Assembly: GCA_045803545.1 (NCBI GenBank) | Contig: JBJMOW010000005.1 | Span: forward strand, 1,408,001 to 1,472,000 | Direction of reading: 5' to 3' | Length of the DNA: 64,000 bases | DNA from: Gemmatimonadaceae bacterium | GTDB lineage: Bacteria; Gemmatimonadota; Gemmatimonadetes; Gemmatimonadales; Gemmatimonadaceae | Part shown: piece by piece, positions 1-64,000 of the stretch | Layout of the letters: each line of letters begins with the position of its first letter | How positions within the stretch are numbered: position 1 is the first letter of the stretch | Made by a program: the position numbers and the translations under genes | Notes under the pieces: model-generated | What the model was told of the DNA's origin: nothing | The model's database searches: none | What the model saw: the letters and a program-made list of their open reading frames with translations, nothing else

Positions 1-937
1 GGCAACACTGGTGTCGGCGATATCGCCGGTGGTCGTGACGGAGTCGCAGGTGATCGGTGGTCAGGGCAACAGGAAGACGCGGATCAACGGCGTGTCGACG
101 GATTTCTTCAAGATTCGCGACTGGAACACCAGCTCGGGCGAGATCTTCACCGACGCTGACGTGCGCTCGGGCCGCAAAGTCGCGCTACTCGGCGCGACCG
201 TGGCGAGGAAGCTGTTCTCCGACAGCGATCCGATTGGCGCGCATATTCAGGTCGGCCGAGTGCCGTTCACAGTCGTTGGCATCTTGCAGTCGAAGGGCGG
301 GAGCGGCGGCGGTGGTGACGAGGACGACGTCGTCGTGATGCCGTACACCACCGCGCAGACGCGGCTCAAGGGCGACGTGGACATCGGGCACATGTTCGCC
401 AGCGCGTTCTCCGCGAGCCAGATGCCCGCGGCGCAGGAGGAGATCGCCGGCATCCTCCGAGAAGCTCATAAACTTGAGCCGCAGGCAGAAGACGATTTCT
501 TTTTGCGCAATCAGATCGAAATCACACGGGCGATGAACAGCACCACGCGTACGATGTCGGCGCTGCTGGCAGCGATCGCGTCGATCTCACTCCTCGTCGG
601 CGGCATCGGTATCATGAATATCATGCTGGTGTCGGTGACGGAGCGAACGCACGAAATCGGAATCCGGATGGCGATCGGCGCGCGCGGCGCGGACATCCTC
701 AGCCAGTTCCTGGCGGAGAGCATCGCGCTGAGCGTGCTGGGCGGAGTGGTTGGACTCGTCGCCGGCTATGTGGGCGCGGCGCTGCTCCGGCGCATGACCG
801 GATGGCCGGTAGCGACACCGCTCTCAGCGGTGCTCATCGCGCTCGGCTTCTCGGCGGCGGTGGGGGTCTTCTTCGGGCTCTATCCCGCGAGAAAGGCGGC
901 GGCGCTGCATCCGATTGACGCACTCAGATATGAGTGA
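1..937 (+). CDS. ABC transporter permease, MacB/FtsX family (5' end lies before the window)
   Basis: C-terminal IASISLLVGGIGIMNIMLVSVTERTHEIGIRMAIGA and GVFFGLYPARKAA..L.PIDALRYE motifs; frame open at window edge. Confidence 0.95.
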   Translation, partial: ATLVSAISPVVVTESQVIGGQGNRKTRINGVSTDFFKIRDWNTSSGEIFTDADVRSGRKVALLGATVARKLFSDSDPIGAHIQVGRVPFTVVGILQSKGGSGGGGDEDDVVVMPYTTAQTRLKGDVDIGHMFASAFSASQMPAAQEEIAGILREAHKLEPQAEDDFFLRNQIEITRAMNSTTRTMSALLAAIASISLLVGGIGIMNIMLVSVTERTHEIGIRMAIGARGADILSQFLAESIALSVLGGVVGLVAGYVGAALLRRMTGWPVATPLSAVLIALGFSAAVGVFFGLYPARKAAALHPIDALRYE

Positions 938-1038
938 GGCGGCAACTCATTCGCGAGTGAGTCTTGTCGCGACGCTATCCGGTCTACATCCTGTAAATCG
1001 AGTTGCGAATTGGGGCTCGACGCGTGATCGTTTCGCGG

Positions 1039-2997
1039 ATGAAATCGAGGTATTGGGTGTGCGCCCTTGTCGGCATCGGCTGTCGTACTGTCGGTGCTCC
1101 GCCGACGGCCATCGACTGGCCCGTGTATGGCGGAGACCCGGAGGGTAGCCGCTACTCCGCGGCGACCGACATCGCTCGCGCCAACGTCGCGCGCCTCAAA
1201 GTCGCGTGGACCTATAGTACGGGCCCGACATCGATCGAAGCAACGACGCGTCCAAAGGAAGGCAAACCGCCCAACTTCGAGACGACGCCGATCGTCATCG
1301 ATGGCACACTCTACTTCAGCACCCCACTCGGCCGGGTCATAGCGCTCGACGCCACGACCGGAGCGGAGCTGTGGACCTACGACGGAAAAGTCGACATCAG
1401 CGGCAACTACGGCGACAACGCCAATCGCGGGGTGGCGACCTGGCTCGACAAAAGTGCGCCGGCCAACGCTGTCTGCCGCCGCAGAATTCTGCTCGCTACA
1501 ATCGACGCGCGACTGATCGCGCTCGACGCTGCGTCCGGCAAACCGTGCAGGGATTTTGGCGACAACGGCGTCGTCGAGCTTTCGACAAATCTGCGCAACG
1601 GCGTGCAGTACAAGGGCGAGTATGAAGAGACATCGCCGCCGACGGTAGTGAACGACATCATCGTCGTCGGCTCCGCTATCGCCGACAACAATAGGATCGA
1701 TGGGCCGAGTGGGGTAGTGAGGGGGTTCGATTCGCGGACGGGAAGGCTACGATGGAGCTGGGATCCGGTGCCGCAGGATTCCACGGATCCAGGGTGGAGG
1801 ACGTGGATCGGGCCGAAGGCACATCGCACCGGCGCGGCGAACGCGTGGTCGATCATGGCAGCTGATCCCGAGCGGGATCTTGTTTTCGTTCCGACGGGAA
1901 GTCCCAGTGTCGATTACTTCGGCGGGGAAAGGCTGGGGGACAATCTCTACGCCAATTCGGTGGTCGCGCTTCGCGCTTCGACTGGCGAGCGTGTCTGGCA
2001 TTTTCAATTAGTGCATCACGATTTGTGGGATTACGATGTCGCCGCATCGCCATTACTCGCGACATTGCCTGTCCACGGTCGCGATGTTCCGGTAGTGATG
2101 CAGACAGGCAAGAGCGGCCAGCTGTTCGTGCTGGACAGAGTGTCCGGAGTGCCGGTGCTCCCGGTCGAGGAGCGGCCGGCACCAAAGAGCGACGTGCCCG
2201 GTGAAATCGCAGCCACGACGCAACCATATAGTAGTGCGCTGCCCAATCTCACTCCGAACACTCTTTCGTCTCGCGATGCGTTTGGCATCAACTCCGCCGA
2301 GCGTGAAGAGTGTCGTGCGCGCATGCAAAAGTTCCGGAATGGCGCGCCATTTACGCCGCCGAGCGTTGAGGGGACGGTTTATCGGCCGTCGAACGTCGGC
2401 GGCGCGCAATGGGGAGGAATGGCGTACGATCCGGTACGTCACATCGCCGTGGTACCGATGAATCACTCGGCTGTAGTCGTGCAACTGCTGCCGAGGACGT
2501 CAGTCGATTCGACAAAGCTGGAGGAAGGCTGGGAGTATGCTACGATGGACGGCACACCGTGGATCATGCGGCGCCAAAGCCTGACTGGTAAGTCGGGGGT
2601 CGCGTGCACGCCTCCTCCGTTGTCGGCACTCGTCGCAGTCGACCTCGTGACTCGTCGAAAGATTTGGGAGACTCCGCTCGGCGACATGCAGCGAACGCTG
2701 ACGATTGTCGGCGATAGCACGAAAGTCGACGCGAGGCTTGGCACGACCACTTACGGCGGCCCGATCATCACTGCGACAGGATTGGTGTTCATCTCCGGGA
2801 CGTCGGACCAGCGGATTCACGCATTCGACATCGAAAGCGGTCGCGAGATCTGGTACGCGGACTTACCCGGCCGCGGCAAGGCGACGCCGATGACGTACCG
2901 CGCCGGAAAGAATCAGAAGCAGTACGTCGTGATCGCAGTCGGTGGAGGCTCGCTCGGCGGCCGCGGAGCGACGATCGTCGCTTTCTCGATCCAGTAG
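1039..2997 (+). CDS. PQQ-dependent dehydrogenase, quinoprotein glucose dehydrogenase-like, exported
   Basis: DWPVYGGD, VWHFQLVHHDLWDYD and GGPIITATGLVF motifs with PQQ beta-propeller repeats; ATG 1039 gives a signal/lipoprotein-like N-terminus. Confidence 0.9.
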   Translation: MKSRYWVCALVGIGCRTVGAPPTAIDWPVYGGDPEGSRYSAATDIARANVARLKVAWTYSTGPTSIEATTRPKEGKPPNFETTPIVIDGTLYFSTPLGRVIALDATTGAELWTYDGKVDISGNYGDNANRGVATWLDKSAPANAVCRRRILLATIDARLIALDAASGKPCRDFGDNGVVELSTNLRNGVQYKGEYEETSPPTVVNDIIVVGSAIADNNRIDGPSGVVRGFDSRTGRLRWSWDPVPQDSTDPGWRTWIGPKAHRTGAANAWSIMAADPERDLVFVPTGSPSVDYFGGERLGDNLYANSVVALRASTGERVWHFQLVHHDLWDYDVAASPLLATLPVHGRDVPVVMQTGKSGQLFVLDRVSGVPVLPVEERPAPKSDVPGEIAATTQPYSSALPNLTPNTLSSRDAFGINSAEREECRARMQKFRNGAPFTPPSVEGTVYRPSNVGGAQWGGMAYDPVRHIAVVPMNHSAVVVQLLPRTSVDSTKLEEGWEYATMDGTPWIMRRQSLTGKSGVACTPPPLSALVAVDLVTRRKIWETPLGDMQRTLTIVGDSTKVDARLGTTTYGGPIITATGLVFISGTSDQRIHAFDIESGREIWYADLPGRGKATPMTYRAGKNQKQYVVIAVGGGSLGGRGATIVAFSIQ

Positions 2998-3108
2998 AAT
3001 ACGCGCGCTGAGGTACGAACAAGACTGCGCCCGAAGGACCAGAACGGATTCATACTCTGGACGGCCTCGAACATTTGTGGTTGATTCGGGAAGAGCACCA
3101 ATTACTGG

Positions 3109-5706
3109 ATGACTCCTCCAACATCTTTCGAGAAGCCTCCCCACGGCGCGACGCCCCGGTCCACGCTCGCCGGACGGTATGAGCTTATCCGCGAGCTGGG
3201 CAGAGGCGGCATGGCGACGGTATACCTCGCTGACGACCGCAAGCATTCGCGACATGTCGCCGCCAAGATTCTGCGGCCGGGTTATTCGGCGGCGATCGGC
3301 GCGGATCGGTTCGAGCGCGAGATAAAACTGGTCGCTCGGCTTCAACATCCACACATCCTGCCCCTTTACGACTCCGGCGAAGTCGGTGACGAGCTGTTCT
3401 TCGTGATGCCCTACGTCGAGGGTGAATCTCTCCGCGACCGACTGGAGAGGGAGAAATCACTTTCGCTCGCCGAGGCGGCCGTGATAATTCGTCATGTCGG
3501 CGATGCGTTGGACTATGCGCACGCACGCGGCGTCGTACATCGTGACATCAAGCCCGGCAACATTCTCATCTCCACCGGGCAGGCGCTGCTTGCCGATTTC
3601 GGTATTGCGCGCGGTGCGAGCGACGACTCCGCCACGTTGACCGCCGCCGGCACCACCCTCGGGACCCCGGTTTACATGAGTCCCGAACAGGCGAGTGGCG
3701 AACGCGACATCGACGGCCGGAGTGATCTCTACTCGCTCGGGTGTGTTTGCTACGAGATGCTGTCCGGCGGTCCACCATTTCATGGCGAGTCGACGATGGC
3801 GCTATTCAGTCAGCACATCGTAAAGACTCCGCCGCGGGTAAGCAGCCTGCGCGAGACGCTGGCCGAGGAAGTCGTCAGTGCGGTCGCGCGAATGCTCTCG
3901 AAGGATCCCGCAGAGCGATACCAGAGTGCCGGCCAATTCGCGACGGTGCTGGAGGATGCGGCGATGCGCGCGAGAGCTCCCTCTCAGAGCGATGAACGCC
4001 TCAAGGCACTTCAGCGTGACCGGGAGAAAAGCAAAGCGGTGTTCGTGCTCGATTTCACCAATATCTCTGGCGCTGTAGATATCGAATGGCTTTCTACGGG
4101 CATCGCCGAGACAGTTAGCGTGGACCTGAAGAAGGTGTCCGGCATTCGAGTTATCGGTAGCGACCCCGCGACCCGGCAACGAGTGGCGGCGATCCGGCGC
4201 GAACGGCAGCTCGATGCGGAGACGGCCCGCGAGCTCGGCCAGTCGCTGGGCGCGCGGTGGGTTGTCTGGGGCGCATTCCAGAAAGCGGGAACGCGCATTC
4301 GCCTCACACCGCACTTCGGCGACACCGAAACGGGCGAGATCGTCAGCGCGGAGAAAATCGACGGGGGAATGGAAGACATCTTCGCACTGCAGGATCGGAT
4401 CGTCATGGGACTGGCCGATGTGCTGCGCATCAAATTGACGAGCGAAGAGGTCGACGAGATTGCCCGCTCCGAGACCAGCCAGCTCACGGCGTACGAGCTG
4501 TACGCGAAGGGACAGCAGGCGTTCAACATTTTCGGGAAGGAGAGCGCGAAAATGGCGGCGGAGTTTTTCCGCAAAGCCGTCGAGCTCGATCCGAATTACG
4601 CGCGGGCGTGGGCAGGGCTCGGCAGCTTGCTCATGCCCAAGTACATCGCGTCCGGTCTCGCGTCTGATCTCGACGAGGGCGTGACCGCGCTGCAGCGCGC
4701 GATGCAGCTCGATCCGTCGATGGGCGAGCCGTACGTCTACCTGTCATACATGTATGGGAGGCAGCATCGGCACAATGATGCAATTGCCTCGGCGCGGATG
4801 GCGGTCGAGCGCGAGCCGAGCGCGACGATGGCGTGGTATCTACTTGGCATCACCCTTGGCATGCGCGGCGTCGAAGACGGGGTTTTGCCGGATATGGGAC
4901 GCGCCATCCCTCCTCTGCTTCGCGCGGCCAGTATCGATGCGGATTTCCATCCGACTTTCATGGTCGCGGGCGCTCTATATCTGCTGCGCGGCCAGTATGC
5001 GCACGCGATCCAGGTTGTCGAAAAAGCGGTGGCGGTGGAGAAGCGTAACACCCGCCTCATCTTTCTCGGCTCGTTCGTGCAGCGCGCGGCACTACACACC
5101 TATTCCAACGAGCTCGACTCAGCGATTCCGTTGCTGGATCTGGCGCTGAGTACTTATCCTCGGATGGACCACGTGTATGCTGTGACGATGACGGCTTACG
5201 CGCATTTCATCCGCGGCGTGCTCGAGGAGCATCGCGGCGACGACGCCACGGCCGCGGCCCATTTCCGTAAGAGCTGCGATGCCGCCGAGTCGAACGATCA
5301 CCGTTTGGCAGTGGGCGCGCACTGGGTGAAATCGAAGCTCGGTCTCGCGCGTATCGCCTGGCGAAGCGGGGACAAGGCAGGCTCCGATCTCGCTTTGATC
5401 GAGGCGCTCACCATGCATCATAAACGACCGCGATTCGTGTGGGGTTGGATCATGGGCGCCGCTGACGCTGAGACGTATTTCGAAGTTGCGGCCGCTCACG
5501 CCGTTCGGGACGAGACTGCGGAGTGTATCGCCGCACTGCGCAAGGCGGCCGATTTGGGCTGGGCCGATATGAATCAACTCAATCATGACCCAGCGTTTGT
5601 AACTCTGCGCGAACGGGCGGAGATTCGTCAGCTAGGGCTGGAAGCTGGATCGAGGGTGATACTCCCTGCGCCGGTCGGAAACGGCGGACTCCCGGATCTC
5701 GCGTAG
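3109..5706 (+). CDS. Hanks-type Ser/Thr protein kinase with TolB-N-like and TPR domains
   Basis: LGRGGMATVY, HRDIKPGN, DFG, GTPVYMSPEQ, followed by a VLDFTN domain and helical TPR repeats. Confidence 0.92.
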   Translation: MTPPTSFEKPPHGATPRSTLAGRYELIRELGRGGMATVYLADDRKHSRHVAAKILRPGYSAAIGADRFEREIKLVARLQHPHILPLYDSGEVGDELFFVMPYVEGESLRDRLEREKSLSLAEAAVIIRHVGDALDYAHARGVVHRDIKPGNILISTGQALLADFGIARGASDDSATLTAAGTTLGTPVYMSPEQASGERDIDGRSDLYSLGCVCYEMLSGGPPFHGESTMALFSQHIVKTPPRVSSLRETLAEEVVSAVARMLSKDPAERYQSAGQFATVLEDAAMRARAPSQSDERLKALQRDREKSKAVFVLDFTNISGAVDIEWLSTGIAETVSVDLKKVSGIRVIGSDPATRQRVAAIRRERQLDAETARELGQSLGARWVVWGAFQKAGTRIRLTPHFGDTETGEIVSAEKIDGGMEDIFALQDRIVMGLADVLRIKLTSEEVDEIARSETSQLTAYELYAKGQQAFNIFGKESAKMAAEFFRKAVELDPNYARAWAGLGSLLMPKYIASGLASDLDEGVTALQRAMQLDPSMGEPYVYLSYMYGRQHRHNDAIASARMAVEREPSATMAWYLLGITLGMRGVEDGVLPDMGRAIPPLLRAASIDADFHPTFMVAGALYLLRGQYAHAIQVVEKAVAVEKRNTRLIFLGSFVQRAALHTYSNELDSAIPLLDLALSTYPRMDHVYAVTMTAYAHFIRGVLEEHRGDDATAAAHFRKSCDAAESNDHRLAVGAHWVKSKLGLARIAWRSGDKAGSDLALIEALTMHHKRPRFVWGWIMGAADAETYFEVAAAHAVRDETAECIAALRKAADLGWADMNQLNHDPAFVTLRERAEIRQLGLEAGSRVILPAPVGNGGLPDLA

Positions 5707-5717
5707 CAATAACGATG

Positions 5718-6260
5718 TTATGGAGCAGCGCGTGATCGCTTCATCTCCATCGTCCACCAAACTTTGGAAGTGCCGCCAGTGATCTCTTCGACGCGGACGA
5801 TGTAAGCGTCAGCTCCTGATCGCCGCCACGTCGTTCGCATCTGTCGCGCATCCGCCGTCTGCAAATTGTCGTGAAAGAGCAGCACACTATCACTCGGCGC
5901 GACGGTGCCGTGACTGTAGAAGCCTGGTAGAGCGATGTACCAGAAGACGATCTGTTTAGTCGCCGCATCCCACGCGTAGGTCGATTCGCCCTCGTAGGGT
6001 ATGGAGTCGCCCACTACTATATGATGGTCGCGCAGGAACCGACCGTTGTATATCCACTTGAAGCAGTGCTCGTCTGTGACGGTCCGTCCCGTGAAAGTTC
6101 CCTTCCAGCAACTGCCCGCGAGAAAAGCCAGCGGTCGCAGTTGGACGACGCCTCCCGCCTCTCCCCTCCCGCCTCCCGCAATTCCTGTCTGGGCAACGGA
6201 TGTTCGTGCAACAATCACCATCGCGATCAGCACGATCGCGCGCATATATGAGCGTCTCAT
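5718..6260 (-). CDS. Secreted hypothetical protein, beta-barrel-like
   Basis: Signal peptide, LRPLAFLAGSCWKG N-terminal pattern, host-like codon use. Confidence 0.6.
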   Translation of the reverse strand: MRRSYMRAIVLIAMVIVARTSVAQTGIAGGGRGEAGGVVQLRPLAFLAGSCWKGTFTGRTVTDEHCFKWIYNGRFLRDHHIVVGDSIPYEGESTYAWDAATKQIVFWYIALPGFYSHGTVAPSDSVLLFHDNLQTADARQMRTTWRRSGADAYIVRVEEITGGTSKVWWTMEMKRSRAAP

Positions 6261-6534
6261 GTTTCCCGTCTGAGGTTGGAGCGGAATTATCGCTCACCAA
6301 GCCGCGCGCGTCTTGATGAATTGTTACCACCATTGCACGATCAAAAGCCTACAACGCTGCGCCGCAAAACTGCTTATTGACCAAAGGGAAAACCCTACAT
6401 CCGTAGGCGACAGCACAGCTTGGACGAGCTCGGAGGAGGCAGATGCCTCTGAAATTGTTGGACAAGGAGCTTAGGCAAACGTCGCGCGAAGTCACGATCC
6501 GCCGCCGTAGACTCCGAAAACTTTGGCATTCGCT

Positions 6535-6558
6535 CGCAAACTGATTCAAGCGGTCCGT
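6535..6558 (+). promoter_or_regulatory. Putative ECF sigma promoter CGCAAA-N12-GTCCGT (copy 1), upstream of the 6589 operon
   Basis: cgcaaa ctgattcaagcg gtccgt, 30 nt before ATG 6589, which has a GGAGG RBS; motif recurs at identical spacing. Confidence 0.7.
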
Positions 6559-6588
6559 TCCTCTAGGAGGCAATAAACCGGAGGTTCA

Positions 6589-7062
6589 ATGAGCTCAACT
6601 CGCGCACCGGTCGTTCCCCTTCATTACGCGTATATCAGCAGGCGGTTGCTGATCGCCCTCCTCATTGGACTATCGGCACCAACAGTCACCTACGCGCAAA
6701 CCGGAAGCAGCGCGCAGAACGGCCGCGATACGCTCCCGGACTATGTCGCAAGGCGGGCGCTGGAAGCGTACAACCGCCATGACGTGACGGCGATGGCCAC
6801 TTACTACGACACCGTCTTCGTCCACGAGCTGCTCGGCGATTCCGCCGGACGATACAAGGGGACGCCAGTGCAGATGTTCGAGGGGATGTCGGACTATCTC
6901 ACGAAGAACAAGGTCAGCGTGGAGCTCAAGCAGCAGATCGTGAGCGGGCGGTATGTAGTGCAACTCTACGACTTCATCGAGAATGGCAAGCGAACGCCCC
7001 ATCTCGAGATCTACGAGATCCGCAACGGCAAGATCGTGCACGACTGGGATCAGGGGCCATGA
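6589..7062 (+). CDS. Secreted SnoaL/NTF2-like protein
   Basis: Signal peptide; ALEAYNRHD and YEIRNGKIVH SnoaL-like pattern. Confidence 0.75.
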   Translation: MSSTRAPVVPLHYAYISRRLLIALLIGLSAPTVTYAQTGSSAQNGRDTLPDYVARRALEAYNRHDVTAMATYYDTVFVHELLGDSAGRYKGTPVQMFEGMSDYLTKNKVSVELKQQIVSGRYVVQLYDFIENGKRTPHLEIYEIRNGKIVHDWDQGP

Positions 7063-8282
7063 TTGAGGACAATACGATGTGCATGACGCGGCTTGGTTGC
7101 CTGACCGCTTGCATCACCATTTCGATCCTCGTCGTCGCTTGCGGCGGCGGAGATTCGCTGTCAGGGCCCGACACTCATCTTACGGTAACGGCTCAAACGG
7201 AAGGTACGCAGGTCGACGCCGACGGCTACAGTGTACAGGTCGGAGCGAGCTCCCCGAGTGCGTTGGGAGCGAACGGCGCGATAACCGTCAGTGGTGTAGC
7301 GACGGGCGCAGTGTCAGTCACACTTAACGGCATCGCACCCAACTGCGCGGTGACAGGCGACAATCCTGTCACCGTCCAGGTTCAATCCGGGCAACAGGCG
7401 ACGGCCGCTTTTCACGTGGTCTGCACTGCGACGCCCGGCGGGTCGTACCGCATCGCGCTCATGACCAACGCCGACCCGACTGGATCCAGCAACTCGTACG
7501 ACATCAGCGTCATGAACAGCGACGGATCGCTGACATCGCTCACGAAAGGGAACGGCTTCTATGACGCCTTTCCAGTGTGGTCGCCCGACGGCCAGAAAAT
7601 CGCCTTCGTATCGAACCGCGACGGGGCTCTCAACATTTATGTAATGAACCAGGATGGATCGGGCGTCGTGCGTCTGACCAGCACCCCTGCGCCGCAACAA
7701 GATCGGTTTCCCGTTTGGTCGCCGGACGGCTCAAAGATCGGCTTCGAGAGTAATCGGACGGGCGGTAGTGAGATTTATCTCATGAACGCAGACGGCTCGA
7801 ACGTTGTGCAGCTCACTAACAACTCCGCGGGCGACAACGATCCCAGCTTTTCTCCGGACGGTACCAAGATCGTCTTCGTCAGCAATCGTGATGCTCCCAG
7901 CCCGAATCCGCCGTACGGCCACTGGGAACTCTACGTCATGGGAATCGACGGGTCAGGACAGACGCGCGTGACCAATGATGCCGCCATGGCATTCCGGGGA
8001 GTCTTCTTTGGCCAGAACAAGATTCTGTTTGACAGCGATCGTTCGGGCGTAACAAACATCTACGTGATGAACTCGGACGGGACAGGCGAGACTCAGTTAA
8101 CGAATAATTCGACTGCCACTTTCCTACCTATACCATCTCCTGACGGCGCGCGAATCATGTTCAGTGTCGCGAGCCAAAACCACGCGGAGACTTTCACAAT
8201 GAACCCGGACGGTACGAGCGTGACCGCTCTTACCCGCCCACAAGATGGCGTTATAAACCTCGGGTATTCCTATCGAAAGTAG
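7059..8282 (+). CDS. Lipoprotein with TolB-like PD40 beta-propeller
   Basis: Lipobox VVAC; repeated PVWSPDG.KI.F.SNR.G..IY.MN.DGS; ATGA overlap with upstream gene. Confidence 0.88.
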   Translation: MIEDNTMCMTRLGCLTACITISILVVACGGGDSLSGPDTHLTVTAQTEGTQVDADGYSVQVGASSPSALGANGAITVSGVATGAVSVTLNGIAPNCAVTGDNPVTVQVQSGQQATAAFHVVCTATPGGSYRIALMTNADPTGSSNSYDISVMNSDGSLTSLTKGNGFYDAFPVWSPDGQKIAFVSNRDGALNIYVMNQDGSGVVRLTSTPAPQQDRFPVWSPDGSKIGFESNRTGGSEIYLMNADGSNVVQLTNNSAGDNDPSFSPDGTKIVFVSNRDAPSPNPPYGHWELYVMGIDGSGQTRVTNDAAMAFRGVFFGQNKILFDSDRSGVTNIYVMNSDGTGETQLTNNSTATFLPIPSPDGARIMFSVASQNHAETFTMNPDGTSVTALTRPQDGVINLGYSYRK

Positions 8283-8328
8283 AATCGTTCGAGACGAAGG
8301 CCCTCCCTTACTCTCACTGGAGGTAGCT

Positions 8329-9300
8329 ATGCGAACGGCGCTCGCTCACAGAGTAACGACGATACTTCTCTCATTACTCCTTGCCTGTCAACCTGATGCC
8401 GCTGGACCGCGGCCTTCCGCGAACGTGCAGGCGAATTTCTCATTTGCACCCGACGGCTGGTCGGAGCCGGTGAACATGGGTCCGATCATCAATTCCACCG
8501 GCGGCGACGTGAACTCAGCGCTTTCAACCGACGAGCTGAGTCTTTACATGACGTCGAACCGAGCTGGCGGTTTGGGCGCGACCGATATCTGGGTGGCGCA
8601 CCGCGATTGCATCGGTTGCGACTGGCAAGTACCGGTGAACCTCGGCGAGCCCTTCAACAGCGCGGGGCAGGACGCGGGCCCGAGATTGTCAAACGACGGA
8701 CACCTTCTCTTCTTCCAAAGCGATCGCGGACGGAATGCGGGCATCTCTTACATCTACCTCTCGCGACGCGATAACCCCAACGACGACTTTGGCTGGAGCA
8801 CGCCAGTCCTCCTCGGCCCCGACGTCAACACATCCGACGGAAACCAACAGGCTGCCTTCTACCTGCAAAGCGCCGAAGACGGACCGGGAAATTTTTATTT
8901 CAATCGGTCGACGCTGGCCACGCCGCAACCGGAGATCTACACCGTAGCGATTACGCGCGACGGTCAAACTTTGGGACCGGCGGTACTCGTCCCGGAGCTC
9001 AATGTCGCCGCGTCCAACGATCAGCACGTCACGATGCGGAAAGACGGGAGAGAGATTTTCTTCTCCTCGGATCGCGCCGGCGGTTCCGGCGGATTCGATC
9101 TGTACACGTCGACCCGCCGCAGTGTACACGAGCCCTGGTCCACACCAGTGAACCTCGGCCCGTCGATGAATACCACCAGCAATGACATGCAGCCAAGCCT
9201 GTCCGCCGACGGTCGCACGCTCATCTTCTCCTCGAACCGGCTGGGTGGTTACGGAGCGAACGATCTGTGGATTTCCACACGATCGCCCGGCAATAACTGA
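8329..9300 (+). CDS. PD40-repeat lipoprotein
   Basis: Lipobox LLAC; repeated W..PVNLG...N and P.LS.DG..L.F.S.R.GG.G..D. Confidence 0.85.
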   Translation: MRTALAHRVTTILLSLLLACQPDAAGPRPSANVQANFSFAPDGWSEPVNMGPIINSTGGDVNSALSTDELSLYMTSNRAGGLGATDIWVAHRDCIGCDWQVPVNLGEPFNSAGQDAGPRLSNDGHLLFFQSDRGRNAGISYIYLSRRDNPNDDFGWSTPVLLGPDVNTSDGNQQAAFYLQSAEDGPGNFYFNRSTLATPQPEIYTVAITRDGQTLGPAVLVPELNVAASNDQHVTMRKDGREIFFSSDRAGGSGGFDLYTSTRRSVHEPWSTPVNLGPSMNTTSNDMQPSLSADGRTLIFSSNRLGGYGANDLWISTRSPGNN

Positions 9301-9353
9301 CGCGTAGTGCGCAAAAAGCCCCCCTTCGGTGGCGTGTGGAACCGAAGCGAATG

Positions 9354-10208
9354 CTAGCCGGCTGCTTCGAGTAGCGCGTCCCGACCGGGTGCGAATTTTC
9401 TGAGATACTCGGTCGGGCTCGCTGCGCCTACCCGTCGAAAGTCGCGCACCAGATGTGATTGGTCCGAGTATCCCGCCTCGGCCGCCAATCGCGACCAATC
9501 GACTCCGCTAGAATCGCGAAGTTTCCCGAGAGTCCATAAGAACCGGGCGATTTGTGCGTATGCTTTCGACGAGATACCGACGTAGCGAGTGAAGGAGACA
9601 GCGAGGTGCTTTCTGCTGACGTCGAGCTCCTGGTGCAGATCGGCGACGCGCAGCGAGCCATGGGTGGATTCGATTCGTTCGACTGCTTCGCGCACAAATT
9701 CAGGAATCGCGCTGTCGCTCAAGCGCCCACTCAGAAAGTCTTCGAGGATCATAAAGCGGGCTGTCGGAGAATCCGCGGCAAGAAGTCGATCGCGAAGCGC
9801 ACCCGCGTCCGCGCCAATCAAAGTCTCGAGATCGACGATCGAATTCGCCGCACTCGGCGCAGCAACGCCCAGTATTTGAGTCGCGCCGAGCGGGTGCAGG
9901 CGAATCGAGACCAGGTGAGTGCCTTCGAGCGACTCGATGAAGATCGAGCGTTCCTGCAGGCCGGAGAACCAGCTGCGCTCCCAGAGTCCCATTCCGGATC
10001 CCTCGAACACCCGGTGTGCCGGCCCGAGGTTGAACATGATCTCGACGAATCCGTTTGGAAGCAGCGCCTCGCGGAATGGCGAGAGTCTGCCTTTGACTTC
10101 CCAGTATTCCTTTACGATCCCCGCGAAATGGTCAGCCGGCTGCGCGCGCGTGAGCGACCACGTGCCGAGCGAAGTGGTATGTCTGATTTCGTCTAAAAGC
10201 CGCGGCAT
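9354..10208 (-). CDS. AraC-family transcriptional regulator
   Basis: C-terminal LAAEAGYSDQSHLVRDFRR..G.SP HTH; N-terminal LLPNG sensor domain. Confidence 0.9.
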   Translation of the reverse strand: MPRLLDEIRHTTSLGTWSLTRAQPADHFAGIVKEYWEVKGRLSPFREALLPNGFVEIMFNLGPAHRVFEGSGMGLWERSWFSGLQERSIFIESLEGTHLVSIRLHPLGATQILGVAAPSAANSIVDLETLIGADAGALRDRLLAADSPTARFMILEDFLSGRLSDSAIPEFVREAVERIESTHGSLRVADLHQELDVSRKHLAVSFTRYVGISSKAYAQIARFLWTLGKLRDSSGVDWSRLAAEAGYSDQSHLVRDFRRVGAASPTEYLRKFAPGRDALLEAAG

Positions 10209-10264
10209 AAGAAAATGAATGTACGCGCGGTGATGCTCCGGGCTTCTGGGCGATCTTTCCTATG

Positions 10265-10597
10265 TTAGCCGGCCGACGTCTCGGCGGCAGTCAACGGCGC
10301 GCGGGTAATGGCGCTATGATCGGCAAGTACGTCGAACGTCTTCGCCGAGATGTTGCTCACGGCTGGACTCGCCTTGAGCGCCGCTACGATTGGACCGCCA
10401 ATGTAATCGCGAACCGCCTCTTCGCTTTCGAAGAGGTATATCCCGCCGGCTTCATTCTTCTCCTCGTTCATCAGCCACACCTTCCAGAGGAGACCCGGCG
10501 TATCAGCAATCGGCTGGGTCGCGCCAAGCCAGGCGGTTTCCAGATCTGCGCGCGGGATGCTGAAGTTCATATTCACTTGCAGTATTTGTTGTGACAT
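10265..10597 (-). CDS. YdhR-family putative monooxygenase
   Basis: PGLLWKVW, EAGGIYLF and SAITRAPL motifs. Confidence 0.88.
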   Translation of the reverse strand: MSQQILQVNMNFSIPRADLETAWLGATQPIADTPGLLWKVWLMNEEKNEAGGIYLFESEEAVRDYIGGPIVAALKASPAVSNISAKTFDVLADHSAITRAPLTAAETSAG

Positions 10598-10719
10598 TCG
10601 TCGCTCCGGTTACTTAGACGTGCCGATTCCGCAGTCATAAGTCAAGACACATAGACAACGTCCGGGCGCGTGTTAATCCGACGCTAGTCTGTCTGTGCTC
10701 AGACCGCACAGACTGGCGG

Positions 10720-11445
10720 ATGCGGGCGGCATACTATAAGGTAGGAACTCCCCGTGCCGGACGAGAGGACGCTACGAGTGACAGCGTGCGATCGGCCAGT
10801 CTTCCCTATCCCCTGTCGCGATTGCAAAACGCGACCGGCTCGACAGAGTGCGACGCTGTCTGGGACGAGTTCCTCGCCCAGTACAGCGACACCGTACTCC
10901 ACACGTGCCGATTAGTCGCGCACGATCGCGACGCGGCAATGGATGCATACGCACACTCGCTCGCAGCTCTGCGCGAGGATGAGTGCCGCAGACTCCGCGC
11001 GTACGTTCCCGCGCCCGGTGTACAGTTTTCGTCGTGGCTGGTCGTAGTCACACGACGCCTCGTCCTCGATTACTTCAGACAGCGCTACGGACGCTCTCGC
11101 AGCAAGGACACTGATCGCCAACAAGCTCAGACAACGCGAAGACGCCTCGAGGATCTCGTAGCCGATGAAATCGATCCCGATCAGATCGTCGGTGAAACGC
11201 AGGCGCCAGATGCTCTAATACGTAGACGGGAGCTCGAGCTGGCACTGACCCGCGCGCTCGACGAGCTCGACCCCGCTGATCGCTTGCTACTCGCCCTTCG
11301 GTTTGAGGACGAGCGACCTGTACGCGAAATCGCACGTACTCTTGCTCTGCCCAGCGTTTTTCACGTCTATCGCCGCCTCGGGGTGGTGCTGTCCATGCTC
11401 CGCCGCGCTCTCGAGAACCGCGGCGTGGATGCGGCTGAGCCATGA
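10720..11445 (+). CDS. ECF sigma-70 factor, triad 1 (start uncertain)
   Basis: Region 2 FSSWLVVVTRRLVLDYFR; region 4 L...DRLLLALRF....VREIARTL. Confidence 0.88.
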   Translation: MRAAYYKVGTPRAGREDATSDSVRSASLPYPLSRLQNATGSTECDAVWDEFLAQYSDTVLHTCRLVAHDRDAAMDAYAHSLAALREDECRRLRAYVPAPGVQFSSWLVVVTRRLVLDYFRQRYGRSRSKDTDRQQAQTTRRRLEDLVADEIDPDQIVGETQAPDALIRRRELELALTRALDELDPADRLLLALRFEDERPVREIARTLALPSVFHVYRRLGVVLSMLRRALENRGVDAAEP

Positions 11446-11454
11446 AGCTTTCTC

Positions 11455-11478
11455 CGCAAAACCGGCACATCGGTCCGT
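11455..11478 (+). promoter_or_regulatory. Putative ECF promoter (copy 2) between sigma 1 and anti-sigma 1
   Basis: cgcaaa accggcacatcg gtccgt. Confidence 0.7.
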
Positions 11479-11517
11479 TCGAATGAGTGACTGGAACTCC
11501 AACGGACAGGTGACGGA

Positions 11518-12117
11518 ATGGCGATGCAGCTGGCCGAGGCGGTCCGCGTGACCGACCAACATCTCGACCCGCGGGAAGTCGCGGCGTATGTCGATCGTGC
11601 TGCAACGCCGAGCGACCGAGCGCGCATCGAATCGCACCTCGCAACCTGCGCTGAATGCCGCGCCGAGGTGAGTGATGCCGCGCGGATCATCGCCACTCTG
11701 CCTCGTTCACGCGGCGCGCGTCGAAGCGTGATTGTCTCGGCGGCTGGAATCGCGGCAATGGTGCTCGTGTTCCTATGGCCTCGCGTCGACCGTGATAATA
11801 CCGGCGGCCAACATCGCGAATCTGCAATCACCACAACAGTCTCGCCGGTGATTCTCACACCGGTTGGCGCAGTCGAATCGGCGAGTGTCTTCACGTGGTC
11901 GTCGGTACCGCACGCCAGCCGCTACACCGTTCAAGTCTTCGACTCCGAGGGATCCGTGGTCTGGCGTGGTGAAGCCGCGGACACCGTTTTGGTGCCACCG
12001 CCGGGCATCACGCTGAAAGCTGGCCGGCCCTACTACTGGAAGGTGGAAGCACAAACTGGATTCGAGCGCAGTGCTTCGACCGATCTCGTCGAGTTCTCCA
12101 TTCGTGGGCCGCGCTAA
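11518..12117 (+). CDS. zf-HC2 anti-sigma factor with TM helix and extracytoplasmic beta domain, triad 1
   Basis: HLATCAEC (HxxxCxxC), hydrophobic helix, FN3-like C-terminus; TAATG overlap with the CHAT gene. Confidence 0.88.
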   Translation: MAMQLAEAVRVTDQHLDPREVAAYVDRAATPSDRARIESHLATCAECRAEVSDAARIIATLPRSRGARRSVIVSAAGIAAMVLVFLWPRVDRDNTGGQHRESAITTTVSPVILTPVGAVESASVFTWSSVPHASRYTVQVFDSEGSVVWRGEAADTVLVPPPGITLKAGRPYYWKVEAQTGFERSASTDLVEFSIRGPR

Positions 12118-15100
12118 TGAGGCGCGCTGTCATCTTCCTCACTCTCAGCATTTCCACGGGCGCGAACGCGCAAGTCGCCCATCTGCGCTCGCTGATCGAA
12201 AGCAATGACAGCGCCGCGCTAATCAATGAGGTGCGGCGCCGACCAGGCGACGCGCGTGATCTGATGGGCGATCTCATTGTGCAGGCGGGTCGCGCGCACA
12301 CGATCGATAGCGACTCGATCATTCGCGTCTCGTATCGACTGGCATCGGCATATAGCACCGTGTGGGACGATCCATTTCCGATAACGAATCTCGCCCGCTT
12401 CAGTCGAATGAGCGCGGACCAGCGCCGAGCCAAAATCAGTGCCGATAGCCTGCGGCTCGCCGGCAACCGCGCGTTTGGCAAAAAGGGAGTCAACGCCGCC
12501 GTCGCCTTATGGCGAGACGCAATTCGACGCTCACGCGCGATCGCGGATACGCCCGGCGTCGCGGCGGCGACCGGAAATATCGGCTCCGCGTTTTATCACG
12601 CCGGCGAGCTCGATAGCGCCCAGTTATATCTGACGCGCGCTCGCGAGATCGCCGAATCGATCGGCGATCGACGCACTGCCGGTAACGCGCTCGGCACCCT
12701 GGGGAGCGTCGCCAAGGATCGCGGGGACCTGCGTGTGGCGCAGCGATCGTACGTGACAGCGTTGGAACTGCGCAATCGAATCGGCGATGTCGAGGGTGCG
12801 AGTGCCGATCACAATAACCTTGGGTTGATCGCCAGCTCGCTCGGTGACGCGAACGATGCTCGCGCCCATTTCACGGATGCACTTCGCATCGCGCGGGACA
12901 ATGACCTCGAGGACGCCAGTGCCACTGCGCTGGTAAACCTGGGCAACCTTGCCAGCAACGAAGGCGACTACGGCAAGGCATCGAAATCGTACCTCGAGGC
13001 GCTCGCTTTGAATCGACGGCTTGGTAACGATGCAGATGCTGCACTCACTCTGCACAATCTCGGATTGCTGGCGTTGCGTGCGGGGGAGTATCGCACCGCC
13101 CATAACCGGTTGCACCAGGCTCTCGCGATTTTCCTGCGTGTCGGCACAACGGAGGATCTCGTGCAAATACGCAGAGACCTCGCGTCAGCGGAGGCGGCGA
13201 TGGGTAACCTGCACGAAGCTCTCGTGCAGCTTCGCCGCGCCGGGCAACTCGTCGACAGAATGCCTCGCGCGTATGAGTTGGCCGGCGCAGTCGCGCTCGC
13301 GGAAGCGGACCTCGCGGTAGAACTGACTGATTTTACCGATGCCGATCGCAAATACGCCCGTGCGCAAAGCCTTTACCACCAGGCCGGAGACGCCCGCGGT
13401 GAGGTAGAGGCACGCGAGGGAACCGCGAGTCTTCTCATCCAACGGGAGCAATACCCGGCTGCGGAAGCGCAGCTCGAAGCCGTACTGCGCGCACAAACTG
13501 CCGCCGGAGAACGTCGGTCGGCCGCGCTCACGCGTCTCTCCCTTGGCCGGGCATATCAGCAGGCGCTCGATACTACGCGTGCACGGCGGCTAATGCGACA
13601 GGCGCTCGATAGTCTGCGTGGGCTTGGTGATGACATTGGGCAGGCAGCGGCCTTTCTCGCGCTTGGCGATCTCGAGCTCGCCACCGGTTTTGGGCTCGCC
13701 GCAGAATCGCAGTACCGTAACGGATTAATCCTAGTCAAAACGCATGATGTACCGGCGTTGTCGTGGCAGCTGCACGCCGCTCTTGGCGAGGCGCTGCACG
13801 ATCGAGGCGCTGCATCCGCTGCGGCTACCGAGCTGCGCGCCGCGATTGCTGACGTCGAGCGCCAGGCTCGCTCACTTCCGACTGCCGAGCGTCGCTCGAT
13901 TTTCCTCACCGACAAATGGGAACCCTATGCCCGGCTCGCGCTCATCGAGCGCGAGCGAGGCGATGTTGCAGCTGCGTTCGTTGCCAGCGAACGGATGCGC
14001 TCCCGTCAGATGCTGGAGCTTTTCAATCGCGGCAGCGTCGCGCTTGCCGCTACGGATTCCGCTGTCATCGAGCGTGCTCAGACTCTTCGCAGTCGAATCG
14101 CTGTACTGACAGAGCGTCTCGAGAAAAGAACCGCATCTGGCGGACTGCGCGGCCCTGACTTAGCCGACCACGCGAGCGGTGTGACGCGAGAAGCGCTGGC
14201 ACAGGCACAGGGAGAATATCAGCATGTGCTGATTGAGCTGAATGACAACCGGATTGCGCCGAGTGGCGGCACGGATGTGAGCCAGTGGAGGAGTATTGCG
14301 GCGCACCTGGCGGGTGATCAGGCGCTGCTCGAATATCTGGTAACCGATTCAACGACCCTGGTGTTTGTCGTGAAATCGGACACTATCCAAGCGCTCGACC
14401 TCGGCGTTGGCAGGCGAGCGCTATTGACGCTGGTCGATTTCGCCCGCGGTACTCTCGATGGCTCGAACAGAGGTTCGTCGCATGCGGCGTGGCGCGCGCC
14501 ACTGCGGAGATTGTACGCGCAGCTCATTGCTCCAGTGGAAGAGTCCGGATTACTCGACGACGTGCACCAGCTCGTGATCATTCCGCACGCCGATCTTCAC
14601 TACCTGCCCTTCGCCGCCCTGTTACGGGGGCCGACTCGCGATGAGTTTCTGGTTCAGCGGTTTGACATCGGCTACGCTCCGTCGGCCTCATTGTGGCTGA
14701 AGCTGAATGCGCGAGGATCGTCGGCCAGCAACAGGGTATTGGCGCTGGCTCCGCTCGCGAAAACGCTGCCCGGATCGGCAGATGAAGTTGTCGCTATAAA
14801 ATCGTTGTACGGCACTGACGCGACGATTCTGAGTAACAGCGAAGCGACCGAGAACGCATTCCGCATCAATGCGGATCGTTTCGGCATTGTGCATCTCGCC
14901 ACCAATGGCGTACTGAATCGGCACAATCCTCTCTTTTCATTCGTCGAGCTGACCGCCGATCCCGCCAACGATGGTCGGTTGGAAGTCCACGAAGTGTTTG
15001 GCCTGACGCTTCATGCACGGTTAGTCGTTTTGAGCGCATGCCAGACAGCGCTCGCATCAGGTGCCGTCTCTGACGTGCCCGCCGGTGATGACTGGGTCGG

Positions 15101-15332
15101 GCTTGCCCGGGCATTCCTTGGTGCCGGCGCAGAGCACGTGATAGCAACGTTGTGGGCGGTGGAAGATCGGTCGACGGCCAACGTGATGAGACGCCTGTAC
15201 GAGCGGTTGCGGGCGGGCGATTCGGTGGTTGGTGCCCTATCAGAGGCACAACGCCAAACGCTGCGCAATCCGGGTACTTCCAGTCCGTTCTATTGGGGAG
15301 GCTTCATTTCAGTTGGAGGGAATGGACGGTGA
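12117..15332 (+). CDS. Exported TPR-CHAT (caspase-like) protein, triad 1; catalytic His appears replaced by Asn
   Basis: Signal peptide, long TPR array, IIPHADLHYLPFAAL, VHLATNG, LSACQT, LWAVED, PFYWGGF. Confidence 0.92.
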   Translation: MRRAVIFLTLSISTGANAQVAHLRSLIESNDSAALINEVRRRPGDARDLMGDLIVQAGRAHTIDSDSIIRVSYRLASAYSTVWDDPFPITNLARFSRMSADQRRAKISADSLRLAGNRAFGKKGVNAAVALWRDAIRRSRAIADTPGVAAATGNIGSAFYHAGELDSAQLYLTRAREIAESIGDRRTAGNALGTLGSVAKDRGDLRVAQRSYVTALELRNRIGDVEGASADHNNLGLIASSLGDANDARAHFTDALRIARDNDLEDASATALVNLGNLASNEGDYGKASKSYLEALALNRRLGNDADAALTLHNLGLLALRAGEYRTAHNRLHQALAIFLRVGTTEDLVQIRRDLASAEAAMGNLHEALVQLRRAGQLVDRMPRAYELAGAVALAEADLAVELTDFTDADRKYARAQSLYHQAGDARGEVEAREGTASLLIQREQYPAAEAQLEAVLRAQTAAGERRSAALTRLSLGRAYQQALDTTRARRLMRQALDSLRGLGDDIGQAAAFLALGDLELATGFGLAAESQYRNGLILVKTHDVPALSWQLHAALGEALHDRGAASAAATELRAAIADVERQARSLPTAERRSIFLTDKWEPYARLALIERERGDVAAAFVASERMRSRQMLELFNRGSVALAATDSAVIERAQTLRSRIAVLTERLEKRTASGGLRGPDLADHASGVTREALAQAQGEYQHVLIELNDNRIAPSGGTDVSQWRSIAAHLAGDQALLEYLVTDSTTLVFVVKSDTIQALDLGVGRRALLTLVDFARGTLDGSNRGSSHAAWRAPLRRLYAQLIAPVEESGLLDDVHQLVIIPHADLHYLPFAALLRGPTRDEFLVQRFDIGYAPSASLWLKLNARGSSASNRVLALAPLAKTLPGSADEVVAIKSLYGTDATILSNSEATENAFRINADRFGIVHLATNGVLNRHNPLFSFVELTADPANDGRLEVHEVFGLTLHARLVVLSACQTALASGAVSDVPAGDDWVGLARAFLGAGAEHVIATLWAVEDRSTANVMRRLYERLRAGDSVVGALSEAQRQTLRNPGTSSPFYWGGFISVGGNGR
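15264..15288 (+). promoter_or_regulatory. Promoter-like variant CGCAAT-N13-GTCCGT inside the CHAT1 3' end
   Basis: cgcaat ccgggtacttcca gtccgt, 46 nt before ATG 15335. Confidence 0.45.
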
Positions 15333-15334
15333 CG

Positions 15335-17203
15335 ATGGCCATGTCAACGCTTTTCGCGCGTATCCACACAGCGCCCAGTCGTGTGGCTGTTGTCTGGTCT
15401 ATCGCGCTCTCGGTGTGGTCTTGCGGTGGCGCCGATGCGAGCGGGCCCCCCGAATCTCCCTTGACTGTCGCGTTGTCCGCAAGCGCGAATCGATTGACGG
15501 CGCCGGGTGACATCACGCTGTCCGCCGCCGCTACAGGAACGAGTGGGGCCAGCATTCAGAAAGTCGAGTTCTACGAGCAAATCATTGGCATCGATCCGAA
15601 TCCGAGAAAAACCGGCGAGGACCTCGATGCTCCCTATGAAATGACGCGCACGGTGTCGACCCCTGCAGAGAACGGCGACATCGGGTTCACTGCCAGGATG
15701 TATGACGCCGGCGGGCATAGCGGGACTAGTAATCAGGTCATGGTCACTGTCGCCATCATCTCTGACAATACGCCATTGCAAGCAACGGTGCCGGCGCCCC
15801 CGACGCGTATCACCACTCCAGGCCGCCTCAATTTCACTATCTCTGCAAACAAGGCGATCTCCCGCGCCGAGCTTTACAACGGAACGACAAGAGTCGCCGA
15901 GATTACGAACCCCACCGCACCCTATGTCCTCAGCTTGCCCGTCACCCAAGCCAACAACGGCACGCAGGCGTATGTCGTGAAAGTGTACGACTTCGTAGGT
16001 CAGGTCGTCGAATCCGCACCAATGAGTGTGGACGTCGACATCCGCTGGGATTTCGTCCACACCTTCAACGACATCAGCTCCACACGGAACTGGTTCGTTG
16101 CAACTGACGCCACGAATTCCGTCTACTTGACGGGCCCGACTGCGCCCCCCTACGACCTCGTTCTTATCAAGCAGGATGCCGCTGGACACGAGCTTTGGCG
16201 GCGAACTTTTGGCGGCCCGAACTGGGAGTATCCAAACTCGATCGGCGTAGATGCGTCGGGTCGGATTTATATCTCGGGAAGCATTTACGTATCAGGTAAC
16301 CTGACGCAAGGAAGTTGTTTTCTTACGCTTTACGATGCAGCGGGAAGCCTTATACGCACCCAACAGATTAGTGGCAGTTCGATAACAAACGCGGAAGGCT
16401 GCACTGCTGCTGCTGACGAGTCTGGAAATTTTTATGTAGTCGGTCACACTGCGGAACCCACTGATGGACACAAGTTCGTTCTGAAATACGACCGCGACGG
16501 CGCGCTCATTTGGAGCCGCAAGTTCGGCGGGCAAGCATTCCCGGCCAGTGAATTTCCCACAGACGAAGTCGCCGGGATTACGGTCGACTCCTTTGGCGGC
16601 ATCTACGTTAGCGGTTATACCGGACTGAGTTTCGACGGCGCGCCAAATCGCGGTCCGCGCGACGGATTCGTGCTCAAGTTCGACGTGGATGGCAATCGCG
16701 TATGGTCGAGACAATACGGCACTGCAGGGGTTCTGACCTTCGGTGACGGCATCGCGCCCGACCCCGACGGTGGTGTATTTGTGGTCGGCTCAACGGACGA
16801 TGCCAATAACAGGTTCTACAACTCCAACGGTTTTGTTCAGCGATATGGCTCCGATGGAGTCTTGTCGTGGACGCGTACGATCGACGGGGGGCGGACGGAT
16901 AACATGTACCGTGTTGTCGCTGATCGAAACGGCGTCAATGTTGTCGGAGAGACCTACGTTGGCGACTCCTCGCACGACATAACCGAGCCGAGACAGGGCT
17001 CGTTCGACGCGTTGCTGACAAGGTTCTCCCGCGATGGAGAGCGACTATTTGTCAGACTGCTCGGAACTCGCGATTCGGATTTCGCCACTGACGTCGCCAT
17101 TGGAGTGAACGGCGATGTCTACGTCTCCGGCGGATTTATGTACGACCAGTCGGCAACTCTCCATCACCCGTTCCTCGCGCGGCACCGAGATGTCACTCCA
17201 TAG
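15335..17203 (+). CDS. Lipoprotein: two Ig-like domains plus SBBP-type beta-propeller (paralog A)
   Basis: Lipobox-like VWSC; QKVEFYE Ig domain; repeated GNFYVVG / KYD.DG...W.R.FG. Confidence 0.82.
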   Translation: MAMSTLFARIHTAPSRVAVVWSIALSVWSCGGADASGPPESPLTVALSASANRLTAPGDITLSAAATGTSGASIQKVEFYEQIIGIDPNPRKTGEDLDAPYEMTRTVSTPAENGDIGFTARMYDAGGHSGTSNQVMVTVAIISDNTPLQATVPAPPTRITTPGRLNFTISANKAISRAELYNGTTRVAEITNPTAPYVLSLPVTQANNGTQAYVVKVYDFVGQVVESAPMSVDVDIRWDFVHTFNDISSTRNWFVATDATNSVYLTGPTAPPYDLVLIKQDAAGHELWRRTFGGPNWEYPNSIGVDASGRIYISGSIYVSGNLTQGSCFLTLYDAAGSLIRTQQISGSSITNAEGCTAAADESGNFYVVGHTAEPTDGHKFVLKYDRDGALIWSRKFGGQAFPASEFPTDEVAGITVDSFGGIYVSGYTGLSFDGAPNRGPRDGFVLKFDVDGNRVWSRQYGTAGVLTFGDGIAPDPDGGVFVVGSTDDANNRFYNSNGFVQRYGSDGVLSWTRTIDGGRTDNMYRVVADRNGVNVVGETYVGDSSHDITEPRQGSFDALLTRFSRDGERLFVRLLGTRDSDFATDVAIGVNGDVYVSGGFMYDQSATLHHPFLARHRDVTP

Positions 17204-19055
17204 GCTCGGCTTCCTGGCGCTTGCGAGTTACGTCGCGGCGTTCACCTTGCTTGGCCCAGCTGGGTGTTCGTCCGCCAGCCACGATGCGACTGGTCCGGCT
17301 ACAACTGGGCCGCAAGTAACCCTTATAGCCAATCCGACGAGTGTGACAAGCGTCGCTCAAATAGTTCTCAGCGCATCAGTAACGGACGGCAATGGAGGAA
17401 CGGTCCAGAAGGTGGAGTTTTACGAACGAATCATAGGCGTAGATGCGAGTCCTAGAAAAATCGGCGAAGATTCCCAGCCTCCCTATGCGTTCGCCCGCGA
17501 CGTACAAAGCTCGGCAGACAACGGCACGCGAGAATATACCGCCAAAGCCTACGACGCTGCGCAACACGTGGGAATTAGCAATGCGGTGATGGTCGCGGTG
17601 AAGCTGGCAACTGACACGCCGATGTTAAGCCCAGGCGTGTACGTCTCACAAACCAGCATCACTACACCGGGACAAATCAGGTTCACGGTGGTGACCGACA
17701 AAGCGGTCGCTCGAATAGAGGTCGACAACGGTGACGCGAAGGTCGCGGAGCTCGTGCCGCAGTCGCAGCCATACGTCGTAAGCGTGCCGGTAACTTCAGC
17801 GAACAACGGCAAACAGACCTACGCCGTGAAAGCTTACGATGCGACGGGGAACGTCATCGAGAGCGCAGCGATGGATGTCGTGGTAGATATCCAATGGGAT
17901 GTCATTCGCACCATCCCTGACATTCAGAAGGGAGGTGCTTACGGGCCGTTCGTCGTTACCGATGCAGACGGCGCGGTGTACGTAGCGGGCGACAACGAGG
18001 TGGAAACGCCGGTTCGCCACACAGACGGGTTTCTGATCAAACATGATGCGGATGGCAATCGGCTCTGGATTCGGACGTTCGGTGGGTCCAACACTCAGCA
18101 CGTCGACGCCGCAGGCGTCGACGGTTCAGGCCGAGTGTACATCGCAGGAGACGTGTATTCCGGTGTCGGCCTCCGCAAGAATTGCTTCCTCAACCTTTTT
18201 GACCGATCCGGCGCGACCGTTCGGACGCAGATCATCGACATCCAAGGTTGGTCGAAAGACTCGTGTGTGGCCGCATCGGACGCAGCGGGGAATTTTTATG
18301 TCGCTGGCTCGGTGAGCGATTCCGCCAATGGCGTCCTCAACATCTTCATCGTCAAGTATGATAAAGACGGTGGCGCAACCTGGACGCGCCAATTCCGGAG
18401 CCAGCCTGACACGACCTTCGCTTTCGTTAGCGGCATCGCTGTCGATCCACTCGGCGGTGTGTATGTGGTCGGCTTCACTAACGGAAGCATCGGCGGCTCG
18501 CCAAGTGGTGGTGCGTTTGATCTCTTTCTCGTGAAATATGATGGCGATGGAAATCGGCTCTGGGCGCGCCAAGCCGGACAGGTCGGCCATAACACGCAGG
18601 GTGTCCAGCTCGCACCTGATCCCGATGGTGGCGTTTATGTGCTAGGCAACGCCTACGACTCCGAGATACGGGCCACTGTTCTCGTGCTACGCACTGGCGC
18701 AGACGGCACTATCCGATGGGTCCGTAGCTTGAGCGGCCACTGGAGCGACCAGGCTACAGGAATTGCGGTGGATCGGCGCGGAGTCTACGTCGTCGGTTAT
18801 ACGCTTGGTCCGCCGACTGTTCCGGGAGTTCCTCCCGACGGCGAGATAAGAGAGGCAGCACAAGGCGATTGGGATGCGTTTCTCGCGAAGCTCTCCCCGG
18901 ATGGCTCTCTGCTATCAGTTCGTTTGCTCGGCACTCCAGTGCATGACGGCGCGACTGGAGTAGCAGTCGGCTCAAACGGCAAGATTTACGTCAGCGGCCT
19001 ACTCGGTGGATTCTACACGCCCATCCTGGCACGCGACCCAAATGTTGTTCCGTAG
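17190..19055 (+). CDS. Lipoprotein: two Ig-like domains plus SBBP-type beta-propeller (paralog B)
   Basis: Lipobox-like PAGC; shares QKVEFYE.IIG.D..PRK.GED, ITTPG and DI.WD with the upstream gene. Confidence 0.82.
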   Translation: MSLHRLGFLALASYVAAFTLLGPAGCSSASHDATGPATTGPQVTLIANPTSVTSVAQIVLSASVTDGNGGTVQKVEFYERIIGVDASPRKIGEDSQPPYAFARDVQSSADNGTREYTAKAYDAAQHVGISNAVMVAVKLATDTPMLSPGVYVSQTSITTPGQIRFTVVTDKAVARIEVDNGDAKVAELVPQSQPYVVSVPVTSANNGKQTYAVKAYDATGNVIESAAMDVVVDIQWDVIRTIPDIQKGGAYGPFVVTDADGAVYVAGDNEVETPVRHTDGFLIKHDADGNRLWIRTFGGSNTQHVDAAGVDGSGRVYIAGDVYSGVGLRKNCFLNLFDRSGATVRTQIIDIQGWSKDSCVAASDAAGNFYVAGSVSDSANGVLNIFIVKYDKDGGATWTRQFRSQPDTTFAFVSGIAVDPLGGVYVVGFTNGSIGGSPSGGAFDLFLVKYDGDGNRLWARQAGQVGHNTQGVQLAPDPDGGVYVLGNAYDSEIRATVLVLRTGADGTIRWVRSLSGHWSDQATGIAVDRRGVYVVGYTLGPPTVPGVPPDGEIREAAQGDWDAFLAKLSPDGSLLSVRLLGTPVHDGATGVAVGSNGKIYVSGLLGGFYTPILARDPNVVP

Positions 19056-21771
19056 TTCCGCTCTCTGCGTCCTCGCGATCTGCGTCTGCGCTTGCTCGCA
19101 GGATACCGCGGGCCCGCGCGGAGGCGCGCCTCCGTCGCCCATGTATATATCCAACTCGCAGTCGGCGGCACTGGACGCTTCAATCGCGACTGCGTCGGTC
19201 ACGCGCTCGACAGCGCAGCCCAACATAAAGGCATCACGCAGCGTCGCGATCACGACAGACGAAGTCAACGTCGCCTACATATCGCTGGAACCTCAGACTG
19301 CTCCGACCGGAACGACTGCGGTCATCACCAACGTGCGAACAGCCGTGAGCGTTACTACACCCATGGTTGACGGCGGAATCGATCCGGTTCCCTTGCCCGC
19401 TAACCCCGGTGACAGTGTGACAATCGCCATCAGAACCACCGGTGGAATAACCGTCGAAACGATCGCCAACACCGTTCCGAAGCGTCGTCCGCCCACAATC
19501 GTGCGCACGATTCCTGGGCGCGGTAAAACTGGTGTGCCCCTTAACAAGAACATCGAGATCATTTTCACCGAGCCGGTCGAGCAATCCTCACTGTCTGGAT
19601 CCGTGCAACTTCTGCACGCCGGCGCACAGGTCGCGGGAACCGCCGAAATCCTGCAGGGTGTCACTGCTGCCGTCGTCTTCAAGCCGACACAACAACTCGA
19701 CCCCAACAGTGACTATGAACTCGTTGTAACCAACGGCGTGCGTGATCAGGATGGTGAGGTCCTCGACTCCGCGGTAACAGTTCCGTTCAAGACGGGAACC
19801 ACCACGGAAGGTCCGGTCGCAACGCTTAGTATCACGCCCAACGCAGCAGACGTAAGAGCGGGAGACGAATTCCAGCTGGTTGTCGTCGCCGAAGACGCAA
19901 ACGGTACGCTGCTCACCGGTCGTCCGATTACCTGGTGGTACACAGATTCAACGGTGGCAGTCGTCACCAACACTGGACTAGTCACTGCTCGAGGTGAAGG
20001 CACTGCGTTCGTTTTGGCGGAGATCGACGGTTTCTTCGTCGCCACCTCCATTCGCGTATCCAACGCATTACGTCCGGTGGCGTCTGTCACTGTTTCATTC
20101 GACTCCGCGAACATCGCACCGGGCGGCGTGCTTCGCGTAGCCGCAATAGCAACAGACGCCGACGGAAATCTGCTGTTGCACCGGCTGGCAACCTGGTCAA
20201 GCAGCAATCCAAACGTCGCGAAGGTCGCCGGCGCTCCACAACCCCAACCGCCGGAAACCAATGTCAGCCGTGTGCTGCTTAACGGACTTTTCGTCACTCC
20301 GTTGGCGATGTATCCAGCAGACGTATCCGGCTTTGATAATGGGGTCTCGCGTATTGTCGCGACAATCGAGGGACACAGCGATACGATCGTGGTCACCGTC
20401 GCCAACTCACCACCAATCGTCGGGTTGACGTTGTCGCAAGATACTGCAACCCTGTTATTGCGTCAGACAACACAGCTTGTGGCCTCGAGGGTGAATTCTG
20501 CGGGTGGACGCGCGGCTGTCCCCACAACAGATGTCCAGTGGGAGAGCTCCAACCCTGCGGTGGCGGCGGTCGATGTTAGCGGACTGGTAACCGCGGACGG
20601 CGCTGGCACCGCAACCATCACAGGCCATTGGACCACCTACAGCGCAACCACTCGCGTCACTGTGGTCGAACTCGCGTTCCGTGCGGTGAGCGCTGGACGC
20701 ACTCACACTTGCGCACTCACTGCAAGCGGTAACGCCTATTGCTGGGGCGCGACTGACTTCGGCCAGGCAGGCAGGCCCGGGATTGTCGATTACGGCTCAT
20801 TGGGATCTCCTGCGCGAATCTTTTTTCCGACGCCAATACCAGTTGCTGAGGGACTCACATTCTCCGCAGTTACCGCCGGTGGTTTTCATTCGTGCGCTTT
20901 GACTGTTGCGGGCGCTGCCTATTGCTGGGGATTCAACGGTTACGGTGCGCTAGGCGCCGGCAATCACGACGACTCCTGGCGCCCAGTAGCTGTTACCGGC
21001 GGTCACTCCTTCGTTAGCCTGGATGCTGGATCGCAGCACACGTGCGGGATCACGGCTGCCGGTAGTGCGTACTGCTGGGGGTCAAACAGCAGCGGGCAGC
21101 TCGGAAGTTCCGCAGTGAAATCCGGCACGAGCCCGCTGCTTGTCGCCGGCGGCATCGCGTTCGTATCGTTGAGCGCCGGCGGCTCCCATACATGTGCGCT
21201 CACATCTGACGGCGTTGCGTATTGCTGGGGCGAAAACGCCGGCGGCCAACTCGGAGTTGGCGAAAGCGTTACCAGCAGCGCGACTCCGCTACTGGTGAGC
21301 GGCGGATTGACGTTCGCTTCGATCAACGCGGGTGAATCTCACACGTGCGGTATCACGCGCTCGGGCTCACTGTATTGCTGGGGATGGAACTTCGAGAACC
21401 AGCTCGGGAATGGAATCCAGTCGACGCCGAGTGCCGTGCCAACGGCCGTCGCCGGCAATCTGAACTTTATCGAAATCGGCGCAGGTACGTCGCACTCGTG
21501 TGCGATCGACGCGACCAATGTTGCCTATTGCTGGGGACAGAATCTCAATGCGCAGATTGGAATCGGAAGCAGTACGTCCGATTTGTTTGCGACTCCGCAA
21601 CGAGTCAGCGGTGGCCTCGCATTTCAGAAACTGAGTGCCGGCCGTTCGCACACCTGCGCTGCGACAACGGCGGGGGTCTGGTATTGCTGGGGCCATAATG
21701 AGAGCGGCGTGCTCGGTGTCGGCAATACGACTGACAGCGGCACGCCGTCAAAGATTCTCGGACAGCGGTGA
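19042..21771 (+). CDS. Lipoprotein: Ig-like domains plus RCC1/BLIP-II propeller (paralog A)
   Basis: Lipobox CACS; W.SSNP.VA Ig repeats; about seven AG..HTC.....G.AYCWG.N..GQLG repeats. Confidence 0.9.
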   Translation: MLFRSSALCVLAICVCACSQDTAGPRGGAPPSPMYISNSQSAALDASIATASVTRSTAQPNIKASRSVAITTDEVNVAYISLEPQTAPTGTTAVITNVRTAVSVTTPMVDGGIDPVPLPANPGDSVTIAIRTTGGITVETIANTVPKRRPPTIVRTIPGRGKTGVPLNKNIEIIFTEPVEQSSLSGSVQLLHAGAQVAGTAEILQGVTAAVVFKPTQQLDPNSDYELVVTNGVRDQDGEVLDSAVTVPFKTGTTTEGPVATLSITPNAADVRAGDEFQLVVVAEDANGTLLTGRPITWWYTDSTVAVVTNTGLVTARGEGTAFVLAEIDGFFVATSIRVSNALRPVASVTVSFDSANIAPGGVLRVAAIATDADGNLLLHRLATWSSSNPNVAKVAGAPQPQPPETNVSRVLLNGLFVTPLAMYPADVSGFDNGVSRIVATIEGHSDTIVVTVANSPPIVGLTLSQDTATLLLRQTTQLVASRVNSAGGRAAVPTTDVQWESSNPAVAAVDVSGLVTADGAGTATITGHWTTYSATTRVTVVELAFRAVSAGRTHTCALTASGNAYCWGATDFGQAGRPGIVDYGSLGSPARIFFPTPIPVAEGLTFSAVTAGGFHSCALTVAGAAYCWGFNGYGALGAGNHDDSWRPVAVTGGHSFVSLDAGSQHTCGITAAGSAYCWGSNSSGQLGSSAVKSGTSPLLVAGGIAFVSLSAGGSHTCALTSDGVAYCWGENAGGQLGVGESVTSSATPLLVSGGLTFASINAGESHTCGITRSGSLYCWGWNFENQLGNGIQSTPSAVPTAVAGNLNFIEIGAGTSHSCAIDATNVAYCWGQNLNAQIGIGSSTSDLFATPQRVSGGLAFQKLSAGRSHTCAATTAGVWYCWGHNESGVLGVGNTTDSGTPSKILGQR

Positions 21772-21815
21772 CCCTGCGCGTCGCATAGGCGGCAAACAGG
21801 CCCGAAAAAAACTTT

Positions 21816-21839
21816 CGCAAGTCGTCGCGGTCGGTCCGT
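21816..21839 (+). promoter_or_regulatory. Putative ECF promoter (copy 3) upstream of the FN3 gene
   Basis: cgcaag tcgtcgcggtcg gtccgt, 29 nt before ATG 21869, which has an AAGGAG RBS. Confidence 0.68.
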
Positions 21840-21868
21840 TTCTCCTGTTAGCAAATCAAGGAGCGACC

Positions 21869-23170
21869 ATGCCGTTGTCGATCAGAGGCAGAACGAGCCG
21901 CGCTTTCTTCATCGCTCTCGCTATCGCCGGGTGCGACACCAAATCACCGACGGAGCTACGTTCCGAGAACGGGGTTACCGTTCCGGATCACGTCGCGTTC
22001 GCCGCATCTAGTGGGTCGACAGTTTCCGCTGCCGCGGTTTCTCCGACGGACATCGATCTTTCCTGGCAAGACGCTTCACCCAAGCAACTGAGTGGCTTCC
22101 AGATTTTCCGCTCGACGACTGGACCCACCGGCAGCTACTTCCAAATCGCAAGCGTCGCAGCTACTGCCACGCGCTACCCCGACGTCGGGCTTACCCAATC
22201 GACGAGCTACTGCTATGAGATTCGGTCGTTCAAAACGGCCGGGCGGAACACGACATACTCGGCGTATTCTGCTCCCGCATGCGCGACGACCAGAATTAGT
22301 CCGCCAACGGCGACCAATGCGACTGCGCAGGGCAGCAGCACCGTCGCCGTCACCTGGACCTGGGGTCCTGGAGCTGCGAGCGGATTCAGAGTTGAACGCT
22401 CGGCGAGCAATACAGGACCCTGGCAGACCGCTGCGACGACGTCCAGCTCGGCACGGTCGTATATCGATGCCGGGCGGGAGAGCGAGAAAATTGTCTGTTA
22501 CCGCGTCGTCGCACTGAATACCGGCGGCGAATCGGGTCCGTCAAACGTCGACTGCACTACTCCGCTCGCGAGTCCGACCAATCTGGTTGCCGCTGCCGTC
22601 TCGGACGGCATCCAGCTTACCTGGCAGGACAACTCCAGTTTTGAGTTCAAATTCTTGATACAGGCCGCCACCGACGGCGTCACGTTCTATGACGTAGCCA
22701 CCGTGCCCGCAAATACGACAAGCTTCCACCAGCCCGGGGTGAGCAGCGACAAACAATTCTGGTACCGGATCGCGGCGCAGCGCGAAGGCCTGTCAGACTT
22801 CTCCAACGTTGCCACTACGACCGGCGGATGTGTGCCGACCGGCGACACCGAAGTCTGCGACAATAATCTGGACGATGATTGCAATGGCCTCGTCGACTAT
22901 AACGACCCGGCTTGTGGCGAGCTGACGGACTGCAATGCCAACCCCTGTGGGTCGGGCACCATATGCAACGGCGCCTTTTGCGTGTCTAGCTGCGGCGATG
23001 GCTACCGTGACAGCGACGAAAGCGACGTCGATTGTGGCGGAGGGTGCGGCAACACCTGCCAGCTAAATCAGGAGTGCTGGGGCAATTGGGATTGCGCGTC
23101 GAACAACTGCGTCTACACACCAGGAGCTTTCCGGGGAATTTGCCAGGCTCCGCCGCCGAGCCAGCCATGA
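21869..23170 (+). CDS. Lipoprotein with three FN3 domains and a Cys-rich tail (MopE-like metal-binding motif)
   Basis: Lipobox IAGC; LSWQD and YCYEIR FN3 patterns; EVCDNNLDDDCNGLVD and ESDVDCGG motifs. Confidence 0.85.
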   Translation: MPLSIRGRTSRAFFIALAIAGCDTKSPTELRSENGVTVPDHVAFAASSGSTVSAAAVSPTDIDLSWQDASPKQLSGFQIFRSTTGPTGSYFQIASVAATATRYPDVGLTQSTSYCYEIRSFKTAGRNTTYSAYSAPACATTRISPPTATNATAQGSSTVAVTWTWGPGAASGFRVERSASNTGPWQTAATTSSSARSYIDAGRESEKIVCYRVVALNTGGESGPSNVDCTTPLASPTNLVAAAVSDGIQLTWQDNSSFEFKFLIQAATDGVTFYDVATVPANTTSFHQPGVSSDKQFWYRIAAQREGLSDFSNVATTTGGCVPTGDTEVCDNNLDDDCNGLVDYNDPACGELTDCNANPCGSGTICNGAFCVSSCGDGYRDSDESDVDCGGGCGNTCQLNQECWGNWDCASNNCVYTPGAFRGICQAPPPSQP

Positions 23171-23982
23171 AGATATTTACTGCAAGACTCACCGTGATTG
23201 CCCTGGCAGTCGTCTTCGCCGCACCGACGGCACCCGCCCAAAATACGGCCGACAGCACGCGTCAGCTCGCGGCGATGCGAACCGACTTGGAACGCATCAA
23301 GTCGGACCTGGATCTGGTCAAGAGTCAGCTTGGCCAGGTACTTCGCGTGTTGAACAAACAACCTTCTTCTCAGGTTCGCCCCGTGACAGCGCGCTCTGTA
23401 CGCGCATCTGTGGCGGACGCTCCGTCCTTGGGTCGGCCAGATGCGCCGGTGACGATCGTCGAATTCTCGGACTACCAATGTCCGTTTTGCCAGCGGTTCT
23501 TCGCAACCACGCTGCCGACGTTAGCGAAGGACTACATCGAAGCCGGCAAAGTTCGATACGTGTTCCGCGATTACCCGCTCGACCAGCTCCATCCGCGCGC
23601 GCGCAAAGCTGCCGAAGCAGCGCATTGTGCCGGCGAGCAAGGCAAATACTGGGAGATGCACGACGCTTTGTTCCGGAATCAGAGCGCGCTCGAAGTGCCG
23701 CAACTGGGGGAGTATGCTCGATCCGTGGGAATCGACGGTCCGATCTTCGACGCGTGTCTGTCATCGGGTCGGAATGCGTTGCTTGTAAGCCGCGGAGTAA
23801 CTGATGGTACCGCCGCTGGACTCCAGGGCACACCGAGTTTCGTGATTGGCAAGACAAGGAAGGGCGATTTCGTCGAAGGCAAATCGATTCGCGGCGCGCA
23901 GACCATTGAAACGTTCCGTCAAGTAATCGAACAGATGCTGTCGAGTGCTGACCAGGAAGGTCATCCGGCGCAGTTGAAATGA
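23167..23982 (+). CDS. DsbA-family thiol-disulfide oxidoreductase
   Basis: EFSDYQCPFC, RDYPL, GTPSF cis-Pro loop; signal peptide; ATGA overlap. Confidence 0.93.
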   Translation: MKIFTARLTVIALAVVFAAPTAPAQNTADSTRQLAAMRTDLERIKSDLDLVKSQLGQVLRVLNKQPSSQVRPVTARSVRASVADAPSLGRPDAPVTIVEFSDYQCPFCQRFFATTLPTLAKDYIEAGKVRYVFRDYPLDQLHPRARKAAEAAHCAGEQGKYWEMHDALFRNQSALEVPQLGEYARSVGIDGPIFDACLSSGRNALLVSRGVTDGTAAGLQGTPSFVIGKTRKGDFVEGKSIRGAQTIETFRQVIEQMLSSADQEGHPAQLK

Positions 23983-24746
23983 TGAACGATCGAGCCGGCG
24001 CGCCGCCGTATCTCGGTGAGCGGTTCGTGCGGAAGGCAGTTATCGCTCTCGTAATGGCGATGCTGCTCGCCCAGCATCGGACATTCGCAAGCTCCTACGA
24101 GGCTGACCAGCAGCGCACGTGGTTGCCCGCGTCTCGCAGCGAAGCATTCACTGGCGAAGTCACCTATGATTTTGACGGCGTTCTCAATCAAACGACCGCC
24201 GCGTTTGTTGCGCCGCTCGGCAAGCGCGACCTTCTGCACAGGATTTTGTTGCGGCCGGCCGTACACACCATCGTTGTGTCGTATCAATTCAACGGCCACG
24301 TTGCGTCGCATCTTCCAGATTCCGTCCGCGTGCAGCTCGAGTCTGACGACTACGTTGACCCCGCCTCATTGAACCGGCTCGATATTGTCACCGATCCGAC
24401 CCTGACGATCCCTGTGGGTAACCGCATCGACCTACACTCACTCTCTGTCTCACAGCACGTCGAGCTCGAAACTCGGCCGCGCGCAATGCTGGAGAACATC
24501 GTGGTCGCTCCGGACCAACAGCGGTTTGTGCGAGTCCGTGAGCTGCCACAGGCTCGCATCAGGCGTCGAGCAACTGCCTGGCTTTCCGCGTGCGAGTTCC
24601 TTTCGATGATCAATCAGACCGAGATTCAGGGAACCGTCGACGGACTCGATTTCAACCTGAACCACCTGGTCGTGACGGGTCTTGACCGCTTCGCCGCGCA
24701 AATGCTGCCTGCGGACGCTCAGCGATTCATCGAGTGCGCACAGTAG
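23979..24746 (+). CDS. Hypothetical secreted protein
   Basis: ATGA-coupled ORF with a hydrophobic N-terminal segment; no family recognised. Confidence 0.5.
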   Translation: MMNDRAGAPPYLGERFVRKAVIALVMAMLLAQHRTFASSYEADQQRTWLPASRSEAFTGEVTYDFDGVLNQTTAAFVAPLGKRDLLHRILLRPAVHTIVVSYQFNGHVASHLPDSVRVQLESDDYVDPASLNRLDIVTDPTLTIPVGNRIDLHSLSVSQHVELETRPRAMLENIVVAPDQQRFVRVRELPQARIRRRATAWLSACEFLSMINQTEIQGTVDGLDFNLNHLVVTGLDRFAAQMLPADAQRFIECAQ

Positions 24747-24761
24747 CCTTTTCCATCGTCA

Positions 24762-25766
24762 CTACGGATTCCTGCGCCACTCCGGCTCCGTTCCTTGCGC
24801 TGCAAGCAAAGTCTGCACACCTGTCGAAAGATTCACCTTGTACACGGGTGACGAAGCATTTCTCTGCGGCGCGAGGTAGACGAGATACGAATCATCCGGC
24901 GACCATTTCGCCGAGGGACCGCTCGCAACATGCGTTATCGTGTTCGTCGAGAGATCGAGAATTGACGGGTCATAGCCAGATGCGTTGTTCGGCTGTGGAA
25001 TCGCGAGCGCCAGTCTGTCCGGCGGCGTGCGAGACCAGCTGAGACCCAGCACCCCGCGGACGAACGAACGCACGAACGTGGTCGTTGATGTCGCCACATC
25101 GAGTACGAAGACGGAATCCACTGCCACGTCGATCGAGCGCTGAACGAAAGCAAGCTTTGTTGCCTGCGGGTTCCACGTCACCCAGATCATCCGATTCCCC
25201 TGTGGGCCGAGATACGCCAGGCGCTCGCTGAAACCACTTGGCGTCGTCGAGATCACGTAGATCCCCGCCGGCGCACCGATGTTGCCCTGCGACTCCGTGT
25301 AAGCGATTTGTGGATTGGTCGGATCAGGCGACCACGCGATGTCAAAAGCAGTGTGTGTGATCGGAAGAGCGACTGGCGTGCCCGCACGCGGTACGCCGTT
25401 TACGACGGAAACGTCGGCTCGGGTGATGTCATACGTTGCCGCGTGATACGCAATGCTATGACCGTCTGGTGACCACGATGGATGTGGCGTACTCGAGGCG
25501 GTCGTAAGCAGCGCTGTCTGGTTCGACCCATCGCTGTTCATGACGTAGAGCCCATAGACGACGTGGTTCGGTTTGCCGCTTTGCGACCCGTAAGCAATCG
25601 CAGGATCCGCAGCTGGAGTGGACTGCGTCGTGACGTCGGCCGCCGCGCGCAAAACCGCGACCTCTGTAAACTGACCGTCAGTTGAACGAGGACCGGCCAC
25701 ATCGCGCGCACACGCCGCGGTTAATAGAAGAAGAAGGACCGCAGACGTAATCGATGTGCGACGCAT
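24762..25766 (-). CDS. TolB-like PD40 lipoprotein (paralog of 30061-31332)
   Basis: Lipobox TAAC; HPSWSPDGHSIAYH; C-terminal EPEWRRNP. Confidence 0.85.
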   Translation of the reverse strand: MRRTSITSAVLLLLLTAACARDVAGPRSTDGQFTEVAVLRAAADVTTQSTPAADPAIAYGSQSGKPNHVVYGLYVMNSDGSNQTALLTTASSTPHPSWSPDGHSIAYHAATYDITRADVSVVNGVPRAGTPVALPITHTAFDIAWSPDPTNPQIAYTESQGNIGAPAGIYVISTTPSGFSERLAYLGPQGNRMIWVTWNPQATKLAFVQRSIDVAVDSVFVLDVATSTTTFVRSFVRGVLGLSWSRTPPDRLALAIPQPNNASGYDPSILDLSTNTITHVASGPSAKWSPDDSYLVYLAPQRNASSPVYKVNLSTGVQTLLAAQGTEPEWRRNP

Positions 25767-25800
25767 TGTTCACTCCACAGAACCGGTTAATACCAGTTCT

Positions 25801-25824
25801 ACGGACAGGATTTCAGGATTTGCG
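25801..25824 (-). promoter_or_regulatory. Putative ECF promoter (copy 4, minus strand)
   Basis: Minus strand cgcaaa tcctgaaatcct gtccgt, 34 nt before ATG 25766. Confidence 0.7.
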
Positions 25825-25833
25825 TCGTTCCTT

Positions 25834-28683
25834 TCATTGCGAAGCGCTGGGCGTTCCAGTCACCGCGACGGTGTACGCAGCCCAGTCGAATGATGAATCG
25901 CTCGCCAGCAGCGCCCGTTGTGATTTTGCCAACGCTTCCGCGGCTGACCTACCAGATCGAAGTTGCGCGTAAAAGCTTGCAGCCATCCTGGCTGCATCTT
26001 CGTCCCCAACCTTCCAGAGCGTGGCGACTACCGTCTCGGCTCCTGCCAGTAGAAAGGCGGTAGCGATCGAGTTGTCGTCTCCACCTACAAATGCATTGTC
26101 GACTCCACTCCCCAGCGCGGTCTCACATCCCGACAGAAAAACGAGAGAACTCCGGATGGTAAGGCCTACAATTTCGTGAACGTGCAAGAAGCCGTCGACC
26201 CCAGGCAGCGGCGAGTTGTGCGCTGCGACCGTGAGCCTGGAAAAGAGTGGACTCTGCGGCTCGTGAATGCCGTGTGCGGCAATGTGTAATGGCCGGCCAC
26301 TCGTTAGTGCAGATCGTACGAGCGGTTCGGTCGAGGCCTCCCCGATCTTGACCTCGACGCCAGGAAGAATACGCGCGATCGCCTTTACCTCCCTCTCGCT
26401 GCCCGGCAATGCAGCGGGTTGCGGCGCGATTGCAAGCAGATCCTGAATCAACGGACCAACCGACTTCGTTGAAGCGACGGCGGCCACCGACGGCAAAGTA
26501 GTGATCGTGTAATCCTCGACGAGAAAGCGATGTGTCTTCGCATTCCACAGCGCTGCAAACGGTAGCGCCGTCAAAGCGGCATGCGGCACGATGACGAGAT
26601 GCCTGATTTCGCTGAGGTCTCCGGCGTCAACGAAACCTCCCAATAATTGCGCGCGCAATTCGCCGAGCGCCTGCAAGGCTGCCGTCCTGGCTCCTCGACG
26701 ATTGATGAGATCGCGCACCGCGCGAACGCGTAGCACCAACTCGGGGCCGGGCGCTTGCACGGCTGCATAATGGATTTGACCTCTGCCTACGAGAAAGGCA
26801 TCGGTGCGATCAGGGCCCGCGACGAAGAGCAATAATGCCTCATCGCCTGATAGCCGTGACTGGATGTCGCTTAGGGAGGGAGCCGTCGCCTGTGCAATTG
26901 CACCGCTTGTCGCATTTCGGCCGAGATATGCGGTGTATTCCGCTTGCACGTTCTGCAGCTGATTCTGCAACGCCAATCGCCGCTGAGTGCTGGAGGAATC
27001 GTTCGCAAGCTCGCTCAGCTCCTGTTCGATCGACGCCGCATGCAACAGCAACCGCTCCCCGGCCGCGTAGCTCGCGATCGCTTTGCTGGGTTCCTCGATT
27101 GTCCCAAGCCGCTCCAGTAGCGAGCGGCCAGGTACAGAGGCGGCTATCCGAAACGCCGCAACGGTGTCTCCGCGCGCCAACTTGATCGCAATTGCGCGAG
27201 AGAAGGGCCCGACACGATCAGCGAGATATCGCGAACGCAGCGGCCCAAGGCCGAGTGACGCGCGTTCCCGCTCCAATGCGCCTAGTGAGCGCGCCGACTC
27301 CCGATCGGCGTCAACCAATCCCCCCAGCTGCTGATATGCTGACGCACGCAGGTCAGGAGTTTGCCAGTCAGTAAGCTCACTGTTGGGCGGCGATCGATCC
27401 AGCGTTGCAAGCGCTCGTCGCGGATCGCTGGCGGCGAGCGCATATCTCGCACTCTCGATCGCTACGTCGTGCGCTATGACGTGGTTGCCCTCCCGAACAG
27501 ATTCCAGTGTTGCCGTATCGATTTGTGCCCGCGCGTCGGCCGCATTCACGCGCGCAATGATTAGCCGATCATAGATCACTTCTGCCACTGACTCGGTTTT
27601 GCGATGCACTGCAAGCGCCAGTCGAGCACGCCTGGCCGCACCTGCGGGGTCACTCAAGGTTTCCAGAATCGAGGCTGTGCGGCGCAGGTTATTCCCGTGC
27701 TCGATCGCCAGACCCAGTTTTTCGTCGAGGCTGTCGGCTGCCGACAAATCGCGCAATGCCAGGCGAAGATCACCTGCCTGCGCATGCAGATCCGACAGGA
27801 CCTCGAGCTCGGCGGCCATTTCCTGCTGTAATCCCTGGTTGCGCGCAATTGAGAGCGCGCTATCCGCCGCAACGATTGCGCGTTGCAAGTCGCCAAGCTC
27901 GCTCCAGGCGGTGGCAAGTTGTCCCAGCGCGTTGGCCTCGCCGGCGACGTATTTGATTTTCGCGTAGCCGTCGCGCGCGCGATCAAGAAGCACCGCCGCG
28001 CTCCTCGGCTCTCCCAGCCGGATGCGCAGCATCGCGAAATTGGCCAGATCGTTGGCCGCGACTTTTTCATCCTTGGCTGCGCGTGCAATCGCCAGTGCCG
28101 CGGGAAAATCGTGCGCGGCGCCGTCGAAGTCTCCGAGGTCGACTTTGACGAGCGGAATATTTGCGGCAGCACGTGCACCATTCGCCAAATCATGGTGCCG
28201 CCGTGCAGCTGTCACTGCCGAATCAAATAGCTCGAGCGCATCACGCGGCCGCCCTTCGTTCCACGCGAGAAGGCCAAGGGCGTTGAACGAGCGAGCCAGC
28301 TCGTCGTCCATCGCCAGGCCGCGTTTCATAGTCAGCGAGCGCTCACCTTCTGTGCGGGCAGTGGAATAGTCGCCGAGGCGCCACGCGGCCAGCCCAATCC
28401 ACATCCGCGCCCTCGCCTCCGCTTTGGCGTCGTGGGCTCGAAGGGCGCGCGCCGCTTCGGCGCGGAATAGCGCCTGGGCGGTGTCGAAGGATTGATCGGA
28501 GTAACGCTCCTGAGCAACAGCGGCGAGTGAGTCCTGTGGAATTGCCAGTGCGTGTGCGAGACGCTCGGGATCCAGCTGCGGGACAGATCGCTTTGCCGGT
28601 TGGACATCGCCGCCGACAACGCCGGTTTCAGCTCGACACGCGAGTGACAGCACAATTGCGGCTACGACGCACAGCGTGCGCAC
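25834..28683 (-). CDS. Lipoprotein TPR-CHAT (caspase-like) protease, triad 2, His/Cys dyad intact
   Basis: GTG overlapping the anti-sigma stop (TAGTG) gives lipobox LSLAC; TPRs; LHIAAHG, FLSGCET, LWKVGD, WAAY. Confidence 0.9.
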   Translation of the reverse strand: MRTLCVVAAIVLSLACRAETGVVGGDVQPAKRSVPQLDPERLAHALAIPQDSLAAVAQERYSDQSFDTAQALFRAEAARALRAHDAKAEARARMWIGLAAWRLGDYSTARTEGERSLTMKRGLAMDDELARSFNALGLLAWNEGRPRDALELFDSAVTAARRHHDLANGARAAANIPLVKVDLGDFDGAAHDFPAALAIARAAKDEKVAANDLANFAMLRIRLGEPRSAAVLLDRARDGYAKIKYVAGEANALGQLATAWSELGDLQRAIVAADSALSIARNQGLQQEMAAELEVLSDLHAQAGDLRLALRDLSAADSLDEKLGLAIEHGNNLRRTASILETLSDPAGAARRARLALAVHRKTESVAEVIYDRLIIARVNAADARAQIDTATLESVREGNHVIAHDVAIESARYALAASDPRRALATLDRSPPNSELTDWQTPDLRASAYQQLGGLVDADRESARSLGALERERASLGLGPLRSRYLADRVGPFSRAIAIKLARGDTVAAFRIAASVPGRSLLERLGTIEEPSKAIASYAAGERLLLHAASIEQELSELANDSSSTQRRLALQNQLQNVQAEYTAYLGRNATSGAIAQATAPSLSDIQSRLSGDEALLLFVAGPDRTDAFLVGRGQIHYAAVQAPGPELVLRVRAVRDLINRRGARTAALQALGELRAQLLGGFVDAGDLSEIRHLVIVPHAALTALPFAALWNAKTHRFLVEDYTITTLPSVAAVASTKSVGPLIQDLLAIAPQPAALPGSEREVKAIARILPGVEVKIGEASTEPLVRSALTSGRPLHIAAHGIHEPQSPLFSRLTVAAHNSPLPGVDGFLHVHEIVGLTIRSSLVFLSGCETALGSGVDNAFVGGDDNSIATAFLLAGAETVVATLWKVGDEDAARMAASFYAQLRSGRSAAEALAKSQRALLASDSSFDWAAYTVAVTGTPSASQ

Positions 28684-29240
28684 TAGTTCGTCAGGCGAAA
28701 CTCGTGTGCCCCGGTCGAACGCACACTGCCGTCCGTGGCAATCGCGTCGACGCTCCAGAAATAGCTGGTGCCGCGGTGCAGGACGACGGCCGGCGGCAGA
28801 GTAAGAGTGGTGTCGGCCGGTGATGCAGTCCAAATACTGTGGCCGGCTGCGTCGGTCACTTCCAGCTTGTAAGAGAGGGCTCGTGGCAAAGGAGCCCATG
28901 CAAATCGAAGCACCGTGTGCCCCACATTGCCCACTGGCGCGTACACAGGTATCGCCATGAGATCGGATGATGCGCGTACTCGGTCGGCGTGATCGCGTCT
29001 GAGACTGATCATCCGGGTTCCTGCCAGCGCTACAACCAGCCCGGCCAGCAGCACAATGCTCTTTCTTCCGCGACGCGGCCTGACGGTCTTGAGCAGCTGC
29101 TCGGCATCGACCACGGCCTGGCGGCAGTCCGCGCACTGCGCGATATGGCTCTCGAAGCGTTCTCGTTCTGTCCCGCGGAGTTGATTGTCCAGATAGGCTG
29201 CAATTCTTACATCGTCCATATGCTCTCCACGCTCATTCAT
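28683..29240 (-). CDS. zf-HC2 anti-sigma factor, triad 2 (start 29240 or 29279)
   Basis: HIAQCADC, TM helix, YFWSVDA beta domain homologous to anti-sigma 1. Confidence 0.88.
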   Translation of the reverse strand: MNERGEHMDDVRIAAYLDNQLRGTERERFESHIAQCADCRQAVVDAEQLLKTVRPRRGRKSIVLLAGLVVALAGTRMISLRRDHADRVRASSDLMAIPVYAPVGNVGHTVLRFAWAPLPRALSYKLEVTDAAGHSIWTASPADTTLTLPPAVVLHRGTSYFWSVDAIATDGSVRSTGAHEFRLTN

Positions 29241-29265
29241 GTGGCGAAAGTGCCGTCCCAGGTGA

Positions 29266-29931
29266 TCAACCGTCGACACCTTCGATCCCGCGGGCGATCA
29301 GGTATCGGCGCAGTTTGTCGAGAACCGTCTTGAGCTGTCGATAGATGTGGAACGGCGTGGGCGCATGAAGCAGCCGCGCGATTCTTAGCGCGGAGAGGTC
29401 GTCCTGAAACCGAAGTGCGATGAGCAGACGCTCGCGCGGCTGCAATTTGAGTAACGCCGCCGATAGCGCTCTGTCTCGTTCGCGAATGATTGCAGCGGTG
29501 ACGACGGAAATCGATTCTTCGTCGGCCATGAGATCGACGTCGATGTCAGGCCGCAGGTAATCGGCGAGAGCGCGACGAATACTCCGCAGCGAGTCGGACG
29601 TGTCACCGTTTGCCTTGGGGCGTAGCCGTCCGTAGCGTCCGCGCAGATAGTCCAAACACAGGCGGCGTGCGGTGACGGTCAGCCAGGTGGAAAAACGTAC
29701 GCCGGAGTTCTCGTCGAACGAGCGAAGCCGCCGGAAAGCATCTTCGCGGAGCTTCTCGAGCACGTACGCGTAGCGTTCCATTGTCTCATCGTGACCGCCG
29801 TCAAATGAGCGGGCGATGGCCAATAGCAAGCGAGTGTGGCGCTCGATCAAATCTTCCCAGGCTGCTTCGCGACTGGACGAATCCGCGGCAGTGAGAAGCG
29901 GGCCGAGCTCGAGTGGCACTGCAGCTTCCAT
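29266..29931 (-). CDS. ECF sigma-70 factor, triad 2
   Basis: FSTWLTVTARRLCLDYLR.RYGR; ERLLIALRF; shares the FH.YR C-terminal motif with sigma 1. Confidence 0.88.
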   Translation of the reverse strand: MEAAVPLELGPLLTAADSSSREAAWEDLIERHTRLLLAIARSFDGGHDETMERYAYVLEKLREDAFRRLRSFDENSGVRFSTWLTVTARRLCLDYLRGRYGRLRPKANGDTSDSLRSIRRALADYLRPDIDVDLMADEESISVVTAAIIRERDRALSAALLKLQPRERLLIALRFQDDLSALRIARLLHAPTPFHIYRQLKTVLDKLRRYLIARGIEGVDG

Positions 29932-30000
29932 CCGCAACCCTTGCGGGATTTCCCGACGAATCTATATCTGCCGGGATAATCGTCCAGTCAGAAAAGCGTG

Positions 30001-30024
30001 CGCAAATTCGGAGCGCGTGTCCGT
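30001..30024 (+). promoter_or_regulatory. Putative ECF promoter (copy 5)
   Basis: cgcaaa ttcggagcgcgt gtccgt, 36 nt before ATG 30061. Confidence 0.7.
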
Positions 30025-30060
30025 ATAACATGGCTTGAACCCCCGTTTGGAGACCAGCCA

Positions 30061-31332
30061 ATGTTCCGTTATCGATCCGCTGTCAGTGTGCTGACATTTG
30101 CCGTCACGGTGTGGATCGCTGGCTGCTCCGATCCCAGCGGCACTCAATCCGAGCCGGAAATTGGCAGTGTGAGCATGGCGCACGCCGCTGCCCCATCCCC
30201 GGTGGCGATATCGGGAACGGTTCCTTCGGACGGTCTTCAGGCAACCACGCTCGACGTAACTATCAACGGATCGGGTTTCGACAAAGGCGCGACGGCATCG
30301 TTTCCGCTTAACGGCGTAGATGATCCGCGTGTCCACGTCAACAGCACGCGCTACGTCAAATCGACCCAACTGGTTGCGAACGTCACGATCGCGCCCGACG
30401 CGCCGTCGGTCAAATACGACGTTGCCGTTTTAACCGCATCCGGAAAAAAAGGCATCGGCTCTGAACTGTTTACGATAAAGACGCCGCCCGCTGATCCGGC
30501 GATTACTTATCGCACCCAGATCAAACAGGGTTTGAGTCAGTCCTATTTTCTCGCTGTGATGAATGCAGATGGTACAAATCAGACCACCTTTGGAGCGAGC
30601 AGCGACGCGCCCCATCCGGCGTGGTCACCTGATGGTCACAGCATCGCGTACCATACCACTACGTATGACATCAGTCGGGTAGATGTCTCCATTGCGAATG
30701 GGGTTCCGCAGGCCAGTGCGCCGATGTCTCTTCCGATCACGCATCTGGCATTCGACATCGCCTGGGCTCCTGATCCGTCGAACCCGCAGATTGCTTACAG
30801 CGAGAGTCCGGTCAACCTCGGAGATCCGGTCGGTGTCTATCTCATTCCAGTCTCGCCAGTGAGTCCGTTTACCGAGACCCGCATTTATGTCGGGCCTCGC
30901 GACAACAGAATGATCTGGATTGCCTGGAATCCGCAGTCAACGCGTATCGCGCTCATTCAAAGGTCGACAACCGCGATGGTCGATAGTCTGTTGGTGATCG
31001 ACGTCGCGAGCAGGACTGCCGCTTTCCTACGCGAGTTCAAACGCGGCGTGAGCGGACTGAGTTGGTCGCGTACTTCTCCAGACAGGCTGGCGCTCGCCTA
31101 CCCGCGGCCCGACAACACCTTGCAGCCGGCGATCCTGGATCTGAAGACGAACACGCTTTCGAATGCGCCAACTGGTCCAGGCGCAAAGTGGTCGCCGGAT
31201 GACTCGCATCTTGTGTTCGTGTCACCGACGCAGTCCGGTACAAATCCGATCTACACCGTAAACCTGAGCACCGGAATTCAGCAGAGGCTTACGACGGACG
31301 GATTTGAGCCCGAATGGAGAAGAAACCCGTAA
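30061..31332 (+). CDS. Lipoprotein: IPT/Ig-like domain plus TolB-like PD40 propeller
   Basis: Lipobox IAGC; DVTINGSGF; HPAWSPDGHSIAYH; EPEWRRNP. Confidence 0.85.
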   Translation: MFRYRSAVSVLTFAVTVWIAGCSDPSGTQSEPEIGSVSMAHAAAPSPVAISGTVPSDGLQATTLDVTINGSGFDKGATASFPLNGVDDPRVHVNSTRYVKSTQLVANVTIAPDAPSVKYDVAVLTASGKKGIGSELFTIKTPPADPAITYRTQIKQGLSQSYFLAVMNADGTNQTTFGASSDAPHPAWSPDGHSIAYHTTTYDISRVDVSIANGVPQASAPMSLPITHLAFDIAWAPDPSNPQIAYSESPVNLGDPVGVYLIPVSPVSPFTETRIYVGPRDNRMIWIAWNPQSTRIALIQRSTTAMVDSLLVIDVASRTAAFLREFKRGVSGLSWSRTSPDRLALAYPRPDNTLQPAILDLKTNTLSNAPTGPGAKWSPDDSHLVFVSPTQSGTNPIYTVNLSTGIQQRLTTDGFEPEWRRNP

Positions 31333-31452
31333 GGCGGCATAGACTAGCGCAAATCTGTTGATGCGCCCGGATACGGATAAGTTTCCAAGCTCTGTCGATT
31401 TCGTCGCCTGCCGTTCGACGCTCTAAGTAACCCGGCCATTGGAGAGTTTCAC

Positions 31453-32349
31453 GTGATCCGATTCTTCAGGAGCGGCGTGCTGATAGCGACGCTTGGACTA
31501 CTCCTCATCCCCTCGATTGTGAAAAGTCAGCAAGCTGTTTCTCGCGGCACCGTCCCCATAGGCCATCGCGTTCCTGTGAATGGGATGCAGATGTATTACG
31601 AAGTTTCCGGCGAGGGCGAGCCGCTGATCGTGTTGCACGGCGCGTACATGAACATCCCGGCGATGGGAGCGATCATCCCCGCGCTCGCCAAAACGCATCG
31701 CGTCTACGCGCTGGAGGCCCAGGGTCATGGTCGCACCACGGATATCAACCGTCCGATCACCTACCCGAACCTTGCTGACGACGTCGCAGCGTTCATGAAC
31801 GCGGTCGGTCTGAAAAAGGCCGACGTCCTCGGATATTCGATGGGCGCCGGCACGGGCTTACAACTGGCGATCCGGCACCCCGACAAAGTGAACAAGCTCG
31901 TCGCCGCATCGGTCGCTTACGACAGTTCCGGTCTCCAGCCTGAGTTCAAAGCGATGATCCCGCAGATGACAGTGGAAATGTTCCTCCACATGCCGTTCGC
32001 CGAGCAGTATCGCAAGTTGTCGCCGACGCCTGACAGCTTCCCGGCGCTGGTGAAAAAGGTGATCGCGGCCCAGCGCGAGCCGCTGTCATGGGGCGAGGAC
32101 GTGAAGCGCGTGAAGACGCCGGTGCTGCTCATTGCGGGAGACGCCGACGGGTATACGCTCGAGCACATCGTCTCGCTTTTCCGGTTGCTCGGCGGCGGCG
32201 CAATGGGTGACATGGGCAAGCCTTTGCCGGCGTCGCGTCTTGCGATCCTACCGGGCACGTCACACACCGCTGTGATCACGCAGGTCGACGTGGTGATGCG
32301 GTTCATCGAGCCCTTCCTGAAGGGCGAAACGCCGAAGGGGTTTCAGTGA
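31453..32349 (+). CDS. Alpha/beta-fold hydrolase
   Basis: LHG, GHGRT, nucleophile motif GYSMG, PGTSH. Confidence 0.92.
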   Translation: MIRFFRSGVLIATLGLLLIPSIVKSQQAVSRGTVPIGHRVPVNGMQMYYEVSGEGEPLIVLHGAYMNIPAMGAIIPALAKTHRVYALEAQGHGRTTDINRPITYPNLADDVAAFMNAVGLKKADVLGYSMGAGTGLQLAIRHPDKVNKLVAASVAYDSSGLQPEFKAMIPQMTVEMFLHMPFAEQYRKLSPTPDSFPALVKKVIAAQREPLSWGEDVKRVKTPVLLIAGDADGYTLEHIVSLFRLLGGGAMGDMGKPLPASRLAILPGTSHTAVITQVDVVMRFIEPFLKGETPKGFQ

Positions 32350-32380
32350 GCGAGGCGATGGCTGGAAGATGCTCACGTGA

Positions 32381-35374
32381 CTAGCGGTTACTAGAATCGC
32401 TGGCGGTTACCACCGGCAATTTGGCGCCGGACAGCAGCAGTCGGGATCGTGCGTACGTCAGAGTCGGCCGAAGCTGCGGATCGCAGTCTTTCCAAAGCTC
32501 GAGAAAGCGAGCGTACGACTGTGCGGCCAATTTTGGTTTGCGGAGGCGCTCGTAGGTTTCCGCGCGCCCCAACGCAGCTTGAGCGAGAAGGATCGGACGT
32601 GAGAGAGACGCATAGGCAAGAAGCGCTTGCTCCCACTGGCCCGTGCGTACGTAAAGCGTCGCTTGCAGCACGTTCTCCGGCATATATGCGAAAAAGCCAC
32701 TACCAAGCCTCTCGATCGGTACCTCTCGCCGCATACGCTTCATGTGCTCGAGCGCCTCGGCATTGTCTCCCTTTGCCGCCGCGAGTTCCGCCCGCAGTGC
32801 GTGTGCGAGTTCCCACGTCATCGTTTTGTGGGAGGCAGCCGCGAAGTACTCAAGCGAGTCTGCCGCGAGGCGCGCAGCTTTCATGTCACCGAGTCGCACG
32901 CTCGTTAGGCCAATGAGAAAGAGGCGCGCATGCGTCGGATTGGGATACGCCGTAGAAAACCATCGTATCGCACTGGGGCTGCTCGGAAGCGGAGTTGCAC
33001 CCCAACCGCGGACCTGGTCCCGAAGGGCCGCGAGCTCCACGCTGGAAACGCGGAGATATGGTAGCGACGCTATCAGCACGCGAAGTTCACGCGCCTCTGC
33101 CGGACGGAGAGCTTCGAGGTCATCGAGATCTCGTTTCGCCGCTGTCCACTGTCCGGCTCCAGCATCAATGTACGTGAGATATAAGTAGCCGCTCGCACGA
33201 CTGTCCGGAGCGCGCGCGGAATCGGCCAGTATCAATGCGAGTTTGCGTTGCCGGGGAAAGTTCTCGGAGTATGCGAGCGCCGTCGTCGCTGCCAGAAGCA
33301 CCGTCGCTTCATCCTGCCGCCGCAGGTCGGCTACCAGCTTTGCAACTGCTGCATCATCACCGAACACCACGTCGCGAAGAACTCTCGTCTCCAACGCGCG
33401 ATCACTCCCGGCAGCAACTCGACTCAGGCGAGCGGCAAGTGTGTCAAACTCATCACGTCTATGCTCCGACGCCGAGATTCGCGACAGGTGGATGAGCGCG
33501 CTGACGTGGCCCGGCTCATAGGCCAGCACCTTCTCCCACGCGGCGCGGGATGCTTCAAATGGACGTAGCAGCGCGGAAGTGCCGTGGTATTCGACCTCGG
33601 CCAGCTGATTCCACGCCTCGACATCTTCCGGAAATCTGCTGAGCACGTGTCGGTACCGCTGTTCGGCCTCCGCCAGTCTACCATTGAGGTAATCGTCGAA
33701 GGCCTCTACGAGCTCGCGGTCGTGCTCCGATAGGCGAGCCATGTGTCGGCGTGCCGTCGCTGATGCCGCCCTCGCGCGATCGTAGTCCAACGCCCATTCT
33801 GACGCGAAGGCAAGTCTGTAGCTGCCCAACGCGAATGTGCTGTCGATGTCCGTCGACTTCTGAAATGCGCGCGCCGCTTGCGCGAACTCGCCCTTGGCGA
33901 GCGCGCGCTCGCCATCCAGAAAAAGCTTGAGCGCAGCGAGCGAATCGGTCATCACGCTACCGGCGTCCTGACGGGACATCCTCGGGCCGAGTGACGCCTC
34001 TGCGAGCAGACGACCCGTCAGCCGGTCGATAAGGACGAAGATCTGAGACTCGTCTCCTTCCACGTCCGCCACCGCCACGGCGTTACCCTTTCCCCGGACC
34101 TCGTACATAGCGGCGGAGACTCGAAGGTGGCCGTTTGCATCAACCACATCTCCGAGAACAACTCTTCCCGCACCTAGCTGGCGACTCGCCTCCCGAGCCC
34201 GGTACAAGTCCGACGAAACCAGCGAGTCGCTTCCGAACACGCGCACGATTGCGCGGGTGTCGAGACTTCGAAGGGTTCCCGCGCGGTCGAGATTTCGGCT
34301 GACCAGCTGCATGAGGGCGGTAGCCAGGTAGCTGTTCGCGGCGCTGGCGTGTACGACGAACGGGAATACGACGAGCCTGTTGGGATCGACGGCGGTCGAA
34401 TCTCCATTCGCTCGCCACAGAAAACCACGAATGCCGACTCCCGCAAGACCAAGCGTGACAGCGGCGAAGGTACTAACAAGCAACCGCCTTATGTTACGAC
34501 TCCCTACAACTGCCGGCGAAGGTGCGCGAATTGTCTCGAATGTCGATGTGGAGGCGATCGCAGCAGGATGCACGATCTGCGCAGCGCTCTCATCGGCGCC
34601 GTTGTGCAGCGAGACTTGTAGGTTACCAGCCGGTTTGGAACGCGATTCTCTAAGACTGTGGAGTTGCGAGGTGAACTCGGTGAGCTCAGGGTCGGGCTCA
34701 GTGCCGAGCTCGCCGCGCACACGACGCTCATAAACTCTCGCGTGTTGGAGCGCGCTCTCGGGCTCTCCATAAGCGGCGAGCAGTCGCGTCAGCGTCAGCG
34801 CCGTGCGCGTGCTCAGCGGATCGAGATTCGCGAGCTGCCTCGACCATGAAATAGCTGTTCGAAGGTCGCCGGCGCGTTCTGCATCCGCTGTCAATGTTTC
34901 GAGCGCGCCTTGCACGAGTTGTACGAAGCGTTGGCGCTGGTATGCGACCCACTCCTCGAATTCGGGAACTTCAGTGAGGTGAAATCCGTCGAGGAAAGGT
35001 CCCCTGTAGAGGGTGACCGCCTCGTTTCTCGCACCGCGTACTAGTGCATCCTCGAACGCGGCCACGTCGCTTCTTACGGCGCGGCCATCCAGGCGCAGCT
35101 CGGTGGTGCCAACGAAGAGCGCATGTTCCCCAAGGTCGCGACGGAGGCCGTACAGCGTTTGCCGGAGGGACGAACGTCCATCGTCCATCGTTGCTTCAGG
35201 CCACAGAAAAGAGATCAGCCTGTCGCGACTCATGCCGCGCTCACCAGCGCAGGCGAGTAGGGCTAGAACCGCCAGCGGCTTCTTCCGCGCCGCTGCTCCG
35301 CTCATCGTCCTGCCGTCACTCGCGATCGACAACCCACCGAGCATATGGATTTCGAGCAACGCGCCCCCTTTCAC
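32381..35374 (-). CDS. Membrane-anchored SARP/BTAD transcriptional regulator with TolB-N-like and TPR domains
   Basis: SRDRLISFLWPE, LYRGPFLDG, FEEWV, EPDPE; TM helix; TPRs; start taken as GTG 35374. Confidence 0.88.
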   Translation of the reverse strand: MKGGALLEIHMLGGLSIASDGRTMSGAAARKKPLAVLALLACAGERGMSRDRLISFLWPEATMDDGRSSLRQTLYGLRRDLGEHALFVGTTELRLDGRAVRSDVAAFEDALVRGARNEAVTLYRGPFLDGFHLTEVPEFEEWVAYQRQRFVQLVQGALETLTADAERAGDLRTAISWSRQLANLDPLSTRTALTLTRLLAAYGEPESALQHARVYERRVRGELGTEPDPELTEFTSQLHSLRESRSKPAGNLQVSLHNGADESAAQIVHPAAIASTSTFETIRAPSPAVVGSRNIRRLLVSTFAAVTLGLAGVGIRGFLWRANGDSTAVDPNRLVVFPFVVHASAANSYLATALMQLVSRNLDRAGTLRSLDTRAIVRVFGSDSLVSSDLYRAREASRQLGAGRVVLGDVVDANGHLRVSAAMYEVRGKGNAVAVADVEGDESQIFVLIDRLTGRLLAEASLGPRMSRQDAGSVMTDSLAALKLFLDGERALAKGEFAQAARAFQKSTDIDSTFALGSYRLAFASEWALDYDRARAASATARRHMARLSEHDRELVEAFDDYLNGRLAEAEQRYRHVLSRFPEDVEAWNQLAEVEYHGTSALLRPFEASRAAWEKVLAYEPGHVSALIHLSRISASEHRRDEFDTLAARLSRVAAGSDRALETRVLRDVVFGDDAAVAKLVADLRRQDEATVLLAATTALAYSENFPRQRKLALILADSARAPDSRASGYLYLTYIDAGAGQWTAAKRDLDDLEALRPAEARELRVLIASLPYLRVSSVELAALRDQVRGWGATPLPSSPSAIRWFSTAYPNPTHARLFLIGLTSVRLGDMKAARLAADSLEYFAAASHKTMTWELAHALRAELAAAKGDNAEALEHMKRMRREVPIERLGSGFFAYMPENVLQATLYVRTGQWEQALLAYASLSRPILLAQAALGRAETYERLRKPKLAAQSYARFLELWKDCDPQLRPTLTYARSRLLLSGAKLPVVTASDSSNR

Positions 35375-35532
35375 GGGATTCTCACGGCTTTGTGACGGCC
35401 GGCGTCGAGTATAGACCACGCGGAATTGCAACGCAATGCCGCTACGCCGACCACTCCCTCGACGACCGCCACCGAGTCGCCGACGAATCGTTTCACCTCG
35501 CTCGGCGTCCACCGTTTCCGAGGGCTAGTACT

Positions 35533-37232
35533 ATGTTGAGGTTCAACCATCGGGTTGCTAAGCTCCGCGCCCAACCAGCGGCGCGCACAGTTTTTCTGTT
35601 GCTGGCGAGCTGTCTCGGCGCCTGTACCGACTTGCAGTCGCCGACGGAATCGGCGCGGACGTTACCATTACCCTCCCGCGTCAGCGGTGATATGTCATCA
35701 GTTGTTGTCGGCGGAATCGAGGTTCGCGCGCTTTTCGCGGGGATGATTGGCGAAGCAATGCACATCAGCGGGGCGGGCCGCATCGGAGGTGTCTCATATC
35801 CCGGCCATCACGCGCGGTTTTGGGCCAACGCATCTACCGACAACATCGACATCCCGACTCTTGGCGGCCAGTACGGTACGGGAATGGGAGTGAATGACGC
35901 CGGTGCAGTCGTCGGTTATGCGTGGACCGCAGTCGAAGGCGATCGAGCATTCATCTGGACGCAGGCGTCGGGCACAGTTCGCTTGCCTGACTTAGGCGAT
36001 CGCACGCGCGCATACGCGATTAACAGTGCAGGAGTCGTTGTGGGCCAAGCGGATATGCCCGGTAGCTCAGACCACGCGTGGATGTGGACTCCGAACGTTG
36101 CCAACGGAACGCTCGGAACGCTGGTCGACCTTGGCGATCAGTGGAGCCCGGAGAGGAGCGAGGCGAACGATATTAACGATGCCGGTCTAATCGTTGGCTG
36201 GCGGGATGCAGCGACCTTCACGCCGCGCGCGGTGAAGTGGTCGGCAAGCACGGGGATTGAGCAGCTTCCCACTCTCAGCGGGTCTGGTTTGGGCTACGCG
36301 CGCGGGGTGAACAATAATGGTGATGTCGCCGGGTACAGCACCGCGGCGGATGGTACGCTACACGCGACCCTATGGAGGAATGGCGAGTCCACCCCGATCG
36401 ATCTCAATACTTATTCTCCTGGCTGCTCGGGCCAGAGTTACGCGTACGGCGTGAATGATTTGGGTTGGGTCGCTGGCCAGTGTGGAACGGTCCCGGTGGT
36501 CTGGAGTCCGACTGAAATGGTTGCGCTCCCCGCTAATCCAGCGTGGGGATCGACAAATGGCGAAGCGCGGCACATCAACAACGCTGGAGAAATCGTAGGT
36601 ACGATGGTTGGGACACCGGTGTATTGGAAAGTCTCGATCACGCAACCACAGAGTATCAGCTTTACGTCGAGTCCACCCAACCCGGCTGTAATTGGTAGCA
36701 GCTACTCTCCAAGTGCGAGCGGCGGAGCGTCAGGGAACCCCGTTGAATTCAGTTCGCTGACCGCTTCGGTTTGCGCAGTATCCGGCAGTACCGTGAGTCT
36801 CAGCAACGTTGGAACGTGCACGATTGCAGTAACCAATCGGGGAACGCCGGCTACGACGCAGCACCACAAGTAACTCAAAGCTTCTCTATCGTATTTCCAT
36901 TTGTCGGGTTCTTCTCGCCCGTCGACAACCTTCCTGTCGTCAATGTTGCACAGGCAGGATCTGCCATCCCAGTGAAGTTCAGCCTGGGAGGCAACAGAGG
37001 TTTGTCCATTCTAGCGCAGGGATCGCCGTCCTCCGCGGCCTACGCCTGCGTCAGCGCGCCTCAAGACGACATCGAACAGACGGTCGCTGCGACTACGAGT
37101 GGTCTTCAATACGACGGCACGCAGTACATCTACGTGTGGAAGACCGAGAAAGCGTGGGGCAAGACATGCCGCCAATTGGTGGTTAAGCTCACCGACGGCA
37201 CAACCCACCGCGCGAATTTCCAGTTCCGTTAA
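35533..37232 (+). pseudogene. HAF-repeat lipoprotein with Ig and PxKF domains, split by a 1-nt frameshift near 36828
   Basis: Lipobox LGAC; IN.AG.VVG repeats; GTCTIA in one frame continues as NQSGNAGYDAAPQVTQSF...AIPVKFSL in another. Confidence 0.8.
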
Positions 37233-37258
37233 ACGATTTCCGGTTCGAGAGGGAGGAT

Positions 37259-37287
37259 ACGGCGGGGCCAGAGCACGGCCTCGCCGT
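37259..37287 (+). terminator. GC-rich stem-loop after the PxKF gene (no U tract)
   Basis: acggcggggcc-agagcac-ggcctcgccgt. Confidence 0.4.
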
Positions 37288-37454
37288 CACGCTGCTGAGG
37301 GAGCGGAGACCTTCGTCGGCTTCACCCATTTCGTGTGAAGGGGGAAACGCCGAAGCAGCTTGCTTTGGAACTTGATCTGCTTCGCCCATTTTCGTGTCGG
37401 GCGGTAGCGACCGTGGCGGAATGGTTTTGGTGAGCACCAGCGCGCGCGTTCCCA

Positions 37455-37577
37455 CGGTTGCGGTCCGGTGGCTCGGTGGTGCGGGCGCTTTCGCAGGCGC
37501 AGCGAGAAGCGCTGCGCAATCGGGCTACCTCCGGTCCGTTCTATTGGGCAGGGTTCGTTCTTACGGGCGGGAGCTAG
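37455..37577 (+). pseudogene. Remnant 3' end (40 codons) of a CHAT gene
   Basis: Translates RLRSGGSVVRALSQAQREALRNRATSGPFYWAGFVLTGGS*, matching the CHAT1 C-terminus RLRAGDSVVGALSEAQRQTLRNPGTSSPFYWGGFISVGG. Confidence 0.85.
37515..37539 (+). promoter_or_regulatory. Promoter-like variant CGCAAT-N13-GTCCGT inside the CHAT remnant
   Basis: cgcaat cgggctacctccg gtccgt, 39 nt before ATG 37579. Confidence 0.45.
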
Positions 37578-37578
37578 G

Positions 37579-40326
37579 ATGATACCAATGTTTTCGCGCA
37601 GGCTTTCTCTTCGTAATCTCGGCTTCGCCATTCTCGCAGCCGTTACCGCGGGCTGCTCGCATGATACCGTGGGTCCTCCCGACCCGGGCCCGCGTCCCGG
37701 CGCCGCGTCGTCCCCAATGTATGTATCCAATTCCAGGTCGATATCGAGCGCGAACTCCGCTATTGCAGGAGTTTCCGGCTACCGCGGCGGACTCGGTTCG
37801 ATGTCGGTTGGCGCCGCCGACGCCAACGTCGCATTCATCTCGTTGCAACCGCAAACAGTTCCCGGCGGCGTCACAGCCATCGTCAGTAATGTCCGATCGG
37901 GCGCAAGCGTGACGACTTCGATGGTGGACGGAGGAATGGATCCCATTCCAGTGCCTGCAGTTGCCGGCGACAGTATAACGATCGAGGCGCAGGCCGCGTC
38001 GGGGGCGGCGCTTGTTACGCTCGGTAATTCCGTTCCTAGCCGGCGGCCGCCCAAAATCGTGCGCACCCTTCCTGGCCGCGGCAAAACGGGCGTGCCGCTT
38101 AATAAGACCATCGAAGTCGTGTTCACTGAGCCGGTCGCACAGGCTTCACTGCCGTCATCAATCCGGCTGTTCCAGGGGAACGCGGAGGTTTCCGGCACCG
38201 CCACGATTCTGCAGGGAGTTACGGCGGCAGTCGTGTTCAAACCAGCGGCTAACCTTGCAGCCAACACCGACTACGAATTGGTCGTAACCAATGGCGTTCG
38301 CGATCTCGATGGCGATGCAGCCGATTCGACCGTGAGAGTTTCATTCACCACGGGTACGTCGATCGAGGGACCGGTCGTGTCGCTGAGTATCATCCCTGAT
38401 GGTGCGAATCTCCGGGTCGGAGATCAGTTCCAGGCGGTAGTCGTCGCAAAGGATGCCGGAGGAAACGAGCTGATCGGTCATGCAATCAGGTGGTACACCG
38501 ACACTCTCACCGCTGTGGATGTGACAACCACCGGGTTGGTTACGGCGCGAGATGAAGGAGGCGAGAATGTGTTTGCCGAGGTGGACGGCTTGACAGCCTC
38601 GATCAACGTGCGCGTTTCGAACGCGCTACGGCCGGTAGCGTCAGTGATGGTTGCGTTCGATTCAGGCACCGTTGCGGCGGGCGGCACATTACAGGTAGCT
38701 GCTCTAGCCCTGGATGCAGATGGAAACCTGCTGCCGCAACGCGTCGTACACTGGTCCACCACTAATGCTGCGATCGCTACTGTAGCCGCGTTCAATCAGT
38801 CTCCACAAACCGACATCAACCGCGCGTGGTTCAAGGGGTACCCAGCGACAGCGTCCGCGATTTACTGGGCGAACGTGACTGGCGTTGCAAACGGCGTCGC
38901 TCGGATTGTCGCGACAATCGACAACCATAGCGACACGTTGGTAGTGACGGTCGGCTCCTCATTCCCGGTCGTCGGCTTTGTCGTCCCAGATACGGCTACC
39001 TTGTTGTTACGCGAGATGGCGCCGTTGATGGGCTCGAGTGTGAATTCTGCGGGTGGACGCGCAGAGATACCAGCGACGCAGATCCAGTGGGAATCCTCGA
39101 ACCCTGCTGTTGCGACGGTCGATGTAAACGGATTCGTCGTCGCCGCTGCCGCGGGTTCTGCTATCATCACCGCTCACTGGAACACTTACAGTGCGGCCAC
39201 GCGCGTCACCGTTGTCCAAGTGACATTCGAATCATTGAACGCTGGTGGTTCGTATACTTATGCTGGTGGGCATAGCTGCGGGATTGCAACGGATGGGGCC
39301 ACATACTGTTGGGGAGCCAACTGGGCTGGCCAGGTCGGACGACCGACAGTAGCTGAAAGTGATTTTCAGCCGGCGGCGCTTTTCTATCGAAAACCCGTCC
39401 CCGTTGCGCAGGGGTTTGCCTTTGTCACACTCGCCGCAGGTAGCAATTATTCATGCGGTTTGACGGCAGCGGGCGCGGCCTACTGTTGGGGGCGTAACGA
39501 TTCCGGCCAGCTCGGCTCGAATAACGCTGATGACTCGTGGCGGCCAGTGGCTGTCAGCGGTGGCTTTTCGTTTGTGGAAATCGACGCGGGCAGCGGCAAC
39601 CATACTTGTGCGCTTACGTCCTCCGGGAAGGCCTACTGCTGGGGCGTCGGGGGCCTTGGAATTACCGGCGTGATGGAGAGCCGCGTTCCGGTTGCCGTCT
39701 ATGGTGGAATCAACTTCGCAACGTTGAGCGTGGGTGGTAGCCACACCTGCGGCCTCACATCAGACGGGACCGCGTATTGTTGGGGCGATAACAACGCTGG
39801 TCAGCTTGGTGTTGGGCAGTTTGGCAATCGGATGGATACTCCAGTAGCGGTCAGCGGCGGATTGAAGTTCGCCACCATCACTACTGGTGATGCGCACACG
39901 TGTGGCGTGACGTTGAGCGGCTCACTGTACTGCTGGGGACACAACGCGTTCGACGAGTCGGGAACCGGACCGTTTTTCGATAATAGCTACGTGCCAGCAC
40001 CCGTCATCACCAATCTTAAGTTCTCGGTGGTCGGCGCCGGACCCACTCATACGTGCGCTCTCGACGTGACTGGTAACGCCTATTGCTGGGGATTCAATGA
40101 GGGTGGCCAGCTCGGTATTGGAACCGTTACAACGGAACTCTTCGAGACTCCGCAACGTGTTATCGGCGACCTCACCTTCGACAGGCTGAGTGTACGCGGC
40201 TCGCATACCTGCGCTCGTTCTACGGCGGGAGGTTGGTATTGTTGGGGAAACAACGAAACAGGCGCGCTCGGCGTCGGAAGCAGCAATTCCAGTGGCACAC
40301 CACTCAAAGTGCTAGGGCAACAATAG
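37579..40326 (+). CDS. Lipoprotein: Ig-like domains plus RCC1/BLIP-II propeller (paralog B)
   Basis: Lipobox TAGC; collinear with 19042-21771 (PGRGKTGVPLNK, ILQGVTAAVVFKP, VSNALRPVASV). Confidence 0.9.
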   Translation: MIPMFSRRLSLRNLGFAILAAVTAGCSHDTVGPPDPGPRPGAASSPMYVSNSRSISSANSAIAGVSGYRGGLGSMSVGAADANVAFISLQPQTVPGGVTAIVSNVRSGASVTTSMVDGGMDPIPVPAVAGDSITIEAQAASGAALVTLGNSVPSRRPPKIVRTLPGRGKTGVPLNKTIEVVFTEPVAQASLPSSIRLFQGNAEVSGTATILQGVTAAVVFKPAANLAANTDYELVVTNGVRDLDGDAADSTVRVSFTTGTSIEGPVVSLSIIPDGANLRVGDQFQAVVVAKDAGGNELIGHAIRWYTDTLTAVDVTTTGLVTARDEGGENVFAEVDGLTASINVRVSNALRPVASVMVAFDSGTVAAGGTLQVAALALDADGNLLPQRVVHWSTTNAAIATVAAFNQSPQTDINRAWFKGYPATASAIYWANVTGVANGVARIVATIDNHSDTLVVTVGSSFPVVGFVVPDTATLLLREMAPLMGSSVNSAGGRAEIPATQIQWESSNPAVATVDVNGFVVAAAAGSAIITAHWNTYSAATRVTVVQVTFESLNAGGSYTYAGGHSCGIATDGATYCWGANWAGQVGRPTVAESDFQPAALFYRKPVPVAQGFAFVTLAAGSNYSCGLTAAGAAYCWGRNDSGQLGSNNADDSWRPVAVSGGFSFVEIDAGSGNHTCALTSSGKAYCWGVGGLGITGVMESRVPVAVYGGINFATLSVGGSHTCGLTSDGTAYCWGDNNAGQLGVGQFGNRMDTPVAVSGGLKFATITTGDAHTCGVTLSGSLYCWGHNAFDESGTGPFFDNSYVPAPVITNLKFSVVGAGPTHTCALDVTGNAYCWGFNEGGQLGIGTVTTELFETPQRVIGDLTFDRLSVRGSHTCARSTAGGWYCWGNNETGALGVGSSNSSGTPLKVLGQQ

Positions 40327-40334
40327 CGGTTACG

Positions 40335-40358
40335 CGCAAAACAATCGCGTCAGTCCGT
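40335..40358 (+). promoter_or_regulatory. Putative ECF promoter (copy 6), just after RCC1 paralog B
   Basis: cgcaaa acaatcgcgtca gtccgt; downstream tt.tcctgtt shared with copy 3. Confidence 0.6.
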
Positions 40359-40524
40359 TTTTCCTGTTTTTATTTTGCAGTTAAGTCAGTCGGAAGACCT
40401 GTAGATAGTTTGAACTCTCCCCGACCATCCGATAGGTTGCAGCAGGTGCATTGAACTTGACTCCAACCAGGACTGAACCGCGTCTCAGGTATCCCGCGTA
40501 GAAGAGGATTGTCCGCTCGCCGGC

Positions 40525-41730
40525 GTGCTCGCCGAGCGGCTCAGGGCTTCCCGGCGTGAGCTCACCGCGCTCTGGCTCGATCGGATCTCCAGCCGCATTG
40601 CGCTCGACCCGAACAAAGTCTTCCCGACTGAGGATCTGCTCGACCACGTCCCGCTCCTCATCGACGGAGTGGCCGAGTATGTCCAGAATCCCGCGGCCGA
40701 GATCGGCGCCGACATGCCGGTCGTCGCCAAGGCGATGGAGCTGGGCGCGCTGCGTCACGGGCAGGGTTTCGACGCCTATCAGATCCTCAAGGAGTACGAG
40801 TTCCTCGGCGGGATCCTCTTCACATTCTTCACGAAGACGGTCGACGAAATCGACGAGCCCTGCGGCAAAGCGGAGCTGATGGCGTGCGGATCGCGACTCT
40901 TCCGCGCGATCACCATCATCCAGCAGGCGACGATGACGCACTTTCTCGTGCTCGCGGACAAGGTGGTCGCGGAGCGCGAAGACAGACTGCGCGCGTTCAA
41001 CCGCGTCATCTCCCACGAGATCAAGAACCGCATCGGCGCGGTGCTCGGCGCCAGCAGCGTGCTGAGAGAAGTACCCAATCTGCCCGTCGACAAGCACGAC
41101 GAGCTGGTCGACATCATCGGACGCAACGCGCGCGAGATGGGTGACACCGTCGACAACGTGATCGTTCTCTCCCGCGTCGGAACCGACGACGCGCGCCAGC
41201 ACCGCAACATCATGCTTCCGGAAGCGATCCGGGAAGCAGTGCGTCAGCTTCGCGAAGCCGCGCAGTCTGCCAAGGTCGATGTCCGTATCGACGCCAACAT
41301 TCCCGCAATCGAAGTCAACGCCGCGGTGATAGAGCTGTGCATCAAGAACTACCTCTCGAACGCGCTCAAGTACGCCGAGCCCGCGAGGGGCAACCGGTTC
41401 GTCGAGATCAGCGCCGTCGAGGAGGAGAAGATCACTGGCAAGCGCGAGCTGATCGTGCGCGTCGCGGACAACGGAATCGGAGTGCCGTCGGACAAGCGAG
41501 AGCACCTCTTCGAGCGATTCTATCGTGCTCACGAAGGCAACATGGCGATCACGGGAACCGGGCTTGGCCTCAACATCGTGCGCGAGATTGCCGAAGCGCA
41601 GGGAGGAAGGGCGTGGGCCGAGTACCCGGAGCAGGGGTCGATCTTTTTGCTGGCCCTGCCGCTTCGACGAGAGAAGGAGGTGACGGGCGAGCATCGGGCC
41701 CACACAGGCGCGCTTCAAACGCGTCCATAG
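40525..41730 (+). CDS. Cytoplasmic sensor histidine kinase with RsbRD-N-like N-terminus
   Basis: H-box SHEIKN, N-box NYLSNALKY, G1 DNGIG, F-box LFERFYR, G2 GTGLGL. Confidence 0.92.
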   Translation: MLAERLRASRRELTALWLDRISSRIALDPNKVFPTEDLLDHVPLLIDGVAEYVQNPAAEIGADMPVVAKAMELGALRHGQGFDAYQILKEYEFLGGILFTFFTKTVDEIDEPCGKAELMACGSRLFRAITIIQQATMTHFLVLADKVVAEREDRLRAFNRVISHEIKNRIGAVLGASSVLREVPNLPVDKHDELVDIIGRNAREMGDTVDNVIVLSRVGTDDARQHRNIMLPEAIREAVRQLREAAQSAKVDVRIDANIPAIEVNAAVIELCIKNYLSNALKYAEPARGNRFVEISAVEEEKITGKRELIVRVADNGIGVPSDKREHLFERFYRAHEGNMAITGTGLGLNIVREIAEAQGGRAWAEYPEQGSIFLLALPLRREKEVTGEHRAHTGALQTRP

Positions 41731-41805
41731 TCGACCCACCTTCCCTCCGCTGGCGGATGTTCACTCACGCACCCCATGTTCTGAATCCCACCGCTGGAGG
41801 GATTC

Positions 41806-42810
41806 ATGTCCGTCAACAGCTACGCTGCCTTCGCTCCCCACGAGAGCCTCAAACCGCACACATTCGATTTCGGCGCGCTCGGCGCCAATGAAGTCGAGAT
41901 CGACGTCAGCCACTGCGGTATCTGTCACAGCGATCTTCATCTCATCGACAACGATTGGGGATTCAGCTCATACCCGTTGACGCCCGGCCACGAAGCCGCC
42001 GGCGAAGTAGTCGCACTCGGCTCGGCGGTGAAGTCGCTGAAGCCGGGAGATCGTGTCGGTGTGGGTTGGCTCGCGGGGAGCTGCGGGTCGTGCGAGCAAT
42101 GCACCGAAGGCCACGAGAACAACTGCGCTGGATGGCAGCCCACCTGCGTCGGCAGAGCGGGCGGGTTCGCCGACAAGCTGCGCGTAGATCACCGCTTCGC
42201 CTTCGAGCTCCCGAAAGAAATTAAGTCGGACGAAGCCGGTCCGCTCATGTGCGGTGGAGCGACGATGTTCAGTCCACTCGAGGACAACGACGTGAAGGAC
42301 GGCGCCCGAGTTGGAGTCGTCAGCATCGGCGGCCTCGGCCACCTCGGCGTCCAGTTCGCCCGAGCGCGTGGGTGCAAAGTGACAGCGTTCTCGACATCAG
42401 CGAGCAAAGAGGCAGAGTGTCGCGAGATGGGAGCGTCGGATTTTGCCGTCATCACGGATGCCGATGCAGTCAAAGCCCGAATGAATTCACTGGATTTTCT
42501 GATGACGACGGCCCCGACGGATTTGCCGTGGGACACACTCATCGGACTTCTACGTCCGCGGGGAGCGTTATGCATACTCGGCATCCCGCCCAATCCGGTG
42601 CAGTTCCAATCATTCCCGCTGCTCGCGGGCAGCAAGAAGATTATCGGCAGCAACACCGGCAGCGCTCGCGGAATCAAATCGATGTTGCACACCGCGGCCA
42701 AGAAGGGCGTGAGGCCCTTGGTCGAACGTCACGCGATGGCGGATGTAAATACTGCGCTCGATCGAGTGAGGAACAACCAGATCAGGTACCGTGCGGTGCT
42801 GGTGGCGTAG
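41806..42810 (+). CDS. Zn-dependent NAD(P)H alcohol dehydrogenase / aldehyde reductase (Ahr/YahK-like)
   Basis: CGICHSDLH, GHE, CGSCEQC.......C, GGLGH, RYRAVL. Confidence 0.93.
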   Translation: MSVNSYAAFAPHESLKPHTFDFGALGANEVEIDVSHCGICHSDLHLIDNDWGFSSYPLTPGHEAAGEVVALGSAVKSLKPGDRVGVGWLAGSCGSCEQCTEGHENNCAGWQPTCVGRAGGFADKLRVDHRFAFELPKEIKSDEAGPLMCGGATMFSPLEDNDVKDGARVGVVSIGGLGHLGVQFARARGCKVTAFSTSASKEAECREMGASDFAVITDADAVKARMNSLDFLMTTAPTDLPWDTLIGLLRPRGALCILGIPPNPVQFQSFPLLAGSKKIIGSNTGSARGIKSMLHTAAKKGVRPLVERHAMADVNTALDRVRNNQIRYRAVLVA

Positions 42811-43052
42811 GAACTCGTTGTTGGCTGGAACTCGGTGCAGACGTTGAACACCGCCTGCGCGTAGTAGTCGTGCGGTGGAGATCAGCGAGACTTTTTCGAT
42901 CCTCAGCACGTTCGCTTGGGTAGTATCTACAAGGCGTTGGTGACGACGCCGCGGGATCTGGCGCCGCCCAAAACGTCGCCACCAATCAAGACGGTGAGGC
43001 GATGTACCCGCGAAATGGTCGCCCACTGGTGACACAGCGAGCATGTGCTGGG

Positions 43053-43439
43053 TCAAAACCGACTCGCCGGCTCGTGATCCTCGAGCAGTTCGCAGAGTCG
43101 CGTTCCGTAGCTGCCCGGGAATACATGGCCGTAATTGACATCGTAAATGGTATAATGTCGCGGTAGCCAGTCACCGGTGCAGACTACGTCCACGCTATTT
43201 TCTGGCGTGTCGTAGTTCCGGGTCACACGCGGCGACACATATTCCCGCCAGAATTCCGGGTGCTTGGCGATAAGGGCTGCACAGACATGGTTCGCATTCG
43301 GGCCGTTGACCGCAAGGACTGCCAAATGGTCCCGCACCTGAACGGCGCACGCTTCGCCTCGACGGTGCACTACGACTCCCGCCGTCGTAGATACGGCAAC
43401 GACACCGATGACGAGAAGATAAATCAACTGTCGCTTCAT
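43053..43439 (-). CDS. Hypothetical membrane-anchored or secreted protein
   Basis: N-terminal hydrophobic helix, four Cys; no family recognised. Confidence 0.45.
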   Translation of the reverse strand: MKRQLIYLLVIGVVAVSTTAGVVVHRRGEACAVQVRDHLAVLAVNGPNANHVCAALIAKHPEFWREYVSPRVTRNYDTPENSVDVVCTGDWLPRHYTIYDVNYGHVFPGSYGTRLCELLEDHEPASRF

Positions 43440-43485
43440 TCCCTGCAACTCCGCCCAAGAGAATGGCTACAGAACTGCACCGGGC

Positions 43486-44817
43486 TTAACGGCAGACAGC
43501 CTGCAGGTTAGTGAGCTTTACGGTCTTACCTGAAACCACCGAGAATGCGTTGGACAGCACGAGCACCAGCGCACCAGGTTGGCCAGTGGTCACATTCAGG
43601 GTGACAGCCGTCTTTTTCCCGGACTCGAAGTAGACTTTGGCTTCGTGGGCGTTCACGTAGCTCTGGTAATCATCGGCAGGCATCACCAGCACGTTTACGT
43701 CCTTGCTCCCACCGGCGATCACTTCAACATGACCGGTGACCTGACAGCTCGGCTGCGCCGAAGTCGCCTCCCATCTGAAGCTTTGCACGAAGCCGGCTGG
43801 AATGACCATCTCCGTATCCAATGCGAGCTGCGTTACGCTCGGCGAGGGACCTTCTGCAACACGGCGCGTCGCCGGCGTTGGATAGCCGCAGTTGATGACT
43901 CCATTTTCAGTCGCGCACACCGCGGACGACTTGCCATGAGTCGCAGTCGCGGTCCAGCTCGGTGGCGGACCCTGCGTCGCAATCGCACGAATCGTGACGT
44001 TGCTTGACGGCGTGAATCCGTTGAGAGGTTTGCTGGCGGTCGCCTTGCCGGAGAAGTAAGCGCCTTCGTTGTCGGCGGAGAATTGCTCCTCATATGTGGC
44101 CAGATTACGCAGGTCACTCTTCATCTCGGCGATGAATGCGCGCTCACGAAGATCCTCCGTTCTACCGGACTCACCCCTCGCCGTTCTTATCGCTTGCTGT
44201 TTCATCCCGGTGTCGTACGTGGGCGGAGCCGGCGCCATCGCAGGCGCGGCGGTGTCCGCATCCGCGGCTGAGAGCAAACTGGTCGGACATCCGTTGAGGC
44301 GAGAGAAGAAAACCGCGGCGTCTTTTCTAACTGCGCGATCGGTCTCCCGCGCGTCGGGACTGGTTATTGGCTGAACGGCATTCTTTCCGTCAAGCCACTG
44401 CACCAACCTGCCATTCATATAGTAGAGGCGATCATCTGATCTCTCCACCGCCGGCCCATACAGTTGATCGGAGCGCTGACTCTCGATTTGCACCAGGAAC
44501 AGCGAGCCGTCCCAGAAATAAAATGTGGTAACGCTGCTTCCATGCTCGCCGAAATCAGTCGCAACAATACGTCGAGTATCAGTGGCCTTGCACGAGACCT
44601 CCAACTTTCCACCATCAGTGGACCGACGGTCGATGCCGAGTGCGTCCATGTCTACCGCAATCGTCCGATAGCTGGGGAGCTCTCGGTTGATTGTAGCGTA
44701 ACGGGCAGGATAGCTCGCGAGTGAATTCGCAGGCTGTGTAGACCGCGTCTGCGCCAGGGAGGGGGCTGCAACGAAAAACGTCGCTAGCGCGACGCGTGAG
44801 AGCGATTGGATTGTCAT
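43486..44817 (-). CDS. Secreted multidomain protein with an internal pilin-like globular domain
   Basis: Signal peptide; AFIAEMKSDLRNLATYEE...GFTPS.NVTI...WTATATH...C segment. Confidence 0.6.
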   Translation of the reverse strand: MTIQSLSRVALATFFVAAPSLAQTRSTQPANSLASYPARYATINRELPSYRTIAVDMDALGIDRRSTDGGKLEVSCKATDTRRIVATDFGEHGSSVTTFYFWDGSLFLVQIESQRSDQLYGPAVERSDDRLYYMNGRLVQWLDGKNAVQPITSPDARETDRAVRKDAAVFFSRLNGCPTSLLSAADADTAAPAMAPAPPTYDTGMKQQAIRTARGESGRTEDLRERAFIAEMKSDLRNLATYEEQFSADNEGAYFSGKATASKPLNGFTPSSNVTIRAIATQGPPPSWTATATHGKSSAVCATENGVINCGYPTPATRRVAEGPSPSVTQLALDTEMVIPAGFVQSFRWEATSAQPSCQVTGHVEVIAGGSKDVNVLVMPADDYQSYVNAHEAKVYFESGKKTAVTLNVTTGQPGALVLVLSNAFSVVSGKTVKLTNLQAVCR

Positions 44818-45064
44818 CGTAATTGTGGGAGGGGAAGAACTACCTTAAGACGCGCAGCCAGACTTCACGGCAACCCGAAAACACATCGACAAGTGGCCGC
44901 GCCAGTCCGACACACGTCGACTGATAGAAAAATGACCTGCCAGTGATATGAAAACGACATATCGCGGGTAATTCCAAGCCACATATTCGGAGAACCCTTG
45001 CGGAGCCAACACGTTATGGCTTCCCGGACATCCCGGTTGTAGGTTCGGAAGAGCTGGAGGACGT

Positions 45065-45538
45065 ATGCGAATTAGCGCACTTATCGCGGTAACATCGCTC
45101 TGCCTGGCGACTCACTCGCTGGTCGGTCAGGAAAAAACATCACAGGGCGCCGCAGTTACACGCGTCGCCACCCCGTTGCGTGAGGGGCCATCGGTAGAAT
45201 CGGCCGCCTTTGCGACGATACCGCCGAAGACCAGTGTGAACGTGTCATCGTGCACCGATGGGTGGTGCGCGGTGGAATATCAAAACCGCACAGGGCACGT
45301 CATACAAGTCTTCTTGCGGTTTGCGCCACTTGCTGCGCCGCAAACACTGAAGTCAGCGCCACCCAGTGGCCGCGGCTACACAAACTCGCAGGGAGAATGG
45401 GTCCAATCGCCGACGCGCACGCTGACCGGCCAAGCCCCTGCGGGAGCCAGCGCGAAGTGTCGAGACGACACGTACAGCTTCAGCCGATCACGCCGGGGCA
45501 CTTGCTCGCATCACGGCGGCGTTGCGCTGTGGCTTTAG
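45065..45538 (+). CDS. Secreted SH3b plus DUF3761-like protein
   Basis: LREGPS...C.DGWC.V.Y SH3; YTNSQGEWVQSP...GASAKCRD.TYSFS.SRRGTCSHHGGV. Confidence 0.88.
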   Translation: MRISALIAVTSLCLATHSLVGQEKTSQGAAVTRVATPLREGPSVESAAFATIPPKTSVNVSSCTDGWCAVEYQNRTGHVIQVFLRFAPLAAPQTLKSAPPSGRGYTNSQGEWVQSPTRTLTGQAPAGASAKCRDDTYSFSRSRRGTCSHHGGVALWL

Positions 45539-45700
45539 TGGAGAGCGTTGAACCCGGGCGGGTAGAAAAGCCGTCGATACTTGGCGTTGATGGGTGTAAG
45601 GGTGGGTGGATTGCGGCCGTGCACGGTGGCGCGGCCGCCACACGTCTAGAGTTTTTTCCATTTTTCGACCAGATCGAATCGGGGGCTTTCTTCGGGGCGC
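45538..45700 (+). pseudogene. Truncated DUF429-like (RNase H fold) gene, N-terminus only
   Basis: GTG overlapping the upstream TAG; ILGVDGCKGGWIAA motif; frame then runs into the opposite-strand DUF262 gene. Confidence 0.65.
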
Positions 45701-45707
45701 TATCTCT

Positions 45708-47099
45708 TCAAGAGACTTTCGCGCTTTTTTTCAAGTTGTGCGGGCGGCAAAGAACCTGAGCGTTGGCTGTATTTGTCTGGCCGCCTCGACTATGCGGTAT
45801 AACATGATCCGCATCATACTCGCGCCACGCAACCTCAGATTCGTCAGGAGTCTTTCCTTCAGAGAGGCACATCTTGCAGAGCCCATTGTCGCGTCTATAG
45901 ATCGCGATCCGCTCGCTCTCGTCGAATTCACGTTTTTGATCCTTCGTTTTGAGTGACTTCTTCCTGCGGGTCAGGTCCGCAAAAAACAGTTGCCTCAGGA
46001 CCCGAAGTCGAATCTCAATATCCTTCGCCGAATGTTGCCGGTGATCCGAGAAATTCAACACATCTAAATCGGTTTCTCGCCGTTCGCGCCATCGCTGATG
46101 GAATGCAATTGTGAACTTGAGGAAGTCTTTGCTCTCGTCTGGCCCGAATACGTAGTACTGTAAAAGGTGACGCAACAAAAGATAGAACGAGATTATGAAG
46201 TACTCGATCCGAAACTCTTTCATTCCATCCCCGCCTTTTACCATCGGATCCGCCGCGAAAACTTTGTAAAAAGCATTCATGATTTTCAGGGTGTCCTTGG
46301 CAATTGGGAAACTCTCAAATGACTCGTCCCCTATGCCTGTAGGCTGTTCCCATTTCTCAATGAAGTCGCCCACTTCAGTGTCTCTGATGTCCGCAACACC
46401 GTCGTTCTCCTCGAGTATTACTAGCCGCGCGAGCAGAGCGAGATGCTGCATACGGTCGTTGTTTCTGTCGATGACTTTGAAGAATTGATGCTTGTGCGGA
46501 TTTTTGTCGAGCGGACGGTACGACGTATAATCGAAGCTTATATCGTCGGCGTATTTGACTATGAAATTCCGTGACAAGCTAGCTACGCGCGCATGGGCTA
46601 TTTCCATGAAAGTAAGGCTCTCTCCTTGTTGGAGGCGCCAAAAAATGTCAGCTGCAATTCGTTGGTGATCAGGGTTCGTGGGAGTTTCGATCCCTTTGAC
46701 GACATCGGCATTAAACTTCAGCTCCTTGTCGACAAACTTTCGGAGTTCCGTTGGTAGCTGGCTGTATTTTTTCCCCGGTAATGATGCGTGCACATCCTTG
46801 AGCGATGAAGGCAGGACCAGCTCATCGCTGAAGAACTCCTTGGCCGTCGTGATCCGTTGCTGGCCATCGATGATTTCCTTCGCAATCTTTTGATCGGAAA
46901 GCCGAACGTATCTCACCACTATTCGAGGTACGTAATATCGGCGGAAAAGGCTGTCCAGGAGCGCTAACTTCTTTTTACGACTCCATACACTTTTCCTCTG
47001 GTAGGGCGGGCGGACGACGTAATCATCCCAGTAGGCGTAGAAGTCCCTAAGCGGGATACTATCAAAAGTGACGTCATAGCTAGTCAAAGGATCAAACAC
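45708..47099 (-). CDS. DUF262 (ParB/Srx-like) plus C-terminal HNH endonuclease, GmrSD-related
   Basis: PPYQR..VW, IIDGQQRITT, IFWRLQQG; C..C...DHVIPHSRGG.T...N.QVLC..HN; GGAGG RBS before GTG 47099. Confidence 0.9.
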   Translation of the reverse strand: MFDPLTSYDVTFDSIPLRDFYAYWDDYVVRPPYQRKSVWSRKKKLALLDSLFRRYYVPRIVVRYVRLSDQKIAKEIIDGQQRITTAKEFFSDELVLPSSLKDVHASLPGKKYSQLPTELRKFVDKELKFNADVVKGIETPTNPDHQRIAADIFWRLQQGESLTFMEIAHARVASLSRNFIVKYADDISFDYTSYRPLDKNPHKHQFFKVIDRNNDRMQHLALLARLVILEENDGVADIRDTEVGDFIEKWEQPTGIGDESFESFPIAKDTLKIMNAFYKVFAADPMVKGGDGMKEFRIEYFIISFYLLLRHLLQYYVFGPDESKDFLKFTIAFHQRWRERRETDLDVLNFSDHRQHSAKDIEIRLRVLRQLFFADLTRRKKSLKTKDQKREFDESERIAIYRRDNGLCKMCLSEGKTPDESEVAWREYDADHVIPHSRGGQTNTANAQVLCRPHNLKKSAKVS

Positions 47100-47236
47100 G
47101 CCAAGACCTCCGACGTTATTGGCAGGCGAGGCAAATCGCACTGAGTCCGGACGGCTACTTTAGTTGTTTGCCGACGGGCGCACAACTGGGTACGCCCCCA
47201 GGTGCCATAAAGCTCTAAGCGTCGCCTCGCCGCGCT

Positions 47237-47803
47237 TTGATTGACCATCCTAATACTCTAGCCGAGGCAATCCTCGCCAATATCGATATGAACACGGACA
47301 AAGTCTATCAACGCATTGGAGAATTTGTGGTTAGTTACCAATGGGTCGAAGACAAGTACCGGCAGATCGGTCAGTTCATCCTGGATCCGAATCGAACTGT
47401 TTGGCCTCCTACCGCGCTGCGCAATGAGACGACGCAGCAACTGTTAAAAAAGGTCACGCGACTCTACGAGGAAGCACTTTCAACCATGCATCTCCCACAT
47501 GAAGGCGAAATGCGTGCATCCTTCCATGAGACTACGGCTCGCTTCAATAAGCTTCGACAGGTCCGGAACAGAATTCTGCATTCGGTTTACATCGAGATCA
47601 AATCTGGCGGCGAGATCCGGGGTCTTCTCAGAGCAGATATTCAGAATCGCCAAAACGAACAGCAACTCGATCCTCCTGCACAAGAATTCTTGTCAGATAA
47701 GTCATTCGAAAAAATCATGGAACGACTTGGATCCGTCGCTATCGACATTAGCAGGCATTACATGCAGCTACTTCATCGGTTCGGCGTTCATTTTGGGGCC
47801 TGA
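47237..47803 (+). CDS. Putative HEPN-like protein
   Basis: Predominantly helical-looking; IGEFVVSYQWVE helix and RNRILH (R-X4-H). Confidence 0.55.
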   Translation: MIDHPNTLAEAILANIDMNTDKVYQRIGEFVVSYQWVEDKYRQIGQFILDPNRTVWPPTALRNETTQQLLKKVTRLYEEALSTMHLPHEGEMRASFHETTARFNKLRQVRNRILHSVYIEIKSGGEIRGLLRADIQNRQNEQQLDPPAQEFLSDKSFEKIMERLGSVAIDISRHYMQLLHRFGVHFGA

Positions 47804-47857
47804 CAAGCCTTAGGACCGTGACGTAAAAGACGACACGAATGCGACGCTTAAGCAAAT

Positions 47858-48547
47858 TTATTTCCGCGGCTTGGCTGCATCGGAGGCGCTCCATTCTGGT
47901 CGGGGTGTCCGGCCAGATTGACGAGTCTCTACTCGTATAACGAAGTCGCGAACGTCTGGAATTGAGTAGTCTACCGTCAGTTCGACAACTGCATTGCGCT
48001 TCGTGGCAATCTTTCTGCGCGCAGACCAATCAAAGTCCTGAATTCTTTGGAACGTTCGTCGTCCGCGAGGGAATGGGTACGGCTTCGTCGCGCCGGTATT
48101 CATCGGACTGACTGTCACGCAGTCGCTGTGAACACCGAGAAGAGCGCTGGTATCTAAAATTAGAACCGTGTGCTGTCTATCTCGATACGCGCGCGCATCA
48201 AGCATGCCCTCCAACCTGTGCTCACTAACCCAGAAAAACACTCGGCGATTTATCGTTTCGTACCACTCTTTGGGCGTGAGACCGTCCTGAAGGCAGCGTA
48301 AGAGTCCGCGGTCGTCAAGTGGAAGATTGTCCCTTAGCTCAAAGCTACCGATCCCAGGTCGGGAGAGCCGATTTATTTCGTGGCGCCGTTGCGATTCGAG
48401 CGCTGCTCTTTCTGAAGCGCTAACGGACACGAGATCGAGTATCGCGCTCGTGCTAAGCAACCCGTGTTGTCGGATGCTTGGCCAGCTCCCGTGCGTAGCC
48501 ATGTGATACAGCCACGGGTACTCGCTTATAAACTGGTCGATCTTCAT
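47858..48547 (-). CDS. DarT-like ADP-ribosyltransferase-fold protein
   Basis: LYHMAT.GSWPSIRQHGLLS N-terminus, RVFFW strand, VVELTV...IP catalytic-Glu-like strand. Confidence 0.7.
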   Translation of the reverse strand: MKIDQFISEYPWLYHMATHGSWPSIRQHGLLSTSAILDLVSVSASERAALESQRRHEINRLSRPGIGSFELRDNLPLDDRGLLRCLQDGLTPKEWYETINRRVFFWVSEHRLEGMLDARAYRDRQHTVLILDTSALLGVHSDCVTVSPMNTGATKPYPFPRGRRTFQRIQDFDWSARRKIATKRNAVVELTVDYSIPDVRDFVIRVETRQSGRTPRPEWSASDAAKPRK

Positions 48548-48575
48548 CGAGCGAGGCTAACACAGGTTGATCCGA

Positions 48576-50189
48576 CTACCAAATTCGTCTGTCTATAATG
48601 TTCCGGTAGTGAAATCGTGTAACGATCAGCGACACACGTACAGCTGCGACACGTTCTACTTCCTCCACAAACTGAATTGTGTTTTCATCGAGTTGCTCGA
48701 AACGCCTTGCCTTGCGGTTCTCTATCCCGAGATAGTCCGTAAAGCTTAGGGCAATGTCCGTCGGTCCGTTCAAGGAAACCGCTTGCCGCAATTGCTTCCA
48801 ATCAAACTCGGCAACACGTCGGCTACGTTTTGTTGTTGTTGTAATCTCAGCTTCGGTGAGTTCTTTGAGAGGAATTTCCGAGCGGTGGGAGACATCCTGC
48901 CAAGTAATTTCGGTACCCATTGGGCCTGATGTTCCCCCGGCAGGGCTTTCTACCCTAATCGGGTAAGTCCGGCAGACCATTATTGCACGTCGAACCCGGG
49001 ACGGAGCAATTCCCGCATCGGCCAAGCAGCCGCTGACGCTAGTCTCGCGCGACGTGACGAAGGGGTACGCGCCGTGGTGTAAGCTGAGCGCAGTGCCCTG
49101 CGTTCCCTCTAGGAAAACGCGTCTTCCTTGTGCGAACGCGTCGTCCAGAAGGTCAAGAGTGGGGCGCACATACGGCTTGAAGTCTTCAATATCTCGAGCT
49201 AAGCGGACTGGTGGGGGTAAGGCACCCCGAAGAACCTTTCTCGCAGTCGCGAAGCCCACGCCCTGTCCTGTAGAGCCAATCGAGCCTTTGAGAGATTTTC
49301 CCTCTGATGCAATGTCCTCATCCTCGATGATCATCGCTTGTGGGTCCACAAAAAGCCGACCCACTTCCAGTCCACATTGATTGACTTCTTCAAAAAACTT
49401 CGAAGGACGGATCACTGATCCTGGGCCAAGCACGATTTGAGCACCTGGCGCCCTCATTGTGCCCGAGGGAATGTGATAGAATTTCGTGGGTTTCGGCTCC
49501 TCATATACGGTATGGCCGGCGTTCGGTCCGCCAACTCGCACGAGAACGTCGTATTCGGGGGCGAGATAAGCTGCGATGTTCCCCTTACCCTCACTCCCGT
49601 ACTGACCGCCGATCAAAACGTCTACGAGACGCTGGTATGAACGACCATACAACCCGAGGCGAGCAGCAACTCTAGCGAATACGTCTTCGGGACGGGAACG
49701 CGCCGTGTCGATTACAATGTCCGCAAGCGCCGCGAGGCTTTCGACATTTGCTTCAGTCGGGTCTGACCGAACTGCATCATAGCTTTCCAGCTCTTTAACC
49801 GCCCCTTTACGATGGAGGTAGCGACGCTCGAGAATTTCGATCGGCGCAGTCACATGAACATGGACGACACGCGGACCGAAGCCCTTTCTAACAGACTCGA
49901 TTTGGCCTGCCGTCCGAACAGCATCCACAAGCACATTTGTCCCGTCTGGGACACTCGTCACATAGCGAGCAAGCGCATCGCCTACCCACGCGCCCTTTGT
50001 CGCCTCATCAAGAGCGGCTCCGCCACCCTGCAATGCTGTCCGCTCGAGGGCGGAATCCTTAAGTGCAGAAATTAATTCTCGTGTTTTTAGCCATGCGAAC
50101 TTGTAAGTGTCACTCAGGTTCTCGGCGAGTGTAGTCTTGCCGCCAGCAACGGGGCCCGAGAGAAGAACGACCAGCCCCAAACGCTGCAT
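48576..50189 (-). CDS. Fusion of a P-loop NMP-kinase-like domain and a short-form adenylosuccinate synthetase homologue (PurZ/PurZ0-like)
   Basis: GPVAGGKTT, VLVDAVR, TAPIEILERRY; then GGQYGSEGKG, GGPNAGHT, IGSTGQGVG, EGTQG, YPFVTSR, RTYPIRV, TTTTKRSRRV, SFTDY. Confidence 0.9.
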   Translation of the reverse strand: MQRLGLVVLLSGPVAGGKTTLAENLSDTYKFAWLKTRELISALKDSALERTALQGGGAALDEATKGAWVGDALARYVTSVPDGTNVLVDAVRTAGQIESVRKGFGPRVVHVHVTAPIEILERRYLHRKGAVKELESYDAVRSDPTEANVESLAALADIVIDTARSRPEDVFARVAARLGLYGRSYQRLVDVLIGGQYGSEGKGNIAAYLAPEYDVLVRVGGPNAGHTVYEEPKPTKFYHIPSGTMRAPGAQIVLGPGSVIRPSKFFEEVNQCGLEVGRLFVDPQAMIIEDEDIASEGKSLKGSIGSTGQGVGFATARKVLRGALPPPVRLARDIEDFKPYVRPTLDLLDDAFAQGRRVFLEGTQGTALSLHHGAYPFVTSRETSVSGCLADAGIAPSRVRRAIMVCRTYPIRVESPAGGTSGPMGTEITWQDVSHRSEIPLKELTEAEITTTTKRSRRVAEFDWKQLRQAVSLNGPTDIALSFTDYLGIENRKARRFEQLDENTIQFVEEVERVAAVRVSLIVTRFHYRNIIDRRIW

Positions 50190-50201
50190 TTACGTGGAGT
50201 G

Positions 50202-51620
50202 CTAATTGAGTGATAGCGCAGTCTGTTCCGACTGCTGTGTGTTATGCGGGCGCGCGCTAGGAAGGTCGTACACGGTGACCCTCACGCCCTCCGGGCCAAA
50301 CGATGCGCGAATTAACGGCTCTATCACATCCCAGGACCCGCCCGCTTGACCGCAGCCGATTCTCGGCATATGGACTGTCGAGCGCGTCAACGCCGCCAAT
50401 TTTGCGACTTCTGCTAACCCTTTACGTAATGCGTCGTACCTGATCTTCGGCCGGACTGATGGTTTGTATCCGTGCTGGGCAACGATGCTAGCAACCATTA
50501 ATTCGGAATTCACATCTGCGATTCTTACGTTGCCCAGGCAAAGGTGGCGGCGGTCATCCGAAACCCACTGCTGGAAGTCGCTCTGCACGGAGGGGAGCGC
50601 ACTCCTTAAAGCCGAAGCGAACCCGCCTCCTCCCCAGTTCGGCGTCGCGTCATTCACAACGTGCACGATGATTCGCCGGCCACCAACACTTGGCTTGGTA
50701 GCGTCGCCTCGGACATATGTCAGCACGGGCTCTGATGGAGCGACCTCCGAGTCCGCGAATCGCAGCATTCCAACGACCCTCGGCAATCGCGCTCCCGGAT
50801 AGGGAGGGATTCCCACGCATTCAGCGACGAATTGCTTAGCATCCGTCTCTTGTGACACCAGCTGCCACGACTCCAGGCCTTTCGCTGTAAATCCAACGCC
50901 GACACAGCGTGCCGCAATAGTGCCCTGGGGCAGTAGGTCTCCTCGGGCTCCCCGCAAGTCGTTAGGCCAAGAATCCGACCCGATCAAGTACTCAAGCCGA
51001 TAGCGGCCGCGCCGAAGACCATCGTCTATATGCGCTGCGCAGAACATTGCGATCCGCAGATCACTCAACCGTGCAGATCGTATAAAAAGCGCTTCGGTAG
51101 AAACGTCGAACAGTTTTTGTTGATTGACGAGCTGATCGATATCGGTGTGTGTAGCTTTTTGGGAAGCCATTGCACCAAAAGGCATCAGTAATTCTGCAGC
51201 CGCGATGTTGCACAATGCTTCAAGCTGCCATTCGTCCCCTTTGACTTCCGTCCTCGTGGCTCGGTGTCGGACGGTATCCGCGTAATCCGGAAACAGCGTA
51301 TGAGCGATCTCGTGAGCCAAAGAGTAGTTCAGGCGGCCGCGCGGTCGGGTCGGGTTGAACTCGATGCGCGCCGACTTCCCTGTAGGAACCGTACGAGCAT
51401 CCCGGACGTCGGCGTTGGGCACTGTCTTGATTCCCAACAAATCCGCCAATTCGACTGGATCGTACGGAGGTCCACTCCATCCCCGATCAAGCGCACGTGC
51501 GACGGTCTCCCGTGCTTTCTCAGTCACGGCCGCGACCGGATCCACATCTCCGGCCAACGATAGCACCGATGCATTGGTCCAACGGGGGAGGCGCTTTGTC
51601 AATGGCTGGGACGCCAGCAC
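50202..51620 (-). CDS. Fusion of an ImmA/IrrE metallopeptidase and a C-terminal macrodomain (SCO6735/DarG class)
   Basis: AHEIAH (HExxH), EALCNIAAAELLMP; YVRGDAT, HVVND...WGGGGF, VAQHG, MPRIGCGQAGGSW. Confidence 0.9.
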   Translation of the reverse strand: MLASQPLTKRLPRWTNASVLSLAGDVDPVAAVTEKARETVARALDRGWSGPPYDPVELADLLGIKTVPNADVRDARTVPTGKSARIEFNPTRPRGRLNYSLAHEIAHTLFPDYADTVRHRATRTEVKGDEWQLEALCNIAAAELLMPFGAMASQKATHTDIDQLVNQQKLFDVSTEALFIRSARLSDLRIAMFCAAHIDDGLRRGRYRLEYLIGSDSWPNDLRGARGDLLPQGTIAARCVGVGFTAKGLESWQLVSQETDAKQFVAECVGIPPYPGARLPRVVGMLRFADSEVAPSEPVLTYVRGDATKPSVGGRRIIVHVVNDATPNWGGGGFASALRSALPSVQSDFQQWVSDDRRHLCLGNVRIADVNSELMVASIVAQHGYKPSVRPKIRYDALRKGLAEVAKLAALTRSTVHMPRIGCGQAGGSWDVIEPLIRASFGPEGVRVTVYDLPSARPHNTQQSEQTALSLN

Positions 51621-51647
51621 ACATCTACACCTGCAAAGGGTAGATGT
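51621..51647 (-). promoter_or_regulatory. Inverted repeat abutting the start codon of the IrrE-macro operon
   Basis: acatctac(a)cct-gcaa-agg-gtagatgt. Confidence 0.5.
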
Positions 51648-52072
51648 AATGTTTCGGAAACTTCAGGGGGACGAAAGGTCAATTCTCTATCACCCAAATG
51701 CACATTTCATATCATTGGCGAGCCGACGTATAGCTTAGGTGTTTCTTTTCATGCGAATATGATCTACCTGACAGGGCGATTACGACCTGCGCAACGCCAA
51801 TTATGGAAGCACGAAACCCAGTGGATGTTAGCCTTTTCGTTCACCATGGGCAGAATTCATTCATCCGACGCGCGTTAGTCTGCATTACGTGTCTTTGAAG
51901 TCATTGCCGCAGAACAATCTTGGAATCCCCGCGCCACGTATCGAAGTATTATTGTGCGTCGAGCAGCAACAAGAATAACGAGCTTGAAGATTACGTTAAC
52001 GCGGTGCGAGCGTGTCCGGAACGCGAGAATTCCCCGCTCTCGGCGAGTTAAGGGTTAACAGGTCAGGGATAC

Positions 52073-52675
52073 ATGCTGACGCTCCAAGATATCGTCGCTG
52101 ATTTCGCGCGCGCATTGAAGGCTGTCGATACGCAGGCGCCAGTTGGTAGTTCGCGGACGCGGAGGTACAAGCCGGGCGTCGGACCGCTGACGGAAGTTGC
52201 AGCTGTGGGAGCTGCCCTCGGACATCTAAGAAAGTTCAGCCGCGAGTACGAGCACGCGTCGCCAGCAACATATCCCAACAGCCGCCAAATTTGCGACCTG
52301 TTAATCCCGGGGGCCTGGGCAATTGAAGTAAAGCTCGTACGACCCTTTGGCGACAATGGTCGCCCTGCAGAACACTGGGCCGAGAATATTCTTTATCCTT
52401 ATAGCGGGACGACGAGCGCAATTGGTGATTGTTACAAGCTCCTGGAATCAACCTTTGCGGAAAAGAAGGCCGTTATCGTATTTGGGTTTGAACATACACC
52501 TCCGCAGCTTCCGTTGGAGCCAGCCATTCGCAGCTTTGAACTGATCGCACCACAGGTTTGTGGGATTGCGCTCGGGCAACGTGTGTCAGCCGATTTCACC
52601 GACTGCATACACCCCTCTCATCAGCAGGGTTATGTATATGGCTGGGAGGTCAACGGCTCGATTAGAGGAGCTTGA
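52073..52675 (+). CDS. PD-(D/E)XK nuclease-fold protein
   Basis: YPNSRQICDLLIPG.WAIEVK. Confidence 0.65.
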   Translation: MLTLQDIVADFARALKAVDTQAPVGSSRTRRYKPGVGPLTEVAAVGAALGHLRKFSREYEHASPATYPNSRQICDLLIPGAWAIEVKLVRPFGDNGRPAEHWAENILYPYSGTTSAIGDCYKLLESTFAEKKAVIVFGFEHTPPQLPLEPAIRSFELIAPQVCGIALGQRVSADFTDCIHPSHQQGYVYGWEVNGSIRGA

Positions 52676-52732
52676 TCACTGCGGGGGTCTTTTGTATTCG
52701 CTCGCTCCGGTACGGCAAGATAGTTTTCTTAC

Positions 52733-53959
52733 ATGAACGGTGCTCCCAAACTAGTTAGCCTTTTTACCGGTGCCGGTGGCTTAGATCTTGGCCTTGAAGC
52801 GTGTGGATTTGAGACTGCGCTTGCGGTCGAGATGGATCCCGATGCTTGCGACACTCTGCGACTGAATCGGACCTGGCCAGTCATACAGGCTGATATCAAC
52901 TCTCCCCAAGCGTCCTCAAAGGATATTCTTAGACAAGCTGGCCTGAAGGTCGGAGAAGCAGCTTTGCTTACGGGCGGGCCACCCTGTCAGCCTTTTAGTA
53001 AATCGGGTTATTGGGCAGGCGGTGACTCGAAGCGGCTGAACGATCCTCGTGCCTCAACGCTCGCTGCATATCTGCGGGTTCTGCGCGACATTCAGCCTCA
53101 AGCGTTCGTCATTGAGAACGTGCCGGGTATTGCATTCAGCGCCAAAAGCGAAGGCATCGAATTTTTAGAACGGTCAATCGATTCCATCAACAAAGAAATC
53201 GGAACTCGCTACTCGTTCAGACCCAAGCTTCTCAACGCCGCCGACTACGGCGTCCCGCAGGAGAGGCAACGCGTATTCATCGTAGGCCACCGCGACGGCA
53301 TGCAGTTCAAGTTTCCGGCCAAGACACATTACGCGCCCGATGAGCACTCTGCAGTATCGCAAGACTCGCACTATTTCACGGCATGGGACGCTATAGGAGA
53401 CCTCGAATCAGACGATGACGAATCGCTTCGGCTGTCAGGTAAGTGGGCAGATCTGCTACCTTCGATCCCCGAAGGTCAGAACTACCTTTTCCATACGATG
53501 CGGGGCGATGGAATTGCTCTTTTTGGTTGGAGGCGCCGCTATTGGAGCTTTCTTCTAAAACTCGCGAAGGCTCTTCCGTCTTGGACCATCGCGGCGCAGC
53601 CCGGACCCGCGATCGGACCGTTCCATTGGAAAAATCGGCGTTTATCGGCTACTGAGCTTTGCCGTTTGCAAACTTTCCCGGAGGGATACAAAATCGCGGG
53701 GCGGCGTAATTCGATTCAACGACAGTTGGGGAACGCTGTTCCGTCGGCGCTGGCTGCACAGCTGGGAGCGGCGATTCGCAAACAGCTTCTCGACGGAGGT
53801 GAGTGCATATCCGCCGCCGCTCTCTTTCCGAAGAGACGTGGGGCACCACCGCCGCCCGAACAGCCGCAGTCCGTTCCCGACAAATACTTACATCTCGAAG
53901 GCGAACACGCGGCGCATCCCGGAACGGGAAAAGGATACGGCGCACTCACTAGAGTTTGA
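52733..53959 (+). CDS. DNA (cytosine-5)-methyltransferase
   Basis: Motif I LFTGAGG, IV GGPPCQPFS, VI ENVPG, VIII YGVPQERQR, X QLGNAVP. Confidence 0.96.
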   Translation: MNGAPKLVSLFTGAGGLDLGLEACGFETALAVEMDPDACDTLRLNRTWPVIQADINSPQASSKDILRQAGLKVGEAALLTGGPPCQPFSKSGYWAGGDSKRLNDPRASTLAAYLRVLRDIQPQAFVIENVPGIAFSAKSEGIEFLERSIDSINKEIGTRYSFRPKLLNAADYGVPQERQRVFIVGHRDGMQFKFPAKTHYAPDEHSAVSQDSHYFTAWDAIGDLESDDDESLRLSGKWADLLPSIPEGQNYLFHTMRGDGIALFGWRRRYWSFLLKLAKALPSWTIAAQPGPAIGPFHWKNRRLSATELCRLQTFPEGYKIAGRRNSIQRQLGNAVPSALAAQLGAAIRKQLLDGGECISAAALFPKRRGAPPPPEQPQSVPDKYLHLEGEHAAHPGTGKGYGALTRV

Positions 53960-53962
53960 GTG

Positions 53963-55132
53963 TTACCCCTGCGCTGCTTTCATTAGAACTTCTTCGAGAT
54001 CGTTCGACCATGAATCGTCGACGGACACCTTGTTCGATAGCTTTCCAACACAGGTTGGATGCGCTTGAAGCGCCTGCGTAGTCTTGCTCCGAAAGGTCCA
54101 CGTCTCTGACTGGGCATGCAGACATGCCGCGACAACGTCGAAATCGCTGGGGCTATAGTACCTTGAGCACGGATTGGCGAGCGACGCCCTCGTCCGCATA
54201 AAATCGAGCCTCGCATTCCCAAATTTATCGGGCTTACGCAGTACGTTCTTACATTCGAGAAGAACGGGGTTACCGCGAGTCATAACAACACGGAAATCGG
54301 GCGATCCGTCTCCAGTTAACTGCTCGCAGCGCTTTAGTCTCTTAAACTGCTTTAATACATCTGCGAGGTGGCGCTCAGCTACCCAGCCGCGTACCGCCAT
54401 CTTGAGGCGCGGCGCTTGGCTTATTAAGTCGAGAATTTCAGAGCGAGGAAGATCGAATTCTTTCTCGAGAGCGTGGACTCGCTCGAGAGAGACAATCGGC
54501 AGCACATTGGACGGATCTGACTCCCGTTCGAGTGTCACAGATCGAAAACGTTCGGCGACTAGCTGGCGATGCCCTTGATCCTCCCCAAGCACCTCACGCT
54601 CAAAAAGGATGTATCGGAGGAAGTTCTCCGGCTTGCCACCCACAACGACCTCGACAGGTGAATCAGGCGTGCCGCGTTGATCACGCTCCCACGCATACCA
54701 GCCCTGCGAAAGAATTTCGTCCACGTGATGTTGCTTGAACTCCTTCGAGATGAAAAAGCGTGTGGGACTATTTAGGACAGGGTCGACGCCAACGAAGAAG
54801 TCTTGCTCGGGGTTGACGCCGAGCATGAGAGTCGTGTAAAGACCGTACGGATCCTGCCAGAGGTTATGAAGCACACCATCTTTCGACCCATACTTTATCT
54901 GAAACCGGTGCTCGTCGGCGGGGCGATTCTTGGTGACCCTTTCATTGGCTAAGAACGCATAAGCAACGATTCCCAACCTGTATCCCGAAGGAGTCTCGAA
55001 GGTCACTTGGAATGGAGCGGTGCCCGGTTGCGAGGCGCGGATTATAGAGCACCCACAGACTTCTAGGGACCTATAGATGAAGCGGGCGATCGGCTCTCGT
55101 GCGGCTTTGCTTACGCGATAGACTTCGAACAT
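53963..55132 (-). CDS. Putative restriction endonuclease: unassigned N-terminal domain plus PD-(D/E)XK domain
   Basis: RGWVAE, GSPDF, LLECKN, YSPSDFDVVAACL; lies between the MTase and vsr. Confidence 0.7.
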   Translation of the reverse strand: MFEVYRVSKAAREPIARFIYRSLEVCGCSIIRASQPGTAPFQVTFETPSGYRLGIVAYAFLANERVTKNRPADEHRFQIKYGSKDGVLHNLWQDPYGLYTTLMLGVNPEQDFFVGVDPVLNSPTRFFISKEFKQHHVDEILSQGWYAWERDQRGTPDSPVEVVVGGKPENFLRYILFEREVLGEDQGHRQLVAERFRSVTLERESDPSNVLPIVSLERVHALEKEFDLPRSEILDLISQAPRLKMAVRGWVAERHLADVLKQFKRLKRCEQLTGDGSPDFRVVMTRGNPVLLECKNVLRKPDKFGNARLDFMRTRASLANPCSRYYSPSDFDVVAACLHAQSETWTFRSKTTQALQAHPTCVGKLSNKVSVDDSWSNDLEEVLMKAAQG

Positions 55133-55596
55133 GCGCGGTGGCGAAGAAGTCTCTCGATCCTATCAACAGCCTTCGAAGGGCGGCGAAGCAAATCGGTTTC
55201 CCACACTCGTATGACCTTCCATCCCGCGGCCCGCAACAGCCGGTTAATCCGGCGGTCACGCTTGATATTTGATTCAATCTTGGGAATCCAATAGTCGGCG
55301 TTACTCCCGTTGAGTAGCCGTTCACGTCGCGCTTTCCAGTGGCGCCCGTGCCAGAAATCGCCGTCGAGAAACACCACTATTCGATCCTCAGGAAACGCGA
55401 AGTCCGGTCGCCCCAAGAAACCGGAAGAGGCAGATTTTGCTCGTAAACCGCGACTTCTTAACGCAGTGCGAAGGATTCGTTCAGGCTTAGTATTCGAGCT
55501 TCGATTGCCTTGCTTTGCGCGCGACGCATGGGGCGAGCTAGACGAAAAATTGGAGAACCGCGGAACTCTCCTTCCGATTTGCTGAGAACGACCCAT
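55111..55596 (-). CDS. vsr: Very short patch repair endonuclease
   Basis: NTKPE, GRPDF, FLDGDFWHG, YWIPKIESNIKRD, GWKVIRVWE. Confidence 0.93.
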   Translation of the reverse strand: MGRSQQIGRRVPRFSNFSSSSPHASRAKQGNRSSNTKPERILRTALRSRGLRAKSASSGFLGRPDFAFPEDRIVVFLDGDFWHGRHWKARRERLLNGSNADYWIPKIESNIKRDRRINRLLRAAGWKVIRVWETDLLRRPSKAVDRIERLLRHRACSKSIA

Positions 55597-55953
55597 GCGG
55601 ATAAAGAAAAACGGCGTGTGCTCGCCGGGATGAGGTTTCCCTGCTAGGCGTCCGGACCAGAACTCGCGTGATCCAGACCAAAACGTGTTGCGAGTTACGT
55701 CAGGGGCAGAACGACTCTTGTCCCAATGTAAAGTCAAATCGCTACTCATTCAAATCTGCTGGTCGGCGAATCCTGCCCGGGACGCTGGTCGCGTTCATCT
55801 GAGGCTTAATCCTCGCAGAAGATCGCCGTGCCTACGGCTATTTCGACGTCCGGCGAGGTGGATATGAGGCTACCGTCCGGAATGGTTCCGAGTTGCGCGG
55901 GTCAAGCGCCACCGCCAACAGGAAACCCCCAGCCCGACGGAACTTGCCCGTCA

Positions 55954-56547
55954 TCAGGCCCCGTGGAGATGACCAGCGGAGCGGTAAGTGTTGAGGAGGA
56001 CGCCCTTTGGCGTGCTCCGCGTTTCAACGAGCGATATACCACGCGCTGGGACCCCGTTTTCGAACAACCGCTTCCCTTCGCCGAGCACGACCGGAACGAT
56101 CCACAGTCGATATTCGTCGACGAGCTCGGCACCCATCAAGGTCTGCAGCAAGTTACTGCTGCCCCAGATGTGCAAATCCGGCCCATCCGATCCCTTCAGC
56201 CGACGGACCTCGCCCACGACATCGTCGCCAATGCGCACCGATTTCTTCCAGTCGAGTTTGTCGAGGGTGCGCGTGGCGACGTACTTCGTCGCCTTGTTGA
56301 ACGCGTTCGCGATGTTGCCAGTCTGCTTCGGCCAGTAGCCCACCCAGATCTCGTAGGTTCGGCGCCCCAGAACCAGATCGAACTCGGCGGCCATGATCTC
56401 GTCAATGACCTGGCGCAGTGTGTCGTCAATGAAGGGCATCGCCCAGCCGCCATGGGTGAACCCGTTGGTCGGATCCTCCTCGGGGCCACCGGGTCCTTGC
56501 ATGACGCCGTCGACCGTGAGCTGGACAATCGCAATGAGCTTTCTCAT
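55954..56547 (-). CDS. DHFR-like / RibD C-terminal domain protein
   Basis: LTVDGVMQGPGGPEED, LGRRTYE, GSSNL, PVVLGEGKRLF. Confidence 0.92.
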   Translation of the reverse strand: MRKLIAIVQLTVDGVMQGPGGPEEDPTNGFTHGGWAMPFIDDTLRQVIDEIMAAEFDLVLGRRTYEIWVGYWPKQTGNIANAFNKATKYVATRTLDKLDWKKSVRIGDDVVGEVRRLKGSDGPDLHIWGSSNLLQTLMGAELVDEYRLWIVPVVLGEGKRLFENGVPARGISLVETRSTPKGVLLNTYRSAGHLHGA

Positions 56548-56557
56548 TGGCCCTAAT

Positions 56558-57961
56558 CTACTTGCTTATCGCCGCCAGCTCCTTTGCGCTCCTTAACAAT
56601 CCGTCGAGGGCGCGACGATCGAATAATCGCCCGCCCTGAATCACCGCGCGAATCTTCCTGGTGTTGGCGATGTTCTGCAACGGATTTCCATCCAGCAACA
56701 CCAGATCGGCAACCTTCCCAGGCGCGACGACGCCGAGTGAATCGGTCAGGCCGAGGAATCGCGCTGGATTGATCGTCGCCGTGCGCAACGCTTCCGCCGG
56801 TGTCAGCCCGGCGCGCACGAGCAAGCCGAGCTCATCGTGCAGACCGAATCCTGGATAGACGTAAGCGTTGGCGAGGTCGCTGCCCGCCAACATCGGAACT
56901 CCCGCTCGATTGATCGGCGCAATCAGTGTGGAGTGGAATTCTCCGAGGGCGCCAATGCGCGCGTTCAAATCCGCAGGCATCGACTCCCACAATTTGCGCA
57001 GCATCTTCGGGATGTAGACGATGAGCGAATCGCTCGCGACGTGACCGCGCTGCGCATGATCACGCAGCGCGTGCAGCACGATCAGAGTCGGACATTGCCA
57101 GGTTTCGTTCCGCCGGAAGCGATCGAACAGCGACGCCGCCTTGGCAGAGTCGAATGTCGCTCTGAGCCGAGTGGCGTCCGGCAGGTAGCCATGCTTTTGC
57201 GCCACCGCCTCGAGCTCCTCGGCTTTGATCTTCGCCTCATCGCTCGACGTTCCAACATCGACTTCGGTGAGGTGCTCGAGACTTCTCTGCCGCGCATCTG
57301 ACGCCTCGGCGGCCGTCAATGCATACGGCACATGACCGGCGAAAGGAATTCCTTCGCTCTTCGCTTCGCTGGCGACGGCGTAGTACAAATCCCTCGGCAA
57401 CGAAGAATAGACTTTGATGAAGTTGACGCCGCCGGCCTTGAGCTCCTGCACTGCCCTTCTTGCTTCCTCAGGCGTGTTGACGATCCGGGCGACGGGCAGA
57501 TATGAATTCGGACCGTCGATCGCCGGTCCCGCGATAAAGAGTCGCGGACCGATCTGCCTGCCGCTGACCACGTCGCGCCTGATCGAGTCGATGACGGGCA
57601 GGATGCTGTGCATGTCGCGCACGCCGAGCACGCCGTTGGCGACGAGCACCGGCAGAAAAATCTTCGCGGCGCCGGCCGGCCAGCTGAGGTGGACGTGCAT
57701 GTCCCACAGCGCGGGAATGAGGTACCTGCCGCGGCCGTCGATGACGCGCGCATCGCCGCGGATGCGGACGTCGCGAGTTGGCTTGACCGAGGCGATCGTT
57801 CTGCCATCGATCTCCACCGTCATGTCGGGCTGCACGTTGCCGGCGATCACGTCTACTACTGACACGTGCGCGATGTAGATAGCCGCGGGGGGAACACGCT
57901 GACCTTTGACCAACGGCGTCAGGCAGACGACGGCGAGGACGATGCATGCAGCTGTCTTCAT
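56558..57961 (-). CDS. Secreted amidohydrolase-family protein
   Basis: LWDMHVH, FAGH, SLEH, LAGSD, GKVADLVLLDGNPL. Confidence 0.92.
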   Translation of the reverse strand: MKTAACIVLAVVCLTPLVKGQRVPPAAIYIAHVSVVDVIAGNVQPDMTVEIDGRTIASVKPTRDVRIRGDARVIDGRGRYLIPALWDMHVHLSWPAGAAKIFLPVLVANGVLGVRDMHSILPVIDSIRRDVVSGRQIGPRLFIAGPAIDGPNSYLPVARIVNTPEEARRAVQELKAGGVNFIKVYSSLPRDLYYAVASEAKSEGIPFAGHVPYALTAAEASDARQRSLEHLTEVDVGTSSDEAKIKAEELEAVAQKHGYLPDATRLRATFDSAKAASLFDRFRRNETWQCPTLIVLHALRDHAQRGHVASDSLIVYIPKMLRKLWESMPADLNARIGALGEFHSTLIAPINRAGVPMLAGSDLANAYVYPGFGLHDELGLLVRAGLTPAEALRTATINPARFLGLTDSLGVVAPGKVADLVLLDGNPLQNIANTRKIRAVIQGGRLFDRRALDGLLRSAKELAAISK

Positions 57962-58005
57962 TGCTCTGACTTAGACGGGAGGATCGGGCCGAACGTTGAG
58001 GACCC

Positions 58006-58043
58006 AAAAAAAGGACGAATCAGCATAAGTGCTTGACTCGTCC
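58006..58043 (-). terminator. Rho-independent terminator of tRNA-Gln
   Basis: Minus strand ggacgagtcaagca-ctta-tgctgattcgtcc followed by T7. Confidence 0.85.
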
Positions 58044-58047
58044 AAAG

Positions 58048-58120
58048 TTGCCCCTCCTGGGCTCGAACCAGGACTCTCCTGATCCAGAGTCAGGCGTGTT
58101 GCCAGTTACACCAAGGGGCA
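58048..58120 (-). tRNA. tRNA-Gln (CTG), CCA not encoded
   Basis: TGCCCCT/AGGGGCA acceptor stem, CCTGA-CTCTGGA-TCAGG anticodon arm, GGTTCGAGCCC T arm. Confidence 0.96.
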
Positions 58121-58202
58121 GTACCTAGATTTTTCGCCGAAATCGGCGGGAACTGCAATCTAAAACCACTCGGCCGGGGCGCAATCATCGACCGGCCATT
58201 GC

Positions 58203-58565
58203 CTAGCTCCACAACCAGTCCTCGGCCTCCTGTCGATCACGAAATACCTCGATCGTCTGACCATTCGCCTCCGCGTGAATCGCGAACATCCGCGCCATAC
58301 CGAACGTCACGTCCGTGGGCGCAACGAACGCCCGTCGAGTGCCCGGTGTGAAATACTGGTCGCGGGCCGCCGCCGTCACCTTCGGCGTCGTGATGCGGAT
58401 CTCCGTTATGGCAGTGAGGTCGATCAGCTGTCGATAACCCGGATCGAAGTCGGGATCGGTTCGTAATGTCCGATTGTGGTCATCCACCTGTTCGTTGGTC
58501 ACTACCTCCGACAAGCGGCTGGTCACCAGTTGCTTCTTCTTATCTATGTCGTAGGAAATCGACAA
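58203..58565 (-). CDS. Small hypothetical protein, SpoIIAA/STAS-like
   Basis: QLIDL...RRAFVA.....FGMARMF...VFRD..EAEDWL pattern. Confidence 0.7.
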   Translation of the reverse strand: MSISYDIDKKKQLVTSRLSEVVTNEQVDDHNRTLRTDPDFDPGYRQLIDLTAITEIRITTPKVTAAARDQYFTPGTRRAFVAPTDVTFGMARMFAIHAEANGQTIEVFRDRQEAEDWLWS

Positions 58566-58754
58566 TTCGCTCTCTGTCCGGTATCAGACAAGCTTACCGA
58601 CATCGTCAACCCCACGCAGAGCCCAATCTACGCGATAGCAATAGCACACGGTTCAATGCCTCCACCCAGATTCGCTCATACTCCATCACATCCTTGGTTG
58701 ACACCATTGATCCTCCATTCATCGATGGCGAGACACGCCGGCGGTTCAGATGGA

Positions 58755-61424
58755 CTATCTGGCAAGCAAACGCTCAAACCGCGGATTGCCGCGCAGCGGA
58801 TCCCACCACGGGTCGACGCGCAGCTGCGGAACGGACACATCGCTCGGAATCGCAAGAAGCTGCTCGAGATTGGTTATCGCCTCGTCGTACGATCCGGCGA
58901 GCACCGCGTTGCTGGCGATAGCATAGAGATTGTTCGAGCCGCGTATCGCATCGGCGGAAAGGGGCGTGGTCTGCAACGAGAGCCTCCCCTCTTCCAGGCT
59001 GCGCTTCCTGTCACCCTTCGCCGCGTAAGCCTCGCCGAGGAAGGCGTGGAGGCCGGCGTCGAGAAAATTTCCCCGCATCGCTTTTGGTGCCTCCGCGATC
59101 AACGAATCAGCGAACGCGAGCTGAGCGGGCTTGTTTCTGGTGTACACACTGAACGTCAAACTCGCGACAAGGAAAACCATTCGGTTCTGGATGTCTTTCG
59201 CAGAAAGGGCTTGTTGCATGTCGCGACGGATTTCCGGATCAGTCAGCGCGGGCCAGTTCAGCAGCAGCACTCCGCGCTTCCACTGGTCGGGATCTACTTG
59301 TCTTTTCGCCTCCGTTAGAATCGCCACGGCTTTGTTCACATCACCTGTACTAAGCAAAATGAGATTGGAAAGGTTGCCGTAGCCTAGCAATTCGTCCGGA
59401 GCCAGCGGGATGGCTCTTTCACAAACTGCCTGGGCTTCAGTGTAGTGACGTGTGAGCGTCAGGCTTTCGCACAGATCTGCGACGTATCTCGCATTCCTCG
59501 GATCGAGCTGTGCAGACCGTTCCAAATCCGTGATCGCTTCGCCCCACTTGTTCCGCCGGCGCTCGATCAAACCCTTCAGGTAAAGTACCTCGGGATCATT
59601 TGGCGAGATTTTCTCCGCCAGAAGCAGAGTCTCGAGCGCTTTGTCGTAGTCCAACTTCGCGCGGTAGTAGTAGGTCGCCCTCGCGATGTACCCGGCGGCC
59701 AGGTCTGGGTCGAGAGCGAGCGCGGTATCAATGGCCGCCTGAGCCAGCGCCAATCGGTGCGGGTTGTCGTCCGCCTGAAACCAGAAGGCGGACAGGTGTG
59801 CGTTACCGAGCTGGGCATAGGCGAGCGCAAATTTCGGGTCCCGCTCTACCGCGTGCTGCAGATATGCTGCTGCCCTTAAATAACCCGACGGACTGCCAAT
59901 ACTCGTCGCAGTGCCGGACATCAGGCTTTTTCCGCGCAGGAAATAGTCGTAGGCTTGTGCGTCAGCTGTGGGCCGCGCGGACAGTTGCGTTCTGTCGGAC
60001 TGACTCAGTTTCACTCTCATTGCTTCGGCGACGTGTTCCGCCACCTTTCCCTGGATGTCGAATACGTTGGTTGCTTCCGCCTGGTATGGCTCTGACCATA
60101 TCTGGGCGCCGCTGCTGCTGCGCAGCAGAACGGGTGTGATCTTGACGAGACTATGCCCATTTCGCGATCGATCCCAACGAACGGTTCCGGTGAGGAGATA
60201 GGTGGCGCCGAGCTCCTTCCCGATTTGTTGCGGAGGCTTGGTGGTATTGGCGTAGCTCTTTGCGCTCTGCCTGCCAATTACTGTGAGTCCACCGACGCTT
60301 CCCAGCTTGCTCGAGATTTCGTCGGTCATCCCCTCGGCGAAATACTCGTCATCCTTGTTTCCGAGATTGTCGAAGGGAAGAACGGCGAGAGATGGAGTGG
60401 TATCCGCGACAACCGCCGGGCCAGCATCGACAGCTCGATGTGTTCGCCAATAGGCGGTTGACGATGCGAGCAGCAGGACGACGATCGCACCCGCGACCGC
60501 CATGAACGTTCCGCGTCTGCTCGAAGGGTACGCGCGACCTGGCGCAATCGCGCCGATATGCGGTGTCGTCGCACCGCTCGGCGTGACGGCTGCTTCGAGG
60601 TCGGCCAACATTTCCGCGGCAGACTGCGGTCGATCCGCGGCGTGTTTCTCCAGCGAGCGCGTAATGAGAGATGACAGCTCGCGCGGCACCGAAGGACGCC
60701 GCACGTCGATTGGTTCCGGCTTCTGCGTCGCGTGCGCGGCGAGCATCGCCTGTGGTGAGCGAGCGCTGAACACCTGCTGCCCGGTGAGCATCTCGTACGC
60801 CATTGCACCAACACCGTAGAGATCGGCGCGATGGTCGGTAGCAGGATCCGCCGCCGCTTGCTCTGGCGACATGTACGCGGGCGTGCCCAACGCAACGCCG
60901 AGGGAGGTGAGCGACGACCCGGGATTGGTCGACGCGCTCAGCGCTTTCGCAACGCCGAAATCGGCGACGACCGCGTGATTGCCGGTGAGCAGCACGTTGT
61001 CGGGCTTCATGTCGCGATGAACGACACCGTGCTCGTGTGCGTAGGACAGAGCGCTCAGAACGTCGCGCAGAATTCGCGCGGTATCGTGTACCGGAAGCTC
61101 GCCCGACCGCGACAGCCGGGCGCGCAGCGACTCGCCCTCGATGAATGGCATAGTATAGTAGGGGAGTCCATCGCTGATCCCGGCGCTAAGAACCGGAACG
61201 ATGTGCGGGTGCTGCAGCTTCGCGGCGAGCTGAATCTCGCGCCGGAAGCGCTCGATGTTGACGGTAGCCGCCAGATCCGGCAGCAGTACTTTCACTACGA
61301 CCTTGCGGCCGAGCGAGTTGTCCTCGGCGATGAAAACCCTCGACATGCCGCCACCACCGAGCTCGCGCTCGAGGGTGTAGGCTTCTCCCAAAGATTTCTG
61401 GAGCTGTTCGCGCAGCTCGGTCAT
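58755..61424 (-). CDS. Ser/Thr protein kinase with TM, TolB-N-like and TPR domains
   Basis: LGGGGMSRVF, HRDMKPDN, DFG, GTPAYMSPEQ, LAVLPFDNL, DPWWDPLRGNPRF. Confidence 0.93.
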   Translation of the reverse strand: MTELREQLQKSLGEAYTLERELGGGGMSRVFIAEDNSLGRKVVVKVLLPDLAATVNIERFRREIQLAAKLQHPHIVPVLSAGISDGLPYYTMPFIEGESLRARLSRSGELPVHDTARILRDVLSALSYAHEHGVVHRDMKPDNVLLTGNHAVVADFGVAKALSASTNPGSSLTSLGVALGTPAYMSPEQAAADPATDHRADLYGVGAMAYEMLTGQQVFSARSPQAMLAAHATQKPEPIDVRRPSVPRELSSLITRSLEKHAADRPQSAAEMLADLEAAVTPSGATTPHIGAIAPGRAYPSSRRGTFMAVAGAIVVLLLASSTAYWRTHRAVDAGPAVVADTTPSLAVLPFDNLGNKDDEYFAEGMTDEISSKLGSVGGLTVIGRQSAKSYANTTKPPQQIGKELGATYLLTGTVRWDRSRNGHSLVKITPVLLRSSSGAQIWSEPYQAEATNVFDIQGKVAEHVAEAMRVKLSQSDRTQLSARPTADAQAYDYFLRGKSLMSGTATSIGSPSGYLRAAAYLQHAVERDPKFALAYAQLGNAHLSAFWFQADDNPHRLALAQAAIDTALALDPDLAAGYIARATYYYRAKLDYDKALETLLLAEKISPNDPEVLYLKGLIERRRNKWGEAITDLERSAQLDPRNARYVADLCESLTLTRHYTEAQAVCERAIPLAPDELLGYGNLSNLILLSTGDVNKAVAILTEAKRQVDPDQWKRGVLLLNWPALTDPEIRRDMQQALSAKDIQNRMVFLVASLTFSVYTRNKPAQLAFADSLIAEAPKAMRGNFLDAGLHAFLGEAYAAKGDRKRSLEEGRLSLQTTPLSADAIRGSNNLYAIASNAVLAGSYDEAITNLEQLLAIPSDVSVPQLRVDPWWDPLRGNPRFERLLAR

Positions 61425-62609
61425 CTGGCCTGTCGCCTACCGGTGAGGTGCTGCGCGGGCGCGTGGCGCCGTGGTAGCGAGAAAAGCGCACCATGCGGAG
61501 TTCCGGCCACCTGCCACTGCGAGCCCAGTCCCAGCTGTCCTGTTTTCTCGTCGAAGTTCGCGATGACTATCCGATGCACGAGATCGCCGTATCCGGTGAC
61601 GACTGCACGACGATGGTTCGGCTCGAGCGCGAGCCAGTGCGGAACGTCGTTCGCGCCGAGCACCAGGCGTGATACTTCCCTTGGCGCATTGGGATTGGAA
61701 ATGTCGAGACTCACCACTGCGCTCCACGCGGGTACGGTCACCAGGTAGTAGTGTCCGGCGATTGCCGGCACCGCGCAGTACGTGCCTGGTCTTCGGGGGA
61801 ATGACGACACAAGCTGGCCTGATGGGTTTGACCCGTCGAGCCCACGCAGCACGTAGAGCCCGCACGCAAACGTAGAGACCAACACCGTGCGTCCATCGGC
61901 GAGGAGCCTTGGCTCCGCCGTCATCGACGCTTCGTCACCGCGCGCGCCCTGCGGCAGCTCAAAGGTCTTCAGCAGCTTCATGTCAGAGAGCCTCCACAAT
62001 TGAAGCGTCGGAATTTCGGCGGTGCCGTCCATATCCGTCGTCGTCGTGACGATGCGATCGAGGCGCGGAATTACCACCGCCGAATAGGGACGCACGCGCC
62101 GGTCGATGCCGGCACCGTTTGCGGAAGTCCATCTTACCACCCGGCCACGATTCGTCAGCTCGGCGATTCCGCCCGGCTCGACGCCGAGAGAATCGTGTTG
62201 CATCTGAAAAGTCGCCAGCACGTGGCCATTCGGAAGTCGCACGTAACTGTGCGGATGCATCATGCCGGCGACGTCACCGAACTGTTCAGCGATTCTTGGG
62301 TGCGTCGGGATCACTGGTGTCGAAAATGAAAGTCTGACCGGTGGCAAACCCATTCGCGAAGAGCCGGTGATCGGCCGGCATTTCGTATTCGGTGTGATGC
62401 GGCCGGTTCCTGTGGCCGGGGACGGGCACGGTTGCAATCACCTGTCCGTACGCCGCGGATGATACGCGCGCATCGAACACAGCGAGAAAATCGGGTCGAG
62501 CCGAGTCGGCCGACGCGGTCCAGGCGTAGAGATAGTCACTCGAGGCCTGCTGCGCCGCTATGGACGACGACGCGATCGCGGCGGCAGCGGTGAAGATCAA
62601 TAGACGCAT
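61421..62609 (-). pseudogene. Secreted selenium-binding-protein-like beta-propeller, split by a 1-nt frameshift near 62308
   Basis: DFLAVFD...YGQVIAT..PHH..FIFDTSDP in one frame continues as THPRIAEQF..HPHS..VPHW..PHG in another. Confidence 0.75.
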
Positions 62610-62647
62610 CGCAGAGTGAGGAGAGAGGTTTCGGAACGCGGTGTTGT

Positions 62648-64000
62648 TCATCGGCGCGATTTCGCTTTGAGGTCCTCGAACCAGTTTTCGACGACAATCA
62701 GCCGCTCGGGCTCAGAACCAGGGAGCGGCCTGAGCATCAAGAACCGCTGATCGTCCGCCGCCACATCGTACTGCGGACTTGCCTCGAAAGACCCGAAGCG
62801 AGTCGCAGAAAAAAGGATTGTCGTGCGCGTCACCGAAAACACCGGATTCGTGCGTACTTCGGCCGCTACCATGTTGCCCGCGGCATCCCGGTAGAACAAC
62901 TCGTTACCGCGATGCGCCCAGCGTGGCTCGGTTCCTCCAGCGGTGGACACGATCCACTTGGCGGCGCTCGTGTTGGGAAATGGCACGACGTAGATCTCGT
63001 AGCGTCCACTTTCGTTCGATGCGTACGCAAGCCATTTCGAGTCCCGAGAGATCGCCGGGGTGAACTCGGTGAACCTCGTTGCGACAAGCGGTATTGGCGC
63101 GGTGTCGACGCCCGGTCTGATTGCCATGATGTCGCTCGCGCCAGGGCCCTGCCTGTCGGTGCGATAAATCAGCCACTTACCATCAGGTGACCAAGTCGCG
63201 CCAACCGCCGTCTTCGTTTTCAGCTGAAGCACGGCCTGCGAGCTGCCATCTGCACGTTTCTTTAAAACACCAAGCGACTGTTGAATGCCGTTGGTGTACA
63301 TGACCGATCGTCCGTCAGGTGTCCACGCGGGATAGATGTTGGACCGACCGTCAAGCGTGAGTCTCGTCGCGGGTCCCTTGTCCAATTGCTTGATCCACAC
63401 GTCGCGGCTGCCGGCATCACCGACCGTCAGGGCAAGCAATTTTCCGTCAGGCGACAACGTCGGGAACGAGAAATATCCCACCCACGTCGAATCGACAGGC
63501 TGCGCTTTTCCGTCTCGCGTCACCCATACCAATTCGCCGTTGCCGGCGTTCGCTCCGGTAGCGTAGATGAGAGTTCCATCCGATGACACGCCTAAATCTG
63601 CCGATGCTGACGTTCCCAGACGCACGGATTCGACAACGGTGGTCGGCTCACCTTTCACCGTCATCGAATTTTGATCGAATGGAACCATCATCAATGCTCT
63701 GTCCGTCGTCACGTAAAGCAGGTGCCCGGAGGGAGAGTACCGAGCGAACGTAGCGCCATTCAAAAGGATCCTGTGCTTGCCGGAGGGCACCTCGGCTACC
63801 GCCACAGAAAGGGGCCTTCTTCCCTTTGCGTCGTTCCTCCCGCCGTACACCACCGTGAACAAAACGCCCTTCCCGTTCGGCAGCACGTCGGGCCAAATGT
63901 GGTCGGTCTCTCCCGCCGAACTATCCAGCATCGTGAACCATTTCGGGTGCGCGCCCGCCTTTGCTTCTACCTTAAGAAGAGGAGCAGCGCCAAAGCCGTC
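62648..64000 (-). CDS. PD40/TolB-like repeat protein, probably the C-terminal part of a Ser/Thr kinase (5' end beyond the window)
   Basis: SPDG repeats, WLAYASNESGRYEIYV, C-terminal LIVVENWFEDLK. Confidence 0.82.
   Translation of the reverse strand, partial: DGFGAAPLLKVEAKAGAHPKWFTMLDSSAGETDHIWPDVLPNGKGVLFTVVYGGRNDAKGRRPLSVAVAEVPSGKHRILLNGATFARYSPSGHLLYVTTDRALMMVPFDQNSMTVKGEPTTVVESVRLGTSASADLGVSSDGTLIYATGANAGNGELVWVTRDGKAQPVDSTWVGYFSFPTLSPDGKLLALTVGDAGSRDVWIKQLDKGPATRLTLDGRSNIYPAWTPDGRSVMYTNGIQQSLGVLKKRADGSSQAVLQLKTKTAVGATWSPDGKWLIYRTDRQGPGASDIMAIRPGVDTAPIPLVATRFTEFTPAISRDSKWLAYASNESGRYEIYVVPFPNTSAAKWIVSTAGGTEPRWAHRGNELFYRDAAGNMVAAEVRTNPVFSVTRTTILFSATRFGSFEASPQYDVAADDQRFLMLRPLPGSEPERLIVVENWFEDLKAKSRR

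What the first reader, a model, noticed from the sequence alone, without database searches (positions are those of the whole stretch)
49650..50189. NMP-kinase-like domain fused in front of the synthetase
Seen: Walker A GPVAGGKTT, DAVR, lid-like APIEILERRY and ADIVIDT in the same ORF as the synthetase. Known: housekeeping PurA has no kinase domain, and Z-phage pathways rely on separate kinases. Inference: a dedicated kinase phosphorylates the unusual monophosphate or supplies its substrate, making a self-contained mini-pathway.
Basis: partly seen in the sequence, partly recalled or inferred. Interest (0 to 1): 0.7.

Follow-up and report, generated by a model that had tools for sequence, protein, structure and literature searches.

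The report
Bacterial Z-base enzyme beside DNA-tagging toxin
A bacterial gene joins a nucleotide kinase to an enzyme like the one some phages use to make the unusual DNA base Z, and across many bacteria it sits next to a predicted DNA-tagging toxin, which suggests an undescribed anti-phage system that turns the phages' own Z chemistry against them.

Summary
The fusion is real. One 537-aa ORF (48576-50189, minus strand) joins an NMP-kinase-fold domain (residues 1-183) to a PurZ0-like synthetase: Ser for PurA's Asp13 in 222 of 222 rows, GTP-type Asp kept. All 119 listed non-self homologues cover at least 91% of it. DUF7002 accompanies it in 71 of 71 assessable metagenome loci and 11 of 11 plasmid records; the macrodomain is replaceable (a YfbR-like HD nucleotidase instead in 7 alphaproteobacterial plasmid loci). 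The cassette is patchy (3 of 301 genomes), often flanked by defence genes, and the host keeps purA, purB and gmk. The same fusion occurs in phage replication modules without the toxin, three times with a DmtZ/MazZ-like gene, which supports Z-nucleotide synthesis. Best model (about 0.5, all inferred): infection-released dGMP becomes dZTP, Z enters replicating phage DNA, and DUF7002 ADP-ribosylates it. No activity is shown. It is not self-contained: it needs host PurB and Ndk. Ten paper searches and three look-ups in this scan's notes found no description.

The parts
49641..50189 (-). N-terminal P-loop NMP/dNMP-kinase-like domain (res 1-183 of the 537-aa ORF): Walker A, R50, D89-x-x-R92, H110-x-H112, R123, D157
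   Evidence: (PHROG guanylate kinase 61 of 85, dNMP kinase 57 of 85 family members)
48576..49640 (-). PurZ0-like adenylosuccinate-synthetase-family domain (res 184-537): S199 (PurA Asp13 position), T450, F483, D485, Y486; R455 kept
50202..51620 (-). IrrE/ImmA-type Zn-metallopeptidase domain (HExxH 103-107, E134) + middle domain + ALC1/SCO6735-like macrodomain (about res 300-455; N323-D324, Q382); ends 12 bp before the kinase-PurZ0 start; true start codon uncertain
   Evidence: PF06114; capP 2e-17, DarG 1e-7
47858..48547 (-). DUF7002 protein, DarT-like ADP-ribosyltransferase fold (invariant H15, R72, D73, N150, E189 in 58 of 58); starts 28 bp after the synthetase stop
   Evidence: PF22531 4e-67; VIA Z 10.3 to DarT1 8baq, rmsd 3.8, 166 aligned; 9.4 to DarTG2 7omu, tied
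45708..47141 (-). Flanking GmrSD_N + HNH nuclease gene (defence-island neighbour, not part of the cassette)
52733..55749 (.). Flanking C5 cytosine methylase (+), MTaX1 protein (-) and Vsr endonuclease (-); the island 46-56 kb has GC 0.50-0.555 against about 0.60 elsewhere

Best explanation
A mobile anti-phage cassette that makes 2-aminoadenine (Z) deoxynucleotides and uses them to arm a DNA ADP-ribosyltransferase. Shown here: the domains, their residues, the conserved gene order and the defence-island setting. Inferred: (1) the PurZ0-like domain condenses dGMP with aspartate, using GTP; (2) host PurB gives dZMP; (3) the fused kinase takes dZMP to dZDP, so the cassette does not depend on the host's guanylate kinase, and host Ndk gives dZTP; (4) dGMP is scarce in healthy cells and rises when a phage degrades host DNA, so the pathway switches on at infection; (5) polymerases put Z opposite T in replicating DNA; (6) DUF7002 ADP-ribosylates Z-containing single-stranded DNA, plausibly at the 2-amino group as DarT1 does on guanine, and stalls phage replication. 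The macrodomain (type I) or a YfbR-like nucleotidase (type II) keeps leak from harming the host. The same transferase would also hit natural Z-genome phages.
For: Z determinants: S199 in 222 of 222 rows, F483 and D485 in 221, T450 in 205 (rows not dereplicated), mapped on S-2L PurZ S23/T273/F306/Q308 against host PurA D18/G299/K332/D334 (PMC8342488 passages; bioRxiv 2025.10.22.683976 section 8). Z-cluster company for the same fusion: NDT+MazG-like gene in 3 of 7 distinct toxin-free phage contigs and YfbR-like HD gene in 7 of 8 plasmid loci fetched; both families mark Z-clusters (PMC12884076 abstract; bioRxiv section 9). Coupling to DUF7002: 71 of 71 metagenome loci with at least 400 bp downstream, 11 of 11 full-length plasmid records. 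The macrodomain is dispensable (absent in 8 of 8 plasmid loci fetched), and DUF7002 stands with neither macrodomain nor PurZ in 4 loci (L154-L157), as expected if it is harmless without Z. Defence setting: PADLOC hits in 24 of 82 flanking ORFs, 11 of 14 loci, against 4 of 29 control ORFs, all generic domains; patchy spread, 3 of 301 and 4 of 401 genomes. Feasibility: cellular polymerases incorporate Z and a Z-cluster converts E. coli DNA (PMC8342488 section 11 and passages).
Against: No activity, expression or phage protection is shown. The macrodomain resembles SCO6735, which removes ADP-ribose from thymidine and in simulations did not engage the guanine adduct productively (PMC9411070 passages); this fits a thymine target better than a Z or G amino group. 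DUF7002 is tied between DarT1 and DarT2 (Z 10.3 against 9.4), and profile comparisons aligned only its first 50 residues, so its base is undetermined. R455 (PurA R303 position, ribose 2'-OH contact) is kept as R in 168 and K in 51 of 222 rows, so a ribonucleotide substrate is not excluded; 16 rows have Gly at T450 as in PurA. The type I cassette has no MazZ or DatZ, and incomplete Z-clusters give less Z (PMC8342488 section 11). Three loci (L002, L092, L136) have neither macrodomain nor HD gene in view, and L002 has a different ART-like gene. The host has its own gmk and phage L084 its own dNMP kinase, so the fused kinase may be redundant. Whether the four orphan DUF7002 genes are expressed is unknown.
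Confidence: 0.48

Rival explanations
1. Kongming-like signalling: kinase-PurZ0 makes a Z (or succinyl-Z) nucleotide that acts as a diffusible messenger and allosterically switches on DUF7002, as a transferase or NADase, perhaps sensed through the macrodomain; Z never needs to enter DNA.
For: Same logic as Kongming, where dNMP kinases help make dITP that activates an NAD-consuming effector (PMC13276650 passages). No DatZ/MazZ in type I, so only small amounts of Z nucleotide are expected. A SIR2-like gene lies next to DUF7002 in L034/L035.
Against: DUF7002 models as a single 229-aa DarT-like domain with no extra sensor domain. The macrodomain keeps hydrolase-type residues and is absent in type II and III loci.
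Confidence: 0.2
2. Two parallel effectors under one control: DUF7002 is an ordinary DarT-type toxin on thymine (or guanine) reversed by the macrodomain, while kinase-PurZ0 independently drains dGMP/dGTP and poisons the pool with dZTP, like dGTPase and dCTP-deaminase defences.
For: SCO6735-like macrodomain residues point to thymidine-ADP-ribose (PMC9411070). The kinase domain weakly matches the PADLOC dCTP-deaminase model (E 2.9e-5), which I recall has a kinase+deaminase layout. Z-cluster expression is toxic in E. coli (PMC8342488 section 11).
Against: It does not explain why DUF7002 stays with the fusion when the macrodomain is lost (8 of 8 plasmid loci), nor how macrodomain-free and orphan DUF7002 genes are tolerated.
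Confidence: 0.14
3. Guard model: the cell constantly makes a little Z nucleotide that keeps DUF7002 off; phages that consume or destroy it release the toxin, and phages carry the fusion alone as a counter-defence.
For: Phage copies fall at four or more places inside the bacterial clade and lack the toxin.
Against: Orphan DUF7002 genes, including one left after an IS-type disruption removed the other genes (G330), should then be lethal. Phage copies with NDT+MazG-like genes look like Z-genome builders.
Confidence: 0.08
4. No Z at all: the enzyme is a divergent PurA (IMP or ribo-GMP substrate) with an adenylate-type kinase that refills adenine nucleotides spent by NAD-consuming ADP-ribosylation.
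For: Best NCBIfam and PDB scores are to archaeal PurA (PRK04293 274 bits against PurZ 211, both under cut-off). R455 kept. Top kinase folds are adenylate-kinase-related.
Against: Asp13 is 99% conserved in PurA and Ser marks the PurZ group (PMC12884076 section 24); here Ser in 222 of 222. The host already has canonical purA. Z-cluster genes accompany phage copies.
Confidence: 0.1

Closest known systems
Phage PurZ0 / PurZ Z-clusters (Gordonia phage Archimedes PurZ0, PDB 7VF6; S-2L PurZ, 7ODX; phiVC8 PurZ, 6FM1) with DatZ, MazZ, DmtZ, DutZ, DpoZ
   Same: Short archaeal-type synthetase with Ser at the Asp13 position, Thr and Phe/Tyr determinants; Asp kept at the NTP site as in Gordonia phage Sapo PurZ0; YfbR-like or NDT+MazG-like neighbours in some copies.
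   Different: Kinase fused at the N-terminus (0 of 219 matching isolate-phage records cover 80% of the query); forms its own clade of 37 rows, SH-aLRT 100 in a quick tree; mostly cellular, next to an ADP-ribosyltransferase, with no polymerase in the cassette; keeps Arg at the PurA R303 position.
DarTG1 (DarT1-NADAR), DarTG2 (DarT2-DarG macrodomain), DarHTG
   Same: DarT-like transferase fold with invariant His and Glu, usually in an operon with a macrodomain, in defence islands.
   Different: DUF7002 is a separate Pfam family with no PADLOC DarT hit; its constant partner is kinase-PurZ0, not the antitoxin; the macrodomain is SCO6735/ALC1-like and fused to an IrrE peptidase domain.
Kongming (dITP signalling; from review PMC13276650)
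   Same: A base-converting enzyme plus dNMP-kinase activity upstream of an NAD-using effector.
   Different: Amination (G to Z) rather than deamination; the kinase is built in rather than borrowed from the phage; the effector is DarT-like rather than HAM1-SIR2 (composition recalled).
dCTP deaminase / AvcD and dGTPase nucleotide-depletion defences
   Same: P-loop kinase domain fused to a base-modifying domain (layout recalled; weak PADLOC match).
   Different: Synthetase rather than deaminase, and tied to an ADP-ribosyltransferase.
NMP kinases: Sulfolobus SSO1041 (3LW7), phage dNMP kinases (T4 gp1, 1DEK), guanylate kinase
   Same: Fold, Walker A, DxxR and lid arginine.
   Different: At most about 22% identity; acceptor specificity cannot be read from the fold (3LW7 Z 18.7, phosphomevalonate kinase 16.1, 1DEK 11.8).

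Membership tests
NMP/dNMP kinase (P-loop) | NMP-kinase fold with Walker A lysine, DxxR motif and lid arginine | tested here: met
   Fold; K18 in 215 of 222 rows (7 gaps), D89 222, R92 220, R123 222
NMP/dNMP kinase (P-loop) | Phosphorylates a nucleoside monophosphate; which one | not testable with these tools
   Family matches split between guanylate, dNMP and thymidylate kinases (61, 57, 34 of 85)
PurZ/PurZ0 | Ser in place of PurA Asp13 | tested here: met
   S199 in 222 of 222 rows; criterion from PMC12884076 section 24
PurZ/PurZ0 | Thr (phiVC8 T262 / S-2L T273) and Phe, Tyr (phiVC8 F295, Y298) determinants | tested here: met
   T450 205 of 222 (Gly in 16), F483 221 of 222, Y486 at least 90% of 59; phiVC8 numbering mapped by offset from S-2L
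PurZ (ATP-using, S-2L/phiVC8 type) | Asn/Gln at the NTP site (S-2L Q308) excluding GTP | tested here: not met
   D485 in 221 of 222, as in host PurA and Sapo PurZ0; that this Asp means GTP use is recalled
PurZ/PurZ0 | Loss of the PurA R303 ribose contact; loop insertion after V241 (S-2L) | tested here: inconclusive
   Insertion after V413 present in the window protein, shorter in L001/L134/L135; R455 kept (R 168, K 51 of 222), Lys in Sapo, Leu in S-2L
Characterised phage PurZ0 clade | Groups with Gordonia-type PurZ0 in a tree; NCBIfam PurZ cut-off | tested here: not met
   Separate clade from Sapo and S-2L in a quick tree; NF038379 211 bits, cut-off 300
PurZ/PurZ0 | dGMP + Asp to dSMP activity | not testable with these tools
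   Needs an enzyme assay
Canonical PurA | Catalytic Asp13; housekeeping copy | tested here: not met
   Ser instead; host has a separate Asp-bearing purA on C6
DarTG toxin-antitoxin | DarT-fold transferase with His and catalytic Glu | tested here: met
   Top fold matches DarT1/DarT2; H15 and E189 invariant in 58; E189 as the catalytic Glu is by motif, not by residue-level superposition
DarTG toxin-antitoxin | Match to DarT family models; obligate adjacent DarG or NADAR antitoxin | tested here: not met
   No PF14487 or PADLOC DarT hit; macrodomain absent in 8 of 8 plasmid loci fetched and in 4 orphan loci; NADAR was not searched for in those loci
DarTG toxin-antitoxin | ssDNA ADP-ribosylation and its base specificity | tested here: inconclusive
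   DarT1 and DarT2 tied; Asn at the presumed base-reading position also occurs in DarT2-type sequences; profile alignments too short
SCO6735/ALC1-like macrodomain | Asn27 and Gln85 equivalents | tested here: met
   N323-D324 at least 90% and Q382 at least 93% of 66 rows, mapped by motif spacing to PMC9411070; Atlas structure neighbours are actinobacterial macrodomains and CHD1L
Kongming | Adenosine deaminase, HAM1 and SIR2 components (recalled) | tested here: not met
   None of the three cassette genes matches them
Anti-phage defence system | Protects against phage when expressed | not testable with these tools
   Only context evidence:

The most novel reading that the evidence does not exclude
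Bacteria have captured the Z-base pathway as a weapon: a kinase-PurZ0 fusion turns dGMP released during infection into dZTP, the invading genome is labelled with Z, and DUF7002 is the first ADP-ribosyltransferase that reads Z, so self and non-self are told apart by a base the host forces into the phage DNA.
Probability: 0.4. Interest if true: 0.93.

Novelty: categorically new. Interest (0 to 1): 0.78.

Why it matters
In the papers I could read, Z synthesis is a phage trick for escaping host restriction, finished by host kinases. Here a clade of kinase-fused PurZ0 enzymes is mainly cellular and tied to a DarT-like toxin. If the model holds, it gives the first host use of the Z base, a new immune logic (mark the invader with a modified base, then attack the mark) and a candidate defence against Z-genome phages. 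It would also give tools: a one-protein route to dZDP and a Z-reading enzyme for detecting Z-DNA. Each part is of a known kind; the combination is what I could not find described. The same fusion in uncultured phages points to Z-genome lineages outside the known PurZ and PurZ0 groups. All of it is testable with three genes in a laboratory strain.

Tried and rejected
Assembly artefact: rejected. Housekeeping or back-up purA: rejected as the main reading. Prophage Z-cluster in this window: no DatZ-, MazZ- or YfbR-like ORF was found with my own profiles in 42-57 kb, and the neighbours are restriction-type genes; the rest of the window was scanned only against PADLOC (29 ORFs). Chloramphenicol phosphotransferase (Pfam CPT passes its cut-off): not favoured, only 25 of 85 members match and it ranks 11th by fold. 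Binding between kinase-PurZ0 and DUF7002: the complex job gave no answer. Expression: no RNA holder listed. Base specificity of DUF7002 by profile alignment: failed. DUF5664 in five phage contigs: none, but the control did not ring; S-2L DatZ/MazZ and Sapo genes as single queries found nothing in those contigs, which is weak. The ~455-aa gene of the type II loci stayed unidentified (best hint E 0.15 to acetyl-CoA carboxylase). A viral scan for DUF7002 could not be run from the alignment. The careful tree did not finish; only the quick tree is used. Paper searches returned 0 papers; others listed none describing this cassette in title or abstract start; term look-ups in PMC13069673 and PMC9503650 found no adenylosuccinate, PurA or PurZ. 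Subscription papers (the 2021 Science PurZ papers, the 2023 PurZ0 paper, the Kongming paper) and all supplements were not seen and could mention these genes. This scan's notes gave one unrelated hit and two blanks.

Full report
Observation. The stretch 49650-50189 is the first 180 codons of a 537-aa ORF at 48576-50189 on the minus strand. A model of residues 1-183 from an 85-row alignment is confident (pLDDT 95.5) and matches NMP kinases: Foldseek ranks the adenylate-kinase-related protein 3lw7/3h0k first (TM 0.75), and VIA gives Z 18.7 to 3lw7, 16.1 to phosphomevalonate kinase, 15.4 to uridylate kinase and 11.8 to T4 dNMP kinase. Family members match phage guanylate kinase (61 of 85), dNMP kinase (57) and thymidylate kinase (34) profiles. 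So the fold is settled and the acceptor is not. Catalytic-type residues are conserved over 222 fused rows, not dereplicated: K18 in 215 (7 gaps), R50 222, D89 222, R92 220, R123 222.

The fusion is real and old. All 119 listed non-self homologues cover 91-100% of the query at 58-65% identity (the best 120 of 5509 hits, which include ordinary PurA relatives). The best 80 of 487 metagenome matches are all fused and form 73 clusters at 90% identity; this set is biased towards fusions by the query. One contig of run X1 spans the junction without differences, though X1 may be the source sample. The kinase family also occurs apart: of the top 150 profile hits, 60 are fused or begin the fusion, 79 are kinase-only with short tails (free genes or fragments) and 11 have other tails. 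A second, free kinase gene precedes the fusion in L002 and L092, and in L092 the fused copy has lost R92. In G660 the kinase is the C-terminal domain of the gene upstream of an unfused PurZ0-like gene. The link between this kinase family and PurZ0 therefore survives rearrangement.

The synthetase is PurZ0-like. Aligned with S-2L PurZ, Gordonia phage Sapo PurZ0 and the host's own PurA, it has Ser199 where PurA has the catalytic Asp (222 of 222 rows), Thr450 (205), Phe483 (221) and Tyr486, the positions reported to admit dGMP and stack the NTP in PurZ (PMC8342488 passages; bioRxiv 10.1101/2025.10.22.683976 section 8; Asp13 criterion in PMC12884076 section 24). It keeps Asp485 where S-2L has Gln308, as Sapo PurZ0 does; that this means GTP use is recalled from the PurZ0 paper, which I could not read. 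It has the loop insertion after Val413 but keeps Arg455, the PurA ribose contact (R 168, K 51), so a ribonucleotide substrate is not excluded. NCBIfam scores are under cut-off for both archaeal PurA and PurZ. In a quick tree of 72 rows the 37 kinase-fused synthetases form one clade (SH-aLRT 100) apart from S-2L and Sapo (the careful search did not finish). The host has a canonical purA, purB and gmk elsewhere, so this copy is accessory.

The surroundings change the reading. Upstream, 12 bp away, is a gene with an IrrE-type HExxH domain and a macrodomain. The macrodomain has N323-D324 and Q382, matching by spacing the residues needed by SCO6735, which removes ADP-ribose from thymidine (PMC9411070 passages). 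Downstream, 28 bp away, is DUF7002, which models at pLDDT 95.9 and matches DarT1 (Z 10.3, rmsd 3.8, 166 aligned) and DarT2 (Z 9.4), a tie. Among the 80 metagenome loci, DUF7002 is present in 71 of 71 with at least 400 bp downstream (69 directly downstream), and the macrodomain is directly upstream in 67 of 70 with at least 600 bp upstream. All 11 plasmid records with a full-length fusion have DUF7002 adjacent. I fetched 8 of the 11: none shows the macrodomain; 7 alphaproteobacterial loci carry instead a YfbR-like HD nucleotidase and an unidentified ~455-aa gene. DUF7002 also stands alone in 4 loci, one of them a cassette broken by an IS-like fragment. The cassette is patchy: 3 of 301 genomes of the host's phylum, none of the 4 other genomes of its genus, and 4 of 401 in the class of G407. 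Here it lies in a low-GC island between a GmrSD-HNH gene and a methylase-MTaX1-Vsr block. In 14 metagenome loci with long flanks, 24 of 82 flanking ORFs in 11 loci hit PADLOC models, including type I and II R-M, Lamassu, AbiE and CBASS, against 4 of 29 control ORFs from the rest of the window, all generic domains; 3 loci had no hit, and the control is one genome.

Phage copies point to Z. Of 51 viral loci, 11 contigs carry the fusion: 3 with DUF7002 and 8 (7 distinct) without, several among polymerase, primase and helicase genes. Six of these were scanned whole and have no DUF7002, macrodomain or IrrE match; three of the six are under 35% complete. Three of the 7 (L083, L086, L091) encode an NDT + MazG-like fusion near the gene, the families of DmtZ and MazZ in known Z-clusters (PMC12884076 abstract; PMC8342488 passages). 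The other four show no such gene in what I scanned, and no DatZ or DutZ was found. Phage rows fall at four or more places inside the bacterial clade; the direction of transfer was not tested. None of 219 matching isolate-phage records covers 80% of the fusion.

Mechanism. I commit, at about 0.5, to a Z-armed transferase: dGMP released when a phage degrades host DNA is converted by the synthetase and host PurB to dZMP, the fused kinase and host Ndk give dZTP, polymerases place Z in replicating DNA, and DUF7002 ADP-ribosylates Z-containing single strands. DarT1 modifies the guanine 2-amino group (PMC11543638 passages), which Z shares, and cellular polymerases do incorporate Z (PMC8342488 section 11). 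The model explains why the constant pair is synthetase plus transferase, why a hydrolase of the adduct and a hydrolase of the nucleotide can replace each other, and why orphan transferases are tolerated. Every catalytic step is inferred. Against it: the macrodomain class favours thymine adducts, the target base could not be read from alignments, type I lacks MazZ and DatZ, some loci show no safety gene, and the host's Gmk may make the kinase redundant. Rivals are a Kongming-like Z-nucleotide signal (0.2), two parallel effectors (0.14), a non-Z PurA role (0.1) and a guard model (0.08). The IrrE domain most likely couples the cassette to DNA damage or single-stranded DNA, by analogy with CapP (PADLOC match; function recalled); no cognate repressor gene is conserved in the operon as far as I looked.

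Novelty. Each part belongs to a known kind, but the protein is not a canonical PurA, not in the characterised PurZ0 clade, and the cassette is not a standard DarTG. Ten searches of the open library and three look-ups in this scan's notes found no description. I read passages or named sections of nine papers, none in full, and no supplements; subscription papers on PurZ, PurZ0 and Kongming were not available and could mention these genes. Verdict: observation confirmed, first reading partly right, and the real object is a widespread, undescribed candidate defence cassette built on Z-nucleotide synthesis. Interest 0.78.

Noticed in passing
L198:5150-9980 (G660:C2): A different PurZ0-like cassette beside a type I R-M system: exonuclease-like + kinase gene, unfused Ser-type synthetase, dCTP-deaminase-like gene and a second kinase-like gene. 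Related to L137 (Sinorhizobium medicae plasmid: YfbR-like, synthetase, DCD-like, ThiF-like). Suggests a second family of cellular PurZ0 systems.
   Followed up: partly
L134:7297-8673 and homologues in L135, L149-L153: Conserved ~455-aa gene of no detected family, always with the YfbR-like gene in macrodomain-free cassettes; weak hint of an ATP-grasp fold (E 0.15).
   Followed up: partly
L083, L084, L086, L088/L101, L089, L091, L094: Uncultured phage contigs with the kinase-PurZ0 fusion and no toxin; candidates for new Z-genome lineages. L089 and L094 carry a UDG-domain PolA, DnaB and primase around it.
   Followed up: partly
L156:5199-6598 (G330): Remnant cassette: a short stub of the IrrE-macrodomain gene fused to an IS-like fragment, followed by DUF7002, next to Vsr and a cytosine methylase as in the window.
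   Followed up: partly
L138:3369-8990 (Rhizobium leguminosarum plasmid): An Asp-type short PurA clustered with folE, purB, queE, queC and IMP dehydrogenase: possibly a deazapurine nucleoside biosynthesis cluster.
   Followed up: no
L002:6279-7004: A different ART-like gene, unrelated to DUF7002 by my profile, upstream of the free kinase and the fusion in Tardiphaga; an HExxH protein follows, with a homologue after DUF7002 in L087.
   Followed up: no
L034:2690-4439 and L035: SIR2-like gene and a divergently placed DUF7002 next to the fusion, with no macrodomain.
   Followed up: no
window 52073-52675 (+) and 47237-47803 (+): Two ORFs of the defence island with no Pfam, NCBIfam or PADLOC match; the first precedes the cytosine methylase and may be its restriction partner.
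   Followed up: no
window 58047-58120 (-): tRNA-Gln(CTG) about 2 kb beyond the low-GC island; a possible integration site, not tested.
   Followed up: no
PMC12884076 section 24: The text says PurZ0 and PurZ prefer ATP and GTP respectively, the reverse of what I recall and of the ATP/dATP use shown for S-2L PurZ in PMC8342488.
   Followed up: no
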